The notes under the pieces: generated by a model
Seen by the model: the letters and a program-made list of their open reading frames with translations, nothing else
Told to the model about the DNA's origin: nothing
The model's database searches: none
Shown: piece by piece, positions 1-51,268 of the stretch
Numbering within the stretch: the stretch's first letter is position 1
Layout: each line of letters starts with the position of its first letter
Translations under genes and position numbers: made by a program
Source of the DNA: a virus
Taxonomy: Duplodnaviria > Caudoviricetes
Reading direction: 5' to 3' (one strand)
DNA length: 51,268 bases
Virus record (IMG/VR): IMGVR_UViG_3300011116_001156
Location: 1 to 51,268 of that record

Positions 1-127
1 GCCCCCACGACTCGGGGGCATTTCTTTGCGAGTCAATTGCGAATGCCTATCACTCACATTCGCATTGCAATTGCAACTTACTCGCACTCGCAACGGTGCC
101 ACCACCAGGCGGACAAGCCGGGGGGAC
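1..127. repeat. Terminal direct repeat (left copy), probably an assembly overlap of a circular contig
   Basis: 1-127 is identical to 51142-51268; 127 is a common maximum assembler k-mer. Confidence 0.9.
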
Positions 128-295
128 TGGCCGGACTTGGGTGGGTTTCCTTGCTTGGTGCACCAGGAGCCATACTTTCCCCAAAAAATACCTGGGCCAT
201 CTTTGGCAGAATGCCCAAACTGAATTTGCTAATTTTCACAAAATCTACCCAGCCCACCTTTCGCGGCCCCGCGCCCGATCCCACTGCAACATTCC

Positions 296-323
296 TTGAC
301 CGCCGCGCACCATACTATAGAGT
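296..323 (+). promoter_or_regulatory. Putative sigma70-like late promoter
   Basis: TTGACC-16nt-TAGAGT upstream of 363; the same TATAGAGTC occurs at 3905-3913. Confidence 0.4.
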
Positions 324-362
324 CAACCATACATTGTAATTCCACTCTCACCAGCCAGTCCC

Positions 363-1010
363 GTGAACCAGGCATTGCCCCAGCCAGTCCTACTTCCAGA
401 GTTAGATCTCGGGTCTGCCAGGGGTGGCAAGGCCGGAGTCAACAAGCTGCCCCTTTCTGTCAGCATTGTACGCCCGCTGGACCAGTCTGACCTGCCCGCC
501 ATTCTGAATCCGCCAGCAGTGGCAGCGCCAGCACAAACTGTCAAGTCCATCCGGCATTCCCATCACAGGCTGGCACAACTGATCGCGGAAGGCAAGCCGG
601 GGACTGAGATAGCACTGGCAACTGGCTATTCGCAAGCATACATCAGCACCCTCCAGGGCGATCCCGCGTTCGAAGAGCTGATCGCGTACTACGCTGAGCA
701 GAGAAAAGAAATCTTCGTCGATGCGCAGCAGAGGCTGAAAGCCCTTGGCCTGGATGCCACTGAGAAGCTCCACGAACGCCTCGATGACCCGACCATCGTC
801 TGGAGCAATAACCAACTGATGGACCTGATCCAGATGACTGGAATCACCCAGGTCGGGGCCAAGGGGCAACCGTTGCAAGGCCCGCCCGGTTCTGGTGCTG
901 CCGTCTCCCTCGAGATCAAGTTTGTCGGAGCGACTCCAGTTGTCTCCACCTCTGTCGATGGGCAGTTCACTGATGTGACCCCGAACTCTGGAGCCTCCAT
1001 TGTCGAGTGA
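363..1010 (+). CDS. HTH DNA-binding protein, probable terminase small subunit
   Basis: HTH (HHRLAQLIAEGKPGTEIALATGYSQAYIS), helical middle region and C-terminal beta strand VSLEIKFVG; first gene of the late arm. Confidence 0.6.
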   Translation: MNQALPQPVLLPELDLGSARGGKAGVNKLPLSVSIVRPLDQSDLPAILNPPAVAAPAQTVKSIRHSHHRLAQLIAEGKPGTEIALATGYSQAYISTLQGDPAFEELIAYYAEQRKEIFVDAQQRLKALGLDATEKLHERLDDPTIVWSNNQLMDLIQMTGITQVGAKGQPLQGPPGSGAAVSLEIKFVGATPVVSTSVDGQFTDVTPNSGASIVE

Positions 1011-1227
1011 TCCGATCAACCTCCTCCGCGATAGAATTGATACAGTCGAATCAAACGCGGAGGATACCAAGCATTTGCTAAGGCAGCACGTGAGTGAGTG
1101 TACCGCGTTGCAGAAGAAGGGGATGTTACTGAGCGGGGCCATTTTGGTCTGGATGCTGACCCATTCCATTGAGGCCGAGCATGTGATTGCTATATTGCTG
1201 AAAGTTGCAAAGTTTTTAGGGCTCTAG
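1000..1227 (+). CDS. Small membrane protein, holin/antiholin-like
   Basis: Coiled N-terminus plus hydrophobic C-terminal segment; directly upstream of the endolysin. Confidence 0.5.
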   Translation: MSSDPINLLRDRIDTVESNAEDTKHLLRQHVSECTALQKKGMLLSGAILVWMLTHSIEAEHVIAILLKVAKFLGL

Positions 1228-1229
1228 CT

Positions 1230-1604
1230 ATGCCAATGTTCAGTGAAAAAAGCAAAGAACGGTTGCAGAGTTGCCACAGCGACTTGCAGAAGCTTTTCTT
1301 CGATGTAATCCAGATGGCTGACTGCGCCATTCTCTGCGGGCACAGGGATGAGGCGGACCAGGCTGCAGCTTGCGCGAAGGGGAACAGTAATACGCCGTGG
1401 CCTACCAGCAAGCACAATTCATGCCCAAGCCTCGCTGTTGATGTTGCCCCATATCCGATTGACTGGAACGACATCCAGCGCTTTAAGGACTTCGCCACGT
1501 TGGTCAAAGAACGAGCCTCCGCACTTGGCATCGCGATTCGCTGGGGTGGAGACTTTCGCACACTCGCTGACTATGACCATTTTGAACTAGTGGAGTCTGT
1601 CTGA
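1230..1604 (+). CDS. Endolysin, M15-family L-Ala-D-Glu peptidase
   Basis: GHR...Q, SKH, AVD and WGGDF...D.DHFEL zinc peptidase motifs. Confidence 0.9.
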   Translation: MPMFSEKSKERLQSCHSDLQKLFFDVIQMADCAILCGHRDEADQAAACAKGNSNTPWPTSKHNSCPSLAVDVAPYPIDWNDIQRFKDFATLVKERASALGIAIRWGGDFRTLADYDHFELVESV

Positions 1605-1897
1605 TGGAAAACCGCCGACGGAGAGGTCAGTTCTTTGCCGTTTTCCTGCTGGTGGTCATTGTGGCGCTGTTCGCAGCGATTCTTGGCGCGATCACGCTGC
1701 GCCAGCCAAGTCCAGAGGTCACGACTGCGCTCGTTGGCTGGGGTGGGACACTCATTGGCGCGCTGGGCACCGCGATTAGCTATGAATGGGGCAGCAGCAA
1801 AGGATCGGCCATGAAAGACGAGCTGATGGCCGCGCCACGTCCAGATGGTACTTCGCCAGCAACTCCTGCCACCACAACTGAAGGGGCCAAGCCGTGA
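1604..1897 (+). CDS. Holin-like protein with two TM helices
   Basis: Basic N-terminus, two hydrophobic helices, YEWGSSKGS tail; follows the endolysin. Confidence 0.7.
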   Translation: MENRRRRGQFFAVFLLVVIVALFAAILGAITLRQPSPEVTTALVGWGGTLIGALGTAISYEWGSSKGSAMKDELMAAPRPDGTSPATPATTTEGAKP

Positions 1898-2235
1898 AGC
1901 ACCAGATAGCAGCACTCGCCATCGCAGCAGGCCTGGCTAGTTGCGCCACTGGCCCTGGAACTGGTTCCTCTGCCCAGGCTGACTTCGACCGTGCTTGCAA
2001 GTACGCGAATGGAGTTCTCTCCGCTGCCGAGCCCATCATCCCCATCGCGCAGGGGCTGATCCAGGCAAAGTTCGGGAATGACAGCTCGCTAGCATTTCAG
2101 TCCTTTGTCAGCACTGTAAAGACCACTTGCGGCAAGCCGCTTGATCTGGCCAATGCCGCTGCTATCACCCAACGAATCTACGATGCTGGCGGGCATATCG
2201 TCGCGCTGATCGTCCAGTCACAGGCTGGTCAATGA
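1894..2235 (+). CDS. Lipoprotein in the lysis cassette
   Basis: Signal peptide with lipobox LAS-C. Confidence 0.65.
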   Translation: MKHQIAALAIAAGLASCATGPGTGSSAQADFDRACKYANGVLSAAEPIIPIAQGLIQAKFGNDSSLAFQSFVSTVKTTCGKPLDLANAAAITQRIYDAGGHIVALIVQSQAGQ

Positions 2236-2435
2236 TCGGGCAGATTCTCACCCTTTTGAAGGGCCTCGCTGTCGCGATTGGCTGGGTAAAGCAGGCATCG
2301 GATGAACACACTGGGGCTGAGTTGGAGAAGGGAAATGCTGCGACTGAAGTGCTATCAACTGTACAGCGTAGTGCTGATGCTGTATCTGATCCTGGAAACC
2401 TTAGTCGCGTGCAGCAACAGTCCTTCCGTGATTGA
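2232..2435 (+). CDS. Probable i-spanin (Rz-like)
   Basis: N-terminal TM anchor and helical periplasmic part; overlaps a lipoprotein gene. Confidence 0.55.
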   Translation: MIGQILTLLKGLAVAIGWVKQASDEHTGAELEKGNAATEVLSTVQRSADAVSDPGNLSRVQQQSFRD

Positions 2436-2568
2436 GGCAAGATGTTTGACTGACAGATGGATGTGCGCGAGCCATTCTGATAGCGAAGCTACCATTGACC
2501 AGATTGTAGCACACAATGCTAGCTTTGCTGCTGTTTGCCCAACATCGCCACAGAAGTGTAAGGAATGA
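2335..2568 (+). CDS. Probable o-spanin (Rz1-like lipoprotein)
   Basis: Overlaps the i-spanin in another frame; GGAG RBS, lipobox LVA-C, C-terminal HN...AAVCP. Confidence 0.6.
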   Translation: MLRLKCYQLYSVVLMLYLILETLVACSNSPSVIEARCLTDRWMCASHSDSEATIDQIVAHNASFAAVCPTSPQKCKE

Positions 2569-2572
2569 TCAG

Positions 2573-2968
2573 ATGAAATTTAGCAAGGTTGCTCTTCTCT
2601 CCGCAATCTGGGTCGCGTGTCTGCCCAAACTGGCCGCCGCGACTCCCCCAGCCCAGGCGCTGTTTGGCACGATCAATGGGCAGTCGGTGGCAATCTATGC
2701 CAGCAACTCTAGCTTCGGCGTGTGCTTCCAGGGCGAGGCTCAGCAGCCCGGTCAGCCGTGGACCTCGTTCATGACGTTTGACTGCGGGATTGATCAGGGC
2801 AAGCTGGATGCTCACGGTGGCGCGGCAGGGTATATTACCTACATGCTGCCGGACATTAATGCGCGAATCAGTGGTTACTTTGGAGGGGGAAGTGGAATTG
2901 AAGCTCAATTGGATGAGGCGTTTAACGCCAGCTTTAAGTTTGTTGGTGCTAGCTTGCAGCCTAAGTAA
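2573..2968 (+). CDS. Secreted hypothetical protein
   Basis: MKFSKVALLSAIWVACLPKLAAA signal-like peptide; one Cys pair in the mature part. Confidence 0.55.
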   Translation: MKFSKVALLSAIWVACLPKLAAATPPAQALFGTINGQSVAIYASNSSFGVCFQGEAQQPGQPWTSFMTFDCGIDQGKLDAHGGAAGYITYMLPDINARISGYFGGGSGIEAQLDEAFNASFKFVGASLQPK

Positions 2969-3080
2969 CTGCGGAAGCACGGGTGGTGCCATTGCAGTGC
3001 CGCTTTCGGTGGAAACTCAGCTAAATTCAGCCCTGCAAGGCTATGCATTGGGGCAAACTGGGCTGTACTTAAGTGACTAA
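2913..3080 (+). CDS. Small lipoprotein
   Basis: MRRLTPALSLLVLACSLSN-C lipoprotein-type signal. Confidence 0.4.
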   Translation: MRRLTPALSLLVLACSLSNCGSTGGAIAVPLSVETQLNSALQGYALGQTGLYLSD

Positions 3081-3116
3081 AGGCGCAGTCTTTAATTCTG
3101 GAAAGAGAAAATTAAA

Positions 3117-3380
3117 ATGACTGGTAAAAAAGGTGTATCCCTGAGTGTTGGCCGAGGCGAGAAATTGTCAGTCAGCAAAGGCGCGGGATTGACAGCTAAA
3201 GGTCGCGAGAAATACAATCGCGCGACTGGGTCTAATCTAAAAGCTCCCGCGCCAAGCCCTAAAACAAGTGCTGATAAAGGCCGAAAGGCTAGTTTCTGCG
3301 CTCGTATGAAGGGAGTTGTTGATCATGCTAGCGGCCCTGCCGAGCGCGCCAAGGCATCGCTCAAACGGTGGAAATGTTAG
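3117..3380 (+). CDS. Small basic conserved phage protein (DUF6321-like)
   Basis: GLTAKGR..YN..TGSNLKAP...RKASFCARM...SLKRWKC pattern. Confidence 0.65.
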   Translation: MTGKKGVSLSVGRGEKLSVSKGAGLTAKGREKYNRATGSNLKAPAPSPKTSADKGRKASFCARMKGVVDHASGPAERAKASLKRWKC

Positions 3381-3393
3381 GCAGGGCTTGCAA

Positions 3394-3909
3394 ATGAGCC
3401 GGGTCATTTCTGGGCTCAAGTGGGCGAGAGTTGCGGATAGGCCGGGCTTCGCGCGCCAGTCTCGAGCTAAAGGCTCCAAATACCAGGGGCTGAAGTACGA
3501 GCGGCAGCTGTCTCTGGCTATTCCTGCGGCCAAGCATGGGCAGTGGTTCCAATTTGAGGACCGGAATGGGCCAGGTTGGTGTCAGACTGACCTGATCTTC
3601 GGCGCGCTAGGCAGGGTTGTCTGCCTAGAGGCAAAGTACACCTGGACCTCCGCCGGACACCATCAGATAAACAAGCTGTACCGCCCTATCCTCGAGGCTG
3701 TTTATGGTCGGGCTGTTGCTGGGATCGTGGTCTGCAAGACTCTGACGACGGAAACCCCCAGACTCTGGGTCTGTCCCGACCTGGAAACGGCTGTCTGCCG
3801 TGCAGCCTCGGGCGAGTACTCCGTGCTGCACTGGCTTGGCACCGGGCTCGGGCCATTGCAGACAAAATCTCCCTCTCTCCCACTTGCATCTTCCCTCGCA
3901 CAATTATAG
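3394..3909 (+). CDS. PD-(D/E)XK nuclease, resolvase-like
   Basis: G.KYE...QTD...LEAK catalytic pattern. Confidence 0.6.
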   Translation: MSRVISGLKWARVADRPGFARQSRAKGSKYQGLKYERQLSLAIPAAKHGQWFQFEDRNGPGWCQTDLIFGALGRVVCLEAKYTWTSAGHHQINKLYRPILEAVYGRAVAGIVVCKTLTTETPRLWVCPDLETAVCRAASGEYSVLHWLGTGLGPLQTKSPSLPLASSLAQL

Positions 3910-3912
3910 AGT
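3884..3912 (+). promoter_or_regulatory. Putative late promoter
   Basis: TTGCAT-17nt-TAGAGT upstream of 3986. Confidence 0.4.
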
Positions 3913-3985
3913 CCAATTATTCAATCTCTCCCCGGCTGGGGGTTCCAGCCAGCACAGCAGGGGCATCGCCCCAGGAGCCAGAATT

Positions 3986-4240
3986 ATGATGAAACCCACT
4001 GGTGGCGATGCCACCCAGGCGAAACAGGCCGCTGTCATCAACGACGCGCAGAACTACCAGCCCAAAGGCGCGGTGAATCCGATGAACAGCAGCAATAGTT
4101 CCAAGGTCGGTCCTGGTGGGCTGTCAGGTGCGGTCGCTGAGCTGAAGACTCAGCATCCGATCGAGCACTATGACCACGGCCCGCATCATGGGACTAGCTC
4201 TCACATCCGCCACGAGCCAGTCGGTAAAGTCTACCGCTAG
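3986..4240 (+). CDS. Hypothetical protein with a His-rich C-terminus
   Basis: AGGAG RBS before ATG 3986. Confidence 0.6.
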   Translation: MMKPTGGDATQAKQAAVINDAQNYQPKGAVNPMNSSNSSKVGPGGLSGAVAELKTQHPIEHYDHGPHHGTSSHIRHEPVGKVYR

Positions 4241-4269
4241 CGCGCGCTCTGGTCCCAGGAGGACAGCAA

Positions 4270-4482
4270 ATGGCTAGACTCAACGATACCACTGCCCTCT
4301 CTCGCCAGGGCATTAGGAAGGCTGGATTTGAAACTGCTGATGAGCCGTTTCATGTCCTACCAGCGGCGGCTGCATCCGCTGATGCTGCTGTCTGCGGCCC
4401 TCAGCCGGGTAAGTTCCGTCGCGAAACTGGGGCAGGGAATGAGTCCCTGGCTGAGGCGACAAAGTGCATGGAGTATTGCTAG
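4270..4482 (+). CDS. Hypothetical protein
   Basis: AGGAGG RBS; tight operon packing. Confidence 0.6.
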   Translation: MARLNDTTALSRQGIRKAGFETADEPFHVLPAAAASADAAVCGPQPGKFRRETGAGNESLAEATKCMEYC

Positions 4483-5031
4483 ATGTTGACCCTTCGCGAG
4501 ACCCTCGGCCTTCCCCCGCATAAGGGTACTCTGCGTGGGTCGCGCTCCCAGAGTTGGCGTGGCATGGCGCTGGCTCTGGGAGTTCTTTTCGGCCTAGGCG
4601 CTAGCGCCCCGGCGAGTGCTCAGCCAGCGAATGGATTGTTCTGGCAGTGTGTGGTCCCGAGTACTGCTAGCCCGAGTGGCGGATACTGCCCGGTGAGCAT
4701 GGGGTATCCGTTGCCAGTGGGGCAGGAAATTCGCGGCTGGCTGCCGGTGGTAGGTACTCAGCGAGGACTGAGCATTGCCACCTCGACTGCCCTGACTATC
4801 CCGACTGGTGCGACCATTGCGATGGTACAGGCTCAGGGAACAGGGGCCACCGTTGGCGGCCAGTGCGCGTTTTTCCAGGACGATGGTACTGCCCCGACGG
4901 CGACAGCGGGGCAGATTCTGGTCCCGAATCAGACGATTGTACTCAGCGGAACTTCGCTAACAGCATTCCGAGTGATCGCTGCCTCCGGTGTTGGTGCGAG
5001 CTGCACCCTGACCGCTAGCTACTACAAATAG
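4483..5031 (+). CDS. Beta-rich virion-type protein with signal peptide
   Basis: Basic N-region, hydrophobic core and ASA-Q cleavage site; DDGTAPTAT motif; two Cys pairs. Confidence 0.6.
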   Translation: MLTLRETLGLPPHKGTLRGSRSQSWRGMALALGVLFGLGASAPASAQPANGLFWQCVVPSTASPSGGYCPVSMGYPLPVGQEIRGWLPVVGTQRGLSIATSTALTIPTGATIAMVQAQGTGATVGGQCAFFQDDGTAPTATAGQILVPNQTIVLSGTSLTAFRVIAASGVGASCTLTASYYK

Positions 5032-5043
5032 CCTGGTGCTGGT

Positions 5044-5307
5044 ATGACTGCCCTGCTCCCGAACGCGCAACAGCAATTCTGTGATGCCAATGGAAAGCCG
5101 CTGGCGGGAGGGTATGTTTACTTCTACGAGGTCGGGACGACTACTCCAAAGGCGACGTATCAGGACCTCGCGCTCAGTGTCGCGAATGCAAATCCCGTGA
5201 TCCTGGACTCAGCTGGTCGCGCTACCATCTGGGGAAGCGGGAACTACCGGCAGATGCTGTACGATGTCTTCAACAATCTGATCTGGGATGGGACAACCTC
5301 AGGATGA
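5044..5307 (+). CDS. Stand-alone head-binding (virion anchor) domain of podovirus tailspike/fibre type
   Basis: QQF.DANGKPLAGG.VYFY..GTTTPK.TY...N.NPVILDSAGRA.IWGSG.YRQ, usually the N-terminus of long fibres. Confidence 0.75.
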   Translation: MTALLPNAQQQFCDANGKPLAGGYVYFYEVGTTTPKATYQDLALSVANANPVILDSAGRATIWGSGNYRQMLYDVFNNLIWDGTTSG

Positions 5308-6749
5308 AGCCATTTCATTTCCCAGTCCTGGGAGCAGCGCTGCTCCTTGCGACCAGCGCTCTTGCTCAACCGCAGACCCAGTGTGTCAGCAATGCCATCG
5401 CTGGCGGGACTGTTGACAATATCACCATCCCGCTGCAGCCCTGCGGACTCAGTACAAACATTCTGATCCTAACTGCTGCTGGCGCGAATACAATCGCGCA
5501 GCCGACGTTGCAGATGGCGGGGTATCCGAGGCAGAATATTTATACCTCGACTGGAACTGCCCCTGGGATCGGGATTATTCCTGGTGCTGGAGCCACCATT
5601 CTGCTGACTAGCACTGGGACTGCCTGGAAGATTGTCTCTGGCAATGCGAGTACGACATTCTCTGGTGTCCTAACCGTCCCGAATGGCGGGACTGGTGTTG
5701 CAACCATCGGTTCCAATGGGCTGATGGTCGGGCAGGGTACGGGCGCAGTCACGACTGTCACTGCCGGGACGACTGGGCAGATTCTGAATGGGAACACTGG
5801 CAGCCCGCCCAGTTGGGTTACAGCTGGTGCAACTGGCACGTTCCTTGGCGGAAACACTGGCGCCGCCCCGAGCTTTAAGACAATTAGCAGCAACTTGGTT
5901 TCGAGTATCTCCTTCGGAAGCACTGGGCTGACGCCGAACAGTGCGACGACAGGGGCGGTTACTGTTGCAGGCACGCTGGGAGTCGCGAATGGCGGGACGG
6001 GACTGACGACGGGGTACATCAATGGCGCGCTGCCGATAGGCAATGGTACTGGGTTTACCCTGGCAAGGTTGACCGCTGGGGTGAATACTATCATCACCAA
6101 TGGCGCTGGCAGCATCACCATCGACACGACGGGGAGCACGACTGCCTGCGGTGGCGGGAGTGTTGCGACACAGGTGCTGACTGATAATGGATCGAATGGC
6201 TGTACTTCCAATCCAGGGCTGAAGTTTACTTCCAATACGCTGAGCATCGCTGGCAGCACGTCCGGGACGCTGGGATTGAAGGCGGCTGCGATTGCTGGGA
6301 GCAATACCCTGACCCTTCCCGCTGGCACGACGGATTTCTCCGCGACCGGCGGGACGAGTCAGGTGGTCAAGCAGACGACCTCTGGTGGCGCTCTGACAGT
6401 TGGGCAGCTGGCCTGCTCCGATCTCTCCAACGCGAGTTCTGGTTGTTCTGGTGCAGCTTCTCTGACAGAGGGCGGAGCGAAGACAACTAGCTTCAACGCG
6501 GCGAGCAATACTACCTACTGTATTGACACAGTGACTGGGGTGGCCACTCTGACTGCGACTCTCCCTGCCAGTCCGAGCAATAACGATACTATCGAGTTTG
6601 TCTCCTGCGCAAACTACGCGACTTACAACTTCATTGTTGCCAGGAATGGGAACAATCTACAGGGACTGGCGCAGGACATGACTGTCAATACGAATAATGC
6701 GAGTTTCACTGTTAAGTTCTACACTACCTACGGCTGGAGGATGAAATAA
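5304..6749 (+). CDS. Tail-fibre-like protein with Sec signal peptide
   Basis: V.NGGTG repeats and C-terminal TLPASPS..D...RNG..QG...GW fibre domain; N-terminal MKPFHFPVLGAALLLATSALA-Q; 8 Cys in neighbouring pairs. Confidence 0.7.
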   Translation: MKPFHFPVLGAALLLATSALAQPQTQCVSNAIAGGTVDNITIPLQPCGLSTNILILTAAGANTIAQPTLQMAGYPRQNIYTSTGTAPGIGIIPGAGATILLTSTGTAWKIVSGNASTTFSGVLTVPNGGTGVATIGSNGLMVGQGTGAVTTVTAGTTGQILNGNTGSPPSWVTAGATGTFLGGNTGAAPSFKTISSNLVSSISFGSTGLTPNSATTGAVTVAGTLGVANGGTGLTTGYINGALPIGNGTGFTLARLTAGVNTIITNGAGSITIDTTGSTTACGGGSVATQVLTDNGSNGCTSNPGLKFTSNTLSIAGSTSGTLGLKAAAIAGSNTLTLPAGTTDFSATGGTSQVVKQTTSGGALTVGQLACSDLSNASSGCSGAASLTEGGAKTTSFNAASNTTYCIDTVTGVATLTATLPASPSNNDTIEFVSCANYATYNFIVARNGNNLQGLAQDMTVNTNNASFTVKFYTTYGWRMK

Positions 6750-7984
6750 TGTCTAAGCTCTTCCGAGGAACTCTCGCGCTAGTTCTCTGCTCATTGCTGA
6801 GCCTTGGCTCCGCCGATGCGAGCACGTTCCAACAGTTCTTCCTCAATGGGAACCAGTCCAACCTGCTGGAATGGCGTGCAGCGAGTGCGACTTGGACAGT
6901 CCCGGCAGGGATTACTTCTGTCCGTGTTGGTGTCTGCGGACCTGGAGGCGGTGGTGCTGGGAGCAATACTAGCACTGACCGCGTTGTCGGTGGCGGAGGT
7001 GGCGGTTACGCTGAGGCACTGAAGGCTGTCATTCCTGGTGAGACGATCACTATCACGCTTGGCGCTGGCGGAGCGGGCGGTGCAAATGCTAGCGGCTCGG
7101 CTGGCAGTAATGCGACTGTTGTTGCTGGAACTTCTGCCTGGACGTTGACGGGGACTGCTGGGGCTGGTGGCACCAAGGGCGCTGGGACAATCACTGGTGC
7201 TGCTGGTGGCATTCCGACCGGTGGAGACATCAACTCAACTGGTGGTGCTTCTGGGACTGTAAGTGCTAACTCTGGAGCGTCCGGCGGCGGTGCGCCTGGG
7301 CATCCAGCAGGTACGGGCGCGGCATCGGGGTTGATCTCTGCTGCCGGTCCCGCCGCAACGGGTGGTGCGGGGCTTCGCGGAGCATCTGGCGCGATTACAG
7401 CCGTGACGACCTCTGCCGCGACCGGTGGAGGCGGTGCCGGGTTTGCGAGTGGTGCAGTTAGTTCGGGGACAAGCACTTACAGTTCGGGCGGCGGAACGAT
7501 TACCGCGAGTCCCGCAAACGGTAACAATACGATTGGTGGCGGTGGCTTCACCGGAATGCAAGTTAGCGGTTCCACACTCGCTGCTTCTTCGACTGGGAAT
7601 GCTGCGTTTTACGTTGGGGCGCAGCCACTAATTTACGCCGCGCTTACATCTCTTGGGTCCGGCGCAAATGGCGGTGTGAATCCAGGAGAACCGGGCGGCG
7701 GGGGGTCTGGAAATACGGCGAGCACTTCGGCGGCAGGTGGCGGTGGGCTTGGCGCAGGTAGCGGCGGATCGGCCAATGCTGGCGGCAACGCAACGGGGGG
7801 TCCTGGCTCGGCTTATGGCAGCGTCAAGTTGCCTGGGCCTTTCGGCGGCGGCGGCGGGGCGGCTTCGTCAAGCGGCACAGCAGTTGGCGGCCCAGGTGGA
7901 CTCTGTGCAGGCGGTGGCGGCGCTGTGGGGACTACAGGGACCGGCGGCGACGGAGGACCTAGCTATTCGTGGGTTAAGTATTAG
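6749..7984 (+). CDS. Glycine-rich adhesin/fibre-tip protein with signal peptide
   Basis: TWTVPAGITSVRV...GGGG glycine-rich domain; N-terminal MSKLFRGTLALVLCSLLSLGSADA. Confidence 0.7.
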   Translation: MSKLFRGTLALVLCSLLSLGSADASTFQQFFLNGNQSNLLEWRAASATWTVPAGITSVRVGVCGPGGGGAGSNTSTDRVVGGGGGGYAEALKAVIPGETITITLGAGGAGGANASGSAGSNATVVAGTSAWTLTGTAGAGGTKGAGTITGAAGGIPTGGDINSTGGASGTVSANSGASGGGAPGHPAGTGAASGLISAAGPAATGGAGLRGASGAITAVTTSAATGGGGAGFASGAVSSGTSTYSSGGGTITASPANGNNTIGGGGFTGMQVSGSTLAASSTGNAAFYVGAQPLIYAALTSLGSGANGGVNPGEPGGGGSGNTASTSAAGGGGLGAGSGGSANAGGNATGGPGSAYGSVKLPGPFGGGGGAASSSGTAVGGPGGLCAGGGGAVGTTGTGGDGGPSYSWVKY

Positions 7985-8010
7985 GGAATAACCATCCACT
8001 CCTCCCACCT

Positions 8011-9465
8011 TTGCAAAGCAAACTCTCCATGTCTACCCAGCTTCAATTTCCCGAACATGCCCAGGTACTTTTCAAGCCCAAGCGCTTTAAGGTGCTGTGG
8101 GGCGGGAGAGGTGCGGGGAGAAGCTGGAATATTGCTCGCGCATTGCTGGTGATGGGGACACAGCGGTCAATCAGAGTTCTCTGCTGCCGCGAGTTGCAAA
8201 AGTCGATCAGTGAGTCAGTGCATAAGGTGCTCTCGGATCAGATCGAGTTCCTCGGGCTCAGCTCATGTTACAGAATTGAAGTTGCCAAGATTTATGGCAT
8301 CGGCCCGGCGCTGGGAACGGTCTTCTCCTTCGAGGGGATTAAGAATAACACCACTGCGATCAAGTCGTATGAGGGTATTGACTATTGCTGGGTTGAGGAA
8401 GCGAATAAGGTCAGCAAGGCGAGCTGGGCCATTCTGATCCCGACAGTCAGAAAGGAGACTCCCCTCGACTGGCGCGAACGGGGAATGGAGAAGCCAGACT
8501 TTCAATCTGAGATCTGGATCAGCTTTAACCCAGAGCTTGAGACTGACTACACCTACACTCGTTTTGTCAAGGACTCGCGGCTGAAGACTGTCCAGATGCA
8601 AGGCTCCAATGGTCTGCCCTGGACGTACAAGGAGTCCCCGGACAGCTTCGTCGTGAAGATGACCTACGCGGATAATCCCTGGTTCCCAGAAGTGCTCCGG
8701 ACAGAGATGCTGACGGAGAAAGAACGCGATTATGACAATTACCTAAACGTCTGGGAAGGGCATACCATTCTCCAGCTGGAGGGGGCGGTCTTTAAGAAGG
8801 AGCTGCGGAAGGCTCGGGAAGAGGATCGGATTTGTACTGTCCCCTGGGAGCGGGAGGTTCCGGTGGATACCTTCTGGGACTTGGGACGGAGAGACTCCAC
8901 TGGTATCTGGTTCGGCCAATTTGTCAGCTTTCAGTTCCGCGTGCTGGAGTACTTCGAGGACCAGGGCGAGGACATTACCCATTATATCAAAGCCTTGCAG
9001 AACAAGGAATATACTCTTGGCCACCACTTCCTCCCCCATGACGCGAAGCATAAGAAGCTGGTGTACAAACACTCAATCGAGCAGATTGTGAAAAACGCCT
9101 TCGGGAGTGACAATGTGACAGTTCTGCCCAGGGTCCCGGCGAAGTTCGACTCTATCAACGCTGCGCGTATGTTCTTCCCGAAGTGTTACTTTGATGAGGT
9201 TGGCTGCGCGGATGGGCTGGCGCATCTTAATCGGTACAGGTTTAAGGTTGTAGATAGTCAGTTCAGTAAGGAACCCCACCATGATGATGAGGGGCATTCG
9301 GACTGCGCTGACGCGTTTATGGAAATGGCCAGGGCCGCACAAATGCCCCGTGCTAAGCGAGGGCTCCTCGCCCGGATCGGACTCCCTGCGAGCGCTCGTC
9401 AGGGCAAAAATCGTATTACTGGTACTGCTGGCGTTCGCGCTGACGGTACTGGTTGGATGAGGTAG
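8011..9465 (+). CDS. terL: Terminase large subunit (PBSX-like)
   Basis: GGRGAGRS Walker A, WVEEA Walker B, SFNP, nuclease motifs WDLG, LPHDA, HSDCADAF; start may be ATG 8029. Confidence 0.95.
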   Translation: MQSKLSMSTQLQFPEHAQVLFKPKRFKVLWGGRGAGRSWNIARALLVMGTQRSIRVLCCRELQKSISESVHKVLSDQIEFLGLSSCYRIEVAKIYGIGPALGTVFSFEGIKNNTTAIKSYEGIDYCWVEEANKVSKASWAILIPTVRKETPLDWRERGMEKPDFQSEIWISFNPELETDYTYTRFVKDSRLKTVQMQGSNGLPWTYKESPDSFVVKMTYADNPWFPEVLRTEMLTEKERDYDNYLNVWEGHTILQLEGAVFKKELRKAREEDRICTVPWEREVPVDTFWDLGRRDSTGIWFGQFVSFQFRVLEYFEDQGEDITHYIKALQNKEYTLGHHFLPHDAKHKKLVYKHSIEQIVKNAFGSDNVTVLPRVPAKFDSINAARMFFPKCYFDEVGCADGLAHLNRYRFKVVDSQFSKEPHHDDEGHSDCADAFMEMARAAQMPRAKRGLLARIGLPASARQGKNRITGTAGVRADGTGWMR

Positions 9466-11573
9466 ACCAGATGGCAGCTGATCCCGAACTCGCCTCGTTG
9501 ACCCTGAGCAACGATCCAATTGTCGCGGAGGCGACGAAGAGATTCCGTCGGTGCTCGGAGTGGGAAGCGACGGCAAGGCAGAACTTTCTGTCGGATTATA
9601 AGTTCGCTCATGGGGACTCGGATAATGGGTTCCAGTGGCCCAATCGTATCCGCAACAATCGGGACCTGGACGCGCGCCCCTGCCTGACGATGAATGTCGT
9701 TCGTCAGCACAACCTGCAGATCATTAACGAGGCGAAGCAGAATAAGTCTAGCGTGGCTTTCAAAGCGACTGGTGGCGGGGCGAGCAAGGACTCGGCGGAT
9801 ATGCTCCAGGCGATGTTCCGGAGGGAAGAGTATCTCTCGAATGCACAAACCGCGTATGAGACAGCTTGTGAGTTTCAAGTGGCTGGCGGCTGGGGCTGGT
9901 GGAGAGTTGTGCTGGAGTACGAGGACAACAAGACCTTCAACCAGGGCTTTCGGATTAAACGAGTCTGGGACCCGCTGAGCGTCTACATGGATATGGACTG
10001 TCAGGAGAAAGATTGCTCTGACGCCAGGTATGGGTTTGTCTTCGATCTAGTCCCGGATGAACAACTGGAGGAAGCCTATCCTGGGATGAAGGAGCTGATG
10101 ACCCAGGCACCGCTGGGCAGCGCGACCACTGATGACTCCTGGAACATCAAGGATCATACCAGGGTCTGCGAGTACTTCCGCAAAGTCCCGAAGAAGGACA
10201 AGCTGGTGAGCTTCATCAACCCGAATGATGGGCGGAGAGTCCAGTTGAAGAAGTCTGGTATGCCACCAGAAGTCTACAAAGAGGTTCGACTGCTGCCGCT
10301 GACCAAAGAGCGTGATATTGTGAATTGGGAAATCCAGTGGTATCTGATCGTCGGCCAACAGATTGTGGATGAGACAATCTTTCCTGGGAAGTACATTCCG
10401 CTAATCCGAGTGCTGGGGGAGGAAACCATCATCGAGGGGATCATGGACCGGAAGGGCCATACTCGCGGGATGAAAGACGCGCAGAGAATGTATAACTACA
10501 ACGCCTCAGCGCAGATTGAATTTGGTGCTCTGCAGAGCAAGACTCCCTGGATCGTCGCGGCGAAGGCGATTGAAGAGTATGAGTCGATGTGGAATAGCGC
10601 GAATACGGTCAATCACTCGGTGCTGGTGTGGAACCATATCTCTGACGATGGTGGAGATGGGAAAGTTCCACCTCCTCAGCGCGTCGAGCCCCCGACGGCA
10701 TCCCCTGCCTATGCCTCTGGAATGGAAACTGCTTTCAACCAGATGATGATGACCTCTGGGCAATGGCAGAACCAGATGGGCATGGGCGGGAATGAGAGAA
10801 CTGGCGTGGCCATCGAAAGACGCCAGGACCAGGGATACACCGCTGTTTATCATTTTCAGAACAACTATGCGGAAGCGCTGAGGTTCACGGGAAAAATCTA
10901 CCTGGACGTGTTCCCGATAATCTACGACCGGCCACGACTGCTCAAGCTTCAGCTTGACAATGGCGAGGACTTCGACCTGCAGCTCGACCCGAACGCGAAG
11001 AGCGCCTACCAACAGCAACTGGACAAGGACAACCAGATTATCTCGCGGGTGCTAAATCCGACTGTTGGGGAGCATGATGTGCAGGCGGATGTGGGACCGG
11101 CGTACGGGACGAGGAAGGAGCAGACGGTGCAGGCGATGACACTGTTGCTGACGCAGAGCAAGGAACTGTCTCCGATCATTGCGGACCTGTTGCTCTCTGC
11201 TATGGACTTCCCGGAGGCGAGCGAGGCCGCACGGAGGCTGAAACGGATGGTTCCCCCGCAGGCCCTGGGCTTCGGTCCGAGCCAGAAGGAGCAGGAACTG
11301 CAACAGCAAGTCGCGGCGTTGCAAGACGCGCTTACGAAGTCGCTGCAAAAGCAAGGCGAGCAGAAGATCAAGATGCTCAGCAAGGAAGAGCTGCGGGATG
11401 TACAGGTCTTCGACGCAGAGACAAAGCGGATGGTCGCGCTGAAGGACTACCTGGGGCTGAATCCAGAAGGTGTCAAGGCGCTGCTCAAGGACCTGGAGAT
11501 GCAGAGTCTCCAGACAAGTATTGTTCAAATCGCAAACAGCGAAGTCGGGCAAGGCTCGACTGGAGGGAGCTGA
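9453..11573 (+). CDS. P22-like portal protein
   Basis: QWP...RP.LT.N, MKDAQRMYN, NERTGVAI..RQ.QG, DV.VGP.Y.TR motifs; follows terL. Confidence 0.92.
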   Translation: MDEVDQMAADPELASLTLSNDPIVAEATKRFRRCSEWEATARQNFLSDYKFAHGDSDNGFQWPNRIRNNRDLDARPCLTMNVVRQHNLQIINEAKQNKSSVAFKATGGGASKDSADMLQAMFRREEYLSNAQTAYETACEFQVAGGWGWWRVVLEYEDNKTFNQGFRIKRVWDPLSVYMDMDCQEKDCSDARYGFVFDLVPDEQLEEAYPGMKELMTQAPLGSATTDDSWNIKDHTRVCEYFRKVPKKDKLVSFINPNDGRRVQLKKSGMPPEVYKEVRLLPLTKERDIVNWEIQWYLIVGQQIVDETIFPGKYIPLIRVLGEETIIEGIMDRKGHTRGMKDAQRMYNYNASAQIEFGALQSKTPWIVAAKAIEEYESMWNSANTVNHSVLVWNHISDDGGDGKVPPPQRVEPPTASPAYASGMETAFNQMMMTSGQWQNQMGMGGNERTGVAIERRQDQGYTAVYHFQNNYAEALRFTGKIYLDVFPIIYDRPRLLKLQLDNGEDFDLQLDPNAKSAYQQQLDKDNQIISRVLNPTVGEHDVQADVGPAYGTRKEQTVQAMTLLLTQSKELSPIIADLLLSAMDFPEASEAARRLKRMVPPQALGFGPSQKEQELQQQVAALQDALTKSLQKQGEQKIKMLSKEELRDVQVFDAETKRMVALKDYLGLNPEGVKALLKDLEMQSLQTSIVQIANSEVGQGSTGGS

Positions 11574-11574
11574 G

Positions 11575-11919
11575 ATGGCACAATCTAGCGCACACTGCCA
11601 TAAACAAATCGCGAAGGTGGCGAAGGAAGCGGCCAGGGCTAGCTATGCTGAACTCATGGCGAGCAGCAATTTGACCTACCAACTCTGGAAGAAAATTCAC
11701 CCCGGCCTGAATGCGAAGCGCCTGGAGCAAGCCTGGGTCAACAAAAAATGGGGACTGTACATCCCGGTGGCTCGTACCACCCTAGGCCTACTCCTCTCCC
11801 AGCCCATTGACGAGAAGCTCAAGGATGAGATAGTAGAGATACTGGCCCTGGATCAGACACTTGTCCGGGGACGAGCCAACCCAGCGACCATCGCTGGAAC
11901 CCTAGCAACCCCGAAATAG
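11575..11919 (+). CDS. Hypothetical protein (head module)
   Basis: GGAG RBS; between portal and scaffold. Confidence 0.65.
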   Translation: MAQSSAHCHKQIAKVAKEAARASYAELMASSNLTYQLWKKIHPGLNAKRLEQAWVNKKWGLYIPVARTTLGLLLSQPIDEKLKDEIVEILALDQTLVRGRANPATIAGTLATPK

Positions 11920-11927
11920 GAGGCGTC

Positions 11928-12740
11928 ATGCACCTCAGAGAGCGATTCCTCGGTCAGACTAAGTTCTACTCCCCGGACGAACCGGCAGGGACATCTGCGC
12001 CGACTCCAGAACCAGCAGTGGCAGCGACTCCTGCTCCGACGCCAGCACCTACCCCGGACCCGGCTGCTGCCGCTGCTCCCACTCCTGCCCCGACTCCTGC
12101 TGAGGACTGGCGTGACAAACGAATTGCTGAGCTGACGTTCAAGCTCAATGAGGAGAAGAAAAAGCACCCGCCGGTCGCGGCAGTTACTCCTCCCCCGACT
12201 CCCTCCCAGGCCCCTGGTGAGTCCGAGGCCTCGTTCAACCAGAGGGTTGCCGATACTGCCGCTGAAATGGTTCGGATTGATAGCTGGAATAAGCAATGTA
12301 ACGAAGTCGCGGCAGCTGGATCGAAGGAGTTTACAGACTTTGGAACCAGGCTGGCTGGTGTCCGAACTGTTGTGAATAATGCCGACATGGCAGAGGTGCA
12401 AGCGTACAACGATGTCCTGGCCGCGACGTTTGAAGCGGCGGAAGGGAACTCGCATAAGCTGCTTTACTCCCTGACCGAGAATCCGGGCGAGTTTCGGAAG
12501 CTGATGGAAATGAGCCCTACCAAGCGAGCGGTCGAGTTGACCCGGAAAGCGGATAAGCTGGGGCAGGCTCCGACTGAGCCGGACCCGAGCGGCGCGCCGA
12601 GGCCGATCACTGCAGTGTCGAGCCGAGGACTCCACTACGACGGGATCAAGCCTGACGATGCTGTCAATGGCGCGAAGTTGCCAATTGGTCAGTGGATGGC
12701 AGAGAGAGAGAAACAAGCTGCTGAGAGAGGGATTCAATAA
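11928..12740 (+). CDS. Capsid scaffolding protein
   Basis: Pro/Ala-rich N-terminus, KRIAELT coiled coil, S.AP.PI motif, C-terminal WMAER; upstream of the coat gene. Confidence 0.8.
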   Translation: MHLRERFLGQTKFYSPDEPAGTSAPTPEPAVAATPAPTPAPTPDPAAAAAPTPAPTPAEDWRDKRIAELTFKLNEEKKKHPPVAAVTPPPTPSQAPGESEASFNQRVADTAAEMVRIDSWNKQCNEVAAAGSKEFTDFGTRLAGVRTVVNNADMAEVQAYNDVLAATFEAAEGNSHKLLYSLTENPGEFRKLMEMSPTKRAVELTRKADKLGQAPTEPDPSGAPRPITAVSSRGLHYDGIKPDDAVNGAKLPIGQWMAEREKQAAERGIQ

Positions 12741-12976
12741 TGCGAGTTCGCCATGCTAACGGGAAGGTTTCTGAAGGCTCGATGACTCACCACGACTCTA
12801 AGCGTGGAGTTGGTCGCGGCTTTGTGAGCAAAGAGACTCAGGCACACGAACGTAGCGAGGCTGACAAACGCAGTGAATATACTCGAGAAGCCGTCGGTCC
12901 TCATCGCGAACTTCCTGACGAAGACTACAGTGCTCCACTTGAACGGGATAAAGTTCCTCACGGATACGGTCGTTAA
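12740..12976 (+). CDS. Small charged hypothetical protein
   Basis: TAATG translational coupling to the scaffold gene. Confidence 0.5.
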   Translation: MRVRHANGKVSEGSMTHHDSKRGVGRGFVSKETQAHERSEADKRSEYTREAVGPHRELPDEDYSAPLERDKVPHGYGR

Positions 12977-13189
12977 GCCCGCAAGGGCTGGGTCCCAGGC
13001 CCGCTTCCTGGTGTTCGTGACTTCAGGCACGGAGTTACCTGATGCTCGGGAGGCAGGCCCGTAAACCTGCCCCAGTCTTGGCCTGGACTGCTGCCCTGCC
13101 TGCCCTACCATTGAGCTTGGGCAACTCGAACCCAGACCGGCTGGAGGCCGGTCACTGCAATAACATAGGGCTCAGGAGGCCCACGAACA

Positions 13190-14413
13190 ATGGCAAATTC
13201 GCTTCTTACAATCGACATGATTACTCGAGAGGCCGTGCGCCTCTGGAAGAACTCCAACGCGTTCATTCAGAACGTGGATATGCAGTATGATGAGAGCTTT
13301 GCTCAGGGCGGGGCCAAGATCGGTGACTCGCTTCGTATCCGGCTGCCGAGCGACTTTACCGTCGCGACTGGGCCGAGCTTGCAGGTGCAGGACACGACGG
13401 AACAGAGCACCACCCTCGTCCTCGCGACTCAGAAACACGTCGATGTGAGCTACTCGACCCAGCAGCGCACGATGCAGCTGGATGACTACTCTCGCCGTGT
13501 GCTCGCCCCGATGGTGAACAATCTGACGGGTGCGGTCGCTGTGGACATCATGTCTGGCTCCGAGGGCGGCATCTGTAACTTCGTCGCGAACCAGGATGTC
13601 AACAACGTCATCCTCAGCCCGATCGCCAGCACGTACCTGAATGCCGGTGCTTCGCTCGACATCAACTCGTCCCCGATTGCCAATCGTAAGATTGTTAACT
13701 CCCCGCGTACTGAGGCTCGCGTTGTGGCAGCCCTCAGTGGTTTGCTGAATCCTGCTCCGAGTATCTCCCGCCAGTATGTGACTGGCCGGATGTACGACGC
13801 GCTGGGTTTCATCTGGATGAAAGACCAGACGACGATCACGCACACCAATGGTACTGCGGCGCAGGGTGCGAACAGTGTAAACGGCGCGAGTCAAACCGGG
13901 CTGAGCATTACTGTCACTGCGACCTCAGGTACATTCAACATCGGTGATATTATCACCATTGCTGGCGTGACCTCGGTCAACCGCATCACCAAGCAGACGA
14001 CTGGTGAACTTCGCCAGTTCGCTGTCACGGCGAATGTGGCTGCGGGTAGCACGAGCATTCCGATCTACCCGGCGATTGTTCCGGCCTCCGGCGGTAATCA
14101 GGTCCAGTACCAGACTGTCGTGGCGAGTCCCGCGAACGGCGCGCTGATCAACCAGACGAACACCCTGGCTGCCAGTGCTGTTTATCGGAAAAACTTCGCT
14201 TACGCGCCGGAGGCAGTCACCCTCGCGACTGCCGATCTGGAAATGCCCAAGAGTGTGCATGAAGTCGCCCGTGAGCAGTTCGATGGCGTGTCCATGCGGA
14301 TGGTTACTGACTACTTCATCGGTACTGACCAGCTGATCACCCGCCTCGATGTCCTCTACGGCTATCTCTGGATTCGCCCGGAGTGGGCTGTGGTCGTTGC
14401 TGACATCGTTTAG
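13190..14413 (+). CDS. Major capsid protein (P22 coat-like)
   Basis: MANSLLTIDMITREA...AKIGDSLRIRLP N-terminus and RLDVLYG..WIRPEW C-terminus; AGGAGG RBS. Confidence 0.95.
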   Translation: MANSLLTIDMITREAVRLWKNSNAFIQNVDMQYDESFAQGGAKIGDSLRIRLPSDFTVATGPSLQVQDTTEQSTTLVLATQKHVDVSYSTQQRTMQLDDYSRRVLAPMVNNLTGAVAVDIMSGSEGGICNFVANQDVNNVILSPIASTYLNAGASLDINSSPIANRKIVNSPRTEARVVAALSGLLNPAPSISRQYVTGRMYDALGFIWMKDQTTITHTNGTAAQGANSVNGASQTGLSITVTATSGTFNIGDIITIAGVTSVNRITKQTTGELRQFAVTANVAAGSTSIPIYPAIVPASGGNQVQYQTVVASPANGALINQTNTLAASAVYRKNFAYAPEAVTLATADLEMPKSVHEVAREQFDGVSMRMVTDYFIGTDQLITRLDVLYGYLWIRPEWAVVVADIV

Positions 14414-14446
14414 CTAGTCCCCGCAACCCCACCTAGCTGAGCGGAC

Positions 14447-14482
14447 AGACCCGGAGAGCAGAAATATTCTCCGGGTCTTTCT
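14447..14482 (+). terminator. Intrinsic terminator after the coat gene
   Basis: AGACCCGGAGA / TCTCCGGGTCT stem followed by TTCT. Confidence 0.65.
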
Positions 14483-14500
14483 GCCTCTAGTAGAAACCCC

Positions 14501-14812
14501 ATGCAAGAGGAACCGGTCATGACCACCTGGACAGAAATGAAGATCGCGATTACAGAGCTGATGAATACTAGGCCGCAACCAGCGACGCTGGCAATTCGCG
14601 CGGCGCAGGGAGTAGAGGATGGACTCGCATTTTTGGCGAGTCAGGGTTATAATTTTGAAATCGCCCCGAGGGGGACACTGGGGGAACTGCAAGAGCTGAA
14701 AGACCTGCAGATGTCACTGCCGCTGTCGATTGCTGATGCGAGCAAGCTGGTGACTGCCCCGAAGGCTCCGATGACGAGCAAGTTCGAGGCGATGACGAAG
14801 AGAGTGAGCTAG
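14501..14812 (+). CDS. Hypothetical protein
   Basis: ORF with GAGG RBS; likely start ATG 14519. Confidence 0.55.
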   Translation: MQEEPVMTTWTEMKIAITELMNTRPQPATLAIRAAQGVEDGLAFLASQGYNFEIAPRGTLGELQELKDLQMSLPLSIADASKLVTAPKAPMTSKFEAMTKRVS

Positions 14813-14839
14813 TTTTAACAATAGCAAAGGAATGACCTG

Positions 14840-15442
14840 ATGGCGATGAATCCGATGATGCCTGACTATGGCAAGCCCGATCCGATGGGAAGTGTCTCCT
14901 CTGGTCCGATGAACCAGTCTAATCCTTCTCCGGGTGGGATTGGGCCACTACAGACTGTCAATATGCGCGCAACGGGCGAGCCTCCATTTACTACACGCGA
15001 AACGGGCGGGCCTTCGGTAGGTGTAAAAGGGCCGGGAGAATGGGGATACGTCGCGCCGCCTATGCCTGATAATATAAGCAAGTCCAACTCTGGTCCGTTC
15101 CCTGTCGGACAGCAGATAGGTGGTGATACTGGCACTATGCCGATGGGGATTATTGGTAGGACTGCTGACGGCTTTGGTGGCGGGCAGCCGAGTGCACTAC
15201 AGCAGCTGCCAGGAGGATTCCTGGGTGGCACTCCGAGGACGCCGCTGGGCGGTCAAGCTGGCGTCGGTGGGATGGCACAGGTTGGAGCACAGATTCAAGA
15301 CGCGGCAGCAAGGCAACGCGCTGGCATGGTTTCCAGTCCATCGAATCCACCAATGACTGCTGTCCGAGGCGAGGGTGCGGCGACTGGATACTCTGCCCCT
15401 GACTACGCGACCGCGCCGGGTCAGAATTTTTACGGACGCTAG
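14840..15442 (+). CDS. Gly/Pro/Met-rich low-complexity protein
   Basis: AAAGGA RBS; disorder-type composition. Confidence 0.6.
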   Translation: MAMNPMMPDYGKPDPMGSVSSGPMNQSNPSPGGIGPLQTVNMRATGEPPFTTRETGGPSVGVKGPGEWGYVAPPMPDNISKSNSGPFPVGQQIGGDTGTMPMGIIGRTADGFGGGQPSALQQLPGGFLGGTPRTPLGGQAGVGGMAQVGAQIQDAAARQRAGMVSSPSNPPMTAVRGEGAATGYSAPDYATAPGQNFYGR

Positions 15443-15487
15443 CCCTCAACCAGGGGGTCCATGCCCCCGTAACCTGGAGCACTACCA

Positions 15488-16012
15488 ATGTCTCGAAAAG
15501 TAAAGTTCACAATCTACGATGCGATGCAGGAGAAAGGGGTCTTCGACACCAATCCTGCGAACGCATTCTCTCGCGATCCGACTGATGGGCACACTCTCTA
15601 CAAAGGGCCAGTGCAGTATCCGAAGATGCTCTATCATCCAAAGGGGGAGCAGAGGATCACTGTCCCAGGGACAGTTGAGGTGGATAAAGCTGGCGGTCGG
15701 ATGATCGTTGGAGAGCAGCGTGAGTTGATCTACATGACTGTCGAGAACGAGGCGGAGGAGAAAGCTGCTGTTGCCAAGGGTTGGCATGTGCAGGCAGCTG
15801 GTGCGATCCGCGCGCGGGTGAACCAGATCATCTCCTCCAACCCGAACATCTCGGACGAGGAGAAAGAACTGCTCCTCGCGAGTGTTCCGATGATCCAGGC
15901 TGATCGGGTGAAAGAACTGGAGGCTGAAATTGCCAAGCTCCAGTCCGAGAAAGCCAAACCAGTCGCTGGTGCTGTTGCGAAGCCTGCGACTGCCACTGCA
16001 ACTGCTGCTTAA
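15488..16012 (+). CDS. Conserved head-module protein
   Basis: YPKMLYHP motif and V.N..EE pattern seen next to P22-like coat genes. Confidence 0.6.
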   Translation: MSRKVKFTIYDAMQEKGVFDTNPANAFSRDPTDGHTLYKGPVQYPKMLYHPKGEQRITVPGTVEVDKAGGRMIVGEQRELIYMTVENEAEEKAAVAKGWHVQAAGAIRARVNQIISSNPNISDEEKELLLASVPMIQADRVKELEAEIAKLQSEKAKPVAGAVAKPATATATAA

Positions 16013-16024
16013 GGAGTACTCCCC

Positions 16025-17434
16025 CTGTCTGTCCTGGACCCAAACAATATCACCCTTGGCGATCTCTGCACCGCTGCGATGCAGGAATGCGGGCGGCTTG
16101 GGACTGGACAGACAGCCTCCGGCGAGGACATGTCCAAGGCCTGGGCGCGGCTCCAGTTCATGCTGCAACAGTGGCAGCAGAAGCGGTGGCTGGTTTACCA
16201 CCTGGTGACTTATACTATTGTCTCCACTGGCGCGACCAGCTATACCTTCGGTCCTGGGGGAGAGATTAACACGAACCAGGCATCTGCCTGGCAACTCACC
16301 GAGCTTGGGGTGCTCTCCGGGAGCGAAGGCTCTGGGTATGCTCCTGGGGACATTCTGACGCTAGCGGCCAACCCAGCCTCTGGGAATCCGACAACTGCCC
16401 AACTCGTGCAGGTGCTTACCGCTGACAGCTCTGGCGGGATTACGAGTATCCAGACTGACGTAGCGGCGATCGGGAGCATCCAGTTCTTCGCGAATCCAAT
16501 CGCCAGCGAGACGATCACCCTCAATGGAACTACCTGGACCTTTGTCGCCGCTGGCGCAACTGGGAACCAGACGAATATCCAGGCAACTGCGGACTTGACG
16601 CTCGCGCAGTTGGTCACGGACCTAAACGCGAGTACGAATGCTGTAATCTCCACCGCGAGCTATTCCGTAACTGGAACGCTGGCCGCGACGACGTTGAAGC
16701 TTCAGGTTCTGTTCGACACGACGGGAACGCTCGGGAACAGCTTTACTCTCGCTGCCAGCACAGCCACTGTGTCCGGAACGACACTGACTTCCGGGCTGGA
16801 CAACGCGACGAGTTATCCTGGCCCGCTTCCGAACACCTGGAGCATCAATTCCTCTACCGGAACTGGGTTTAATGCAGTCCTCGGCTTTCCGACCTGGACC
16901 AAGGTCACAAGTATCGCCACCGTGTCTGGCTCCCAGCGTCCGGCCAAGGTCGAGTCCGCGTTCCTCCGCCAAATCCAAGTCTCGGGCTCAAACCAAGTAG
17001 ACTACCCGCTGCGGATTCTCCAGGCCCATGAGGACTATGACAAGATCGGGCTGAAGACTCTCCAAGGGTTCTCCGGGACAGTTTTCCTCGACTCTGACTT
17101 TCCCCTGGGCAACGTCTTCTGCAATCCGGTGCCGAACTCGGGTCAGTACTCGATCAATCTGACAGTCAAGCAACCGCTCCAGACCCAGTTCGCGAGCTAC
17201 GCGACGGCGATTAACCTGCCGGAGGAATACTATGCGGCGATTATGTACAACCTGGCGATTAGACTGCGCCCGACGTTCCAGATTCCGACGTTCCCTGGGG
17301 ACCCGCTGCCTGGGCTGGCAAACGATGCCCTCGCAGTCGTTCGGGGTCCGAATACCCAGATTGCGAGTCTGGTGATGCCTGCGCAGCTAACTCGACCGGG
17401 AGTCTACAATATCTTCTCGGACCAAAATTACTAA
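16025..17434 (+). CDS. Head-tail adaptor (P22 gp4-like) with large inserted domains
   Basis: T.GD....A..E.G.LG.GQT.S.ED N-terminus and LPEEY..AI.YNLA.RL C-terminus; probable CTG start at 16025 behind AAGGAG. Confidence 0.75.
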   Translation: MSVLDPNNITLGDLCTAAMQECGRLGTGQTASGEDMSKAWARLQFMLQQWQQKRWLVYHLVTYTIVSTGATSYTFGPGGEINTNQASAWQLTELGVLSGSEGSGYAPGDILTLAANPASGNPTTAQLVQVLTADSSGGITSIQTDVAAIGSIQFFANPIASETITLNGTTWTFVAAGATGNQTNIQATADLTLAQLVTDLNASTNAVISTASYSVTGTLAATTLKLQVLFDTTGTLGNSFTLAASTATVSGTTLTSGLDNATSYPGPLPNTWSINSSTGTGFNAVLGFPTWTKVTSIATVSGSQRPAKVESAFLRQIQVSGSNQVDYPLRILQAHEDYDKIGLKTLQGFSGTVFLDSDFPLGNVFCNPVPNSGQYSINLTVKQPLQTQFASYATAINLPEEYYAAIMYNLAIRLRPTFQIPTFPGDPLPGLANDALAVVRGPNTQIASLVMPAQLTRPGVYNIFSDQNY

Positions 17435-17535
17435 TCCCCGCCCCGTTGGGGCTGTTCCGCAGGGTGGCTGGTCACTGACCCTGGGTCCTAAATCTTCACC
17501 GACCACGGAGGTCCAGTAAAAATGGATAACTGCTC

Positions 17536-17979
17536 ATGATTGTAACTACAACTTTCATCCCTGGGCCTCGGCTCATTGATGGACAAGACCTGAACAACGC
17601 GTTCCAGCAAGCGATGGGCCTCGCGCCCGCGAAGTTCACGACGGCAGCACTGACGGCGGGGACGATCCCGGCGGCCAGTATTGTCGGCGCGGAACATTGC
17701 ATCTGGCAGAACACGGGAGCGACTCCTGGCGCGCAAACCTTTCCGACTGCAGCGACTCTCTACGCTGCAATTACTGGAGCGTATGTTGGCCTGGTGACTA
17801 TCTTCCGTGTGGTGAACACTGGTGCTGGTACACTGACGCTGACAGCTGATGCTGGTACGACAGTCACCATCACTGGCACTGCGACTATCGCGACGAACGT
17901 CTGGAGGGAATACACTATCACATTTACCTCCGCGACCGCCGCGACAGTCCAGTCCATTGGCTCTGGTGTCTCGCCGTAG
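17536..17979 (+). CDS. Virion structural protein (decoration-like)
   Basis: Thr/Ala-rich beta protein with PGPRLIDG.DLN and T.PTAA motifs. Confidence 0.6.
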   Translation: MIVTTTFIPGPRLIDGQDLNNAFQQAMGLAPAKFTTAALTAGTIPAASIVGAEHCIWQNTGATPGAQTFPTAATLYAAITGAYVGLVTIFRVVNTGAGTLTLTADAGTTVTITGTATIATNVWREYTITFTSATAATVQSIGSGVSP

Positions 17980-18031
17980 TCTCGTCCTCGTCCTCTCCAT
18001 CAATCTTTCTCTCTGAAAAGGAACTACCTCA

Positions 18032-18673
18032 ATGCCTGGCTTTATTGACAATGGCTTGCCCAATGTTGCCACGTTCAACGGCCTCGAGCTGTTCAACGCC
18101 GATGGTTCATCGACCACTGGTGTGAACCCGATCTCTACCTCGTTCCAACTGTACAAGCTCGCGCTGGTGATGACCACCATGCTGAACAGTCTGAACAAGA
18201 CCATGGTTGCTGGAACGATCTACTACACCCAGTACCAGATCGGCAACACCTATACCCCGACGCCGAGAGGCTCTGCCGCGAGTACGCAGTCGTTCAGCAT
18301 CACTGGCGTCAACGTCCCGGTCGGGAGCACGGGTGGTACTGACACCTGGCACGTAGGTGTCTGGAACTCTGCTGGCGTGCTCGTCGCCCGAAGCATCACT
18401 GCGGGTGTGACCGCCAGTACGGCGCTGACCATTCAGCAGTTCCCGTTGTATGCGACTGATGGCAGCACCATTGGTCCGGTGACGCTGACCTCTGGTAACT
18501 ACTACATCGGGTTGCAGAGCAACGGCACGACCGCAAACTTCAAGTCGATCAACACTCCGATCTGGGGTGTTCCGACTGGCTCGCAGACTGGCACGGCGGG
18601 AACTTTGCCCGCGATCAGCTCCATCGCGACTACGTTCACCGCGAACCTGGGTCCGCAGGTCAGCCTTTACTAA
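18032..18673 (+). CDS. Virion structural protein
   Basis: Beta-rich; AAAGGA RBS; followed by a terminator. Confidence 0.6.
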   Translation: MPGFIDNGLPNVATFNGLELFNADGSSTTGVNPISTSFQLYKLALVMTTMLNSLNKTMVAGTIYYTQYQIGNTYTPTPRGSAASTQSFSITGVNVPVGSTGGTDTWHVGVWNSAGVLVARSITAGVTASTALTIQQFPLYATDGSTIGPVTLTSGNYYIGLQSNGTTANFKSINTPIWGVPTGSQTGTAGTLPAISSIATTFTANLGPQVSLY

Positions 18674-18699
18674 CAGTAGTTTCTACTGAGGACCAACTG

Positions 18700-18730
18700 G
18701 GAGGGGGCAGCAATGTCCCCTCCTTTTTTT
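18700..18730 (+). terminator. Intrinsic terminator
   Basis: GGAGGGGGCA-GCAA-TGTCCCCTCC followed by T7. Confidence 0.85.
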
Positions 18731-18759
18731 GAGTACACCCTTTGCTAGGTTGAAATCTG

Positions 18760-20628
18760 GTGCAAGTCCTTCCCCTCATCGGCGGTAGTTACTCCGCGCG
18801 CAGCATTGTCGCGAACGGACAGAGATGCATCAATCTCTTTCCCGAGCCGAACAGATCTGACTCCCCCACCAAAATGACCCACTACCAGCGACCAGGACTT
18901 GTCCCGCTGGTCTCTCCATCTGCTCCTGCTGCCGGTCGCGGAATCTACCGGGCGAGCAATGGCGACGGCTACGCTGTAATCGGATCGGCGCTGTATTATA
19001 TCTCTCCCACCTGGACACTGACATCTCTGGGCTCTATCATTTCTGCCTGGTCTAATGAAACCAATCCAGTCTCAATGGTGGACAACGGTATTCAGTTGAT
19101 GATTGTCGATGGCGTGCTGGGGGCAGGGGGAGTATCTGGGACTGTTACCTTCGCCGCGAACCCGAGCAATGGTGACACTGTCACCCTGAACGGGGTTGTC
19201 TGGACTTTTAAGACTGTGCCAGTGAACCCGACTGATGTGCTTATTGGTGGAACGACTGCGATCACCATCACGACCCTGCGTCTCGCCCTGCTTGCGAGTA
19301 CCAACCCACTGCTGACTGTCGCGACGTACTCCAGCATTGTTGGAGTGCTCCAGATTGTTTATCTGGAGACTGGGGCTGCCGGAGTCGGGTATACTCTCGC
19401 TGCAAGTGTCGGCACCCCAAGCGCGGCTCATCTGGTGGCTGGAACTGTGACCCAGGTCGGCGGTGGGTTCTATGTCGATCTGAACCAGGCGACTGCCGCA
19501 AGTGCTGTCGCGATGACTGATCTGTCTTGGACCGGAGCGGACTTGCTCACGTACAATGACTCTTACATTATCTGGAACGTACCAGGGACAAACCAGTTCG
19601 GTTGCACGCTGTCAAACCAGATTGAGCCTCTCGACGCGACATACTTTGCCAGCAAGACTACCTGGCCCGATCCGATTCAGGGGTTGATCGTTGCCAACTC
19701 AAACTTGTTCCTCTACGGGCAGCTGAAAGGGGAAATGTGGTATAACTCTGGTGCCGCTGCCTTCCCATTTGCGAGGCAGCCGGGGACCTCTGTCGAGCAC
19801 GGAATGGTCGCGAAGTTCAGCATCTGCTGCGCGGATGTTAACATATACTTTCTCTCGCAGGACTTGCAAGGCCAGGGATATGTCATGCGCGCGAGAGGGA
19901 ATGATATCAAACGGATTTCCAACTTCGCTATCGAATACGCGATGAGCCAGATGTCCACGCTCTCTGACGCTGTGGCATACTGCTACCAAGTCGCGGGACA
20001 TATGTACTATGTCCTCTCCTTCCCGACGGCGAATCAGACCTGGGTCTGGGACGAGTCTGTCGGTGAACCGAATGACGGCTGGTCACAGCGCGCTTGGACG
20101 GACTCAGACGGGACACTCAATCGGGATCGGGGGGCGTTCGGCGCGTTTCTCTATGGAAAGAATGTCTGCCTGGACTGGGAGAACGGGACAATCTATGAGC
20201 AGTCCCATTCCACCTACACCGACACGATTCAGACAATCAACTTTGGGACGACGACTAGTCAGAGCTACCCAATCAGCTATATCCGGACGTTCCCCCACCT
20301 GATGATGGGCAAGGACCCGAACAGCGGGCAGCCGACTCTCTCCAACGGGCATCTGGTGAAGCACGAACGCTTCGCTATCGACGCTGATCTGGGGAATGTC
20401 GCCGCTGGAGTCTCGCCCGTGTTCTCCCTCCAGTACTCCGATGACCGTGGCAAGACCTGGAGTGGGAAGACCACACTGGTGGCTGGTAAACAGGGCGAGT
20501 ATGGCACTCGACCTGACGCTCGGGCGCTGGGCATGGCGATGGATCGGGTGTATGAACTCTCCTGGACTTTCCCCGGCAAGGTTGCCCTGAATGGGGCCTG
20601 GGTCGAGGGAACAGTACTTAACCAATAA
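18760..20628 (+). CDS. Tail hub / DNA stabilisation protein (P22 gp10-like) with an inserted domain
   Basis: GGSY.ARS...QRCINL.PE, RPGL, VSMVDNG, SDD.GKTWS, G..GEY and LG...DRVYEL motifs. Confidence 0.85.
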   Translation: MQVLPLIGGSYSARSIVANGQRCINLFPEPNRSDSPTKMTHYQRPGLVPLVSPSAPAAGRGIYRASNGDGYAVIGSALYYISPTWTLTSLGSIISAWSNETNPVSMVDNGIQLMIVDGVLGAGGVSGTVTFAANPSNGDTVTLNGVVWTFKTVPVNPTDVLIGGTTAITITTLRLALLASTNPLLTVATYSSIVGVLQIVYLETGAAGVGYTLAASVGTPSAAHLVAGTVTQVGGGFYVDLNQATAASAVAMTDLSWTGADLLTYNDSYIIWNVPGTNQFGCTLSNQIEPLDATYFASKTTWPDPIQGLIVANSNLFLYGQLKGEMWYNSGAAAFPFARQPGTSVEHGMVAKFSICCADVNIYFLSQDLQGQGYVMRARGNDIKRISNFAIEYAMSQMSTLSDAVAYCYQVAGHMYYVLSFPTANQTWVWDESVGEPNDGWSQRAWTDSDGTLNRDRGAFGAFLYGKNVCLDWENGTIYEQSHSTYTDTIQTINFGTTTSQSYPISYIRTFPHLMMGKDPNSGQPTLSNGHLVKHERFAIDADLGNVAAGVSPVFSLQYSDDRGKTWSGKTTLVAGKQGEYGTRPDARALGMAMDRVYELSWTFPGKVALNGAWVEGTVLNQ

Positions 20629-20640
20629 AGGAACACTGCT

Positions 20641-20922
20641 ATGGCTGATGGCGCGGGGCAACAGCAGGGAATGCCTTCACTGGACATTCCGTTCTTAAAC
20701 CCAGATGGGACGGTGAGTATAACCTGGTACAGGTTTCTCAACAATCTGTGGAAGGGCTGTGGACTGGGTACGCCCAATATTGCGGTCGGGCAGAATCAAG
20801 ACGCGAGTCTTGGTCCAGTGTCAGTGGCGCTGATCATGAATACTCACCTGGGCTTCCACTACATCCAGGTGCTGGATCAGGTGACTGGGCAGAGCTATGG
20901 TTATGTAGGTCCGGTGGTGTAA
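20641..20922 (+). CDS. Small tail-associated protein
   Basis: P....DG.V...WYRFL motif typical after gp10-like genes. Confidence 0.55.
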   Translation: MADGAGQQQGMPSLDIPFLNPDGTVSITWYRFLNNLWKGCGLGTPNIAVGQNQDASLGPVSVALIMNTHLGFHYIQVLDQVTGQSYGYVGPVV

Positions 20923-20997
20923 GGTTCTCCTCCCATGGATTCCATTCCCTCCCCGCTCCCACTTGACTTCCAACCAGAATAGAGTTACCCCAGTCCT

Positions 20998-21447
20998 ATG
21001 CTCGACATCGCACCGATATCACAGCTAACTGAGTTCCCAATCCCCCATGAGGTGATTGTGGCAGTCGAGCAACTGCTCGGAGAGGCAATAGGTACTGGAC
21101 TGACAACTGAACTGCGCGATGAAATCCCGCTCCACCACGAGTTCATCCAGGGCGCGTATGCTCGCGGGATGAGAGCGCCAGCGGGGACTCTCCTAGTGGG
21201 GAAAATTCACCGCCGAGCTTGCTTTAACTTCATCCTCTCTGGTGCCTGTGTTGTCTTCGACGAGGGCGGGAGGAAGGACATTGTTGCGCCGCTGTTCTTT
21301 GTCTCTCCACCAGGGATCAAGCGAGTGATATACGCTATCGAAGACCTGATCTGGTACAATGTCCATGGGACTGAGGAGACAGATTTGGACAAGCTTGAAG
21401 TTCAACTAATCGCTCCTGATTACTCTGACTTGGCTAAGGAAATCTAA
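20998..21447 (+). CDS. Cupin-like conserved phage protein
   Basis: HEF..G.YAR....PAGT.LVGKIH...SG...PG.KR...H pattern. Confidence 0.6.
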   Translation: MLDIAPISQLTEFPIPHEVIVAVEQLLGEAIGTGLTTELRDEIPLHHEFIQGAYARGMRAPAGTLLVGKIHRRACFNFILSGACVVFDEGGRKDIVAPLFFVSPPGIKRVIYAIEDLIWYNVHGTEETDLDKLEVQLIAPDYSDLAKEI

Positions 21448-22931
21448 TGGCTTGGATTGCAACAGCGATCATTGGCTCGGCGATACTTGGAGCCGGGGCA
21501 AGTATCATCGGCGGGAACAAGGCTGCGAATGCGGCGCAGCAGAGCGCGCAGATGCAGGCAGATGCCGCACGGTATTCGGCTGATGTTCAGCGCGATATGT
21601 ATAATACGACTCGAAATGACCTGCGTCCATTCGTGACTGCGGGCACCGCCGGACTGGCCAACTACGCGGGGCTGCTGAACGGTGGAGTGTCCGTTCCGAA
21701 TGCGGACACGATCAATCTGCCCGCGAACACGAGTTTCGTCGAGGGGACCGGGTATGTAACTCAGAATGAGGATGGGTCTGTCTCTGTCTCCCAGACTCCG
21801 CCGGAAGGCTCGGTGACGAAGAACGCCCCGACACAGCTGGGGGCCACTCCTGACAATTCGCTTGCTGCTGTCAACAAGTTCATGCCAGGGAGCTACAGCT
21901 CCGCTGAGGAGAACATCCTTCGCTCGCTGACTCCGGGGGCAATCGACCCGAACTCTTTGATGACAGCAGCCAACAGCTTTGTCCCTGGGGCAAACAATTC
22001 CCCGAATGCTCTGTTGAAGAATCTGGAGAGCTTCTCTGGGAACTCCGCGACACCAGATGCGAGTCTCTCCGCACTACGAAACTTCACCGCTGGTGGCTCT
22101 GCCACTCCTGACGCGAGCCTCACTGCGCTTCGCTCCTTCGTCCCTGGTGGCGGGACGGAGAACAATCTGCTGAAGAAGTACGAGGCCCTGCTGGGAGTGG
22201 GCAAAGACGGGACCTTCGATCCAAAGGCGATCCAGGCAGCGCTGGAGGCAACTCCCGGCTACCAGTTCACTCGCGATCAAGGTCTGAAAGCTGTGCAAAA
22301 TGGCTTTGCCGCGAAGGGGCTCGGTAGCTCTGGCGCTGCCATGCGCGGAGCAGCGGATTATGCTACTGGGCTGTCGAATCAGACTTATGAGCAAAGGCTC
22401 CAAGACTATCTCTCTGGCTACAACAACGAGTTTACGAATACTTACAACGCGTACACTGGGCAGGCCACCAACGCGCAGAACACTTACTCCAACCTCTCCT
22501 CCAACGCGCTTAATTCCTACAACATCGCTGGGAATCTGGCCTACAACACCTGGGGCCAGGGTGCGACACAGGCGCTTAATCAGTACAGCACAAAGCTGAC
22601 TGGAGCGCAGAATACCTACGAGCAGCGAGTCAGGGCTGCGAACAATTTGCTCTCGCTTGGTGAGAATGCTGGCGCGCAGACGGGTGTGATTGGAGCGACG
22701 ACTGGTGGGAACATTGCCAACACGCTAACCTCTGGTGCCGCTGCCCAGGCCGCTGGAATCGTCGGCGCGGCGAATGCACAGACTGGGGCACTGACCAATG
22801 TTGCGAACTCGATTGGCAATGCTGGCGTGAGTGCAGCACTATTAAGCCAAAATGGGAATAATTTGTCTATAAATTCTAACAGTCCATATACCAATCAAAT
22901 TGATCCGAAACTGTCAGGATTGTTCCGATGA
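21447..22931 (+). CDS. DNA ejection (pilot) protein, gp7-like, repeat-expanded
   Basis: Hydrophobic MAWIATAIIG N-terminus; PGYQF..DQG.KAVQN..AA.G...SG core. Confidence 0.75.
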   Translation: MAWIATAIIGSAILGAGASIIGGNKAANAAQQSAQMQADAARYSADVQRDMYNTTRNDLRPFVTAGTAGLANYAGLLNGGVSVPNADTINLPANTSFVEGTGYVTQNEDGSVSVSQTPPEGSVTKNAPTQLGATPDNSLAAVNKFMPGSYSSAEENILRSLTPGAIDPNSLMTAANSFVPGANNSPNALLKNLESFSGNSATPDASLSALRNFTAGGSATPDASLTALRSFVPGGGTENNLLKKYEALLGVGKDGTFDPKAIQAALEATPGYQFTRDQGLKAVQNGFAAKGLGSSGAAMRGAADYATGLSNQTYEQRLQDYLSGYNNEFTNTYNAYTGQATNAQNTYSNLSSNALNSYNIAGNLAYNTWGQGATQALNQYSTKLTGAQNTYEQRVRAANNLLSLGENAGAQTGVIGATTGGNIANTLTSGAAAQAAGIVGAANAQTGALTNVANSIGNAGVSAALLSQNGNNLSINSNSPYTNQIDPKLSGLFR

Positions 22932-23506
22932 GCAATAATATGCTGGCCCCCGGCGCGGGGCAACTACCAGCGGCAAGCCCGGATGACGACAAGGCTGTGC
23001 AGCCTGGCAGCACGTCGAGTGCTCCGCAGGCAAGCCCCCCAGGGGCTACTCCCCCGCTGGCGATGGCTCCTCCTGGCCTCGGTGATATGCAGAAGTACTT
23101 CACCTCGCAGGAGGATAAAATGGCCCAGCAATATGGTAAGATGAAACAGGCTGTCGGGGCTCTCCAAGTCATGCGGAACGGCTGGGATAAACTGGCGGCG
23201 CTGGGTGATACAATTACTGCTGATGCTGTCATCGATGTGGCTGGTGATATGGTCGCTGGGGGAATCCCGGCAGTCAGGCTGGCTGGGCTCCTTGCTGATA
23301 TGCCAGAGCAATCGGCTCAGCTGCAACAATGGGTCGCGCAGCAGTCGCAGGAACTGGCTCCGAAAGAAGCCCAGGCAGAGAAGGCCCTCGTCGCCGCGAG
23401 GTACTCCCTCGGCATGGCTGCATTCCAGTCGATGCTATCACACGGCGCTGAGGAACACTTCGCGCGCAAGCGCTTCGCTGAAATGCCTGTACAGGGGAAT
23501 GCCTGA
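22928..23506 (+). CDS. Hypothetical protein in the ejection cluster
   Basis: ATGA coupling; predicted helical. Confidence 0.6.
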   Translation: MSNNMLAPGAGQLPAASPDDDKAVQPGSTSSAPQASPPGATPPLAMAPPGLGDMQKYFTSQEDKMAQQYGKMKQAVGALQVMRNGWDKLAALGDTITADAVIDVAGDMVAGGIPAVRLAGLLADMPEQSAQLQQWVAQQSQELAPKEAQAEKALVAARYSLGMAAFQSMLSHGAEEHFARKRFAEMPVQGNA

Positions 23507-25149
23507 TGCCACTTGACCCGACGATCTCCCTGGGGGTGAAGCCTCCCGCTGCTCCGACCAATCCGATGGAACTGCTCGGGTCAATTGGCGAGGTCCAGAA
23601 AAAGCTGACCGAGGCCCGCTTCATACAGGCCAAGTTCAAGGCCCAGCAACAAGCGGGGACGATCATCGCCGCTGCGCCGAGTCTGGCTGATGGCATTGCC
23701 GCTATTAACAAAGTCCCTGAAATCGCGATGTTTCCAGAGATTGCCAACTCAGTTGCAGAGGGTAGGGACTCACTGCTCGCTTGGCAAGGGAATGTCAGCA
23801 AGCAGGCAAATGATACAACTGGGAAGTTCTTGGACAGCATGGCTGGTGCTGTTGTTCACAAAGACTATGCTAAGGCTTCCGCTGACGCTTTGGTCAGCAC
23901 TATCATGAGTCCTGAGGTCAGGAAAGCAGCAATGGCATCAATAGATCGCTGGAACACCTACACCAACGATGGACTGTCTGGCGATCCTGCAAAAGACGAG
24001 CAAGAAAGACTGCAGAGAATTTCAGCGGTCGGTGTCGGTGCTGGTGCTATGGACACCATCGCGAAGCTGCATGGAACTTCCAGCCTTATTGATCGCGGGC
24101 CGGGGGTTCAGTCAGCTGTCACAAGTCCAACAATCCCGACTCGACTGGGTGGGACTCCTGGACAGACCAACTTCATTGGTTCTCTCATGCCGAAGGACTT
24201 GCCGCCTTCAGTTACTGACCCAAGAGGTATGCCAGTTAATACTGGTAGGCTTACTGGTGGTGGTAATGCACTGTCTCCTACGCCAGCAGCGAGTGCTGGT
24301 GCTAATCCTCTCGCGATGCCTTCGCCAAAGGCTGCCAAGAGTGCTGAATCTGTTACTGGCAATGAATTTTCCGCTGAAGACGCTGGTGATGGCACACCAC
24401 TGTATCCTAAAGGATACAAAATCCCTGCTGTCAAAGAACCTAAGAATATGTCTGGAGGCCCGGCCAATCCTCAGTCAGAACAGCGTTCTACCGACTTGAT
24501 GAAAAAGTTCACCGACTCGAAAGCCATGGAGCACGGTCAGGCGGCGCTGGGCAATCTTGCTGAGATGGACGCGAACTTTGACACGATGCAGAAAGAGGGC
24601 GGATTCTTGACTCCTGGTGCTGGCGGAGAGCAAAGACTGGCGATTGGTAAGATCATAAACGCTACATCAGCGGTGTTTGGTGGAGGCCCCGTTTTCGCGC
24701 CTACGGCTCTGGCAGCTGGTGAAGACGCGATGAAAGACACCCAGCGAATGGTTGGCTCGCTTGTCAACCAGATGTATGGCAATCAACGAGAAGCTGCTGA
24801 AACTATTAAAAACGCGACCTCTGCAGTCCCGACTATCAACAATACTTATCTGGGTGGTAAGCTGGTGACAGCTCTGCTCCGCGCTGCCACTCAGCGAAGC
24901 ATGGCTGAGTGGAAGTTTAATAACGAGTGGGCAGCAAAGCATCACGATGACCTTCGCGGAGCAGAGGCTGAGTTCGCGCGACTCCATCCAATGTCAAACT
25001 ACACCGATCCGGTGCTCAAAGGTTTTGGCATGACTCAGAATGGTTTTGAAAGCGCGAAAATGCTTCGCGAGCAAATGAACAAGGGTTTGCTTACCCCGGA
25101 GCAAGCGATGCAAATTGCCAAAGAAAAGAAGCTGAAGTTGGAGGATTAG
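23506..25149 (+). CDS. Ejection / internal virion protein
   Basis: MPLDPTISLGVKPP N-terminus typical of gp20-like proteins; position in the cluster. Confidence 0.65.
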   Translation: MPLDPTISLGVKPPAAPTNPMELLGSIGEVQKKLTEARFIQAKFKAQQQAGTIIAAAPSLADGIAAINKVPEIAMFPEIANSVAEGRDSLLAWQGNVSKQANDTTGKFLDSMAGAVVHKDYAKASADALVSTIMSPEVRKAAMASIDRWNTYTNDGLSGDPAKDEQERLQRISAVGVGAGAMDTIAKLHGTSSLIDRGPGVQSAVTSPTIPTRLGGTPGQTNFIGSLMPKDLPPSVTDPRGMPVNTGRLTGGGNALSPTPAASAGANPLAMPSPKAAKSAESVTGNEFSAEDAGDGTPLYPKGYKIPAVKEPKNMSGGPANPQSEQRSTDLMKKFTDSKAMEHGQAALGNLAEMDANFDTMQKEGGFLTPGAGGEQRLAIGKIINATSAVFGGGPVFAPTALAAGEDAMKDTQRMVGSLVNQMYGNQREAAETIKNATSAVPTINNTYLGGKLVTALLRAATQRSMAEWKFNNEWAAKHHDDLRGAEAEFARLHPMSNYTDPVLKGFGMTQNGFESAKMLREQMNKGLLTPEQAMQIAKEKKLKLED

Positions 25150-25153
25150 TACC

Positions 25154-27442
25154 ATGGCTGAGGAAAAGGACAAATACTCAGATAATGACTATGCTAAGTT
25201 CTTCTCTGCTCCAGTGGAAGAGCCTGCACCGCATAGCGATGAAGAGTATGCGAAGTTCTTCAGTGCTGAGCCAGGCCAGCCGAAGGCTGCCGAAGGTCCG
25301 GTGAAGCAGCTGACTGGCTGGAAGCGGGAAGTTCAGCTTCCGCTGGAAGCGCTCGCGACTGGAACACAGCATCTTATCACTCAACGGGGGGATATTAACT
25401 CTATGCTGCCGGAATCTTTCCAGGCAGGCAATCCGAAGAATCTGAAAAAGAACGCGAACGGGCTGAGCGATTTCCTCGACACTAATCTGCCGGAGACTTT
25501 CAAAAACTGGTACAACGCTCCTCCGCCGAGTGGAGCGGACATCGCGAAGGTGACGGGACTGGGGCTGGAAAATCGACCGGATTTGACACCGCAGTCAGCG
25601 AGAGAAAGGTATGAAGTTGTTGGTGTTGCCGCGCTGCCGCAGATTCCCCAGTTGATGATGACTGGGACGGCTGCGTTGCCCGCGCTTACTGCGACGCTTG
25701 GCGGGGCTTTCTTGGCCCAGGGCGCGCATGACGTATTCCCAAACTCTAAAATTGCCCCCATCGCTGGAGGAATTGTTGGAAGTATCCTTGGTGGCTGGGG
25801 TGGCGGAGCGGTGAAGGTAAAGCTTGATCTTCGCGATGCGACGAAGGAGCTGAACGACGCGCAACAAGGACTATCGCAAGCGATTGAGAATGCAGAAAAA
25901 CTCCGCGCTAACAAGGCGTCCAATAATCTCCAACTTGGCTACCAAGCAACGCTGGACAAGCACCAGTCACGAATGGCTGCGGATCAGATAATCAAGGATA
26001 GTGAGGCGAGTCTGGCTGCGACGCAGAAGGTTGGAGAACAGACTCTGCAAAAAGCAACTCAGGCGACAGAGGATTCTTTCAAGAGAACTGGGAGTTTGCT
26101 GGGCAAAGCGGCAGACTACGAGGATGCTGGTGTTGCCCTTCAGGCTGGGGGAAATGGGTGGCTGAAAGCCATGCCAGGGCAGTTGAAAAAGCTCGGAAAG
26201 GAACTGGAAGCAGTCATTCCCGAAGACGCTCCGCTGACACTGAAGAACCTGCGCGGTTATCTGGGCGAGCTGAACAAGAATGCGGGAACCCTTCAGCCTG
26301 TCGCGGATGTAGTTCGGCCAGAGCTGGTGAAAAGGCTCTCCGACGCTGTGGCGAAGATGGATGCCAGAGCTGGAGCGGCGGAAGAGCTAGGAATGGCTGG
26401 GAACTCTCCCACCGCGACTTGGAAGGATGGAAGAGTTCTGAGAACTATGATTGGCGATATGCTTGCTGATCCGTCTACCATTCGCGGGATGAGCCAACAG
26501 CAGGTCGCTGGTATCTACCGCGCTTTGCACGAGGACTTGAGCGAAGTCGCGAGAAGGATAGACCAGAATGGGGCTCTCCGTGCGGCTGAGTCTGGTACTC
26601 CGCTGACTGCGCCTTCGGCAGTGGAGACCTGGAACAATTACAATACCAAGACGAGCAGGTTGTATGACATCGCTAGCGGCCCGATGGCGGAAATCACGAC
26701 GACTGGGAAGGAAGGGCTCAAGCCGGGACAGGTGGCGAAGAAACTGATCACCGATGGCGCGACTGACTCTACCACACTTCGGATTCTGAGAGAAGAAATC
26801 CCGGATTCGCTGAATGAACTTGCTGCCGCGCATTTGAAGACCCAAGGCTCAGCTGGCTGGACTAGTCTGTCCCAGAAAAGCAAAGACGCGCTGGTAACTG
26901 GGGACTCAGAAGTGTCGGGGAAGCTGCTTGACCGGATGCTGGAAGAGCGGGCAGAGCTGCAGGCACGGACTCAGGCAAAGCTGGCGGAAGAAACTGAGGC
27001 TCACGCTGCTATGGTTAGCTCGGCTAATGAAGGGGCTCAGGCAGGTAACTTCAAGATCGCGAAAAAGCTGCAAGAGACTAGAATTGCAAAGTCTCGTGAG
27101 ATGGAAGCGGCACGGGCGGCTGAGCGGGAGGCCAAAAAGCGAGTCGCGGAGGCGCAGGCAAAGGTTCCAGAAAAGCCTGACTCTGCCCAGTCTCTGGCTG
27201 GGACTATCCGAGCCTGGGGTGCGCCACTCCTGGCTGCGATGGAAGGCCCTGCGATAGCGAATGCACTGCGCATCAACCATCTGATGCCGGGAGTCGGAAC
27301 AGCACTTGGCGGGGCAATCCTTGGTGGAAAGGCACTGAAAGCTGGGGTGACTGCTCTAATGGAGCGTCCGTCTAGAGTCGTCGTCCCCCTCGCTGGCGCG
27401 ACTTCCGGGCAGAACGCTCTTTCGATCCCGGCGGGGAAATAA
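25154..27442 (+). CDS. Large ejection protein (gp16-like)
   Basis: Duplicated SD..YAKFFSA N-terminal motif, hydrophobic segments and coiled coils; last late gene. Confidence 0.6.
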   Translation: MAEEKDKYSDNDYAKFFSAPVEEPAPHSDEEYAKFFSAEPGQPKAAEGPVKQLTGWKREVQLPLEALATGTQHLITQRGDINSMLPESFQAGNPKNLKKNANGLSDFLDTNLPETFKNWYNAPPPSGADIAKVTGLGLENRPDLTPQSARERYEVVGVAALPQIPQLMMTGTAALPALTATLGGAFLAQGAHDVFPNSKIAPIAGGIVGSILGGWGGGAVKVKLDLRDATKELNDAQQGLSQAIENAEKLRANKASNNLQLGYQATLDKHQSRMAADQIIKDSEASLAATQKVGEQTLQKATQATEDSFKRTGSLLGKAADYEDAGVALQAGGNGWLKAMPGQLKKLGKELEAVIPEDAPLTLKNLRGYLGELNKNAGTLQPVADVVRPELVKRLSDAVAKMDARAGAAEELGMAGNSPTATWKDGRVLRTMIGDMLADPSTIRGMSQQQVAGIYRALHEDLSEVARRIDQNGALRAAESGTPLTAPSAVETWNNYNTKTSRLYDIASGPMAEITTTGKEGLKPGQVAKKLITDGATDSTTLRILREEIPDSLNELAAAHLKTQGSAGWTSLSQKSKDALVTGDSEVSGKLLDRMLEERAELQARTQAKLAEETEAHAAMVSSANEGAQAGNFKIAKKLQETRIAKSREMEAARAAEREAKKRVAEAQAKVPEKPDSAQSLAGTIRAWGAPLLAAMEGPAIANALRINHLMPGVGTALGGAILGGKALKAGVTALMERPSRVVVPLAGATSGQNALSIPAGK

Positions 27443-27539
27443 GATCGGCCAAGGCATCTGCTTGCCACTGGAAGAATTGGCAGAGCAGGAAAATCAGGGC
27501 TATTAGTAGGGCTAGAGCTAGGATGATGGGGAGGCTCAT
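27372..27539 (-). CDS. Possible small membrane peptide
   Basis: MSLPIILALALLIALIFLLC; downstream of a strong leftward promoter; overlaps the end of the gp16-like gene. Confidence 0.3.
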   Translation of the reverse strand: MSLPIILALALLIALIFLLCQFFQWQADALADLISPPGSKERSARKSRQRGGRRL

Positions 27540-27711
27540 GCTGGGGCCTTGCGGGGTTTGTTCTGCAAAGGTGGGATCAGGGTGGGATTGGTTAGCACTC
27601 AAGGAGTGGCGGGTGTCGGTGTACCGGGGAAAGGGTGGTAGGGCATCACATGGCCATTATATGCCCCGTCCCTTACCACCCCTAGTACCTTCTTCCCGTC
27701 ATCACCCCCTA

Positions 27712-27740
27712 CATATAGTGTCTCCCTCCCCACCTGTCAA
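27712..27740 (-). promoter_or_regulatory. Sigma70-like promoter pointing into the late arm
   Basis: TTGACA-17nt-TATATG on the minus strand. Confidence 0.55.
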
Positions 27741-27751
27741 GACACTCCCAC

Positions 27752-28012
27752 TCAGTATTTCCTATTCAACGATTCCAAATTTGCTCCTTTTTCCATTCTT
27801 GCCTCGTTTATTCTTTGCAGAACAGTAATTAAATCATGTAATGCACAGAAAGGGATTTCTGTTCCAACTTTATCACAGTAATTTCTTATTTCCACATAAC
27901 CTAAACCCTCACCATATGAATCAACTGTGATAATAACCTCGTCAAATCCATCTTTGATAAAGGCCAGCTTTGTTTCAACTAACTCGATTTCATAAACATC
28001 CAGCATAGACAT
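27752..28012 (-). CDS. AT-rich hypothetical protein
   Basis: ORF visibly lower in GC than its neighbours. Confidence 0.6.
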   Translation of the reverse strand: MSMLDVYEIELVETKLAFIKDGFDEVIITVDSYGEGLGYVEIRNYCDKVGTEIPFCALHDLITVLQRINEARMEKGANLESLNRKY

Positions 28013-28049
28013 TTGTTTTCTTCTTTGTTGCTGTTAAGTTTAAACGACC

Positions 28050-30305
28050 TTACCCACAGGAGCTGAAGCCGCAGCTATCGCAAGTCTTGCAGCCTTCCTT
28101 TCGGATCAGGGTGGGGGAGGAGCATTTGGGGCAGACCTCGCCTCGCCCTAGCAGCGCCATGACAGCGGGGCCTTCGCCAGATTCTGGCTTGCCGATTGGC
28201 TCGGGGACAGCGATTGGCGGTTCTGGAGTCTTCACTCCAATTCGCTGCAGTTGATCCCGAAGCTTCTGACCGATCAGGGCGACTAGGCTGGGGACGTACT
28301 TGCCCCCGATCCAGGCACCGCCATTCGGATCAGTCACTTGCATGAGTTGCTCGGCTACGAATGCCACATCTCCACCCCTGCGGAAGATACCAGTCATGAG
28401 TCTGGTCACTGCCGCGATCCATTGGGAGTGGACAGTGGACTTGCTATTGATGAACACTTCGTATGGCTGACCGTCAAGTTCATTGACAGTTAGATAGTAT
28501 GTCGGGTCGTCGTTCCATTTGATGCTGGCGGTAGTCCCGGGTAACTCTGACGGACGGACCAGCAAACTGGTATCGCGGGTCAGCACTGCTGCTGGCTCAG
28601 CTTTCGTGGCTCCAGCCACTTCCAGCACGCTCCCTCTAATCCCGCTTGGCCGGTACGTCGTGCACCCTTTACAGCCCATTTCGTAGGCTTTCAGGTAAAT
28701 CTGGCTGAAATCGTCGAAGGGGTAGTCAGCCGGGACGTTGATGGTCTTGGAGATGGAGCTGTCCACATATTGCTGCACCGCTGCTTGCATCGCGAGATGT
28801 GCCTCAACCTTGAGGTCCTGCGCTGTCACGAAGACTGGCGGGAGCGGCTGACCGTTGCTGACCTTTCGCCAGAGCCGGACAGCATAATCCGTGATTGTCT
28901 CCTCCTTCCGCGATCCATCTGGTTGCAGGGTCTTGCGGGTGTATTCCAGGGCGAAGATTGGTTCAATACCGCTGCTGATGTTGTCAGCGAACAGGGAGAT
29001 CGTTCCGGTCGGCGCGATGGAGGTGACTAGGGAGTTCCTGATCCCGTGGCCCTGAATGGCAATCTGCAACTCCCTCGGCAGGTCCAGTATGGTCTTACTC
29101 GCTGTGTATTTCTGTACGTCGAACAGCGGGAACGGGCCTTTCTCCTTTGCCAGTTCGATGCTGGTCCCATACGCTGCATTGCGGAAAGCGTTCATCCACT
29201 CCTTCGTGACTGAGACCGCGCGAGGGCTGCCATAGACCAGCCCGCACATTGCGAGGGCATCGGCGAGGCCTGTCACCCCCAGCCCAATCCGCCGTTTGCT
29301 GGTGGCTTCCTCCTGCTGGCGCGGGACAGGGTACTTACTCGCCTCTACCACATTGTCCATCATTCGGACAGCGGACCCAATTGTTTCCCTCATCAGTTTG
29401 ATGTCGAGTTGCGCATTTTCTGTAAACGGCTTCCTGACAAGAGCGGCAAAATTGATTGATCCAAGCAGACATGTACCGTAGGGTGGGAGCGGTTGCTCTC
29501 CACAGGGATTTGTGGCGGCGATAGACTCACAGTAATATAAATTGTTCCTTTTGTTGATCTGGTCAATAAAGATAACACCTGGTTCAGCAACATCATAGGT
29601 CGTGCGAATGATGAGGTCCCAAAGCTCGCGAGCTTGGACAGTTCGGTAGACTTTCCCTTTGAACTGGAGGTCCCACGGGCCATTAGATTTCACTGCCTCC
29701 ATGAATGGGTCAGTCACCAGGACTGACAGGTTGAAATTGGTGAGCCTACCGGGGGTCCGTTTCGCGACGATGAAGTCCTCGATGTCCGGGTGATCGCAGC
29801 GCATGGTCGCCATCATCGCGCCACGGCGGGAGCCAGCAGACATGATGGTTCTGCACATGCTGTCCCAGACTTCCATGAAGGACAGTGGGCCAGAGGCGTC
29901 GGCATCAACGCCAGCGACTAGGGCACCTTTGGGCCGAAGGGTGCTGAAATCGTACCCGATCCCACCCCCTGCTTGCATGGTCACAGCTGCCTCTTTGAGT
30001 CCCTGGAAGATACCTGCCAGATCATCCTCGATGGTGCCCATGACGAAGCAGTTGTGTAGGGTGACTTTGCGTCCAGTCCCCGCGCCAGCGATAATCCTCC
30101 CCGCTGGAAGGAACTTGAAATCCTTCAGCGCCTGGTAGAACTTGTCCTCGTAAATATGCGCGAGCGGACCTTCGACTGTTGCCAGTGCTGTCGCGATTCG
30201 CCGCCAGGTGTCCTGGATGGATTTGTCGGGAGTCGGACCACTGGTGAACCTGTACTTGTTATTCCAGGTCTGGTCTGCGATGGGAAGTCTCGGAATGCTG
30301 GCCAT
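28050..30305 (-). CDS. nrdJ: Class II (adenosylcobalamin-dependent) ribonucleotide reductase
   Basis: PAGRI, NCFV, RRGAMM, TNPCGEQPL, IAPTGTIS, SISKTIN, TSCPD-like domain and C-terminal CxxC..EGC..C..CG. Confidence 0.95.
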   Translation of the reverse strand: MASIPRLPIADQTWNNKYRFTSGPTPDKSIQDTWRRIATALATVEGPLAHIYEDKFYQALKDFKFLPAGRIIAGAGTGRKVTLHNCFVMGTIEDDLAGIFQGLKEAAVTMQAGGGIGYDFSTLRPKGALVAGVDADASGPLSFMEVWDSMCRTIMSAGSRRGAMMATMRCDHPDIEDFIVAKRTPGRLTNFNLSVLVTDPFMEAVKSNGPWDLQFKGKVYRTVQARELWDLIIRTTYDVAEPGVIFIDQINKRNNLYYCESIAATNPCGEQPLPPYGTCLLGSINFAALVRKPFTENAQLDIKLMRETIGSAVRMMDNVVEASKYPVPRQQEEATSKRRIGLGVTGLADALAMCGLVYGSPRAVSVTKEWMNAFRNAAYGTSIELAKEKGPFPLFDVQKYTASKTILDLPRELQIAIQGHGIRNSLVTSIAPTGTISLFADNISSGIEPIFALEYTRKTLQPDGSRKEETITDYAVRLWRKVSNGQPLPPVFVTAQDLKVEAHLAMQAAVQQYVDSSISKTINVPADYPFDDFSQIYLKAYEMGCKGCTTYRPSGIRGSVLEVAGATKAEPAAVLTRDTSLLVRPSELPGTTASIKWNDDPTYYLTVNELDGQPYEVFINSKSTVHSQWIAAVTRLMTGIFRRGGDVAFVAEQLMQVTDPNGGAWIGGKYVPSLVALIGQKLRDQLQRIGVKTPEPPIAVPEPIGKPESGEGPAVMALLGRGEVCPKCSSPTLIRKEGCKTCDSCGFSSCG

Positions 30306-30331
30306 TAGTCTTTTCCTTTCAGTTGAATTAA

Positions 30332-31564
30332 TTACTCGACGCCACGAACGCCAGTTATCGGCTTTGCCAGCCAGAGATCGGCAGCGCCACCTGGATGGGC
30401 GATCACGCCAGACCGCTCCGCTGACAACATGATTTTCTCAATCTTTTCGCTGGGAACTCGCTGTCGCAGGAACTCCCAGAGGGCACTCGTCGGTAGCGCC
30501 TTAGGCGCGCCTTTGCTCTTTGACTGCTCTTGTACCATCATGTAGTGCAGTTCGTCGATTATTTGACTATCGCTCTTTCCGATCATTTCTCGGAAGACAT
30601 CTGGCATCCGCTCCTCAGCCTTGAGTAGCCAAGTCAGGGCTCGGCGGACATCATACTCACTGATGACGATCTCCCCAGTCCGAGATACAGCACTCACAAT
30701 CGCGAGCTTAATCGCGAACATGGTCCGAGAGTTATTGTAGTGGACTAGTTTGCTGTGCGTCGGCGTTGGCGGACCCTTCGCACGATGCCAATTGGCCAGC
30801 ATGTCGGCACCCGCCTGTTCCCAGGAGCATTGCCCGTACATCGCGCTGATATGACTGAGTTGTGCCCTGAGCACAATCCATTCCCCAGTGTCTCGTGGGT
30901 CCTGCGCGTCCTGGAACAAGTCTTGAAACTTCCCTTCTGCTGCATAGATCATCAGAATCCGCCTCGCGAATCCGGTGGCCCAGGCTTCCTCCGGGAAAGT
31001 GGCGACGAAATAGCTGGGCTGGACGCCGCCAAGTATGTTGAGTTGGGGGTTCTCGATACTGATCTCGCGGACACTGCCAGTCCGGCGGTGTTCCTGGTAT
31101 GGAACGTCTGGGTTGTTGAAAATGGTATTGAGCGTCGCGATGTACTCCACATCATAGGTCGGGAGGAGCACCTGGAACTCCTCCGCCGCGATCAGAAGGG
31201 AGTGATAGCTGACATTCACCCCTTTCAGCATCTTGAACTGCTTGCTCTTCCCGATAACGTCCACCAGCGATGCCTTCGTCATCTGGCTGGGCGCGACTTT
31301 GAACGCTTTGATATTCTGCCCCGGCTCGGTGGTCTGGCTCCATAGTTGCTCCGCCAATGAAATGACTTGCTTCCCCACACCGGGAGCAGCGGTGAGCAGG
31401 GTGTACAGATTAGGAAAAGTCTGGGCCCTGGCTGCTCTGGCCCAAACTCGGCGCTCACACGCGCCCGCGACCAGACTGATCCCGGACCAGAGCCGGAATT
31501 GATCAGGACTGCTGACACCATCTGTCACCTCCATCCAATTCTCGATAAAATCTTTCCAGGCCAC
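30332..31564 (-). CDS. P-loop helicase-like NTPase (DUF3987/YfjI-like)
   Basis: FPNLY.LL.AAPGVGK Walker A, AEEF, GFARR; start reassigned to GTG 31564 behind GGGGGA. Confidence 0.75.
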   Translation of the reverse strand: MAWKDFIENWMEVTDGVSSPDQFRLWSGISLVAGACERRVWARAARAQTFPNLYTLLTAAPGVGKQVISLAEQLWSQTTEPGQNIKAFKVAPSQMTKASLVDVIGKSKQFKMLKGVNVSYHSLLIAAEEFQVLLPTYDVEYIATLNTIFNNPDVPYQEHRRTGSVREISIENPQLNILGGVQPSYFVATFPEEAWATGFARRILMIYAAEGKFQDLFQDAQDPRDTGEWIVLRAQLSHISAMYGQCSWEQAGADMLANWHRAKGPPTPTHSKLVHYNNSRTMFAIKLAIVSAVSRTGEIVISEYDVRRALTWLLKAEERMPDVFREMIGKSDSQIIDELHYMMVQEQSKSKGAPKALPTSALWEFLRQRVPSEKIEKIMLSAERSGVIAHPGGAADLWLAKPITGVRGVE

Positions 31565-31605
31565 AGGCCAGGTCCCCCAAACAGTAGTTAATAGGCACGA
31601 AGAAG

Positions 31606-31776
31606 TTAAGTGTTTGGGGAGTTGATTATGAAGTCTAGGAACTTTTTTGCCTGTTCTGGGGAGATTACTTTCCACTCATCAGTGATGATATAGTAAATGC
31701 AAGGCGCTTGTTTTTCGGTATAGAAACGGGTGCTCGCACTGAGAAAACGCTTTACCATTTCGTCTGTGATTTCCAT
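31606..31776 (-). CDS. 56-aa hypothetical protein (below the ORF-track cutoff)
   Basis: Hand translation MEITDEMVKRFLSAS...IINSPNT fills the gap between pol and helicase. Confidence 0.55.
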   Translation of the reverse strand: MEITDEMVKRFLSASTRFYTEKQAPCIYYIITDEWKVISPEQAKKFLDFIINSPNT

Positions 31777-31782
31777 AACTTT

Positions 31783-33336
31783 CTATCCGAGCATCGGGCG
31801 AGAGAATCCAGTAAGTCTAGTGCGAGTGTCAGGGCGGCCAAGTTTCCATTTGAGCAGTCCCTCGGGATTTGGCCGGGACTGCTTGCGAGTCCCGCGATCT
31901 TGCCGAGGAGGCTCAACTGCGACTGCCGGTCCCCAGTTCCAGCCAACTTTCGCTTCTCCTGGAACGACATACTTCCGTCCTTTGTGCTCGAGTTCCACTC
32001 GGATGAGCTGGAGGGCCTCGGAGATAATGTCGTCCTCGTTCTCAGTCTCGCGATACTGGAACGTGATTGAGTCATACGTTTGAGCGAGCAACTGGACGTG
32101 AGGCATTTTCTTCCAGACTCTCCAAAGGCCCAAGTTCATTCGGTCGGCAGTGGTACTCTGCGGGAGAAAGGCAATCGCCTCGCGAAGAGTCGTATCATCG
32201 CCCGGTCGCCCGAAGAAATGCCGCTCACGTCCAAACGGTGTAACCAGCTTATTAGTCGTTTGTAGTTGCTCGGCAATCCATTGCCAGTACCGGCTGTGTG
32301 CCGGGTACGCACAGGACTCTCCCTTGCAATAGCGTTGCTGGAACTCCTCAGCCACTTTGGGGGGAATTTTGAGACTCCGAGCCATGGTCCAGGCAGTGCC
32401 CATGTAGTTACTCAGATGCCCGCCACGTTTGGACATATCGCGATAACTGAACTCGCGATAGAACTGCCCGTCAGCGATCTCTCGGTCTTTCTTTGCATCG
32501 CCAGTCCAGCGAAGCTCGGGCCAGATGAGTCGGCAGTTGGTCGTGTGCAAATCGCCGCCTTCGCAGGCGTTCAGGAACTTCCAGTCGTTGAACAGCACTC
32601 CTTCAAACCATCCGACATCTCTGGCCTCTACCTGCTCCAAATCTATGACGCAGAGCTTGTATCCAGCATCTGCGACAAAAACGTAACGCAGCCACTGATT
32701 AATGTTCTGCGCATTGCCGCCTGTTCCGAAGGCGTTGGAAGAGCTGCTGGGGCGTCCAGTTTCAGTTCCAGCAATGTTATAGCTTGTCCTATATCGTCCA
32801 TCAGGGTCAATTTCAGTCTCAAAGACTTCGCGCTGCTTGGAGAGATCGCGAATGGTGAGGATGCAGGAAATGAATGGTCGGGCATAGAGATAGCGCTCCT
32901 CGAGCTTTTCTAGGGTTTCACGATTTGTGGAGAGCTTGCGTTCCCCCTTTTGGTTGATCCAGATTTCTGGCAGCTGGAGCGCGCGGTAGAAGAAGTCTTT
33001 GAGCTGTGCGGGAGAGCGAGGGTTGAGTCCTTTGCCCCAGACTGCCTGGGCATACTCGTTGAGGATGGAGTTGAGTTGGTCGATCCGGGCTCCAAGCTCC
33101 CGTGAAGCCACCTGGCGACCAAGCTGGTCCACAGCGAATCCACGTTGCATTATCTCCAGATAAGGGCCTTGCAGGGCGCGCTCGAATGAGTAGACTGGGG
33201 GCGGCTGGTTGAACAGTCGGTTCAGCTCCGAATGGACCTCGAAGGTGACACAGGTGTCCAATCCGCAGTAGACCTGGTGCTGGACCTCAGCTGACAGTTG
33301 GTGAGGCAACAAACTCTCTGTCTGAATGTACGGCAT
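31783..33336 (-). CDS. polA: Family A DNA polymerase, ExoIII motif plus polymerase domain
   Basis: YCGLD (ExoIII), TETGR.SS, motif A DLEQVEAR, motif B R..SK..GH.SNY, motif C YDS. Confidence 0.92.
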   Translation of the reverse strand: MPYIQTESLLPHQLSAEVQHQVYCGLDTCVTFEVHSELNRLFNQPPPVYSFERALQGPYLEIMQRGFAVDQLGRQVASRELGARIDQLNSILNEYAQAVWGKGLNPRSPAQLKDFFYRALQLPEIWINQKGERKLSTNRETLEKLEERYLYARPFISCILTIRDLSKQREVFETEIDPDGRYRTSYNIAGTETGRPSSSSNAFGTGGNAQNINQWLRYVFVADAGYKLCVIDLEQVEARDVGWFEGVLFNDWKFLNACEGGDLHTTNCRLIWPELRWTGDAKKDREIADGQFYREFSYRDMSKRGGHLSNYMGTAWTMARSLKIPPKVAEEFQQRYCKGESCAYPAHSRYWQWIAEQLQTTNKLVTPFGRERHFFGRPGDDTTLREAIAFLPQSTTADRMNLGLWRVWKKMPHVQLLAQTYDSITFQYRETENEDDIISEALQLIRVELEHKGRKYVVPGEAKVGWNWGPAVAVEPPRQDRGTRKQSRPNPEGLLKWKLGRPDTRTRLTGFSRPMLG

Positions 33337-33749
33337 TATACTCTCTCGAATACTTGTTCCCAGAGATAATCAAACATAGCCTTGTCCTTGGTCAGAGGCA
33401 GGCGAACAGCTCCGTCCAAGGCGCGGAGTTCAATCGGCCTGCTCTCGCGGATCGCTTGCTCCAGCGCTGCCACCATTCCCTTACTCCACCCTCGGTCAGT
33501 ATAAAACACCTGCAGTTCTGCTACCTTCCTCCAGGCCAACCCGGCGGCAATTCCAAGTTCCCTCTCACTAGCCTTACTATCATCCAGGACTCCCGATTGA
33601 GTATACAGCAAATGGCTAGCAATCGGTGCCTCGCCGAGAGCGAGACAATCTGCAAGCGCGCGTCTGGCGTAGGTAACATTAGCCTCGATCTCCCCGGCGT
33701 ATGGACTTTCTACAATGACTCGGCGCATAGTGGCTCTCCCTTCACTCAT
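33336..33749 (-). CDS. Nucleoside 2-deoxyribosyltransferase-fold (DUF4406/DUF7768-like) protein
   Basis: VIVESPYAG..EAN..YAR...GEAPIASHLLY...G.S.GM. Confidence 0.6.
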   Translation of the reverse strand: MSEGRATMRRVIVESPYAGEIEANVTYARRALADCLALGEAPIASHLLYTQSGVLDDSKASERELGIAAGLAWRKVAELQVFYTDRGWSKGMVAALEQAIRESRPIELRALDGAVRLPLTKDKAMFDYLWEQVFERV

Positions 33750-35064
33750 CTTTCTTCTCCGTGTCAGCCTTCCGTTTGCGCATCAACTTCCAGGAACTTT
33801 CGTTGGTATAGATACTGCCGAGAAAGCCTAGTCCCTTCTGCATCTCAGGGAAGATAGAATGGTGCAGCAGCATGGTATCGGCCAAGTTCTGTCTTGGCTG
33901 GATAGCATACTTTGTCAGATACTGCAGATCGTACACCCCGTTCTGCCAAATCTTGGGGATGGGGGACTCAAGCAGCACTGCTGTCGCGTTCCATGCCCGA
34001 CGCTCGGACTGGTGATCGGGCCAGAAGTTATACCCAGGCTTGCTCCGGTCCCAGAACGGGATGACCATCGCTTCGGACGGGGACCTCGCGAAGCCGATGC
34101 AGGTGATCTGGCCCTGCGCTGTCTCGATGTCAGGTGCCAGCCATTCGATCTTGCCTTTGGCGAAGAGCTGGAGCGTCTGGTCTGTCCACGACTCCATCTC
34201 CTCCAATGTCGGGGAGACGAGAATGGAACGGCTGGGACGGCGAATGTCGGGAAAGTCTGCCTCCCTATTCGCCTTCATCAAGTCCGCGACTACAATCGGT
34301 CTCCAGGCCCATTGGCGGAGGACTCCGCTGGGATGGTAGGTTGGGAGGACTTTGAAAGGCTGAATTCGTTCGGAAGTCTGATTCTGAGCGTATCCCCGAT
34401 CTTGGCTGGCCATTGAGTTCCTAGGGCAAACTCCGAGTCCTTTGTCCAGCACAGTTCCATTTTCTGCTCCAGAATTGCTACCGACTGCCGAGTTAACTCC
34501 TGCAACCGTAACATCTCTGGGCTCAACTGAACTCGTGATGGCTCCTCGAATGGAGCCGATATTCGTGGCACGGAGAAGAGCCCAGCACGCAGTATTTCCA
34601 AGGGCAACAACCAGGTTTGGTCGCCAATGGTTAAGCTCAGTCCAGAGCCGGTCAAGCTCAGGGAGGTAATCTCCTCGTAGATATTTTCCTCTAGCAAGCG
34701 GCGGAAACGTGCCCGCGAGTTGCGAGACTTCGGTTTTTTTCTCACAGAGTTCCTCCAGTTTATTTCCAGGTGGTCGGAAGGCGAGCACGTTTGTCATCGC
34801 GATGCCTGCGGCAGCAAGCCATTCCTCGCGGGGGCGAATCCAGGCCGCGCCGTAGGTGTGCTGGGTGCAGATTTCAGCATGAAGCTCCGGGGCAATGCTG
34901 GGCATGGCCTCTCCAAGCATTCGGAACAGCTCTTTGCCGCTTTCTCCAGCGAATGGCTTGTGGCACTGGTCTTCTGTCTCGCCCCAGGCATCACCGACTA
35001 GGACAATTCGCGGAGTCTGGCTTCCTGCTGTGGCGGCAAATGGCGGGCGTGCTTGGTGGATCAT
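33742..35064 (-). CDS. UDG (family 4-like) fused to the ExoI/ExoII part of a 3'-5' exonuclease; N-terminal half of a split PolA
   Basis: IVLVGDAWG..E...PF.G.SG, TNV...RPP.N, LVVALGNTA, PTYHPS; then DIET, QNGVYDL, DTMLLHH; ATGA coupling at 35064. Confidence 0.88.
   Translation of the reverse strand: MIHQARPPFAATAGSQTPRIVLVGDAWGETEDQCHKPFAGESGKELFRMLGEAMPSIAPELHAEICTQHTYGAAWIRPREEWLAAAGIAMTNVLAFRPPGNKLEELCEKKTEVSQLAGTFPPLARGKYLRGDYLPELDRLWTELNHWRPNLVVALGNTACWALLRATNIGSIRGAITSSVEPRDVTVAGVNSAVGSNSGAENGTVLDKGLGVCPRNSMASQDRGYAQNQTSERIQPFKVLPTYHPSGVLRQWAWRPIVVADLMKANREADFPDIRRPSRSILVSPTLEEMESWTDQTLQLFAKGKIEWLAPDIETAQGQITCIGFARSPSEAMVIPFWDRSKPGYNFWPDHQSERRAWNATAVLLESPIPKIWQNGVYDLQYLTKYAIQPRQNLADTMLLHHSIFPEMQKGLGFLGSIYTNESSWKLMRKRKADTEKKDE
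34290..34745 (-). CDS. Candidate overprinted ORF containing a capsid N-terminus homologue
   Basis: GGAGG-6nt-GTG start; LTRQSV...DSEFA...AKIGDTLRIRLPNEF matches the coat's ITREAV...DESFA..AKIGDSLRIRLPSDF. Confidence 0.5.
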   Translation of the reverse strand: MRKKPKSRNSRARFRRLLEENIYEEITSLSLTGSGLSLTIGDQTWLLPLEILRAGLFSVPRISAPFEEPSRVQLSPEMLRLQELTRQSVAILEQKMELCWTKDSEFALGTQWPAKIGDTLRIRLPNEFSLSKSSQPTIPAESSANGPGDRL

Positions 35065-35339
35065 TTGTCTGCCAACAGCATATGCGCATTCGAGCTGATG
35101 ATGCTGAGCTTCAGCTCTTCCAATGAAGTGACTGCTGCGGTGTAGACAATCTTCCCCCTCGTCCCGTTCATGTAGTTCCCCTGAGAGTCCAACCCGATGT
35201 AGATAATCCCAGCCATACGGCCAGACCGGGCTTCTTCCAGCAAAGTCTCCAGCACGTCGATCACATCTGGCTGAACTGGCAGTCCTGCCGCAGTTGCTGT
35301 ATGCTCGAACAACGGGACAACCTTTGGTCCCTCGCTCAC
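35061..35339 (-). CDS. Hypothetical protein
   Basis: LETLLEEARSG.MAG pattern; overlapping start/stop coupling on both sides. Confidence 0.65.
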   Translation of the reverse strand: MSEGPKVVPLFEHTATAAGLPVQPDVIDVLETLLEEARSGRMAGIIYIGLDSQGNYMNGTRGKIVYTAAVTSLEELKLSIISSNAHMLLADK

Positions 35340-36796
35340 AGCCCGAGGCTCCCACCGGTTCTCTCCGCTGCCCGTTTCATTCGGGCCTGCTTCAGCGCGA
35401 GCCGCGCCGGGTCCACATATTGTTTATCGATCTCCAGCCCGAGGACATGACTCGCCCCGAGACTTTCAGCCGCACGTAGACTCGCACCGCTGCCGCAGGT
35501 GGGGTCCAGCATAATGGTGGTGTCATCCACCAGCATTTCCATGAAGTGCCGCAGCATAGGTTCGGGTTTCGTGCTCGGGTGGAGTTTTTTATCCGTCGGA
35601 GCGGAGTAGGCATCGCCTTTGACTCGGGCGATGTTGCGGTTGCCCCTGGATGCCAGCAGACAGGCCTCGTATACATGGCGGGCTCCTCGCTTCGGGTCTG
35701 ATGCAATCCCAGCATTGTCATTTTTGAACCAAATGAGCGGAAACTTCGCGAATTGGAGACTCGGGGCAAGTTCGTTGAAAAGGGCGACAGTGTTGCTGAT
35801 AATTCGGTAGTCGGCGGAGAGCCAGAACATCATGTGGGCAGAGACAGACATCACTCGGTCGAGGTTGGTGCAGAGAGACTTGATGAGTGTCTGGTACACA
35901 TCCACGCTGTCTTTGTAACCTAGCTTGCCGTTCTGGCCCAGTTCCGCTCCCCGGCCCTGTGGGCCAGAGAACAACTCGACCCCGTACGGAAAGTCACAAT
36001 GGATAAAGTTAAACTTCGGGCCAGAGTACTGGGGTGCCCAGTCGAGGAAGGAGATGTTGAGAATTGACTCTGGGTCAGGTTTGGGCGCAGGCTTGGACTG
36101 GCGAATGACTGGCGGTGCGCGAAGCTCTGGAGGCAGGGGCTCGCCTAGCTTTTTCAACTCCACCGCCCGCGCCTGATCAGCCTCGCTCAGCCCGGTGGCC
36201 ACCTGCTCGGGCTCGGTCTCTGCCGGGATGTCCTCGCCAGAGAGTAGGGCCTCCAGCTCCGCTCCCGCGTTCCGGTTCTCCCGGCGCTTGAGCATGTTGT
36301 ACGCTTCCCTCGCGGTGCCTGCACTTGCAACTCGCTCGTTCTCCATCTCTTTATAAACCGAGATGAGCAAACTGACATGGCTGAGTTCCATCGCGCACTG
36401 GGCAGCGGTCTCACCCATGGTCCAGTCAGGGTCGAGTTGGAGCTGCAGCTTATGCATTCCCCCCACCGCTCGGACAGTGTCTTGCCAGCAGAGGTCTTCC
36501 CGATGGGCGTTCTCGACGAACTCGATTAGTTGCTGTTCGACGGGGGTGAGCTGACTGATCTTCCTGGCGAGGATTTTCTCCCAGCCGAGATTTCGGCAGG
36601 CGGTCAATCGACGCTCTCCAGCCTGAAGGATAAAATCATCCGAGATCAGAATGGGACTCAACAGCCCGTGCTGTGCGATTGACTTCTGCAGCCAGGCTAC
36701 CTCCAGGGCTTCCTTCCCCGGCTCGCGCTGGCGCTGGTCGCGGAGGACTTTAATCTTGCTGATCTCGATGAGAGAGACTGACTGCTGTAGCTTCAT
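35336..36796 (-). CDS. ParB-like domain fused to an N4/N6 DNA methyltransferase
   Basis: GLLSPI...AGERRL...EN..R.DL; DFPY (motif IV variant), HPSTKP, LDPTCGSG. Confidence 0.85.
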   Translation of the reverse strand: MKLQQSVSLIEISKIKVLRDQRQREPGKEALEVAWLQKSIAQHGLLSPILISDDFILQAGERRLTACRNLGWEKILARKISQLTPVEQQLIEFVENAHREDLCWQDTVRAVGGMHKLQLQLDPDWTMGETAAQCAMELSHVSLLISVYKEMENERVASAGTAREAYNMLKRRENRNAGAELEALLSGEDIPAETEPEQVATGLSEADQARAVELKKLGEPLPPELRAPPVIRQSKPAPKPDPESILNISFLDWAPQYSGPKFNFIHCDFPYGVELFSGPQGRGAELGQNGKLGYKDSVDVYQTLIKSLCTNLDRVMSVSAHMMFWLSADYRIISNTVALFNELAPSLQFAKFPLIWFKNDNAGIASDPKRGARHVYEACLLASRGNRNIARVKGDAYSAPTDKKLHPSTKPEPMLRHFMEMLVDDTTIMLDPTCGSGASLRAAESLGASHVLGLEIDKQYVDPARLALKQARMKRAAERTGGSLGL

Positions 36797-36887
36797 GGAC
36801 TGGTGTCCCCCAGAATGGCGATGGTGATGGAAAGTGTCTGGGGAGGGAGGCATGGTTCCCTCCCCAGATTGGTCAGCAGAATGGAGG

Positions 36888-37352
36888 CTACTTGCCCCCA
36901 GCCTCGCCCACCAAGTTACCGATCTCGTTCCCGAACTCGTTGGTGTTCTGGTTCAGGTACTGCTTCACTTCGGCAATAACCTGCGACCCGACCAACTCGG
37001 GCAGGACCTCCTCATAGCTTCGACCGTTCGGCTCGATACCGCAGCTGCGGATCAGTTCGTCCAGACGGAACAGGCTCGAGTCGTAGAAATCCCGACGGAG
37101 CTGTTTCTTGGACAGGTCGATGCTGGTGACTACACCCGTCGGCATGGTGACAGTCTTCTCATCTTCCGGCACATTCGCGCCCCAACCGGTGATTCCCAGC
37201 TGAAACCGAATAATGGCAGAGTAGTTCTTGCCAGCAGGGGCCGGGAGGATTTCCCAACCCTTAATAACTGCCGGGTAGTTGTCCGGGTAGAGGGCCTTCG
37301 GCTTGGGGGCTTGCCCTGCCGGGGCCTTGAGCAGTCCGCTGAAATCAGGCAT
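36888..37352 (-). CDS. Probable ssDNA-binding protein (DUF669-like)
   Basis: Follows the Sak4-like ATPase; P...Y.A.I and G..V...V....N pattern. Confidence 0.55.
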   Translation of the reverse strand: MPDFSGLLKAPAGQAPKPKALYPDNYPAVIKGWEILPAPAGKNYSAIIRFQLGITGWGANVPEDEKTVTMPTGVVTSIDLSKKQLRRDFYDSSLFRLDELIRSCGIEPNGRSYEEVLPELVGSQVIAEVKQYLNQNTNEFGNEIGNLVGEAGGK

Positions 37353-37445
37353 ATTGTAGTTCCTTTGGTTTGAGTTGAGTGAAGTAGAAGTGACAGTAAG
37401 TACAACCCCCAGGGAGTCACAAGCGGCTGAGTGAGGAAAGGGAAT

Positions 37446-38327
37446 TTACGGTTTGAGCGGAGTGGCTGGTGCTGGCAGTGGCCCACGGCCAAGGACGGCC
37501 TGGAAGTATTCCGCCAGTCCAGTCTCCAGATCATACTCTGGCTTGACTTTCAGTGGCGCGGCGGTTTTCAGATCAATCTGGCCGGTGGTCTGGGTTACGA
37601 TTTTGTGCTTCTTGCCAGAGCCTTGGCCCTGGGACCGGGCTAGCAACGTGTGATTAAAATGCTGCCCGATCTTCGGACTCAGCGCCTTTCCAACTGCCTG
37701 CGGCATTCCGCGAATGGTCTTATCATCCTTCTCGATGTAATCGACATGGCAGATCAGGATGACGTGACAATTGACAGCTTTGGAGACTAGGAGTTCAAGT
37801 GTTCTCTCGATATGGTTCTGCACTTTGAAGTAATCCTGCAGCTGAGGTCCCTCTGTTGCCCGTGCATTGAGAACTAACTCTAGGTAAACGCGAGCGTCAC
37901 AGTATCGGCTGAAGGAGTCAATGGCCAGCACGTCGTTCGGTCCCCAAGCCTCCAGCTTCCCGTACGATTTCTCCCCGTCTTTCCACTCGGTCAACTGGGC
38001 CATGATCTTGTTCCAGGCATCGCCTTTGGGAACTGCTCGACCGTTGATGTTCTGCATCGTTTCCTGGATGGTGACGTAGTTCATCCGCTTGGCCACGTCC
38101 TTCACTTGATCCGCTGTCCACAACCCAGGGAAGGGTTTCTTATAAACTGACGCTGGGTTGGTCAGGTAGTCTTTCAAAATCTGGGCACCCTTGTCCAGGT
38201 CCATGACTCGGACATTATACCCAGCGGCGGCGAGAGAACAGAGACTGCCGGTCTTGCCACTGCCGGAGTCCCCCATGTAAAGCATTTTGATGAAGTCATT
38301 GTCTGGATACTGGTCAATATCGGGCAT
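37446..38327 (-). CDS. AAA_24 / Sak4-like ATPase (recombinase)
   Basis: GDSGSGKT, DLDKG, AIDS, VILICH. Confidence 0.8.
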   Translation of the reverse strand: MPDIDQYPDNDFIKMLYMGDSGSGKTGSLCSLAAAGYNVRVMDLDKGAQILKDYLTNPASVYKKPFPGLWTADQVKDVAKRMNYVTIQETMQNINGRAVPKGDAWNKIMAQLTEWKDGEKSYGKLEAWGPNDVLAIDSFSRYCDARVYLELVLNARATEGPQLQDYFKVQNHIERTLELLVSKAVNCHVILICHVDYIEKDDKTIRGMPQAVGKALSPKIGQHFNHTLLARSQGQGSGKKHKIVTQTTGQIDLKTAAPLKVKPEYDLETGLAEYFQAVLGRGPLPAPATPLKP

Positions 38328-38357
38328 GGAAAGTTTCCTGAGTAAGTTGTTAATAGT

Positions 38358-39353
38358 TCAGATATCGCCACGGCGTTGGAGCGGGTCCCAGGTCCGTTTC
38401 TTAAATCCCGTGTCCAGCCATTGCTGGCGCGAGCCAGGGGAGCGAGAGCAAATAGACTGAAAGTCACACCCGTTGTACTTGCTGCAGGACTCTTCATTCA
38501 TTTCATAGGCAGAGATGGGGTCGCTGCTAGCAGCTGCCTCCTCCGCGCTGTCTTCCATCTTGGATAGCCAACGGCCAGTCCCAGCATAGTACTCATCCAT
38601 CTGGAATTGATCCTTCGTGATCAGGTGCCGGTCAAAGCGACTGTCATTCACCAGCACCTGACACCCGTCGATGATCAGCCCCTTTACCGACTGCTTGTAA
38701 ACAATCTCCCCCGCCAGCAAATACATCCCGAATTGGGTGCTGGGGTTAAAGCTGTTCCAGAATCTCGCGTTCAGCTCGGACTTGGAGGTCTTAATGTCTG
38801 GGATGTACGCATCGCCGTTGAGGGTGGCTAGGCGGTCGAGGTGGCCGCAGAAGAAGAATGGTTCTTTGGTGGTTCGGGTGCTGAACCCAGAGTGAAAGCT
38901 GAACGACAACTCGACCGCTGGTTTGCCATTCGCGAGGATGACTGTCTCGAGGCTGTCCTTCTCCCCATACCGATCCAAATACCAAACCGCTGTCCGAATG
39001 GCTGTGTAGCGATTTTTATAGCTGTCGCCGGAGTCCCAGGGCTTGCCGAGGGCCTTGTTCCAGGTCTGGCGAAGGAGCCAGTCCAGGGTCCAGTCGAGGG
39101 CGTCCTCATGGCTCTTCCCCTGGCTTTTCCCATGCTGGTATCTCTCCGCTGCCCCGTGCATCAGGAGCCCGAAGGTCAGGTGAATGGACTCGCTGCGCGG
39201 CTGATACCCTAGAATAATACTGTAATAATAATACCTCGGGCAGTTCTTATACCCCTTCAAGCTGGTGCTGTCCACGGCCAACTGAAGCCATGGGTTGACC
39301 TTGCTGAAGCTGGTGTTGCTGTTCTCAAACTGGACTGGCATGGGAGGCTCCAA
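38358..39353 (-). CDS. Cas4/RecB-like PD-(D/E)XK exonuclease
   Basis: CPR, FG..MH, GHLDR...DIKT, Q..MY, C-terminal C..Y..C.F..IC. Confidence 0.85.
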   Translation of the reverse strand: MEPPMPVQFENSNTSFSKVNPWLQLAVDSTSLKGYKNCPRYYYYSIILGYQPRSESIHLTFGLLMHGAAERYQHGKSQGKSHEDALDWTLDWLLRQTWNKALGKPWDSGDSYKNRYTAIRTAVWYLDRYGEKDSLETVILANGKPAVELSFSFHSGFSTRTTKEPFFFCGHLDRLATLNGDAYIPDIKTSKSELNARFWNSFNPSTQFGMYLLAGEIVYKQSVKGLIIDGCQVLVNDSRFDRHLITKDQFQMDEYYAGTGRWLSKMEDSAEEAAASSDPISAYEMNEESCSKYNGCDFQSICSRSPGSRQQWLDTGFKKRTWDPLQRRGDI

Positions 39354-39365
39354 ATGGAATGGCTG

Positions 39366-39611
39366 CTAAAGGTCCATATCCGACAGGTCTTTCTTGGCCG
39401 AGCTGCTCAATGGCAACTTCGGAGTCCCTGCCGCCCTGATTGCTGGCTTGACCTTATCCGTTGCCTCGATCCGCGCGCGCTGGGCGCGAAGGAACTCAAT
39501 AATCCGGTCACGATCCTGGCGCTTGAGCCCTTCTGGGTCGCGAGAGAACAGCTCGGTGATGGAGTCAGTTGTGGCTTCAGCCAGGGCGTTGCTTTGGGGA
39601 ATCTCTGACAT
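39366..39611 (-). CDS. Hypothetical protein
   Basis: ELFSRDP motif; ends LSDMDL. Confidence 0.65.
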   Translation of the reverse strand: MSEIPQSNALAEATTDSITELFSRDPEGLKRQDRDRIIEFLRAQRARIEATDKVKPAIRAAGTPKLPLSSSAKKDLSDMDL

Positions 39612-39617
39612 GACTGT

Positions 39618-39860
39618 CTACGCCTCCTCAGGACCGGACTCAGGCGGCCGGGACTGCAGGTCCCGAAGTCTGTCCAACTCTCCATTCGCCTTGGCCCGCA
39701 TCCCGCGAATCCGCTGGTTCACCACATTCTTAATAAACCCGCTGATGCCCAGCGCTGCTCCATGACTCCCGACTCCATAGTTCTGGACGAGCCAAGTCCA
39801 GTCCTCGTCATATATCATGACGTGCCGTCGCGTCTGTGGAAATGGTGCTTTCTTGGACAC
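39618..39860 (-). CDS. Possible ribbon-helix-helix DNA-binding protein
   Basis: Short strand RRHVMIY followed by two helices. Confidence 0.4.
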   Translation of the reverse strand: MSKKAPFPQTRRHVMIYDEDWTWLVQNYGVGSHGAALGISGFIKNVVNQRIRGMRAKANGELDRLRDLQSRPPESGPEEA

Positions 39861-39871
39861 TGGAAGTCCCC

Positions 39872-40144
39872 CTAAAGAGTTATAAGTGAGTTATCGGTTG
39901 GAGTCTCTGGTTCAGTGGCTGGTGCCACTGGCTGTAACTTTTGATTAATAATCAACAACTCCCCGCCGTCAATCCCTGGACTTGCGCGGAACTGAAGTCC
40001 AGCGAGTTCGGGGTCCCCGGTCTCTGCTCTTGCTCGGTAGAATGCTGCCCGTGCTCGGGCGAAGTCATTTGTCGAGACGAGAAGTCCGATTGGCTCGGCC
40101 AGGGCTTGGTACATAATCGCACGAAGTTGGTCCCCTTGGTTCAC
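39872..40144 (-). CDS. Hypothetical protein
   Basis: Operon packing; FYRAR...DPEL motif. Confidence 0.6.
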   Translation of the reverse strand: MNQGDQLRAIMYQALAEPIGLLVSTNDFARARAAFYRARAETGDPELAGLQFRASPGIDGGELLIINQKLQPVAPATEPETPTDNSLITL

Positions 40145-40434
40145 AGCTTGACTGCCCCCTCAATCTTCTTGCTCCAGAGGGCAAATAACTGGCGAATGTC
40201 CCATTTTGTCCAGACAGCCTTTTGCCCGCGAATCTGGAGGGTGAGCAACTTATTCACAATCTCCATAGGAAGGAGCTTCTCCTCCAGGGCAGAACTAATG
40301 GCTCCTGCCATTGCAAAAGCAATCTCATCTGGGTGAAGCTCGCCGGGGGCTTGCCCCGGAGCCTTCGGCTCTTCTACAACCTGAGGCCGACCATCGACAA
40401 TGATCTCCCCGTTGTGGATGACAACATCAGCCAT
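40141..40434 (-). CDS. Hypothetical protein
   Basis: Operon packing. Confidence 0.55.
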   Translation of the reverse strand: MADVVIHNGEIIVDGRPQVVEEPKAPGQAPGELHPDEIAFAMAGAISSALEEKLLPMEIVNKLLTLQIRGQKAVWTKWDIRQLFALWSKKIEGAVKL

Positions 40435-40442
40435 GCTGGGAC

Positions 40443-40916
40443 CTAAAGGTCTGAAAGGCTAAGCGCGCTTCGTCGAGCTTGAACTCTCTGTCTCGCCTCT
40501 TCAATCACTGCTGGCAGCTCTGCATACTGGTTCACCTGGAACTCAATCTGTTCCTCGGTCCAGCTGGCTCCGCCAAGCTCGTCTCGGTTGAGTTCGATCT
40601 GCACTCGTTCTCTGGCGATGACGCGGGCTTCCTCTTCGATGTCTCCCAGCCTGCTCCTTGGCTGCTTCTTCTCCGCGAACTGGTACGCGAGGTCATACTC
40701 GGTCAGCTTGGCCTGAATCTCGACCAGGGTCTCAGTTGGAATCAACTCATTCGGCCCGAGGCCAGCACCGGCTTTCTCCACCATGCTCCGCAAGTTGTTC
40801 TGGATGTTCTCGGAGCGCAGGGAATTGAGTGCCTGGGCCTCAGCCTTGTTGATCACTGTCCCGGCCTGGAACGGCTCGGAGAGGGTAAAAGTGTACCCTT
40901 TAATTCTGATTTTCAT
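40443..40916 (-). CDS. Conserved phage hypothetical protein
   Basis: P..AG......EA.ALN....EN..NN pattern. Confidence 0.65.
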   Translation of the reverse strand: MKIRIKGYTFTLSEPFQAGTVINKAEAQALNSLRSENIQNNLRSMVEKAGAGLGPNELIPTETLVEIQAKLTEYDLAYQFAEKKQPRSRLGDIEEEARVIARERVQIELNRDELGGASWTEEQIEFQVNQYAELPAVIEEARQRVQARRSALSLSDL

Positions 40917-40918
40917 CT

Positions 40919-41176
40919 CTAAGCTACCTTCACAAACTCGAAGCTGTCGTGGACAACAGCTGTGACTACATAAACGTCGGCAAAGTCTTGACCTGGTAAA
41001 GTAAAGTTCATAAAGTCACCTACCACCAATCCGGTGGATGGAAAAGTCTTCACTAACTGTGGCCCTGCCACAAGTGCTGGCTTAATCGGCATCAGCACTC
41101 CCGCGCTCCGCACGATCAATGGTGCCGCCGCGCTGGAGATGATCCCAGCGAGAAATCCTCTGCGAGCAATGTTCAT
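40919..41176 (-). CDS. Small protein with a twin-arginine (Tat)-like signal
   Basis: MNIARRGFLAGIISSAAAPLIVRS. Confidence 0.6.
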   Translation of the reverse strand: MNIARRGFLAGIISSAAAPLIVRSAGVLMPIKPALVAGPQLVKTFPSTGLVVGDFMNFTLPGQDFADVYVVTAVVHDSFEFVKVA

Positions 41177-41386
41177 GGTGAAGGCTTCCTGTGCATGGCC
41201 CGTTATCGTAACGGGGGAAGATGGGAGATTGTAATGGAGGCTGTGGGTTGAGGGAAGGAATTGTTCCGTGGGTCGGATGATGGTATGCCCTACCGTGGGA
41301 CGAGGGAAGGCAAGGGAATGGTCAGCTGGGAATGACGGGGGTTTGTTGTGCAAACGTGGGACGAGGGGACCGTTCCGGTCCCATTC

Positions 41387-41728
41387 TCACAATCCCAAAT
41401 CCTCCAGAGTCTGGGTTGACTTCACCGTCACTGCCACTGTCCGCCTCCTCTCCGCTGCCTCCTCTCGCTGGAGCTGGTCCAACTCCTGTGCCGCGATTAC
41501 CAATGCGCGGAATCCCTCCGGCTCCAGGTTGGTAACAATCACTGGTGCTGGTGCCTTCCCAAACCAGATGGCCCAGTTGCCAGAGCTGAGCACAGCAATC
41601 CTGGTCTGGCAACTGTATTGAATGCTGAGGGCCTCTTGAAGGTCGGGAGGGATTGCTCCCTCCCCCTTCACTTCTTCCTCGAACGGATCACCCTCATCCC
41701 CAGGAAACTTCGGCGCGAGTTCAGTCAT
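41387..41728 (-). CDS. Hypothetical protein ending TLEDLGL
   Basis: ATG 41728 overlaps the upstream stop. Confidence 0.6.
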   Translation of the reverse strand: MTELAPKFPGDEGDPFEEEVKGEGAIPPDLQEALSIQYSCQTRIAVLSSGNWAIWFGKAPAPVIVTNLEPEGFRALVIAAQELDQLQREEAAERRRTVAVTVKSTQTLEDLGL

Positions 41729-41915
41729 TGGCTTGCTCTCTGTGTCCCTGCCGAGACTTCCAACTGACAAGCGCGTCCCAGACCTCAGGTTCGAGATACA
41801 CTCGCTCAGACTCCCGAACGCCGGTACTGGTCCAGATCGCGACCTGCCCATACTCCATCTCGACGTAGACTCCATCCCCTAGGTAGGCTCGAGTGTTATT
41901 AGTAAGGGATTTCAT
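41721..41915 (-). CDS. Small phage protein (YLGDGVY motif)
   Basis: YLGDGVY...G.V......G.....VYLEPEV. Confidence 0.65.
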   Translation of the reverse strand: MKSLTNNTRAYLGDGVYVEMEYGQVAIWTSTGVRESERVYLEPEVWDALVSWKSRQGHREQAND

Positions 41916-42372
41916 CAGACTTCTCCTTCTGCTGCTGGTAGGTGATTAAATTCCCGCTCATCTCGTCGCGAACTGCTAGCAACCGCTGGTGGATCATCTT
42001 ACCAACCGCTGTCTGCATGGTAAATCCTTCGATCATCCCGCTGAGCTGCTGGACCCCGAACCGGAGTTCTCTCTCATCTCGTCGCATACAGCTGATGAGA
42101 CTCTCCCAGACCTCTTTGTTGATCTCGTCCCAGCTACTCCCCTGCTTGAAGCTGATCAACGAGGACAGCTCCCCGACTTTTTTGGTATAGTCTACTCCTT
42201 TCTGGAAATCGTCCGAGCCAGTCAGATAAATACTTCCTCTATCCTCGCTCTTCCAGCTGAACTCGACCAGGATACCTCGGTTATAGCCTAGCTCGTTCTT
42301 GATATACCCTTCCCAGGTATTAATCGCGCCGATCACGTCGAGCTGGGAGATGTCGGTCATAGTAATTGGCAT
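41899..42372 (-). CDS. Hypothetical protein ending DEIPY
   Basis: AAAGGA RBS; SSB-like acidic-aromatic tail. Confidence 0.6.
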   Translation of the reverse strand: MPITMTDISQLDVIGAINTWEGYIKNELGYNRGILVEFSWKSEDRGSIYLTGSDDFQKGVDYTKKVGELSSLISFKQGSSWDEINKEVWESLISCMRRDERELRFGVQQLSGMIEGFTMQTAVGKMIHQRLLAVRDEMSGNLITYQQQKEKSDEIPY

Positions 42373-42601
42373 GGTAGTGGTTCCTTTGAGTGAGAGTGAG
42401 AGTGAGAGTTAAGCGAATGGCCAGCAATTTGTTCCTGTTTTCATGTCCCAGGTAGAGGCTGGCCTTGCCCCTATCTGTCCAACTATGCCCTCAACAATGC
42501 TTGCGATGGACTGGGCCTCCTTGAATATCCGAGTCCGGCGACCGGCAAAGGCACCTTCGGCAATGGCCTTGGCCGAGTTGTAGATCGCGATGTATTGGTC
42601 T

Positions 42602-44173
42602 CTAGTCATTGCTGAAATCCTCCAGATTCGCCTCGATATAAGTATGCTTCGTCCGAGTCTCAATCACATACTTGAGATTATACTCCTGCGCCAGCTGCCG
42701 GTGATCCCCAGCCTTGGCAGCCTCGCGGGCGTACTTGCTCGGGATGCGGAATGGGTCGAGGTGTAGTATCACATCCGCCTCCAGCCCTTTCCACCGATGG
42801 CCAGAGCCCAGGATTACCTGCCCGGACTCGCGTGCGAAGAGCTTGGACAGCATCTGGCGAAGTTCTCCCGCGTTATTGCACCCGGACTCAATGACTGCCA
42901 GCAAGCACTCCCCTCTATCCGTGATCCCAGCGACTTTCTCCTCCTGCCCGTTCGCGCGGGCGAGGCTAGACTCCGAGGTCATCCACTCGTTAATCTTCCC
43001 TGCGCAGAGGTCGCGGGACATTCCATCCTCTGGGCAGATTTTCTTGCTGAGGGCGATCAGTCCCTTCCCCATCTCCCGGCCAAGCATATAGCAGCCAATG
43101 CCAGCCCGAATCAGTCCGAAGGCGAGTGCCAGCAGTGGCCCATTGTTCCGGCAGATCACCCCGACAGTGGCTTGGCTGTGTGGAACCAATGCCTGCACAT
43201 GCTTCCAGTTCCAGCCTTCATCCAGCAGAATCCCGTTGGTTCCCGGCTTGAGCATCGCGATGTGCCCTTCGGTGTTAGTATGCCAGGCTTTGTACCCTGG
43301 GACGTGACCCTGCTGCCGCTCGACAATCAACTTCGGGCAGCGGAAAGTTGTCGCGAGTGTCCGATCAACCCAGCTTTGCTTGATCAGGCGGATTTTGCTG
43401 CTCGCCTCGCTGTCTGCGCCACGAAAGGCATAAATGCTCTGCCTATCATCCCCCACCGCAGTGATCTTTCCGTCGGGGCGGACTGACTTCGCCAGCATCG
43501 CGAGATTGAGCGGGCTCAGGTCCTGTTTCTCATCCACAAAGACGACTGGGAATTGTGGAAACTGCCCGCGAATACAGGCTGAGTAATACACCTGATCGTC
43601 GAAGGAGATGATGCCGGATTGCTCGAGTAGGTTAATGTTCCGCTCCAGGACCTCTCGCGCGAGGTCATACTCAAACTCGAATGCTTCCTGGGTAATCCAA
43701 CGATTGAAGGCAATATCCTCCCAGTTACTCTTGGTGTCTTCCAGCAATGGCGTTCCTCTGTCCCCTGGTGTTATCCCCGCTTGCATCACCCCCTCGACCA
43801 GCGCCTTAATCTCACTCCACTGCTCGCTGCTAAGGTCCACCTTTCGATCCTTCGCCACCTCGCTGACTAACTTGCCGAGCTTCTTCGGCTCGAGCTTGAG
43901 TGGTGTGTTGATGACTCGTGCGACTGCCCCATGGCCCAGCCCGTTGAAAGTTTTGCAGTCGAAGTTGGAGGGCATCTTTTCCTTCAGATCGGTGGCGATT
44001 TTCTTATTAAACGCGATGGCCATTGCAGGCACCTTGACCCTTGGTGCTGCCATCTCGAGGGTTGTGCTTTTCGCACAACCCGCATACGCGTCCACCATCA
44101 CGGAGTCTGGTCCGCTGACCGCTTCAATAACTGCCTGCTGTTCTTCTGTCGGGGGATGGGAGATTTTAGACAA
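42602..44173 (-). CDS. UvrD/Rep-like SF1 helicase
   Basis: AYAGCAKS, VDEKQD, VGDDRQSIYAFRGA, TFRCP, H.WKGLE, YV..TR. Confidence 0.9.
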   Translation of the reverse strand: MSKISHPPTEEQQAVIEAVSGPDSVMVDAYAGCAKSTTLEMAAPRVKVPAMAIAFNKKIATDLKEKMPSNFDCKTFNGLGHGAVARVINTPLKLEPKKLGKLVSEVAKDRKVDLSSEQWSEIKALVEGVMQAGITPGDRGTPLLEDTKSNWEDIAFNRWITQEAFEFEYDLAREVLERNINLLEQSGIISFDDQVYYSACIRGQFPQFPVVFVDEKQDLSPLNLAMLAKSVRPDGKITAVGDDRQSIYAFRGADSEASSKIRLIKQSWVDRTLATTFRCPKLIVERQQGHVPGYKAWHTNTEGHIAMLKPGTNGILLDEGWNWKHVQALVPHSQATVGVICRNNGPLLALAFGLIRAGIGCYMLGREMGKGLIALSKKICPEDGMSRDLCAGKINEWMTSESSLARANGQEEKVAGITDRGECLLAVIESGCNNAGELRQMLSKLFARESGQVILGSGHRWKGLEADVILHLDPFRIPSKYAREAAKAGDHRQLAQEYNLKYVIETRTKHTYIEANLEDFSND

Positions 44174-44266
44174 AACTGTTACTCCTGTTGCATGGAAGGG
44201 AATGGCGAGTGGGAAGATGACAACCAGTAGGGGGACCCCGACTGCGGGCTACTGGTTGCCATCTTG

Positions 44267-44722
44267 CTACTCAGTCACGTCGATGGCAAGTCTGGGGGCT
44301 CCGTCAAGGCCGAAGGCCAGAGTTGGGAAGTATCTGGCTGCTCCAACCTCCCCGTTCCCCATGATCTCCCGGACCTGGACATTGCCGAGCAGGTCTGGCT
44401 CGGACTGTCGCGCCTTGGCGAGTGGCTTTCCATCCTGGGCCGGAATAAACCCTAGTTGAACTGGGCCGGTGGACATGACCTGTTCCAGCGTCATCCCGAC
44501 GTTAGGCAGTTCTTGCTCCAATTCTGCCATTTGGGCTTCGGTCAACAGTGGCTTAAGCCCTACCGGATCGACTAGTTCCAGCACCACCTTCACCGCTGCT
44601 GCATCATACGCATTCTCGTTATCCTCGATCAGCTGGAGCCGGTGCCCTGGCGGCAGCACTGCTAGCAACTGCTTCGCTGGGGGCCGGAAGTGAGCCCCGA
44701 CTATGAGTGTCTGATATTGCAT
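44267..44722 (-). CDS. HIRAN-domain protein
   Basis: IVG.HFR...L.L..D.EN.YD..AVKV...LGFIP. Confidence 0.75.
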   Translation of the reverse strand: MQYQTLIVGAHFRPPAKQLLAVLPPGHRLQLIEDNENAYDAAAVKVVLELVDPVGLKPLLTEAQMAELEQELPNVGMTLEQVMSTGPVQLGFIPAQDGKPLAKARQSEPDLLGNVQVREIMGNGEVGAARYFPTLAFGLDGAPRLAIDVTE

Positions 44723-44747
44723 GGATTTTTTCCTTTGAATGGACTGA

Positions 44748-44963
44748 CTAACCTAACACTGTACGAGTGGCATCGCGAAGGGCGATGTCAGCAGCCTGGT
44801 ATCTGGCCTTGCACTTGTCCCGCAACTCCTGAGTCCGCGCCAATGCCCGCTCCGCTGCCTGCCATTCCTTTTGACTGACCTCGAACTCTTGCTGGGCTTG
44901 GCCCAGGTCGACTGACTTGCTGGTGTTCTTCTTCGCCATTGGTAGTTTCTCCTTTGTTAGCAA
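44748..44963 (-). CDS. Small coiled-coil protein
   Basis: AAGGAG RBS; likely start ATG 44939. Confidence 0.55.
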   Translation of the reverse strand: MLTKEKLPMAKKNTSKSVDLGQAQQEFEVSQKEWQAAERALARTQELRDKCKARYQAADIALRDATRTVLG

Positions 44964-45008
44964 GGGAATGCTCCCGTGCTGGTGTCCAGGTTCCCCCTGG
45001 TTGGGTAG

Positions 45009-45530
45009 TTAATCTTTGTCAGTGGCTGCTGCCAACTCCGCCCACCTTTGCTCATCCTCGCTCGGGGTGGTGGGAACGCATGGTTCAGACAACTCCACTT
45101 CCGCTTTTCCACAACGGCGGCAAAGCCCGAGCGCGACCGCGCCATTGCCGTCTTGGATCACGCGTGGCGCGTCTGCATCGCCGGTTTTGTATAGGTCATG
45201 CTCCCGTGTCGGGGTGGTGGGAACGGGGTCCATCTTGGCGCACGCGCTTTTGCATTCCGGGCAGCACTGTTTCACGGGGAAGCCTTGCCACACCTCCAAC
45301 TGCGTCTCTTGCCACTCGCGGTTGCAGTTCACGCAGCGATGCGTCGGGGTGGGCGTTCCTGGCAGGCGGAAACCGGCGGAGAGGATGGCGTCGGCTTCTT
45401 CACGCCATATTTTGCGCGTTCCCTCGCTGTGATATCGCGTGTCGTACAAATCCTTTATTCGATGAAGCGACAATCTGCTAAACAACAGCCGCGCCAGTTG
45501 CTCACGCTCGTCTGGGGATGGGGTGGTCAT
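45009..45530 (-). CDS. Modular Zn-finger-containing protein
   Basis: CxxC pairs and repeated VPTTP linkers. Confidence 0.6.
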   Translation of the reverse strand: MTTPSPDEREQLARLLFSRLSLHRIKDLYDTRYHSEGTRKIWREEADAILSAGFRLPGTPTPTHRCVNCNREWQETQLEVWQGFPVKQCCPECKSACAKMDPVPTTPTREHDLYKTGDADAPRVIQDGNGAVALGLCRRCGKAEVELSEPCVPTTPSEDEQRWAELAAATDKD

Positions 45531-45721
45531 AGATAAGCCCCCTCGTCTAATTGCTTATCTCTCTGCTCATCATCCATGCAGTTCAGGCAAAGCATGTGCG
45601 GGTTGAACCAAGTTGGACGCGCTGTATAGGACCGCTCACGAAGCCCCGACTTGCCATACGTGCAGTCGCGATTGGCGCACAGTGGATTGGGCACGTCGAT
45701 TTGATCTGGAAGATGTGTCAT
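45527..45721 (-). CDS. Small Cys-containing protein
   Basis: CxxxxC...CxxC; ATGA overlap with the next gene. Confidence 0.5.
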   Translation of the reverse strand: MTHLPDQIDVPNPLCANRDCTYGKSGLRERSYTARPTWFNPHMLCLNCMDDEQRDKQLDEGAYL

Positions 45722-45725
45722 TCTC

Positions 45726-45896
45726 TCACTCCATGTCCTGTGATGTAGGAGAAGGCTTGCCATCCCCTGGTTCAGTTTTTACCTCAGCAACTGTTTGCTC
45801 CTCTCGAGCCTGCTTCCGTCTGGTGTCTGATGCCTCGAACAGCTGTTCCAGTCTTCTCTCCCAGCTGTCTGGGAACTCCCTGCTGAGCCTGCTCAT
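45726..45896 (-). CDS. 56-aa hypothetical protein
   Basis: Hand translation MSRLSREFPDSW...QDME fills a gap. Confidence 0.45.
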   Translation of the reverse strand: MSRLSREFPDSWERRLEQLFEASDTRRKQAREEQTVAEVKTEPGDGKPSPTSQDME

Positions 45897-46144
45897 GGCT
45901 GCGGCTCCACCCGGAGCCCTGCTGCTTCCAGGACTGCAACTGCTGTCGGCGCTGCCACCTTAGCTGCTTTCGCGATGGACTCGAGCTTGGGCCAGGAAAT
46001 CGGCCCTGCCAGGGCAGTTGCTCGGCTTTGCTTTTCCAGATGGTAACTGACCCGGCACCCGCTGCTGCAAAACCGCTTATGCGGCGCGCTGGGCCTGGGC
46101 GAGATTGGACGACCACAGTGGTCGCACTGCTTGCTAGGCGTCAT
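45893..46144 (-). CDS. Zinc-finger protein
   Basis: CDHCG...KRFCSSGCR. Confidence 0.6.
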   Translation of the reverse strand: MTPSKQCDHCGRPISPRPSAPHKRFCSSGCRVSYHLEKQSRATALAGPISWPKLESIAKAAKVAAPTAVAVLEAAGLRVEPQP

Positions 46145-46397
46145 AGGATTCCTCCCTGCGAAGGGTCTCAAAGTCTACACTGAACTGGTCCCGCGTGAGT
46201 TCGTGGAAGTGATGGATATGCCCCTCCAGTTTGATCTGGAGATCATAATACTCAAGCCTGCCGAAGGTCCGCCCGCTGATCCGACAGCGGAGTCCTTTGT
46301 AAAGGACTGGAGCCCAGAGAGGCAGCCTGGGATGGTCGAAGGAGCTGAGCCCTGGACTGGCCCGGTCAAATCGGAGCTGGAGCTGGTGCTGAATCAT
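46134..46397 (-). CDS. Hypothetical protein
   Basis: AAGGAG RBS; begins MIQHQLQLRF. Confidence 0.5.
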   Translation of the reverse strand: MIQHQLQLRFDRASPGLSSFDHPRLPLWAPVLYKGLRCRISGRTFGRLEYYDLQIKLEGHIHHFHELTRDQFSVDFETLRREESYDA

Positions 46398-46399
46398 GG

Positions 46400-46573
46400 C
46401 TAAAGCGTCTCCTTGTAGATTCGATAACAGATATAAAGCGCGGCCCAGAATCCAAGCCAGGCTGAGATGGCAAAAATCAACTGGAGCACTGCCCACCAAT
46501 CGAGCCCGCTGTCGCAGAGGGCTACCAGTTGGCAGGACTTGGAACTGGCTGCTGTGGCTGGTGCTGGTGTCAT
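46400..46573 (-). CDS. 57-aa membrane protein
   Basis: Hand translation ...DWWAVLQLIFAISAWLGFWAALYICYRIYK. Confidence 0.5.
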   Translation of the reverse strand: MTPAPATAASSKSCQLVALCDSGLDWWAVLQLIFAISAWLGFWAALYICYRIYKETL

Positions 46574-46830
46574 ACTGGGAGGCTCCTGAGCTTCTTATAC
46601 GTGAGCGGGCTGGTGCCGCCGATAGCTTTCCAGGCCCTGCGGGCGACTGCGCTGTCCAGGTTCCAGGTGCTCGCCTGGGTCTCGATGGTTACTCGAACTG
46701 AGGTCATGAACCGCTCGAGCCTAGTGCTGTCCCGTGCCCAGTGATACTCTGGCTCGGCCTGGAGAAGTTCGCGATAGACTCGCAGGAACTCCGCCTTGGT
46801 CTTAAACCTGGCTGGTGCTGGTGCTGTCAC
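46570..46830 (-). CDS. Hypothetical protein
   Basis: GAGGAG RBS, GTGA coupling. Confidence 0.55.
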   Translation of the reverse strand: MTAPAPARFKTKAEFLRVYRELLQAEPEYHWARDSTRLERFMTSVRVTIETQASTWNLDSAVARRAWKAIGGTSPLTYKKLRSLPV

Positions 46831-47144
46831 AGCCCTAGCTCCTCGAGAGACTTCTGGCTCTTGTCCTGCTTGATCTGAGGGTCGCGGGCAAGTACGCGGG
46901 TAACTGGCAACTGCTCCCTGATCTCCACCTGCGGGTGCTTGGCAATAAGCCTCCAATCTGGCTGTTTCCAGGTTCTGGTGCTGATCTGCTCGTTTTTAAT
47001 CTTCCGAGCTTGCTCGGAGAGAATCCGGTGGAGTGTCCGGCCAGCGTTGGCTTGTGACAATGGGACAATCTTGCGACCGGGGAGTTCTATCTGCAGCTCT
47101 CCATCTGGGGAGAGAGTTACCAATGCCTGTGGTATGTTATTCAT
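46827..47144 (-). CDS. Hypothetical protein ending SLEELGL
   Basis: ATG 47144; overlaps neighbours. Confidence 0.6.
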   Translation of the reverse strand: MNNIPQALVTLSPDGELQIELPGRKIVPLSQANAGRTLHRILSEQARKIKNEQISTRTWKQPDWRLIAKHPQVEIREQLPVTRVLARDPQIKQDKSQKSLEELGL

Positions 47145-47406
47145 CTTCGCTGTCCTCCTCGCTGACCACTCTGGTGACTGTGCGGACCAGCAACCTGCTG
47201 GCGACGGCACAATGGCGGCAGGCTTTGCCGGAGAGGAGTGCTGCGAGGAACTGGGCTTGCCCCTCCGCAAATGCTGGTGAACCGATGCTCTGGACTCTGC
47301 TGGCCCGGTTGTTACTGAGCTGGCGGTTGCAGACTGGCCGAATGCCAAGGCTTTCAATGCCTGACTCTCCGCCTGTTAAAAGTGGAAGGTGCAATTTGCT
47401 TGCCAT
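47137..47406 (-). CDS. Hypothetical protein
   Basis: Operon packing; CxxC. Confidence 0.45.
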   Translation of the reverse strand: MASKLHLPLLTGGESGIESLGIRPVCNRQLSNNRASRVQSIGSPAFAEGQAQFLAALLSGKACRHCAVASRLLVRTVTRVVSEEDSEDE

Positions 47407-47407
47407 T

Positions 47408-47644
47408 TCAGTTAACCTTTTCTGGGATGATTTCAGCGACGATTCCCCCGTCCGGGGTAATGCAGTATTCCTTCCCCAATTCGCGAAGGGCTTGCAGCAT
47501 TTTCGGAATGGCGATGACCAACTCTGGGCAGTCTACCCCGTCAGGTGCAAGGTTTGCTTTCACTGATTCGGCTGTGGCGATTAATTCGCGCAGGATGGTT
47601 TCGTTGAAAAGGTAGGCAGGGATTGAAAGGTGAACGTGCGACAT
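47408..47644 (-). CDS. Hypothetical protein, first gene after the LexA-box promoter
   Basis: ATG 47644 downstream of TTGCAT-17-TACCCT. Confidence 0.55.
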   Translation of the reverse strand: MSHVHLSIPAYLFNETILRELIATAESVKANLAPDGVDCPELVIAIPKMLQALRELGKEYCITPDGGIVAEIIPEKVN

Positions 47645-47716
47645 GGTACACCATAGGTTGGAGTTGTGGAATGGATAGGGTATCAAAATGGCCGAAATGA
47701 TGCAAGAAATGGTTTG

Positions 47717-47731
47717 GAACAAACGTGGAAC
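47717..47731. promoter_or_regulatory. Alphaproteobacterial LexA (SOS) box
   Basis: GAAC-AAACGTG-GAAC, intergenic, next to a leftward -35 at 47700-47705. Confidence 0.65.
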
Positions 47732-47783
47732 AAAACATTACAAACTTGTCAGACAATTCAGCACAATTTCACCCGCGACTGTG

Positions 47784-48440
47784 TTATTCAAACGAATCTA
47801 GCTGGCTATTCGCGTCAATCTGCTGTGCATCTGCCATTGCCTCTTGCTCTACAACTGTCAACGGCTCGGCCAGCTGGGCTTCCACCTTCATCCTTGCCCG
47901 TTGCTGCTGGTCAAATCTCTCTGCCGCGTCAATGGACTCCTGGGAGATAAATCGCGGGGCGGAGAGATCAGGGGATGGCGAGAATGGCTGGTGGGAATGG
48001 CTGGCTGGCGCTGGTAAATGGACTGCTGTTCCTGCTGTCGCACTAATGTCTGGTGTGATGTTCAGTGCCGCTGTTCCTGCTCCGTGGCCTCCCTTCCAGC
48101 CGTGGTCCCCTCCCTTTCCCCGATCTGGGGTTGGCAGTCCCATCGCAGCGTTTACGCGATTCTCGCGCAGTTTCTGTTTCTTCCGATCATTCCGCCTGCG
48201 TTCCTTCGCGAAGTGCTTCACTTCGAGTCTAATGACTGATGGCGAGTCGTATGGGAACTGGAGCAAGAACTCTGGTCGCGCGTTGAGGGCGAGAGACTGA
48301 ATCGCGGTGGATGGGTCGAGCTGGCCAGTGAGAACTAAGTCTCTGGTGTTCTGGATTGTTTGAAAGAACCTCTCAAATGTGGTCTGGTAATCCTGCGCTG
48401 CGGCAAGCAGAGACAACATTCTGTCCTGAGTAATCGGCAT
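47784..48440 (-). CDS. Hypothetical protein with a basic central helix
   Basis: GAGGA RBS; 218-aa ORF. Confidence 0.6.
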   Translation of the reverse strand: MPITQDRMLSLLAAAQDYQTTFERFFQTIQNTRDLVLTGQLDPSTAIQSLALNARPEFLLQFPYDSPSVIRLEVKHFAKERRRNDRKKQKLRENRVNAAMGLPTPDRGKGGDHGWKGGHGAGTAALNITPDISATAGTAVHLPAPASHSHQPFSPSPDLSAPRFISQESIDAAERFDQQQRARMKVEAQLAEPLTVVEQEAMADAQQIDANSQLDSFE

Positions 48441-48902
48441 GATGGCTAATCCTCGAATGAGAGCAAATGTGCTAGCAAGGACTCGGCGGACTGTGGAGAG
48501 TCTGGTGGGGGAGATTTTGGCTTATGAGACTGCAATGGACTGGACTGGACTGGCTGGTGTTGCCCCCATTCAGTTGGATTGTAATGCTGTTCCAGGGGCA
48601 ATGGCAGACCGACTGCTTCGCCCCAGAAATCTCCGAGCGGTCTGTGATAGCGTCTGTACTGCTCTAGGTCTTTCTTCCCCTTGAGTCTCTTACAAAAGCA
48701 GCAGCAAGGGATCGGGCCGAGGTCTGGAGTGGTGATCCAGTCTGTCGCGGGCTGGAGGCCGTCAAACCAGCACCAACCTCTGGTAAGCCAAAGGAGGTGG
48801 GTGCGGGAGACTGGAGGGGTGGGCATGGTATGGGGCTCCTGAGGAGTTGGTGGCGCGCGGGGGATATGGGTGGGGATTATAATGGATTGAGGCACGGTTG
48901 TA

Positions 48903-49236
48903 TACCGGGGGCGGCATAGAGTTATGCTCCGTGGGACGAGGGGGTGCCCATGCTTTTCTGTACTGTCTTAAAAAAAAAAAATTTGAGTAAGAAAAAGAGA
49001 AGACTGCAACACAGTGCTGGGGAGGGACAAGACTGCACCCCTGGGTGTAAATACATATGCCGCCCCCGGTACGTTACCGTGCCACGAGACTGCAGAATGG
49101 CCTGGAACAAGACTGCAAGAGGGCAAGACTGCAGACTGCAGCCACATCATTCCATTCCCCAGCTGGGGGATTGGTCACTTTGCCTTGCAAAGGTGGGACG
49201 AGGGACCATTCCCTTTGCACTGCAAACTGGACTGCA
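48903..49236. repeat. Origin-like region: 16-bp inverted repeat, A12 tract and AGACTGCA iterons
   Basis: IR at 48903-48918 and 49056-49071; AGACTGCA at 49001, 49030, 49087, 49110, 49126 and 49133; lies at the strand switch. Confidence 0.6.
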
Positions 49237-49345
49237 GTGGCTTGCGTCAGGGAGAAAGGTGATACGTGAATAATGCAATGGTGATATATGGGATTGTTGG
49301 TACAATGGCCGGGTGGCAATGACGCCACATATAAGGAGTCGCAAA

Positions 49346-49528
49346 ATGACGAAAGCAAAACGAGTCGCCTTTTCCCCGGAACTCATGGCGGAACAAGTGG
49401 TCGCATTGTTGGAATGGTACACGCGCCCAATGGGGGAATATGACTTGACCTTGGTACGTGACGTCATGGGTGAATTGCGGCCCGCGATTGCCCAATGGGA
49501 AGACAATGTTTTGGGGATTGAAAAGTAG
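49346..49528 (+). CDS. Early hypothetical protein
   Basis: TAAGGAG RBS before ATG 49346. Confidence 0.6.
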   Translation: MTKAKRVAFSPELMAEQVVALLEWYTRPMGEYDLTLVRDVMGELRPAIAQWEDNVLGIEK

Positions 49529-49661
49529 ACTCCGTTACAATCTGTTACAATTATCTCGTTGAAAATTCCCCCGGCACCAATTATCTTGTCTTTGCGAGTC
49601 GGGAATGGTTCCCGATTGTGCCGGGGGAAATCCCCCATACCATGTAAAAGGAAGTTCTACC

Positions 49662-50282
49662 ATGTCGGAAGCCACCAATCCCCTTTCCATTCAATATGGC
49701 GATATCGTGTTAGACTTCGCGACGTTGCCGCAATCATCGTTGACGGCGATGCTTCGTCGTGGGGTGTCGCATTATTTCGGAAGTGAACAGGCATCGAAAG
49801 TCACCGGCCAATTCAAGGTCGATGCCGAAGGAAATAAAAAGACCGATCTCCAAGACACCGCCGAAAACCGTGCGACCATGTTGTCCGAATATCAGGCGAA
49901 GGCGCACGATGCGCTTTTGGCCGGGACCGTCGGCGTGTCGGTACGCGGACCTACCCTTGATCCAATCGCGACCATTGTGGCACGACTCGCCAAAGCCGAA
50001 ATCAAAACTATCCTTGCGAAAAATGGCGTGAAGTTCCCGGCGAAGGCGGAAGACACGATCGAAATGCCTGATGGTTCCAAGGTCACGGGTGCCCAATTGG
50101 TCGCGCGCCGACTCGACCCGACACTTGCATCCGGCGTTGACGCCAAGGGCGCATATGGCCCGGTTGGTATGACTCACACCGACCGCCTTACCAAGGAAGC
50201 GAAAAAGATTGCCGATGATCAGGCAAAGAAGGCAAAGAAGGCCGAAGATGCCGCGAAGGAAGATGGTCTTTCCGGCCTTTAA
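49662..50282 (+). CDS. Early conserved hypothetical protein
   Basis: AAAGGA RBS; promoter TTGAAA-17-TATCTT upstream and terminator downstream. Confidence 0.7.
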   Translation: MSEATNPLSIQYGDIVLDFATLPQSSLTAMLRRGVSHYFGSEQASKVTGQFKVDAEGNKKTDLQDTAENRATMLSEYQAKAHDALLAGTVGVSVRGPTLDPIATIVARLAKAEIKTILAKNGVKFPAKAEDTIEMPDGSKVTGAQLVARRLDPTLASGVDAKGAYGPVGMTHTDRLTKEAKKIADDQAKKAKKAEDAAKEDGLSGL

Positions 50283-50298
50283 TCTAACGGTTTGACTT

Positions 50299-50339
50299 TG
50301 TGGCGCGGGTTGGTAAAATGACTCGCGCCACATCTTTTT
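50299..50339 (+). terminator. Intrinsic terminator
   Basis: TGTGGCGCGGGT...ACTCGCGCCACA followed by TCTTTTT. Confidence 0.65.
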
Positions 50340-50359
50340 CAAACAAGGGAGACTGCAAG

Positions 50360-50578
50360 ATGCAATATTATGACGTGTTCGACGCGGAAAATTCTAACTT
50401 CATAATGCGCGCACCGTTGAAAATTATCGGTGCGTTTTACAAGTTGCACGTTGAAGCGGAAAAACGAGTCATTCAATCGGGACCGGGTACAACCACACTT
50501 TATGGCAATGGAAAGCATAAGGATATAATCCTTATCCCGGTTATGTATTGGACCGCACCGATACATGAATACGTTTAA
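50360..50578 (+). CDS. Early hypothetical protein
   Basis: GGGAG RBS before ATG 50360. Confidence 0.55.
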   Translation: MQYYDVFDAENSNFIMRAPLKIIGAFYKLHVEAEKRVIQSGPGTTTLYGNGKHKDIILIPVMYWTAPIHEYV

Positions 50579-50600
50579 CCAACCCACGACTCGCGAAGGG

Positions 50601-50631
50601 AAGGCCCGGTTCATTCCGGGCCTTTTCTTTT
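50601..50631 (+). terminator. Intrinsic terminator
   Basis: AAGGCCCGG-TTCATT-CCGGGCCTT followed by TTCTTTT. Confidence 0.75.
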
Positions 50632-50738
50632 GCGAGTCATGCGTCCCGTGCATATGCCCCGTAAAGGCGATTAGACGCCCGTGGGCGCGCGTGAGTCGAT
50701 TGGCTACCCTAATGCCTTCCGACTCGTACTTGCGATTT

Positions 50739-50753
50739 GTTCCCAGTCTGTTC
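50739..50753. promoter_or_regulatory. Alphaproteobacterial LexA (SOS) box
   Basis: GTTC-CCAGTCT-GTTC between TTGCGA and TAAAAA, intergenic. Confidence 0.65.
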
Positions 50754-50865
50754 TAAAAATAGATATGATCGGAATACTCGATAGTTGGTTACAATTATTT
50801 CTTTGACTCACGCGCCCAATGCTTTAAAGTCGGAATTGTCGAAACCAACCCGAATGGAGTCACCC

Positions 50866-51114
50866 ATGCAAACCAAATACACTCTCCGTCGTGCCGATCT
50901 TACCCGCGAGCAATCCACTATGGTTCGGAAGATGTTAGACGAAAAACTTTCTACTATTAAAAACCACATCGTTAGTGCGGTTGATTGTGGCGAAGACACT
51001 TACGCCACAACCGGGCTGTCGGGATATGCTTATGCACGCAAGCTTTGCCGCGAATTGCATGAATATCAGGCGCTTTGCCAAATCTTCCCACCTGACGATA
51101 TGTGGGAAGAATAA
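50866..51114 (+). CDS. Early hypothetical protein
   Basis: GGAG RBS before ATG 50866. Confidence 0.6.
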   Translation: MQTKYTLRRADLTREQSTMVRKMLDEKLSTIKNHIVSAVDCGEDTYATTGLSGYAYARKLCRELHEYQALCQIFPPDDMWEE

Positions 51115-51138
51115 CCAACCCGACTCCCCACCCTTCCC

Positions 51139-51168
51139 AATGCCCCCACGACTCGGGGGCATTTCTTT
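51139..51168 (+). terminator. Intrinsic terminator at the end of the early block
   Basis: AATGCCCCC-7nt-GGGGGCATT followed by TCTTT. Confidence 0.7.
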
Positions 51169-51268
51169 GCGAGTCAATTGCGAATGCCTATCACTCACAT
51201 TCGCATTGCAATTGCAACTTACTCGCACTCGCAACGGTGCCACCACCAGGCGGACAAGCCGGGGGGAC
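51142..51268. repeat. Terminal direct repeat (right copy)
   Basis: Identical to 1-127. Confidence 0.9.

Follow-up and report, generated by a model that had tools for sequence, protein, structure and literature searches.

Genes of the block and its stand-alone head-binding domain

The window (i.e. the whole stretch of 51,268 nucleotides that was analysed) is the complete genome of a P22-like podovirus, marked as such by a P22-type portal (P22_portal, E 9e-140), a P22 coat protein (E 3e-33) and a gp10-like hub (phrog_578, E 3e-74). Between its lysis genes and the gene for the large terminase lies a block of four ORFs, all of them present where the first-pass annotation had put them, and the location that it gave (beside the lysis genes, upstream of terL and apart from the tail genes) agrees with the coordinates, the tail genes being found at ~16-27 kb. 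The features are:

1230-2235, plus strand: lysis cassette, flanking the block
1230-1604, plus strand: M15 endolysin
1604-1897, plus strand: holin-like membrane protein
1894-2235, plus strand: lipoprotein (LASC lipobox)
4483-5031, plus strand: ORF4483, 182 aa, with an Arg-rich N-extension (residues 1-27), a hydrophobic core and an ASA/Q site
5044-5307, plus strand: anchor, 87 aa, assigned as a stand-alone tailspike head-binding domain (HBD) from PDB and PHROG matches
5304-5366, plus strand: predicted signal peptide of ORF5304, residues 1-21 (MKPFHFPVLGAALLLATSALA/Q, ALA/Q site)
5367-5645, plus strand: conserved N-domain of ORF5304, ~residues 22-114, a beta-sandwich with invariant Cys27 and Cys47
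5646-6455, plus strand: Gly/Thr-rich shaft of ORF5304, ~residues 115-384
6456-6749, plus strand: C-terminal module of ORF5304, residues 385-481, like CBA120 TSP4-N and the T4 gp10/gp9 assembly domains
6749-7984, plus strand: ORF6749, 411 aa, with a leader (residues 1-24, ADA/S) and a glycine-rich domain
8011-9465, plus strand: large terminase (terL), directly 3' of the block (Pfam Terminase_3, E 4.6e-36)

Eight ORFs compared with NCBIfam gave no match, and the 4-kb block used as a DNA query likewise found none in deposited phage records. The tail module holds leader-less fibre-like genes, among them ORF18032, of which the C-terminal half resembles the tip of another phage's HBD-bearing fibre (E 2e-8), and ORF20998, which matches PHROGs annotated as 'short tail fibre / adhesin'.

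HBDs of the P22/Pam1 type attach as trimers to the hub in the tail of P22-like particles. The 87-aa ORF, which has no hydrophobic leader and is the sole HBD copy within this genome, matches the 'Tailspike head-binding domain' of PDB 7eeq (E 4.8e-10, residues 11-60), the tail-spike chains of 9vyg (E 3e-6) and phrog_26190 (E 2.4e-17), which upholds the earlier proposal that the domain forms its own ORF without a signal. By these matches, the ORF is a genuine head-binding domain of the tailspike type that stands by itself. A further 35 protein clusters resemble it at 69-87% identity and all but one of them (34/35) are exactly 87 aa long, while in a fused relative of 355 aa it aligns with residues 1-86. 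Scans of IMG/VR, JGI metagenomes and GTDB with the anchor reached at most 58-61% identity and returned no stand-alone anchor. In podovirus tailspikes with a homologous HBD (cyanophages Pam1, 7eeq, and Pan3, 9vyg; cultured PBR31, X14, P26218 and PAE2), the domain occupies ~85 residues at the N-terminus of a long spike protein without a leader, whereas here it is the whole protein and the spike-like parts are encoded by separate genes with export leaders.

The stop codon of the anchor overlaps the ATG of ORF5304 (GGATGAAG), and such a junction could in principle reflect a sequencing indel, or a programmed -1 frameshift that joins both ORFs into an ordinary tailspike. Indeed, 40 codons without a stop precede the ATG of ORF5304 in its frame, and in all 80 IMG/VR loci considered (the best 80 of 248 confirmed relatives) the HBD is part of a larger ORF, of which the shortest complete examples have 157-160 aa. 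Against this stand the length of exactly 87 aa in the 34 further clusters and a contig from another study that bridges positions 4408-7163 with 0 differences, so that two assemblies are identical base for base at the 5304 junction; because of both, no sign was seen of the fusing indel near 5304 that had been named as the observation that would undo the split. Moreover, homologues of ORF5304 have their own Met and charged n-region, and a fusion would leave the conserved leader buried in mid-protein. The frameshift was rejected since no slippery heptamer was seen by eye before the anchor stop and the 87 aa are kept in the 34 further clusters. Altogether, an artefact or recoding is highly improbable, and at the level of sequence the split of the anchor from the fibres is established, as is its conservation. 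Gene order and the ATGA overlap in the other 87-aa clusters are read from equal sizes of the longest contigs for the ORF4483-like and anchor clusters (7601, 56641, 18384, 20000 and 3993), and from these alone.

Leaders, cysteines and domains of the neighbouring proteins

Leaders were called with an in-house heuristic in combination with conservation among homologues. With no minimum score, 17 of 65 crude genes are picked out by the heuristic, and a score of at least 4.5 from the native start is reached in five only: the holin-like protein, the lipoprotein, ORF5304, ORF6749 and a gp7-like ejection protein. By this heuristic, a charged n-region, an uncharged hydrophobic core of ~10-15 residues and small residues at -3/-1 are present in ORF5304 and ORF6749, and in ORF4483 only if it is read from Met28 or if an unusually long n-region is allowed. 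The leader is kept while the sequence drifts, both in 148 of the 150 listed representatives of the N-domain family of ORF5304 and in 26 close homologues of ORF4483. The Sec-type leaders that had been proposed for the three ORFs are thus found at the sites given for them, and are real features that are conserved in large protein families.

A recount of the mature cysteines also agrees with the even numbers reported before, i.e. 4 in ORF4483 (positions 56, 69, 128 and 174), 8 in ORF5304 (27/47, 282/300, 371/381 and 406/435) and 2 in ORF6749, against none in ORF18032. In the N-domain family the mature count is even in 127 of 148 leader-bearing representatives (binomial p 1e-19), and both leader-less homologues of ORF4483 (2/2) have 0 Cys, compared to at least 4 in the leader-bearing ones. 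This parity, and its loss in leader-less homologues, fits oxidative folding outside the cytoplasm. Export of the three proteins is well supported as far as sequence can tell; they would actually be exported and cleaved, and disulfides would probably form in them.

The leader of ORF4483, as read from Met28, is MALALGVLFGLGASAPASA/Q with predicted cleavage after residue 46; it is either preceded by the 27-aa Arg-rich extension or begins at Met28, in which case a charged n-region is missing, and a very stable hairpin spans the leader/extension stretch. The mature part (~136 aa) has its 4 Cys and a C-terminal jelly-roll, and the 26 close homologues (172-188 aa), in which the leader is read from the alignment, have an equal layout with four conserved Cys columns. 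A Tat signal was rejected, since a 33-sequence alignment has no conserved RR before the core, the conserved stretch being QG-x-CGM. Residues 82-182 of the AF2 model are predicted at a pLDDT of ~90, with generic jelly-roll/cupin folds as the only matches (VIA, best Z 7.2) and no Foldseek match at E<=0.001.

ORF6749 starts with the leader MSKLFRGTLALVLCSLLSLGSADA/S and matches phrog_863 (E 2e-11), and its score against Pfam Gly_rich_2 (PF21722), 23.8 bits, lies below the gathering cut-off of 24.3. Its homologues are weak only; they carry PF21722, several have leaders and one is fused to an HBD.

In ORF5304, the leader is followed by an N-domain that is modelled by AF2 at a pLDDT of ~90, with N-terminal parts of phage fibre proteins as structural leads (Atlas). 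Taken together, leader and N-domain delimit a family with 181 or more representative clusters (E<=1e-3), and in nearly all of these the N-domain directly follows the leader; position +1 is occupied by Gln in 98 of the 148 leader-bearing representatives, and Cys27 and Cys47 are invariant across 41 aligned sequences. Of the 50 members compared with Pfam, three exceed the cut-off of a Beta_helix, pectate-lyase-like or Peptidase_S74 family, a further two stay below the cut-offs and 45 match no family. Since beta-helix, pectate-lyase and S74 modules occur among their C-termini, the family members are, by their predicted domains, spike or fibre proteins. Residues 306-390 of ORF5304 share 60-80% identity with stretches of numerous fibre proteins from uncultured phages, and the monomer model is of low confidence in the shaft, as would be expected if this is trimeric.

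The C-terminal module of ORF5304 matches 7rfv/7rej/7rfo by phmmer (E 7e-6) and by Foldseek (E 2e-6, rmsd 1.8, 96 columns), and Foldseek links it also to T4 gp10, gp9 and the KP1 baseplate. It thus has an assembly-domain fold in common with CBA120 TSP4-N (the three PDB entries above) and T4 gp10, at 27-31% identity. As with CBA120 TSP1-4 and T4 gp10, the block would provide several separate proteins per appendage (here read from genes); in CBA120 TSP4, however, the module lies at the N-terminus and all components are cytoplasmic, whereas in ORF5304 it is C-terminal on a predicted exported protein.

Leader-bearing counterparts in other phages and in a bacterium

An HBD protein is the direct neighbour of an N-domain protein in 3 of 4 distinct IMG/VR contigs. 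Within a single polypeptide, a search of 9079 ORFs from 220 loci with the N-domain profile matched one HBD protein (L002), and this match is weak (E 6.5e-4) and partial, without the Cys part; that the sole such link is weak counts against a Sec-routed apparatus. Among 154 distinct HBD proteins, the HBD is N-terminal in 123 and stands directly after a leader in 21. In all five records checked (three of them at least 95% complete) the leader-bearing HBD protein holds the sole HBD, and therefore the particle-binding domain itself must be exported in those phages.

The cultured Cellulophaga phage phi18:3 (Pachyviridae) resembles the block in that its consecutive proteins gp085-gp087 all have Sec-type leaders with Gln at +1, encoded upstream of the endolysin and terL as in this genome. 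By the notes of its record, these are virion structural, structural and tail proteins 'based on experimental MS/MS', whereas here the proteins are known from genes alone; co-purifying secreted proteins may account for the detection. No sequence similarity between phi18:3 and the block was found, the phage-record searches with the ORF5304 N-domain and with a leader-bearing HBD protein having listed no record of Cellulophaga, and tblastn of the N-domain against 50,697 deposited phage records gave no match.

According to PMC10769870, each MAT fibre adhesin of Bdellovibrio bacteriovorus starts with a signal peptide, directly followed by a conserved beta-rich N-domain, and goes on as a trimeric, phage-like fibre of which the tips vary and in some cases end in S74. 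The ORF5304 family is like them in architecture, and in architecture only; MATs are encoded by the bacterium and sit on its own surface, whereas here phage genes beside an HBD are concerned.

A possible Sec route for the fibres

Textbook assembly of tailed phages is wholly cytoplasmic. For this block, there seems to be close to an even chance that it encodes the distal apparatus for host recognition and that this apparatus takes the Sec pathway. ORF4483, ORF5304 and ORF6749 would be exported and lose their leaders at the AxA/Q or AxA/S sites, upon which disulfides would form in the periplasm, where a branched fibre may assemble with ORF5304 as the shaft and its gp10/TSP4-like C-terminal module as the docking site for a partner. 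The 87-aa HBD would meanwhile stay in the cytoplasm and fill the tailspike sites of the P22-like tail, so that exported fibres would meet the particle only upon breach of the envelope by holin and endolysin, attaching directly or via the anchor. Docking of the exported proteins on the anchor, as well as the timing of attachment, is what we infer; a complex prediction with three copies each of the anchor and of ORF5304 residues 22-135 returned a score of 0.00, which is no answer and weighs neither way. The first-pass annotation had already suggested export, periplasmic oxidation and docking at lysis (or, alternatively, exported decoys or adhesins), and this interpretation is supported in part, by the stand-alone HBD (7eeq/9vyg), the conserved leaders and a Cys parity fitting oxidative folding.

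A wider reading, which we regard as possible but somewhat doubtful, is that of a widespread and undescribed route, in which fibres are Sec-exported, disulfide-bonded and possibly preassembled in the periplasm, and become attached to the cytoplasmically built particles only at lysis; the route would be most plainly visible in this clade, because a cytoplasmic 87-aa anchor is separated from the exported fibres. A literature search that took in passages of PMC10769870, PMC12309495 and PMC10975493 found no description of Sec export for tailed-phage fibres. If the route holds for many uncultured phages, their infectivity depends on the Sec, signal-peptidase and Dsb systems of the host, lysis doubles as an assembly step, and fibres could hold disulfides, and possibly periplasmic modifications, that are unattainable by cytoplasmic expression, which matters for making such proteins and for predicting host range. 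The split anchor offers a direct handle, i.e. a small cytoplasmic protein and exported partners of which the binding can be tested in vitro.

It is rather unlikely, though by no means far-fetched, that the three proteins are exported without becoming part of the virion and act on the envelope of the infected cell itself, where they could mask or destroy receptors (against superinfection or progeny loss on debris), aid lysis or work as adhesins at the surface. In that case the 87-aa HBD would be a tail cap or a remnant, and the virion would find its hosts via leader-less proteins of the tail module. The block adjoins the lysis genes and not the tail genes, gp40 of the cultured phage PBR31 (a leader-bearing esterase resembling tail hydrolases) is read by its authors as a possible lysis aid, and the Bdellovibrio fibres (PMC10769870) place a leader, a beta-rich N-domain and a phage-like fibre on a cell surface; the tail module, furthermore, has its own fibre-like genes, and ORF18032 and ORF20998 could bind receptors without the exported set. 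Apart from the Bdellovibrio likeness, these points also speak against a Sec-routed apparatus. What action on the envelope leaves unexplained is a bare HBD kept at exactly 87 aa and overlapping the start of ORF5304, as well as the leader-borne HBDs of the relatives described above; in addition, ORF5304 ends, by fold, in a structural docking module that is neither enzyme nor lectin, and the phi18:3 record lists its leader-bearing proteins as detected in virions.

Improbable, finally, is that the hydrophobic N-termini stay uncleaved, as a membrane tether or a transient assembly or chaperone segment, in which case the fibres would be added to the particle on the inner side of the membrane. Hydrophobic segments at the N-terminus are likewise found in P22-type ejection proteins (here the gp7-like ORF21447), and the leader of ORF4483 is atypical, which counts against Sec routing as well. 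In contrast, the n-regions are charged, an AxA site followed by Gln is conserved, and the Cys parity of the family fits an oxidising compartment; an N-in signal anchor, moreover, would put the fibre outside the cytoplasm regardless.

Genomic setting and the stand-alone anchor

Spanning 51,268 bases, the window is an entire virus record whose ends are direct terminal repeats, and it carries P22-like structural genes, i.e. a P22_portal (Pfam, E 8.7e-140), a P22 coat protein (E 3.2e-33), a gp10-like hub (phrog_578, E 2.6e-74) and a gp7-like ejection protein whose score lies under the Pfam cut-off. The + strand runs from the lysis genes over a few small ORFs to the block at 4483-7984, and then to terL, portal, coat and the tail genes (to ~27.4 kb). 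The four ORFs of the block are present as the first-pass annotation had described them, as is their location with the lysis genes, upstream of terL and apart from the tail genes. No close deposited phage was found (the best terL match is only 45% identical), nor any DNA match to the block among deposited phages.

Lysis genes, block and terL
1230-1604, +, M15 endolysin (lysis gene)
1604-1897, +, holin-like protein (lysis gene)
1894-2235, +, lipoprotein, grouped with the lysis genes
from 4483, +, ORF4483, fibre-like, 182 aa
5044-5307, +, anchor, 87 aa
from 5304, +, ORF5304, fibre-like, 481 aa
from 6749, +, ORF6749, fibre-like, 411 aa
8011-9465, +, terL, downstream of the block

The - strand carries the replication genes, among which the DNA polymerase (31783-35355) seemingly occupies two ORFs, 33742-35355 and 31783-33336, each matching phrog_17, with a nucleoside 2-deoxyribosyltransferase-like gene (33336-33749, -) between them.

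The anchor is indeed an ORF of its own from which a hydrophobic leader (i.e. a Sec-type signal peptide) is absent. Among solved structures it is similar to 7eeq, named 'Tailspike head-binding domain' (E 4.8e-10), and to the tail-spike chains in 9vyg, the tail complex of cyanopodophage Pan3 (E 3e-6), and its domain forms the start of annotated tailspikes in cultured podoviruses (39 records, e.g. Xanthomonas PBR31, Shewanella X14 and Pseudanabaena Pam1). The genome has no second head-binding domain (HBD), and the anchor's stop codon (TGA) shares bases with the start codon (ATG) of ORF5304. Of 248 confirmed IMG/VR relatives the best 80 loci were compared, and in every one the HBD is part of a longer ORF (157-1388 aa for the complete ones). 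A length-limited search of a large protein collection gave 35 further anchor clusters (69-87% identity), 34 of exactly 87 aa and one of 88 aa, all sharing the C-terminal ending ...WD-x-x-T-S/A-G/A.

An indel near 5304 fusing anchor and fibre, which the first-pass annotation had named as a refutation, is not seen in either contig covering the junction. One, of 2,756 bases and from a run of another study, spans 4408-7163 with 0 differences and 0 gaps; the other, a 51-kb contig from what is probably the source run, likewise agrees across the anchor/ORF5304 junction (two further runs have no coverage there). Since 87-aa clusters recur and the contig of the other study bridges the region unchanged, an indel artefact is excluded. 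Frameshift fusion of the anchor to ORF5304 is unlikely, because homologues of ORF5304 each have a Met start and a charged n-region of their own. Judged from these sequences, the separation of the anchor is genuine and conserved.

Leaders, cysteines and folds of the fibre-like ORFs

ORF5304 and ORF6749 have textbook leaders at their native starts, while the leader claimed for ORF4483 is recovered when the protein is read from Met28. The mature Cys counts of 4 (ORF4483), 8 (ORF5304) and 2 (ORF6749) are confirmed, with those of ORF5304 in neighbouring pairs (27/47, 282/300, 371/381 and 406/435). Export of all three proteins is predicted, and is well supported by conservation.

With residues 1-135 of ORF5304 as query, 181 representative clusters were found at E<=1e-3 and 82 at E<=1e-10, of proteins 76 to 1801 aa long in which the match to the N-domain (the conserved beta-sandwich right after the leader) starts within the first ~45 residues in nearly all clusters. 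By our own heuristic a leader is present in 148 of the 150 representatives listed, followed by Gln after the predicted cleavage site in 98 of the 148. An even mature Cys count occurs in 127 of these 148 (binomial p 1e-19), compared with 26 of 39 leader-less HBD proteins, a control set picked roughly by motif in which 8 of the even counts are zero. Cys27 and Cys47 are invariant in an alignment of 41 sequences. In a Pfam scan of 50 family members, 3 exceeded the cut-offs for Beta_helix, pectate-lyase-like or Peptidase_S74, 2 remained below cut-offs and 45 had no family. On sequence grounds, these proteins make up a large family of spikes and fibres with leaders.

The AF2 model of ORF5304 is confident for the N-domain (25-113) and the C-module (385-481), and poor for the Gly/Thr-rich middle. 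The C-module matches residues 1-250/335 of TSP4, a branched tailspike complex protein of CBA120 (Foldseek E 2e-6, rmsd 1.8; phmmer E 7e-6), as well as T4 gp10, T4 gp9 and a Klebsiella phage baseplate protein. Folds of the TSP4/gp10 type join fibres to each other or to the baseplate, and we therefore infer that ORF5304 may be a shaft with a docking end. For the N-domain, the Atlas yielded no more than leads (portions of phage fibre proteins, among them an 'SU10 adaptor' cluster, at TM by query 0.58-0.70).

All 26 close homologues of ORF4483 (172-188 aa) have an open Arg-rich extension, a hydrophobic core, P-A-x-A with Q after the cleavage site, GLFWQC...YCPV and two further conserved Cys; two leader-less homologues (P0241 and P0243) have 0 Cys. 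The model of ORF4483 shows a generic jelly-roll at the C-terminal end. It seems that ORF4483 and the anchor travel together as a cassette, because the longest contigs of five ORF4483-like proteins match those of five anchor clusters in length. ORF6749 is glycine-rich, slightly under the Gly_rich_2 cut-off, and its relatives are weak only; leaders occur in several of them, and P0253 carries a fused HBD.

Within ORF4483, a perfect 17-bp hairpin (4544-4583, +; -44.4 kcal/mol, z -5.85, equalled by 0 of 200 shuffles) is followed by TTCTTTTC and holds the Met28 ATG (4564-4566) in its 6-nt loop. It could be a terminator, an attenuator or a structure choosing the start codon, and may be the cause of the conserved 'QG-x-CGM' stretch in the homologues.

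A fourth small protein with a leader (2573-2968, +; MKFSKVALLSAIWVACLPKLAAA before TPP, 2 mature Cys), read from Met20 of ORF 2516-2968, sits between the lysis genes and a DUF6321 gene (3117-3380), and has no family in Pfam, PHROGs or NCBIfam. In the tail module, the 213-aa protein at 18032-18673 (+) has, as claimed, 0 Cys; over its last 127 residues it resembles the C-terminal tip of an HBD-bearing fibre, 681 aa long, from another phage (L078; 37% identity, E 2e-8), and it is possibly a leader-less receptor binder of the virion.

Layouts in relatives

Layouts of the terL-adjacent region in phages with terL 44-55% identical
Layout 1 (L004, L002): leader-less ~350-aa HBD protein beside leader-bearing fibres
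Layout 2 (L006, L019): leader fused straight onto the HBD of a 622-658-aa spike
Layout 3 (window): split anchor

A 1432-aa protein of L004 shares the N-domain of ORF5304 at 44% identity, and an HBD protein directly adjoins the N-domain protein in the three contigs examined (all but L217) of four distinct IMG/VR contigs with such a protein. Over all relative loci compared there are 154 distinct HBD ORFs, with the HBD N-terminal in 123, immediately preceded by a leader-like segment in 21 (some near-duplicates) and by another extension in 10. In all five records checked (completeness 85, 100, 100, 85 and 95%) the leader-bearing HBD protein is the sole HBD match. It seems that these phages must export the very domain that binds the particle.

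The 21 include a prophage gene from the cultured acidobacterium Acidicapsa dinghuensis (L131 7908-10028), encoding 706 aa with a leader (…SLCCASAMA before Q) abutting the HBD and 14 mature Cys. The terL of two relatives (L019:3766-6231 and L023:9479-11944) is 821 aa long, with a ~340-aa insertion after the Walker region, starting 'CLGLGTKVLMFDGS...', which looks like an intein.

Possible site of action of the exported proteins

Our tentative reading, to which we give nearly an even chance, is that ORF4483, ORF5304 and ORF6749 together make the distal recognition apparatus, which would fold oxidatively in the periplasm and meet the particle, with its spike sites filled by the 87-aa anchor, only at lysis. 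A cultured precedent for leader-bearing virion proteins is annotated in Cellulophaga phage phi18:3 (NC_021794), where gp085 ('virion structural protein'), gp086 ('structural protein') and gp087 ('tail protein') all start with a leader and then Gln, and sit upstream of endolysin gp092 and terL gp098; according to the record notes, each annotation is 'based on experimental MS/MS proteomics analysis'. The main rival, which we consider less likely, is that the exported proteins act on the envelope of the infected cell and never become virion parts. By analogy, it would fit the interpretation that the PBR31 authors gave to a leader-bearing tail-hydrolase-like esterase, as well as the MAT fibre adhesins of Bdellovibrio bacteriovorus, whose like architecture is reported to function on a cell surface (PMC10769870).

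A literature search for Sec-exported fibres in tailed phages found no description. What this analysis adds is the conserved stand-alone anchor, together with how large and uniform the N-domain family is and the docking-type C-module.

Besides viral-metagenome runs, runs from two studies labelled as a single organism ('organism A') and not as a metagenome contain 0.90 and 0.37 of the words sampled from 4400-8050, which could indicate either the host or a phage-carrying culture.

Follow-up and report, generated by a model that had tools for sequence, protein, structure and literature searches.

The UDG-exonuclease locus and its insertion

The window, i.e., the whole stretch of DNA analyzed, is the complete record of an uncultured phage and comprises 51,268 bp. 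A gene encoding a UDG-like domain and a 3'-5' exonuclease, a DUF7768 gene and a family-A DNA polymerase domain gene are located on its minus strand, and the phage's own P22-type coat gene is situated on the plus strand (Table 1). A scaffold-like gene of this phage is found at 11928-12740. The UDG-exonuclease protein is matched by the Pfam profiles UDG (E 7.6e-16, residues 14-253, interrupted) and DNA_pol_A_exo1 (E 1e-4), and a DNA_pol_A gene lies downstream, as is characteristic of split family-A polymerases whose 3'-5' exonuclease carries a fused UDG-superfamily domain. The gene is the N-terminal piece of such a polymerase; glycosylase activity of the UDG-like domain is putative. Except for these two domains, no further domain and no Hint/intein match was found in Pfam for this protein. 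Related UDG-exonuclease loci were compared in 85 cases (identity 26-57%), which include some contigs present in two collections, e.g., L032 and L155. The slot that separates the UDG-exonuclease from the polymerase gene is hypervariable, with lengths between -12 and 1723 nt across 57 related loci.

Table 1. Features of the UDG-exonuclease locus, the +1 reading frame and the coat gene in the window.
Feature	Position	Strand	Description
UDG-like domain and 3'-5' exonuclease gene	33742..35064	-	440 aa; based on translation, Pfam and related loci
DUF7768 gene	33336..33749	-	Pfam E 1.5e-28; fills the variable slot between the UDG-exonuclease and polymerase genes
Family-A DNA polymerase domain gene	31783..33336	-	Pfam DNA_pol_A E 2.7e-26
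P22-type coat gene of the phage	13190..14413	+	Pfam P22_CoatProtein PF11651 E 3.2e-33; residues 1-59 resemble the fragment
Lineage-specific insertion, UDG-frame residues 186-230	34375..34509	-	modelled as a disordered surface loop; boundaries uncertain by ~15 nt
+1 reading of the insertion	34362..34514	-	homologous to residues ~5-56 of P22-type coats, covering the N-arm helix, the F-loop and the first strand of the E-loop
Whole +1 ORF	34290..34745	-	151 codons from GTG, 167 stop to stop; flanks are out-of-frame UDG sequence
GGAGG, 6 nt, GTG, A7 run	34734..34756	-	GGAGG at 34756-34752, A7 run after the GTG at 34740-34734; UDG-frame codons for LEELCEKK; at chance level

The insertion noted in the preliminary description was confirmed and measures ~135-150 nt: the distance from the RG to the LPTYHP motif amounts to 195 nt in the window versus 30-57 nt in the 69 related loci where both motifs were located, and the loop of the relatives comprises 10-19 residues. 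It is missing in 33 aligned relatives, in five complete related genomes of the same coat type and in the nearest relatives from IMG/VR (55% identical) and from metagenomes (57%). The comparison with related genomes suggested in the preliminary description yielded a coat-like match in the UDG loop of none of the 85 related loci, and a search of residues 176-237 against 5.8 billion proteins solely returned the window's own protein, on four contigs. DNA homology to the relatives picks up again at ~34357. Due to the fact that L004 contains the same five residues as the first fragment codons (VTVAG in the UDG frame) with 15 of 16 bases identical, these codons may belong to the native loop rather than to the insert. 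Around the insertion site, slightly reduced GC and GC3 values were observed.

In an AlphaFold2 model based on a 34-sequence alignment, residues 186-230 show pLDDT values below 50 and no secondary structure, compared to a mean pLDDT of 83 and 292 residues above 90 for the whole protein. This segment is thus predicted to form a disordered loop within a confident fold.

Contigs of other public runs cover the insertion without differences (X6, 34270-34542; X8, 34368-34518; X9, 34454-34663), hence it is not an assembly artefact, and no variants within the insertion were seen in contigs of runs X6, X8, X9, and X10. A second X9 contig (34705-34932) shows 20 differences, of which 17 are listed; by our own arithmetic, 16 of these 17 fall on UDG third codon positions, and all 17 lie at 34774-34906, upstream of the GTG at 34745, so that these differences are uninformative on the +1 ORF. 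An assembly chimera, an intron or an intein, for which nothing beyond the unusual position speaks, is barely credible: the chimera is already refuted by independent contigs of other runs that span both junctions without differences. For an intron or intein, neither an Rfam family match in the window, nor an RNA fold signal in the insertion (z-score -0.09), nor a Hint domain was found, and the insertion is in frame and merely ~45 residues long.

Coat homology of the +1 reading

In agreement with the preliminary description, the +1 reading resembles the N-terminus of the phage's own coat protein. BLASTP of this reading against coat residues 1-59 gave 37.4 bits (E 6e-8, 21 of 64 positions identical), and a six-frame genome search with the own coat retrieved the fragment with E 1.7e-6. 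A custom HMM of 81 real coat N-termini matched the +1 frame with 43 bits (E 4.6e-15, profile positions 5-61 of 75) versus 88-148 bits for real N-termini. With the same HMM the other five frames reached only E values of at least 0.5, leaving the +1 frame as the single coat-like frame of six. Judged by these sequence comparisons, the +1 frame of the insertion is truly homologous to the P22-type coat N-terminus.

The 15-residue core AKIGDTLRIRLPNEF is identical to the coat consensus, and the reported identity of 11 out of 12 residues in AKIGD.LRIRLP, with mostly synonymous differences at the DNA level, was found as well. From this it had been concluded that the protein rather than the DNA is conserved. 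The resemblance of the protein to the coat holds, but the synonymous divergence is what is expected of two coat genes that diverged as coat genes and says nothing on selection after capture. Codon-usage phase is positive for both frames in the insertion (LLR 9.5 and 5.8), which fits a coding origin of the +1 reading and leaves its function undecided.

Conservation is unevenly distributed over the fragment. All 11 conserved coat columns are matched in the core. Ahead of the motif, 10 columns reach a conservation of at least 90% among 77 distinct real coats; the fragment agrees with 4 of them, and the alignment of the pre-core part needs a 4-residue deletion and a 3-residue insertion. Real coats retain 7-10 of these ten columns, except for one N-terminally truncated row with 4, and the pre-motif part of the fragment (36 residues) is degraded relative to every real coat. 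The methionine of the fragment pairs with coat residue 5 and not with Met1. The P22-type N-terminal columns (LT, IT, F, YD, FA, and G before AKIGD) are not retained in their fixed spacing. Compensating frameshifts were considered for the garbled middle of the fragment and rejected, as the other two frames lack a coat signal. Furthermore, the +1 ORF does not encode a full HK97-fold protein of ~390-430 aa matching PF11651, and its product has no Pfam match at E <= 0.01. The +1 product is a fragment homologue and not a capsid protein.

The best-supported reading, given as the alternative in the preliminary description, is a relic captured from the coat gene of another phage. The fragment matched 283 coat genes in IMG/VR with best identities of 43-47% versus 33% to the own coat. 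It is ILHQKLNF-like, and the own coat belongs to an RLWKNSNAF-like subtype; two of the three core positions that differ from the own coat carry the family consensus (T, N versus S, S). Sequence affinity therefore points to a foreign origin of the fragment.

Two observations on the coat homology count against a relic. A Fisher test of 11/11 core versus 4/10 pre-core columns gives ~0.004 by our own arithmetic, a comparison in which the real coats were gathered with the KIGDTLRI pattern, the fragment was noticed for its core and the donor N-arm is not known. Uniform neutral decay from a typical donor is not easily the source of such uneven conservation. The other is that no donor coat was identified: an exact 32-mer scan of IMG/VR gave no match, blastn-short against all loci compared found no more than 21 nt at 90% within coat genes, and a tblastn search with the fragment yielded nothing at E <= 0.01 among 50,697 named phages. 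A scan of genome contigs revealed 11 prophage or MAG coat genes with 36-61% identity, the 61% spanning only 28 residues, and of 12 candidates scored as longer homologous proteins none reached E <= 0.001. The idea that the stub stems from a coat gene preceded immediately by an endonuclease gene is not supported; among 80 coat loci only L061 has an endonuclease gene next to the coat gene, and it is located downstream of the latter.

Openness of the +1 frame and a second coat patchwork

The preliminary description proposed that the +1 frame is expressed as a decoy, inhibitor or timer. In this case, an early peptide mimicking the coat N-arm would be translated from the GTG at 34745 or the ATG at 34514, or would arise through slippage at the A7 run. 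Such a peptide could bind the scaffolding protein or the coat of rival P22-like phages with a coat of the ILHQKLNF subtype, or modulate a capsid-sensing defence. All sequence features named for this proposal are present, i.e., the 151 open codons, the GGAGG 6 nt upstream of the GTG and the A7 run. The entire run of 167 codons is the second longest of 331 +1 runs, 13 of which reach 100 codons. Three aspects count against a relic as well: the +1 frame is devoid of any stop, its flanking 97 codons are open with a probability of ~0.04 at the +1 stop rate of the genome, and GGAGG with 6-nt spacing before GTG constitutes a usable start signal. The perfectly kept core beside a diverged remainder and a subtype unlike the own coat, as expected of a weapon against other phages, also fit a translated mimic. 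In P22, according to PMC9965877, the N-arm helix is the scaffold-binding site, with D14, E15, and E18 contacting the helix-turn-helix of gp8, which is in line with such an activity.

Nevertheless, translation of the fragment appears unlikely. The upstream 79 codons of the ORF are out-of-frame UDG sequence, and the corresponding frame is stop-free in 14 of 33 insertion-less relatives (42%). Start signals occur at chance frequency, with 8 out-of-frame starts preceded by GGAGG in 29,376 nt of genes. The internal ATG lacks a good Shine-Dalgarno sequence, and no promoter-like site or terminator was found. The slippage route is not supported either: the A7 run is not conserved, as two out of 34 homologues have an A-run of at least 7 and one of these two (L016) lacks the insertion, and no structure signal of a stimulator was detected within the insertion. 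The insertion is absent from the 85 related loci and the five complete genomes of the same coat type, thus no relative shows a second frame that is both open and constrained, as would be expected of an overprinted gene. About 50 residues consisting of the N-arm and one E-loop strand would also be unlikely to fold alone. Together with the degraded pre-motif part, these results leave the expressed decoy, inhibitor or timer without positive support. If the fragment were expressed it would be the first phage-encoded mimic of a capsid N-arm and far more interesting, but the chances are low on present evidence.

A separate, decayed coat-N-terminus patchwork adjoins the polymerase gene in the related locus L121. 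It is contained in an ORF of 117 aa in the variable slot between the UDG-exonuclease and polymerase genes, shows a TAATG overlap with the upstream gene and consists of two joined pieces. The first is a Tat-signal-like N-terminus that shares 66% identity with the beginning of an unrelated phage protein (L179). It is followed by a coat N-terminus (E 3e-11 versus the window's coat) in which the AKIGD...RIRLP core is decayed. A pentapeptide, QELTR, occurs in both the window and the L121 fragments, and QEL or ELT[RK] is found in none of 91 real coat ORFs. This sharing is a convergence without explanation and counts against a relic.

The two ORFs could be read to mean that this phage group repeatedly plants coat N-arm fragments in its early replication module, either as dominant-negative mimics that titrate the scaffolding or coat protein of rivals or as agents blunting a capsid sensor, with QELTR being adaptive. 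The position of the L121 ORF in the replication module, its TAATG overlap and the common QELTR would speak for translated mimics. In contrast, the two fragments come from distinct coat subtypes, and each preserves the half that is lost in the other: the window fragment keeps the core and has lost the N-arm signature, and L121 keeps AVRLWRNTN and has lost the core. Moreover, the L121 ORF has no confident fold in an Atlas model (pLDDT 0.35). Repeated planting of such mimics is distinctly unlikely.

A homing endonuclease site and the origin of the insertion

In L148 and L032/L155, an HNH_3+AP2 gene (173 and 168 aa) is located in the same loop as the insertion of the window. In these loci 555-569 nt separate the ..IRG.. 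and ..LPTYHP motifs, and the endonuclease gene splits the UDG-exonuclease gene into two ORFs, the downstream half of which restarts in L148 and L032 at an ATG overlapping the endonuclease stop. Homologous endonuclease genes were found in L003, L122, L061, and, weakly, in L153. A GAG-N7-ATG arrangement occurs in the +1 frame of the window, L148 and L032 at a similar position within the loop, but it comprises only 6 specified bases.

The insertion may have been kept for an effect of its UDG-frame reading or of the DNA itself, with its coat origin being incidental. A flexible loop could alter interactions of the UDG-exonuclease, or disruption of an endonuclease site could confer immunity to cleavage, and it is predicted that the insertion may protect this allele from the HNH-AP2 enzyme of relatives. 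The insertion is in frame, stop-free, identical in contigs of three further runs and located at the site where L148 and L032 carry their endonuclease gene; according to PMC10448857, essential phage genes often have homing endonuclease genes near or within them. However, the loop is predicted to be disordered and has no conserved features, relatives manage with 10-19 residues, and the endonuclease target is putative. We regard such a role as rather unlikely.

The insertion probably represents a 5'-terminal stub of a foreign coat gene that illegitimate or endonuclease-associated recombination left behind and that persists as a tolerated loop. In this scenario ~135-150 nt of a foreign P22-type coat gene would have lodged in a permissive surface loop of the UDG domain, where a break, or the loss of a resident endonuclease cassette, might have been sealed with ectopic coat DNA of a co-infecting phage. 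Only in-frame, stop-free outcomes would have survived. Solely the UDG frame would matter for the phage, the stub being read out of frame as a hydrophilic, disordered and tolerated loop of ~45 residues, and a +1 product would presumably not be made. Openness of the +1 frame would follow from the inheritance of the stub from coding sequence and from the frequent lack of stops in the +1 frame of this region in any case. In addition, the target site of the endonuclease may have been destroyed by the scar.

Given a relic, chances are about even that the event was linked to homing-endonuclease activity. The link is suggested by the loop being the insertion site of the HNH-AP2 gene in related phages; no endonuclease homologue was found in the window, which counts against it. 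Since neither a donor coat nor an endonuclease remnant was found in the window, the shared site could reflect only an insertion-tolerant loop.

Several known systems invite comparison. In phage overprinted genes such as lambda Rz/Rz1 and the phiX174 overlaps, as in the window, a second open frame lies on the same strand within a functional gene. To our knowledge, relatives of a true overprinted gene conserve both of its frames, whereas the ORF of the window is confined to a single lineage and its homologous part came in ready-made and did not arise in place. Capsid-derived triggers of abortive infection are known from the Gol peptide of T4 gp23 with Lit and from capsid sensing by CapRel, and here too a short segment of the major capsid protein would be the active element. 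In those systems, however, the capsid segment activates defence, and nothing ties the window fragment to any defence; we know of no phage-encoded capsid-fragment decoy.

In yeast HO-break studies, filler DNA is reportedly captured at repaired double-strand breaks. The insertion is similar in being a short ectopic fragment at a break-prone site without flanking homology, but in the window a break and a microhomology junction are only conjectural. Genes-in-pieces are genes split by free-standing homing endonuclease genes, e.g., nrdA of Aeromonas phage Aeh1 by mobE. The HNH-AP2 gene of L148 and L032 splits the UDG-exonuclease gene in the same manner, and the insertion of the window occupies the same loop; the window differs in that it lacks an endonuclease gene, its gene is unsplit and an out-of-frame coat fragment is present at the site instead.

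Junction scars of phage mosaics, gene stubs and endonuclease-associated exchange boundaries are comparable too (Barth, Dunham and Seed 2023, PMC10448857, who describe islands and domain swaps). The insertion resembles these in that foreign sequence is found at an endonuclease-used site beside essential replication genes and a hypervariable neighbouring slot, and L121 adds a second patchwork of gene 5' ends. Unlike the islands and domain swaps, the stub of the window is situated within an essential ORF, whose protein includes it in the translation of another frame. As a scar, it would represent a clean natural example of an essential enzyme that has taken up out-of-frame foreign coding DNA as a disordered loop, with a homing-endonuclease site inside a polymerase-associated gene as a hotspot for such events, and would bear on phage mosaicism and on how new loops and linkers originate.

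Genomic setting and the insertion in the UDG-exonuclease gene

The record is complete, with 51,268 bp and direct terminal repeats, and combines P22-like head genes with a replication module on the minus strand (see the table). The closest named phage is Caulobacter phage Kuura, with 34% identity in the UDG-exonuclease (UDG-exo) protein. No convincing coding-strand ORF is present in the approximately 450 nt (12741-13189) that separate the scaffold-like gene from the coat gene. UDG-exo and polymerase genes are separated by a slot of variable length: over 57 loci it measures anywhere from -12 nt, where the two are adjacent or fused, up to 1723 nt, and 10 of these loci have a homologue of the window's DUF7768 gene there.

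Head genes and replication module of the window, and the patchwork ORF of the related locus L121
Feature	Position	Strand	Remark
Terminase	8011-9465		head gene
Portal	9453-11573		head gene
Scaffold-like gene	11928-12740		head gene
Coat gene	13190-14413		head gene
Family-A polymerase domain gene	31783-33336	-	
DUF7768 gene	33336-33749	-	
UDG-like/3'-5' exonuclease gene, 440 aa	33742-35064	-	
ParB N-terminal domain + N6/N4 DNA methylase fusion, 505 aa	35336-36853	-	upstream of replication genes
ORF of 92 aa		-	member of replication module
DUF3987 protein and ribonucleotide reductase		-	further members of replication module
Patchwork ORF, 117 aa	L121:1465-1818		slot between UDG-exo and polymerase gene

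In the window, the distance from the ..RG motif to LPTYHP is 195 nt, compared to 30-57 nt in the 69 related loci in which both motifs could be located. An assembly artefact is ruled out, since contigs of three other public sequencing runs cover this insertion without differences (X6, 34270-34542; X8, 34368-34518; X9, 34454-34663). The marine-metagenome run X9, besides its identical contig, contains one that is about 91% identical to window 34705-34932, with 16 of the 17 listed differences at UDG third codon positions. The relatives compared comprise 31 IMG/VR loci and 54 metagenome-contig loci with 26-57% identity, a set of 85 that includes contigs held twice (e.g., L032 and L155). None of them carries a coat-like signal in the RG-LPTYHP loop in any frame, and a search of UDG-frame residues 176-237 against approximately 5.8 billion proteins returned only the window's own protein, on 4 contigs. 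By these comparisons the insertion is specific to the lineage of the window.

An AlphaFold2 model of UDG-exo, based on a 34-sequence alignment, has a mean pLDDT of 83 with 292 residues of at least 90. Residues 186-230 fall below 50 and lack secondary structure, from which the UDG-frame insert is predicted to be a disordered surface loop. Coding-frame GC3 in the middle of the gene (34305-34825) is 0.42-0.52, compared to 0.65 for the genome and 0.7-0.86 for the exonuclease part, and codon-usage scores are weak across the same stretch, which may therefore be recombinant or co-converted.

Coat likeness and decay of the +1-frame fragment

In UDG-exo the +1 frame stays open between a GTG at 34745 and position 34290, and the coat-like sequence that the preliminary description had read in it is real. 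BLASTP aligns residues 74-131 of this ORF with the first 59 residues of the own coat (21/64 identities, 37.4 bits, E 6e-8), and the first 70 coat residues recover the site in a six-frame genome search with E 1.7e-6. A coat N-terminus profile of 81 real sequences (80 IMG/VR loci and the window's coat) matches the +1 frame at profile positions 5-61 with 43 bits and E 4.6e-15, the remaining five frames giving E values of at least 0.5. A pattern scan of IMG/VR yielded 283 confirmed relatives of the 56-residue peptide; all 80 loci retained are coat genes (an ORF of 365-413 aa in 74 loci, and one running off the locus end in 6), which align from their first residues with identities of at most 47%, or 64% over 28 residues. 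The fragment core, AKIGDTLRIRLPNEF, is the commonest form in the coat family.

The fragment was not copied from the coat gene of the phage itself, judging from both core and helix. The two differ at three core positions, and at two of these the fragment carries the family consensus (T, N) where the own coat has derived residues (S, S); the helix part of the fragment is nearer to the ILHQKLNF subtype than to the RLWKNSNAF subtype of the own coat. No DNA-level donor was found in IMG/VR, the fetched loci, named phages and genome contigs. The core DNA is about 73% identical to that of the own coat gene with largely synonymous differences, as had been described earlier. Selection after capture is not implied, because two working coat genes diverging from each other give the same pattern.

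Relative to real coats, the fragment is degraded. Among 77 distinct real coats, 10 pre-core columns are conserved to at least 90%; the fragment matches 4 of these, the real coats 7-10 with the exception of one truncated row. Its alignment also requires a deletion of 4 residues and an insertion of 3, although the spacing in real coats is fixed. The combination of a perfect core with a diverged remainder would also suit a +1-frame product that mimics the coat N-arm, and our Fisher test on conserved columns gave approximately 0.004, a value inflated by ascertainment, as coat sample and finding were both chosen through the core. PMC9965877 describes the P22 N-arm helix as contacting the helix-turn-helix of the scaffolding protein, and such a mimic is therefore conceivable as an inhibitor; nevertheless, we regard it as unlikely.

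Expression signals in the +1 frame

That the +1 frame has gained no stop and that GGAGG-GTG is usable as a start speak for a translated mimic. The open frame of 151 codons, the GGAGG before GTG and the A7 run as a slippage route had all been read as signs of expression, but each of them is at chance level. Upstream of the insertion, the +1 ORF consists of 79 codons of UDG sequence read out of frame, and the homologous stretch lacks +1 stops in 14 of 33 insertion-less relatives. Across 21 of the phage's genes, +1 stops arise at a rate of 0.032 per codon; of the 331 open +1 runs, 13 are at least 100 codons long and 2 at least 150, the fragment-bearing run of 167 codons being the second longest. 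GGAGG precedes an out-of-frame start codon 8 times in 29,376 nt of gene sequence. In the UDG frame, GGAGG and the A7 run encode LEE and KK, and A-runs of at least 7 occur in 2 of 34 homologues, the second carrier (locus L016) being without the insertion. The internal ATG at 34514 is not preceded by a good Shine-Dalgarno sequence. Neither a promoter-like nor a terminator-like site was found, and there was no Rfam family match in the window and no RNA fold signal in the insertion.

A second coat stub and a homing-endonuclease site

The profile search gave one weak match outside coat genes, in L121, a locus with a UDG-exo 46% identical to that of the window. The matching ORF overlaps the upstream gene in a TAATG and joins the starts of two genes in a patchwork: residues 1-28 share 66% identity with the N-terminus of an unrelated, Tat-signal-like phage protein of locus L179, and residues 45-103 match window coat residues 3-62 (E 3e-11, 41% identical). 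The Atlas model of this ORF has a pLDDT of 0.35. In 5 complete related genomes of the same coat type the true coat was the only match, and 4 other complete genomes with a different coat type gave none.

QELTR is present in both stubs (window 34514-34362, L121:1597-1773), whereas 0 of 91 real coat ORFs have QEL or ELT[RK] at that position, a further point for a mimic; due to differing codons, it is not shared DNA. The L121 stub retains the AVRLWRNTN signature of the group's own coats, while YD and the AKIGD...RIRLP core are decayed. Since the two stubs derive from different subtypes and are decayed in opposite halves, chance decay seems to fit them better than a conserved mimic family. Gene 5'-end stubs do accumulate at insertion-prone spots of this replication module.

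In case of L148 (344-865) and L032 (3494-4000; identical to L155), UDG-exo is broken in exactly the insertion loop by an ORF of 173 and 168 aa, respectively, with 52% mutual identity and Pfam HNH_3 and AP2 domains. The best segments of the UDG-exo halves are 56% (L148) and 44% (L032/L155) identical to the window. In both loci the upstream half terminates a few codons into the endonuclease insert and the restart ATG of the downstream half overlaps the endonuclease stop, a 'genes-in-pieces' arrangement of a polymerase-associated gene split inside the UDG fold. L003 and L122 have a homologous endonuclease gene upstream of UDG-exo, L061 has one downstream of a coat gene, and L153 contains a weak homologue; none was found in the window. 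According to PMC10448857, homing endonuclease genes are often situated near or within essential phage genes and at exchange boundaries. Both L148 and L032 cassettes start, in +1 relative to the UDG frame, with GGAG, 7 nt and ATGCCTTAYAGA, and the coat-like reading of the window starts with GAG, 7 nt and ATG, likewise in the +1 frame and at about the same loop position; with only six specified bases, the resemblance is at most a hint. We infer a link between endonuclease and insertion, but the co-location could reflect only the tolerance of the loop for insertions.

Altogether, we consider it probable that the fragment is the stub of a foreign coat gene 5' end, captured by illegitimate recombination in a permissive UDG loop, which doubles as a homing-endonuclease site. 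The stub would have been retained either as harmless or as wrecking the endonuclease target, and would be read in the UDG frame only, as a disordered loop. Two incidental results also deserve note, the splitting of UDG-exo in relatives and the patchwork ORF of L121. The stub is kin to known kinds of events, namely mosaic scars and endonuclease-site rearrangements.
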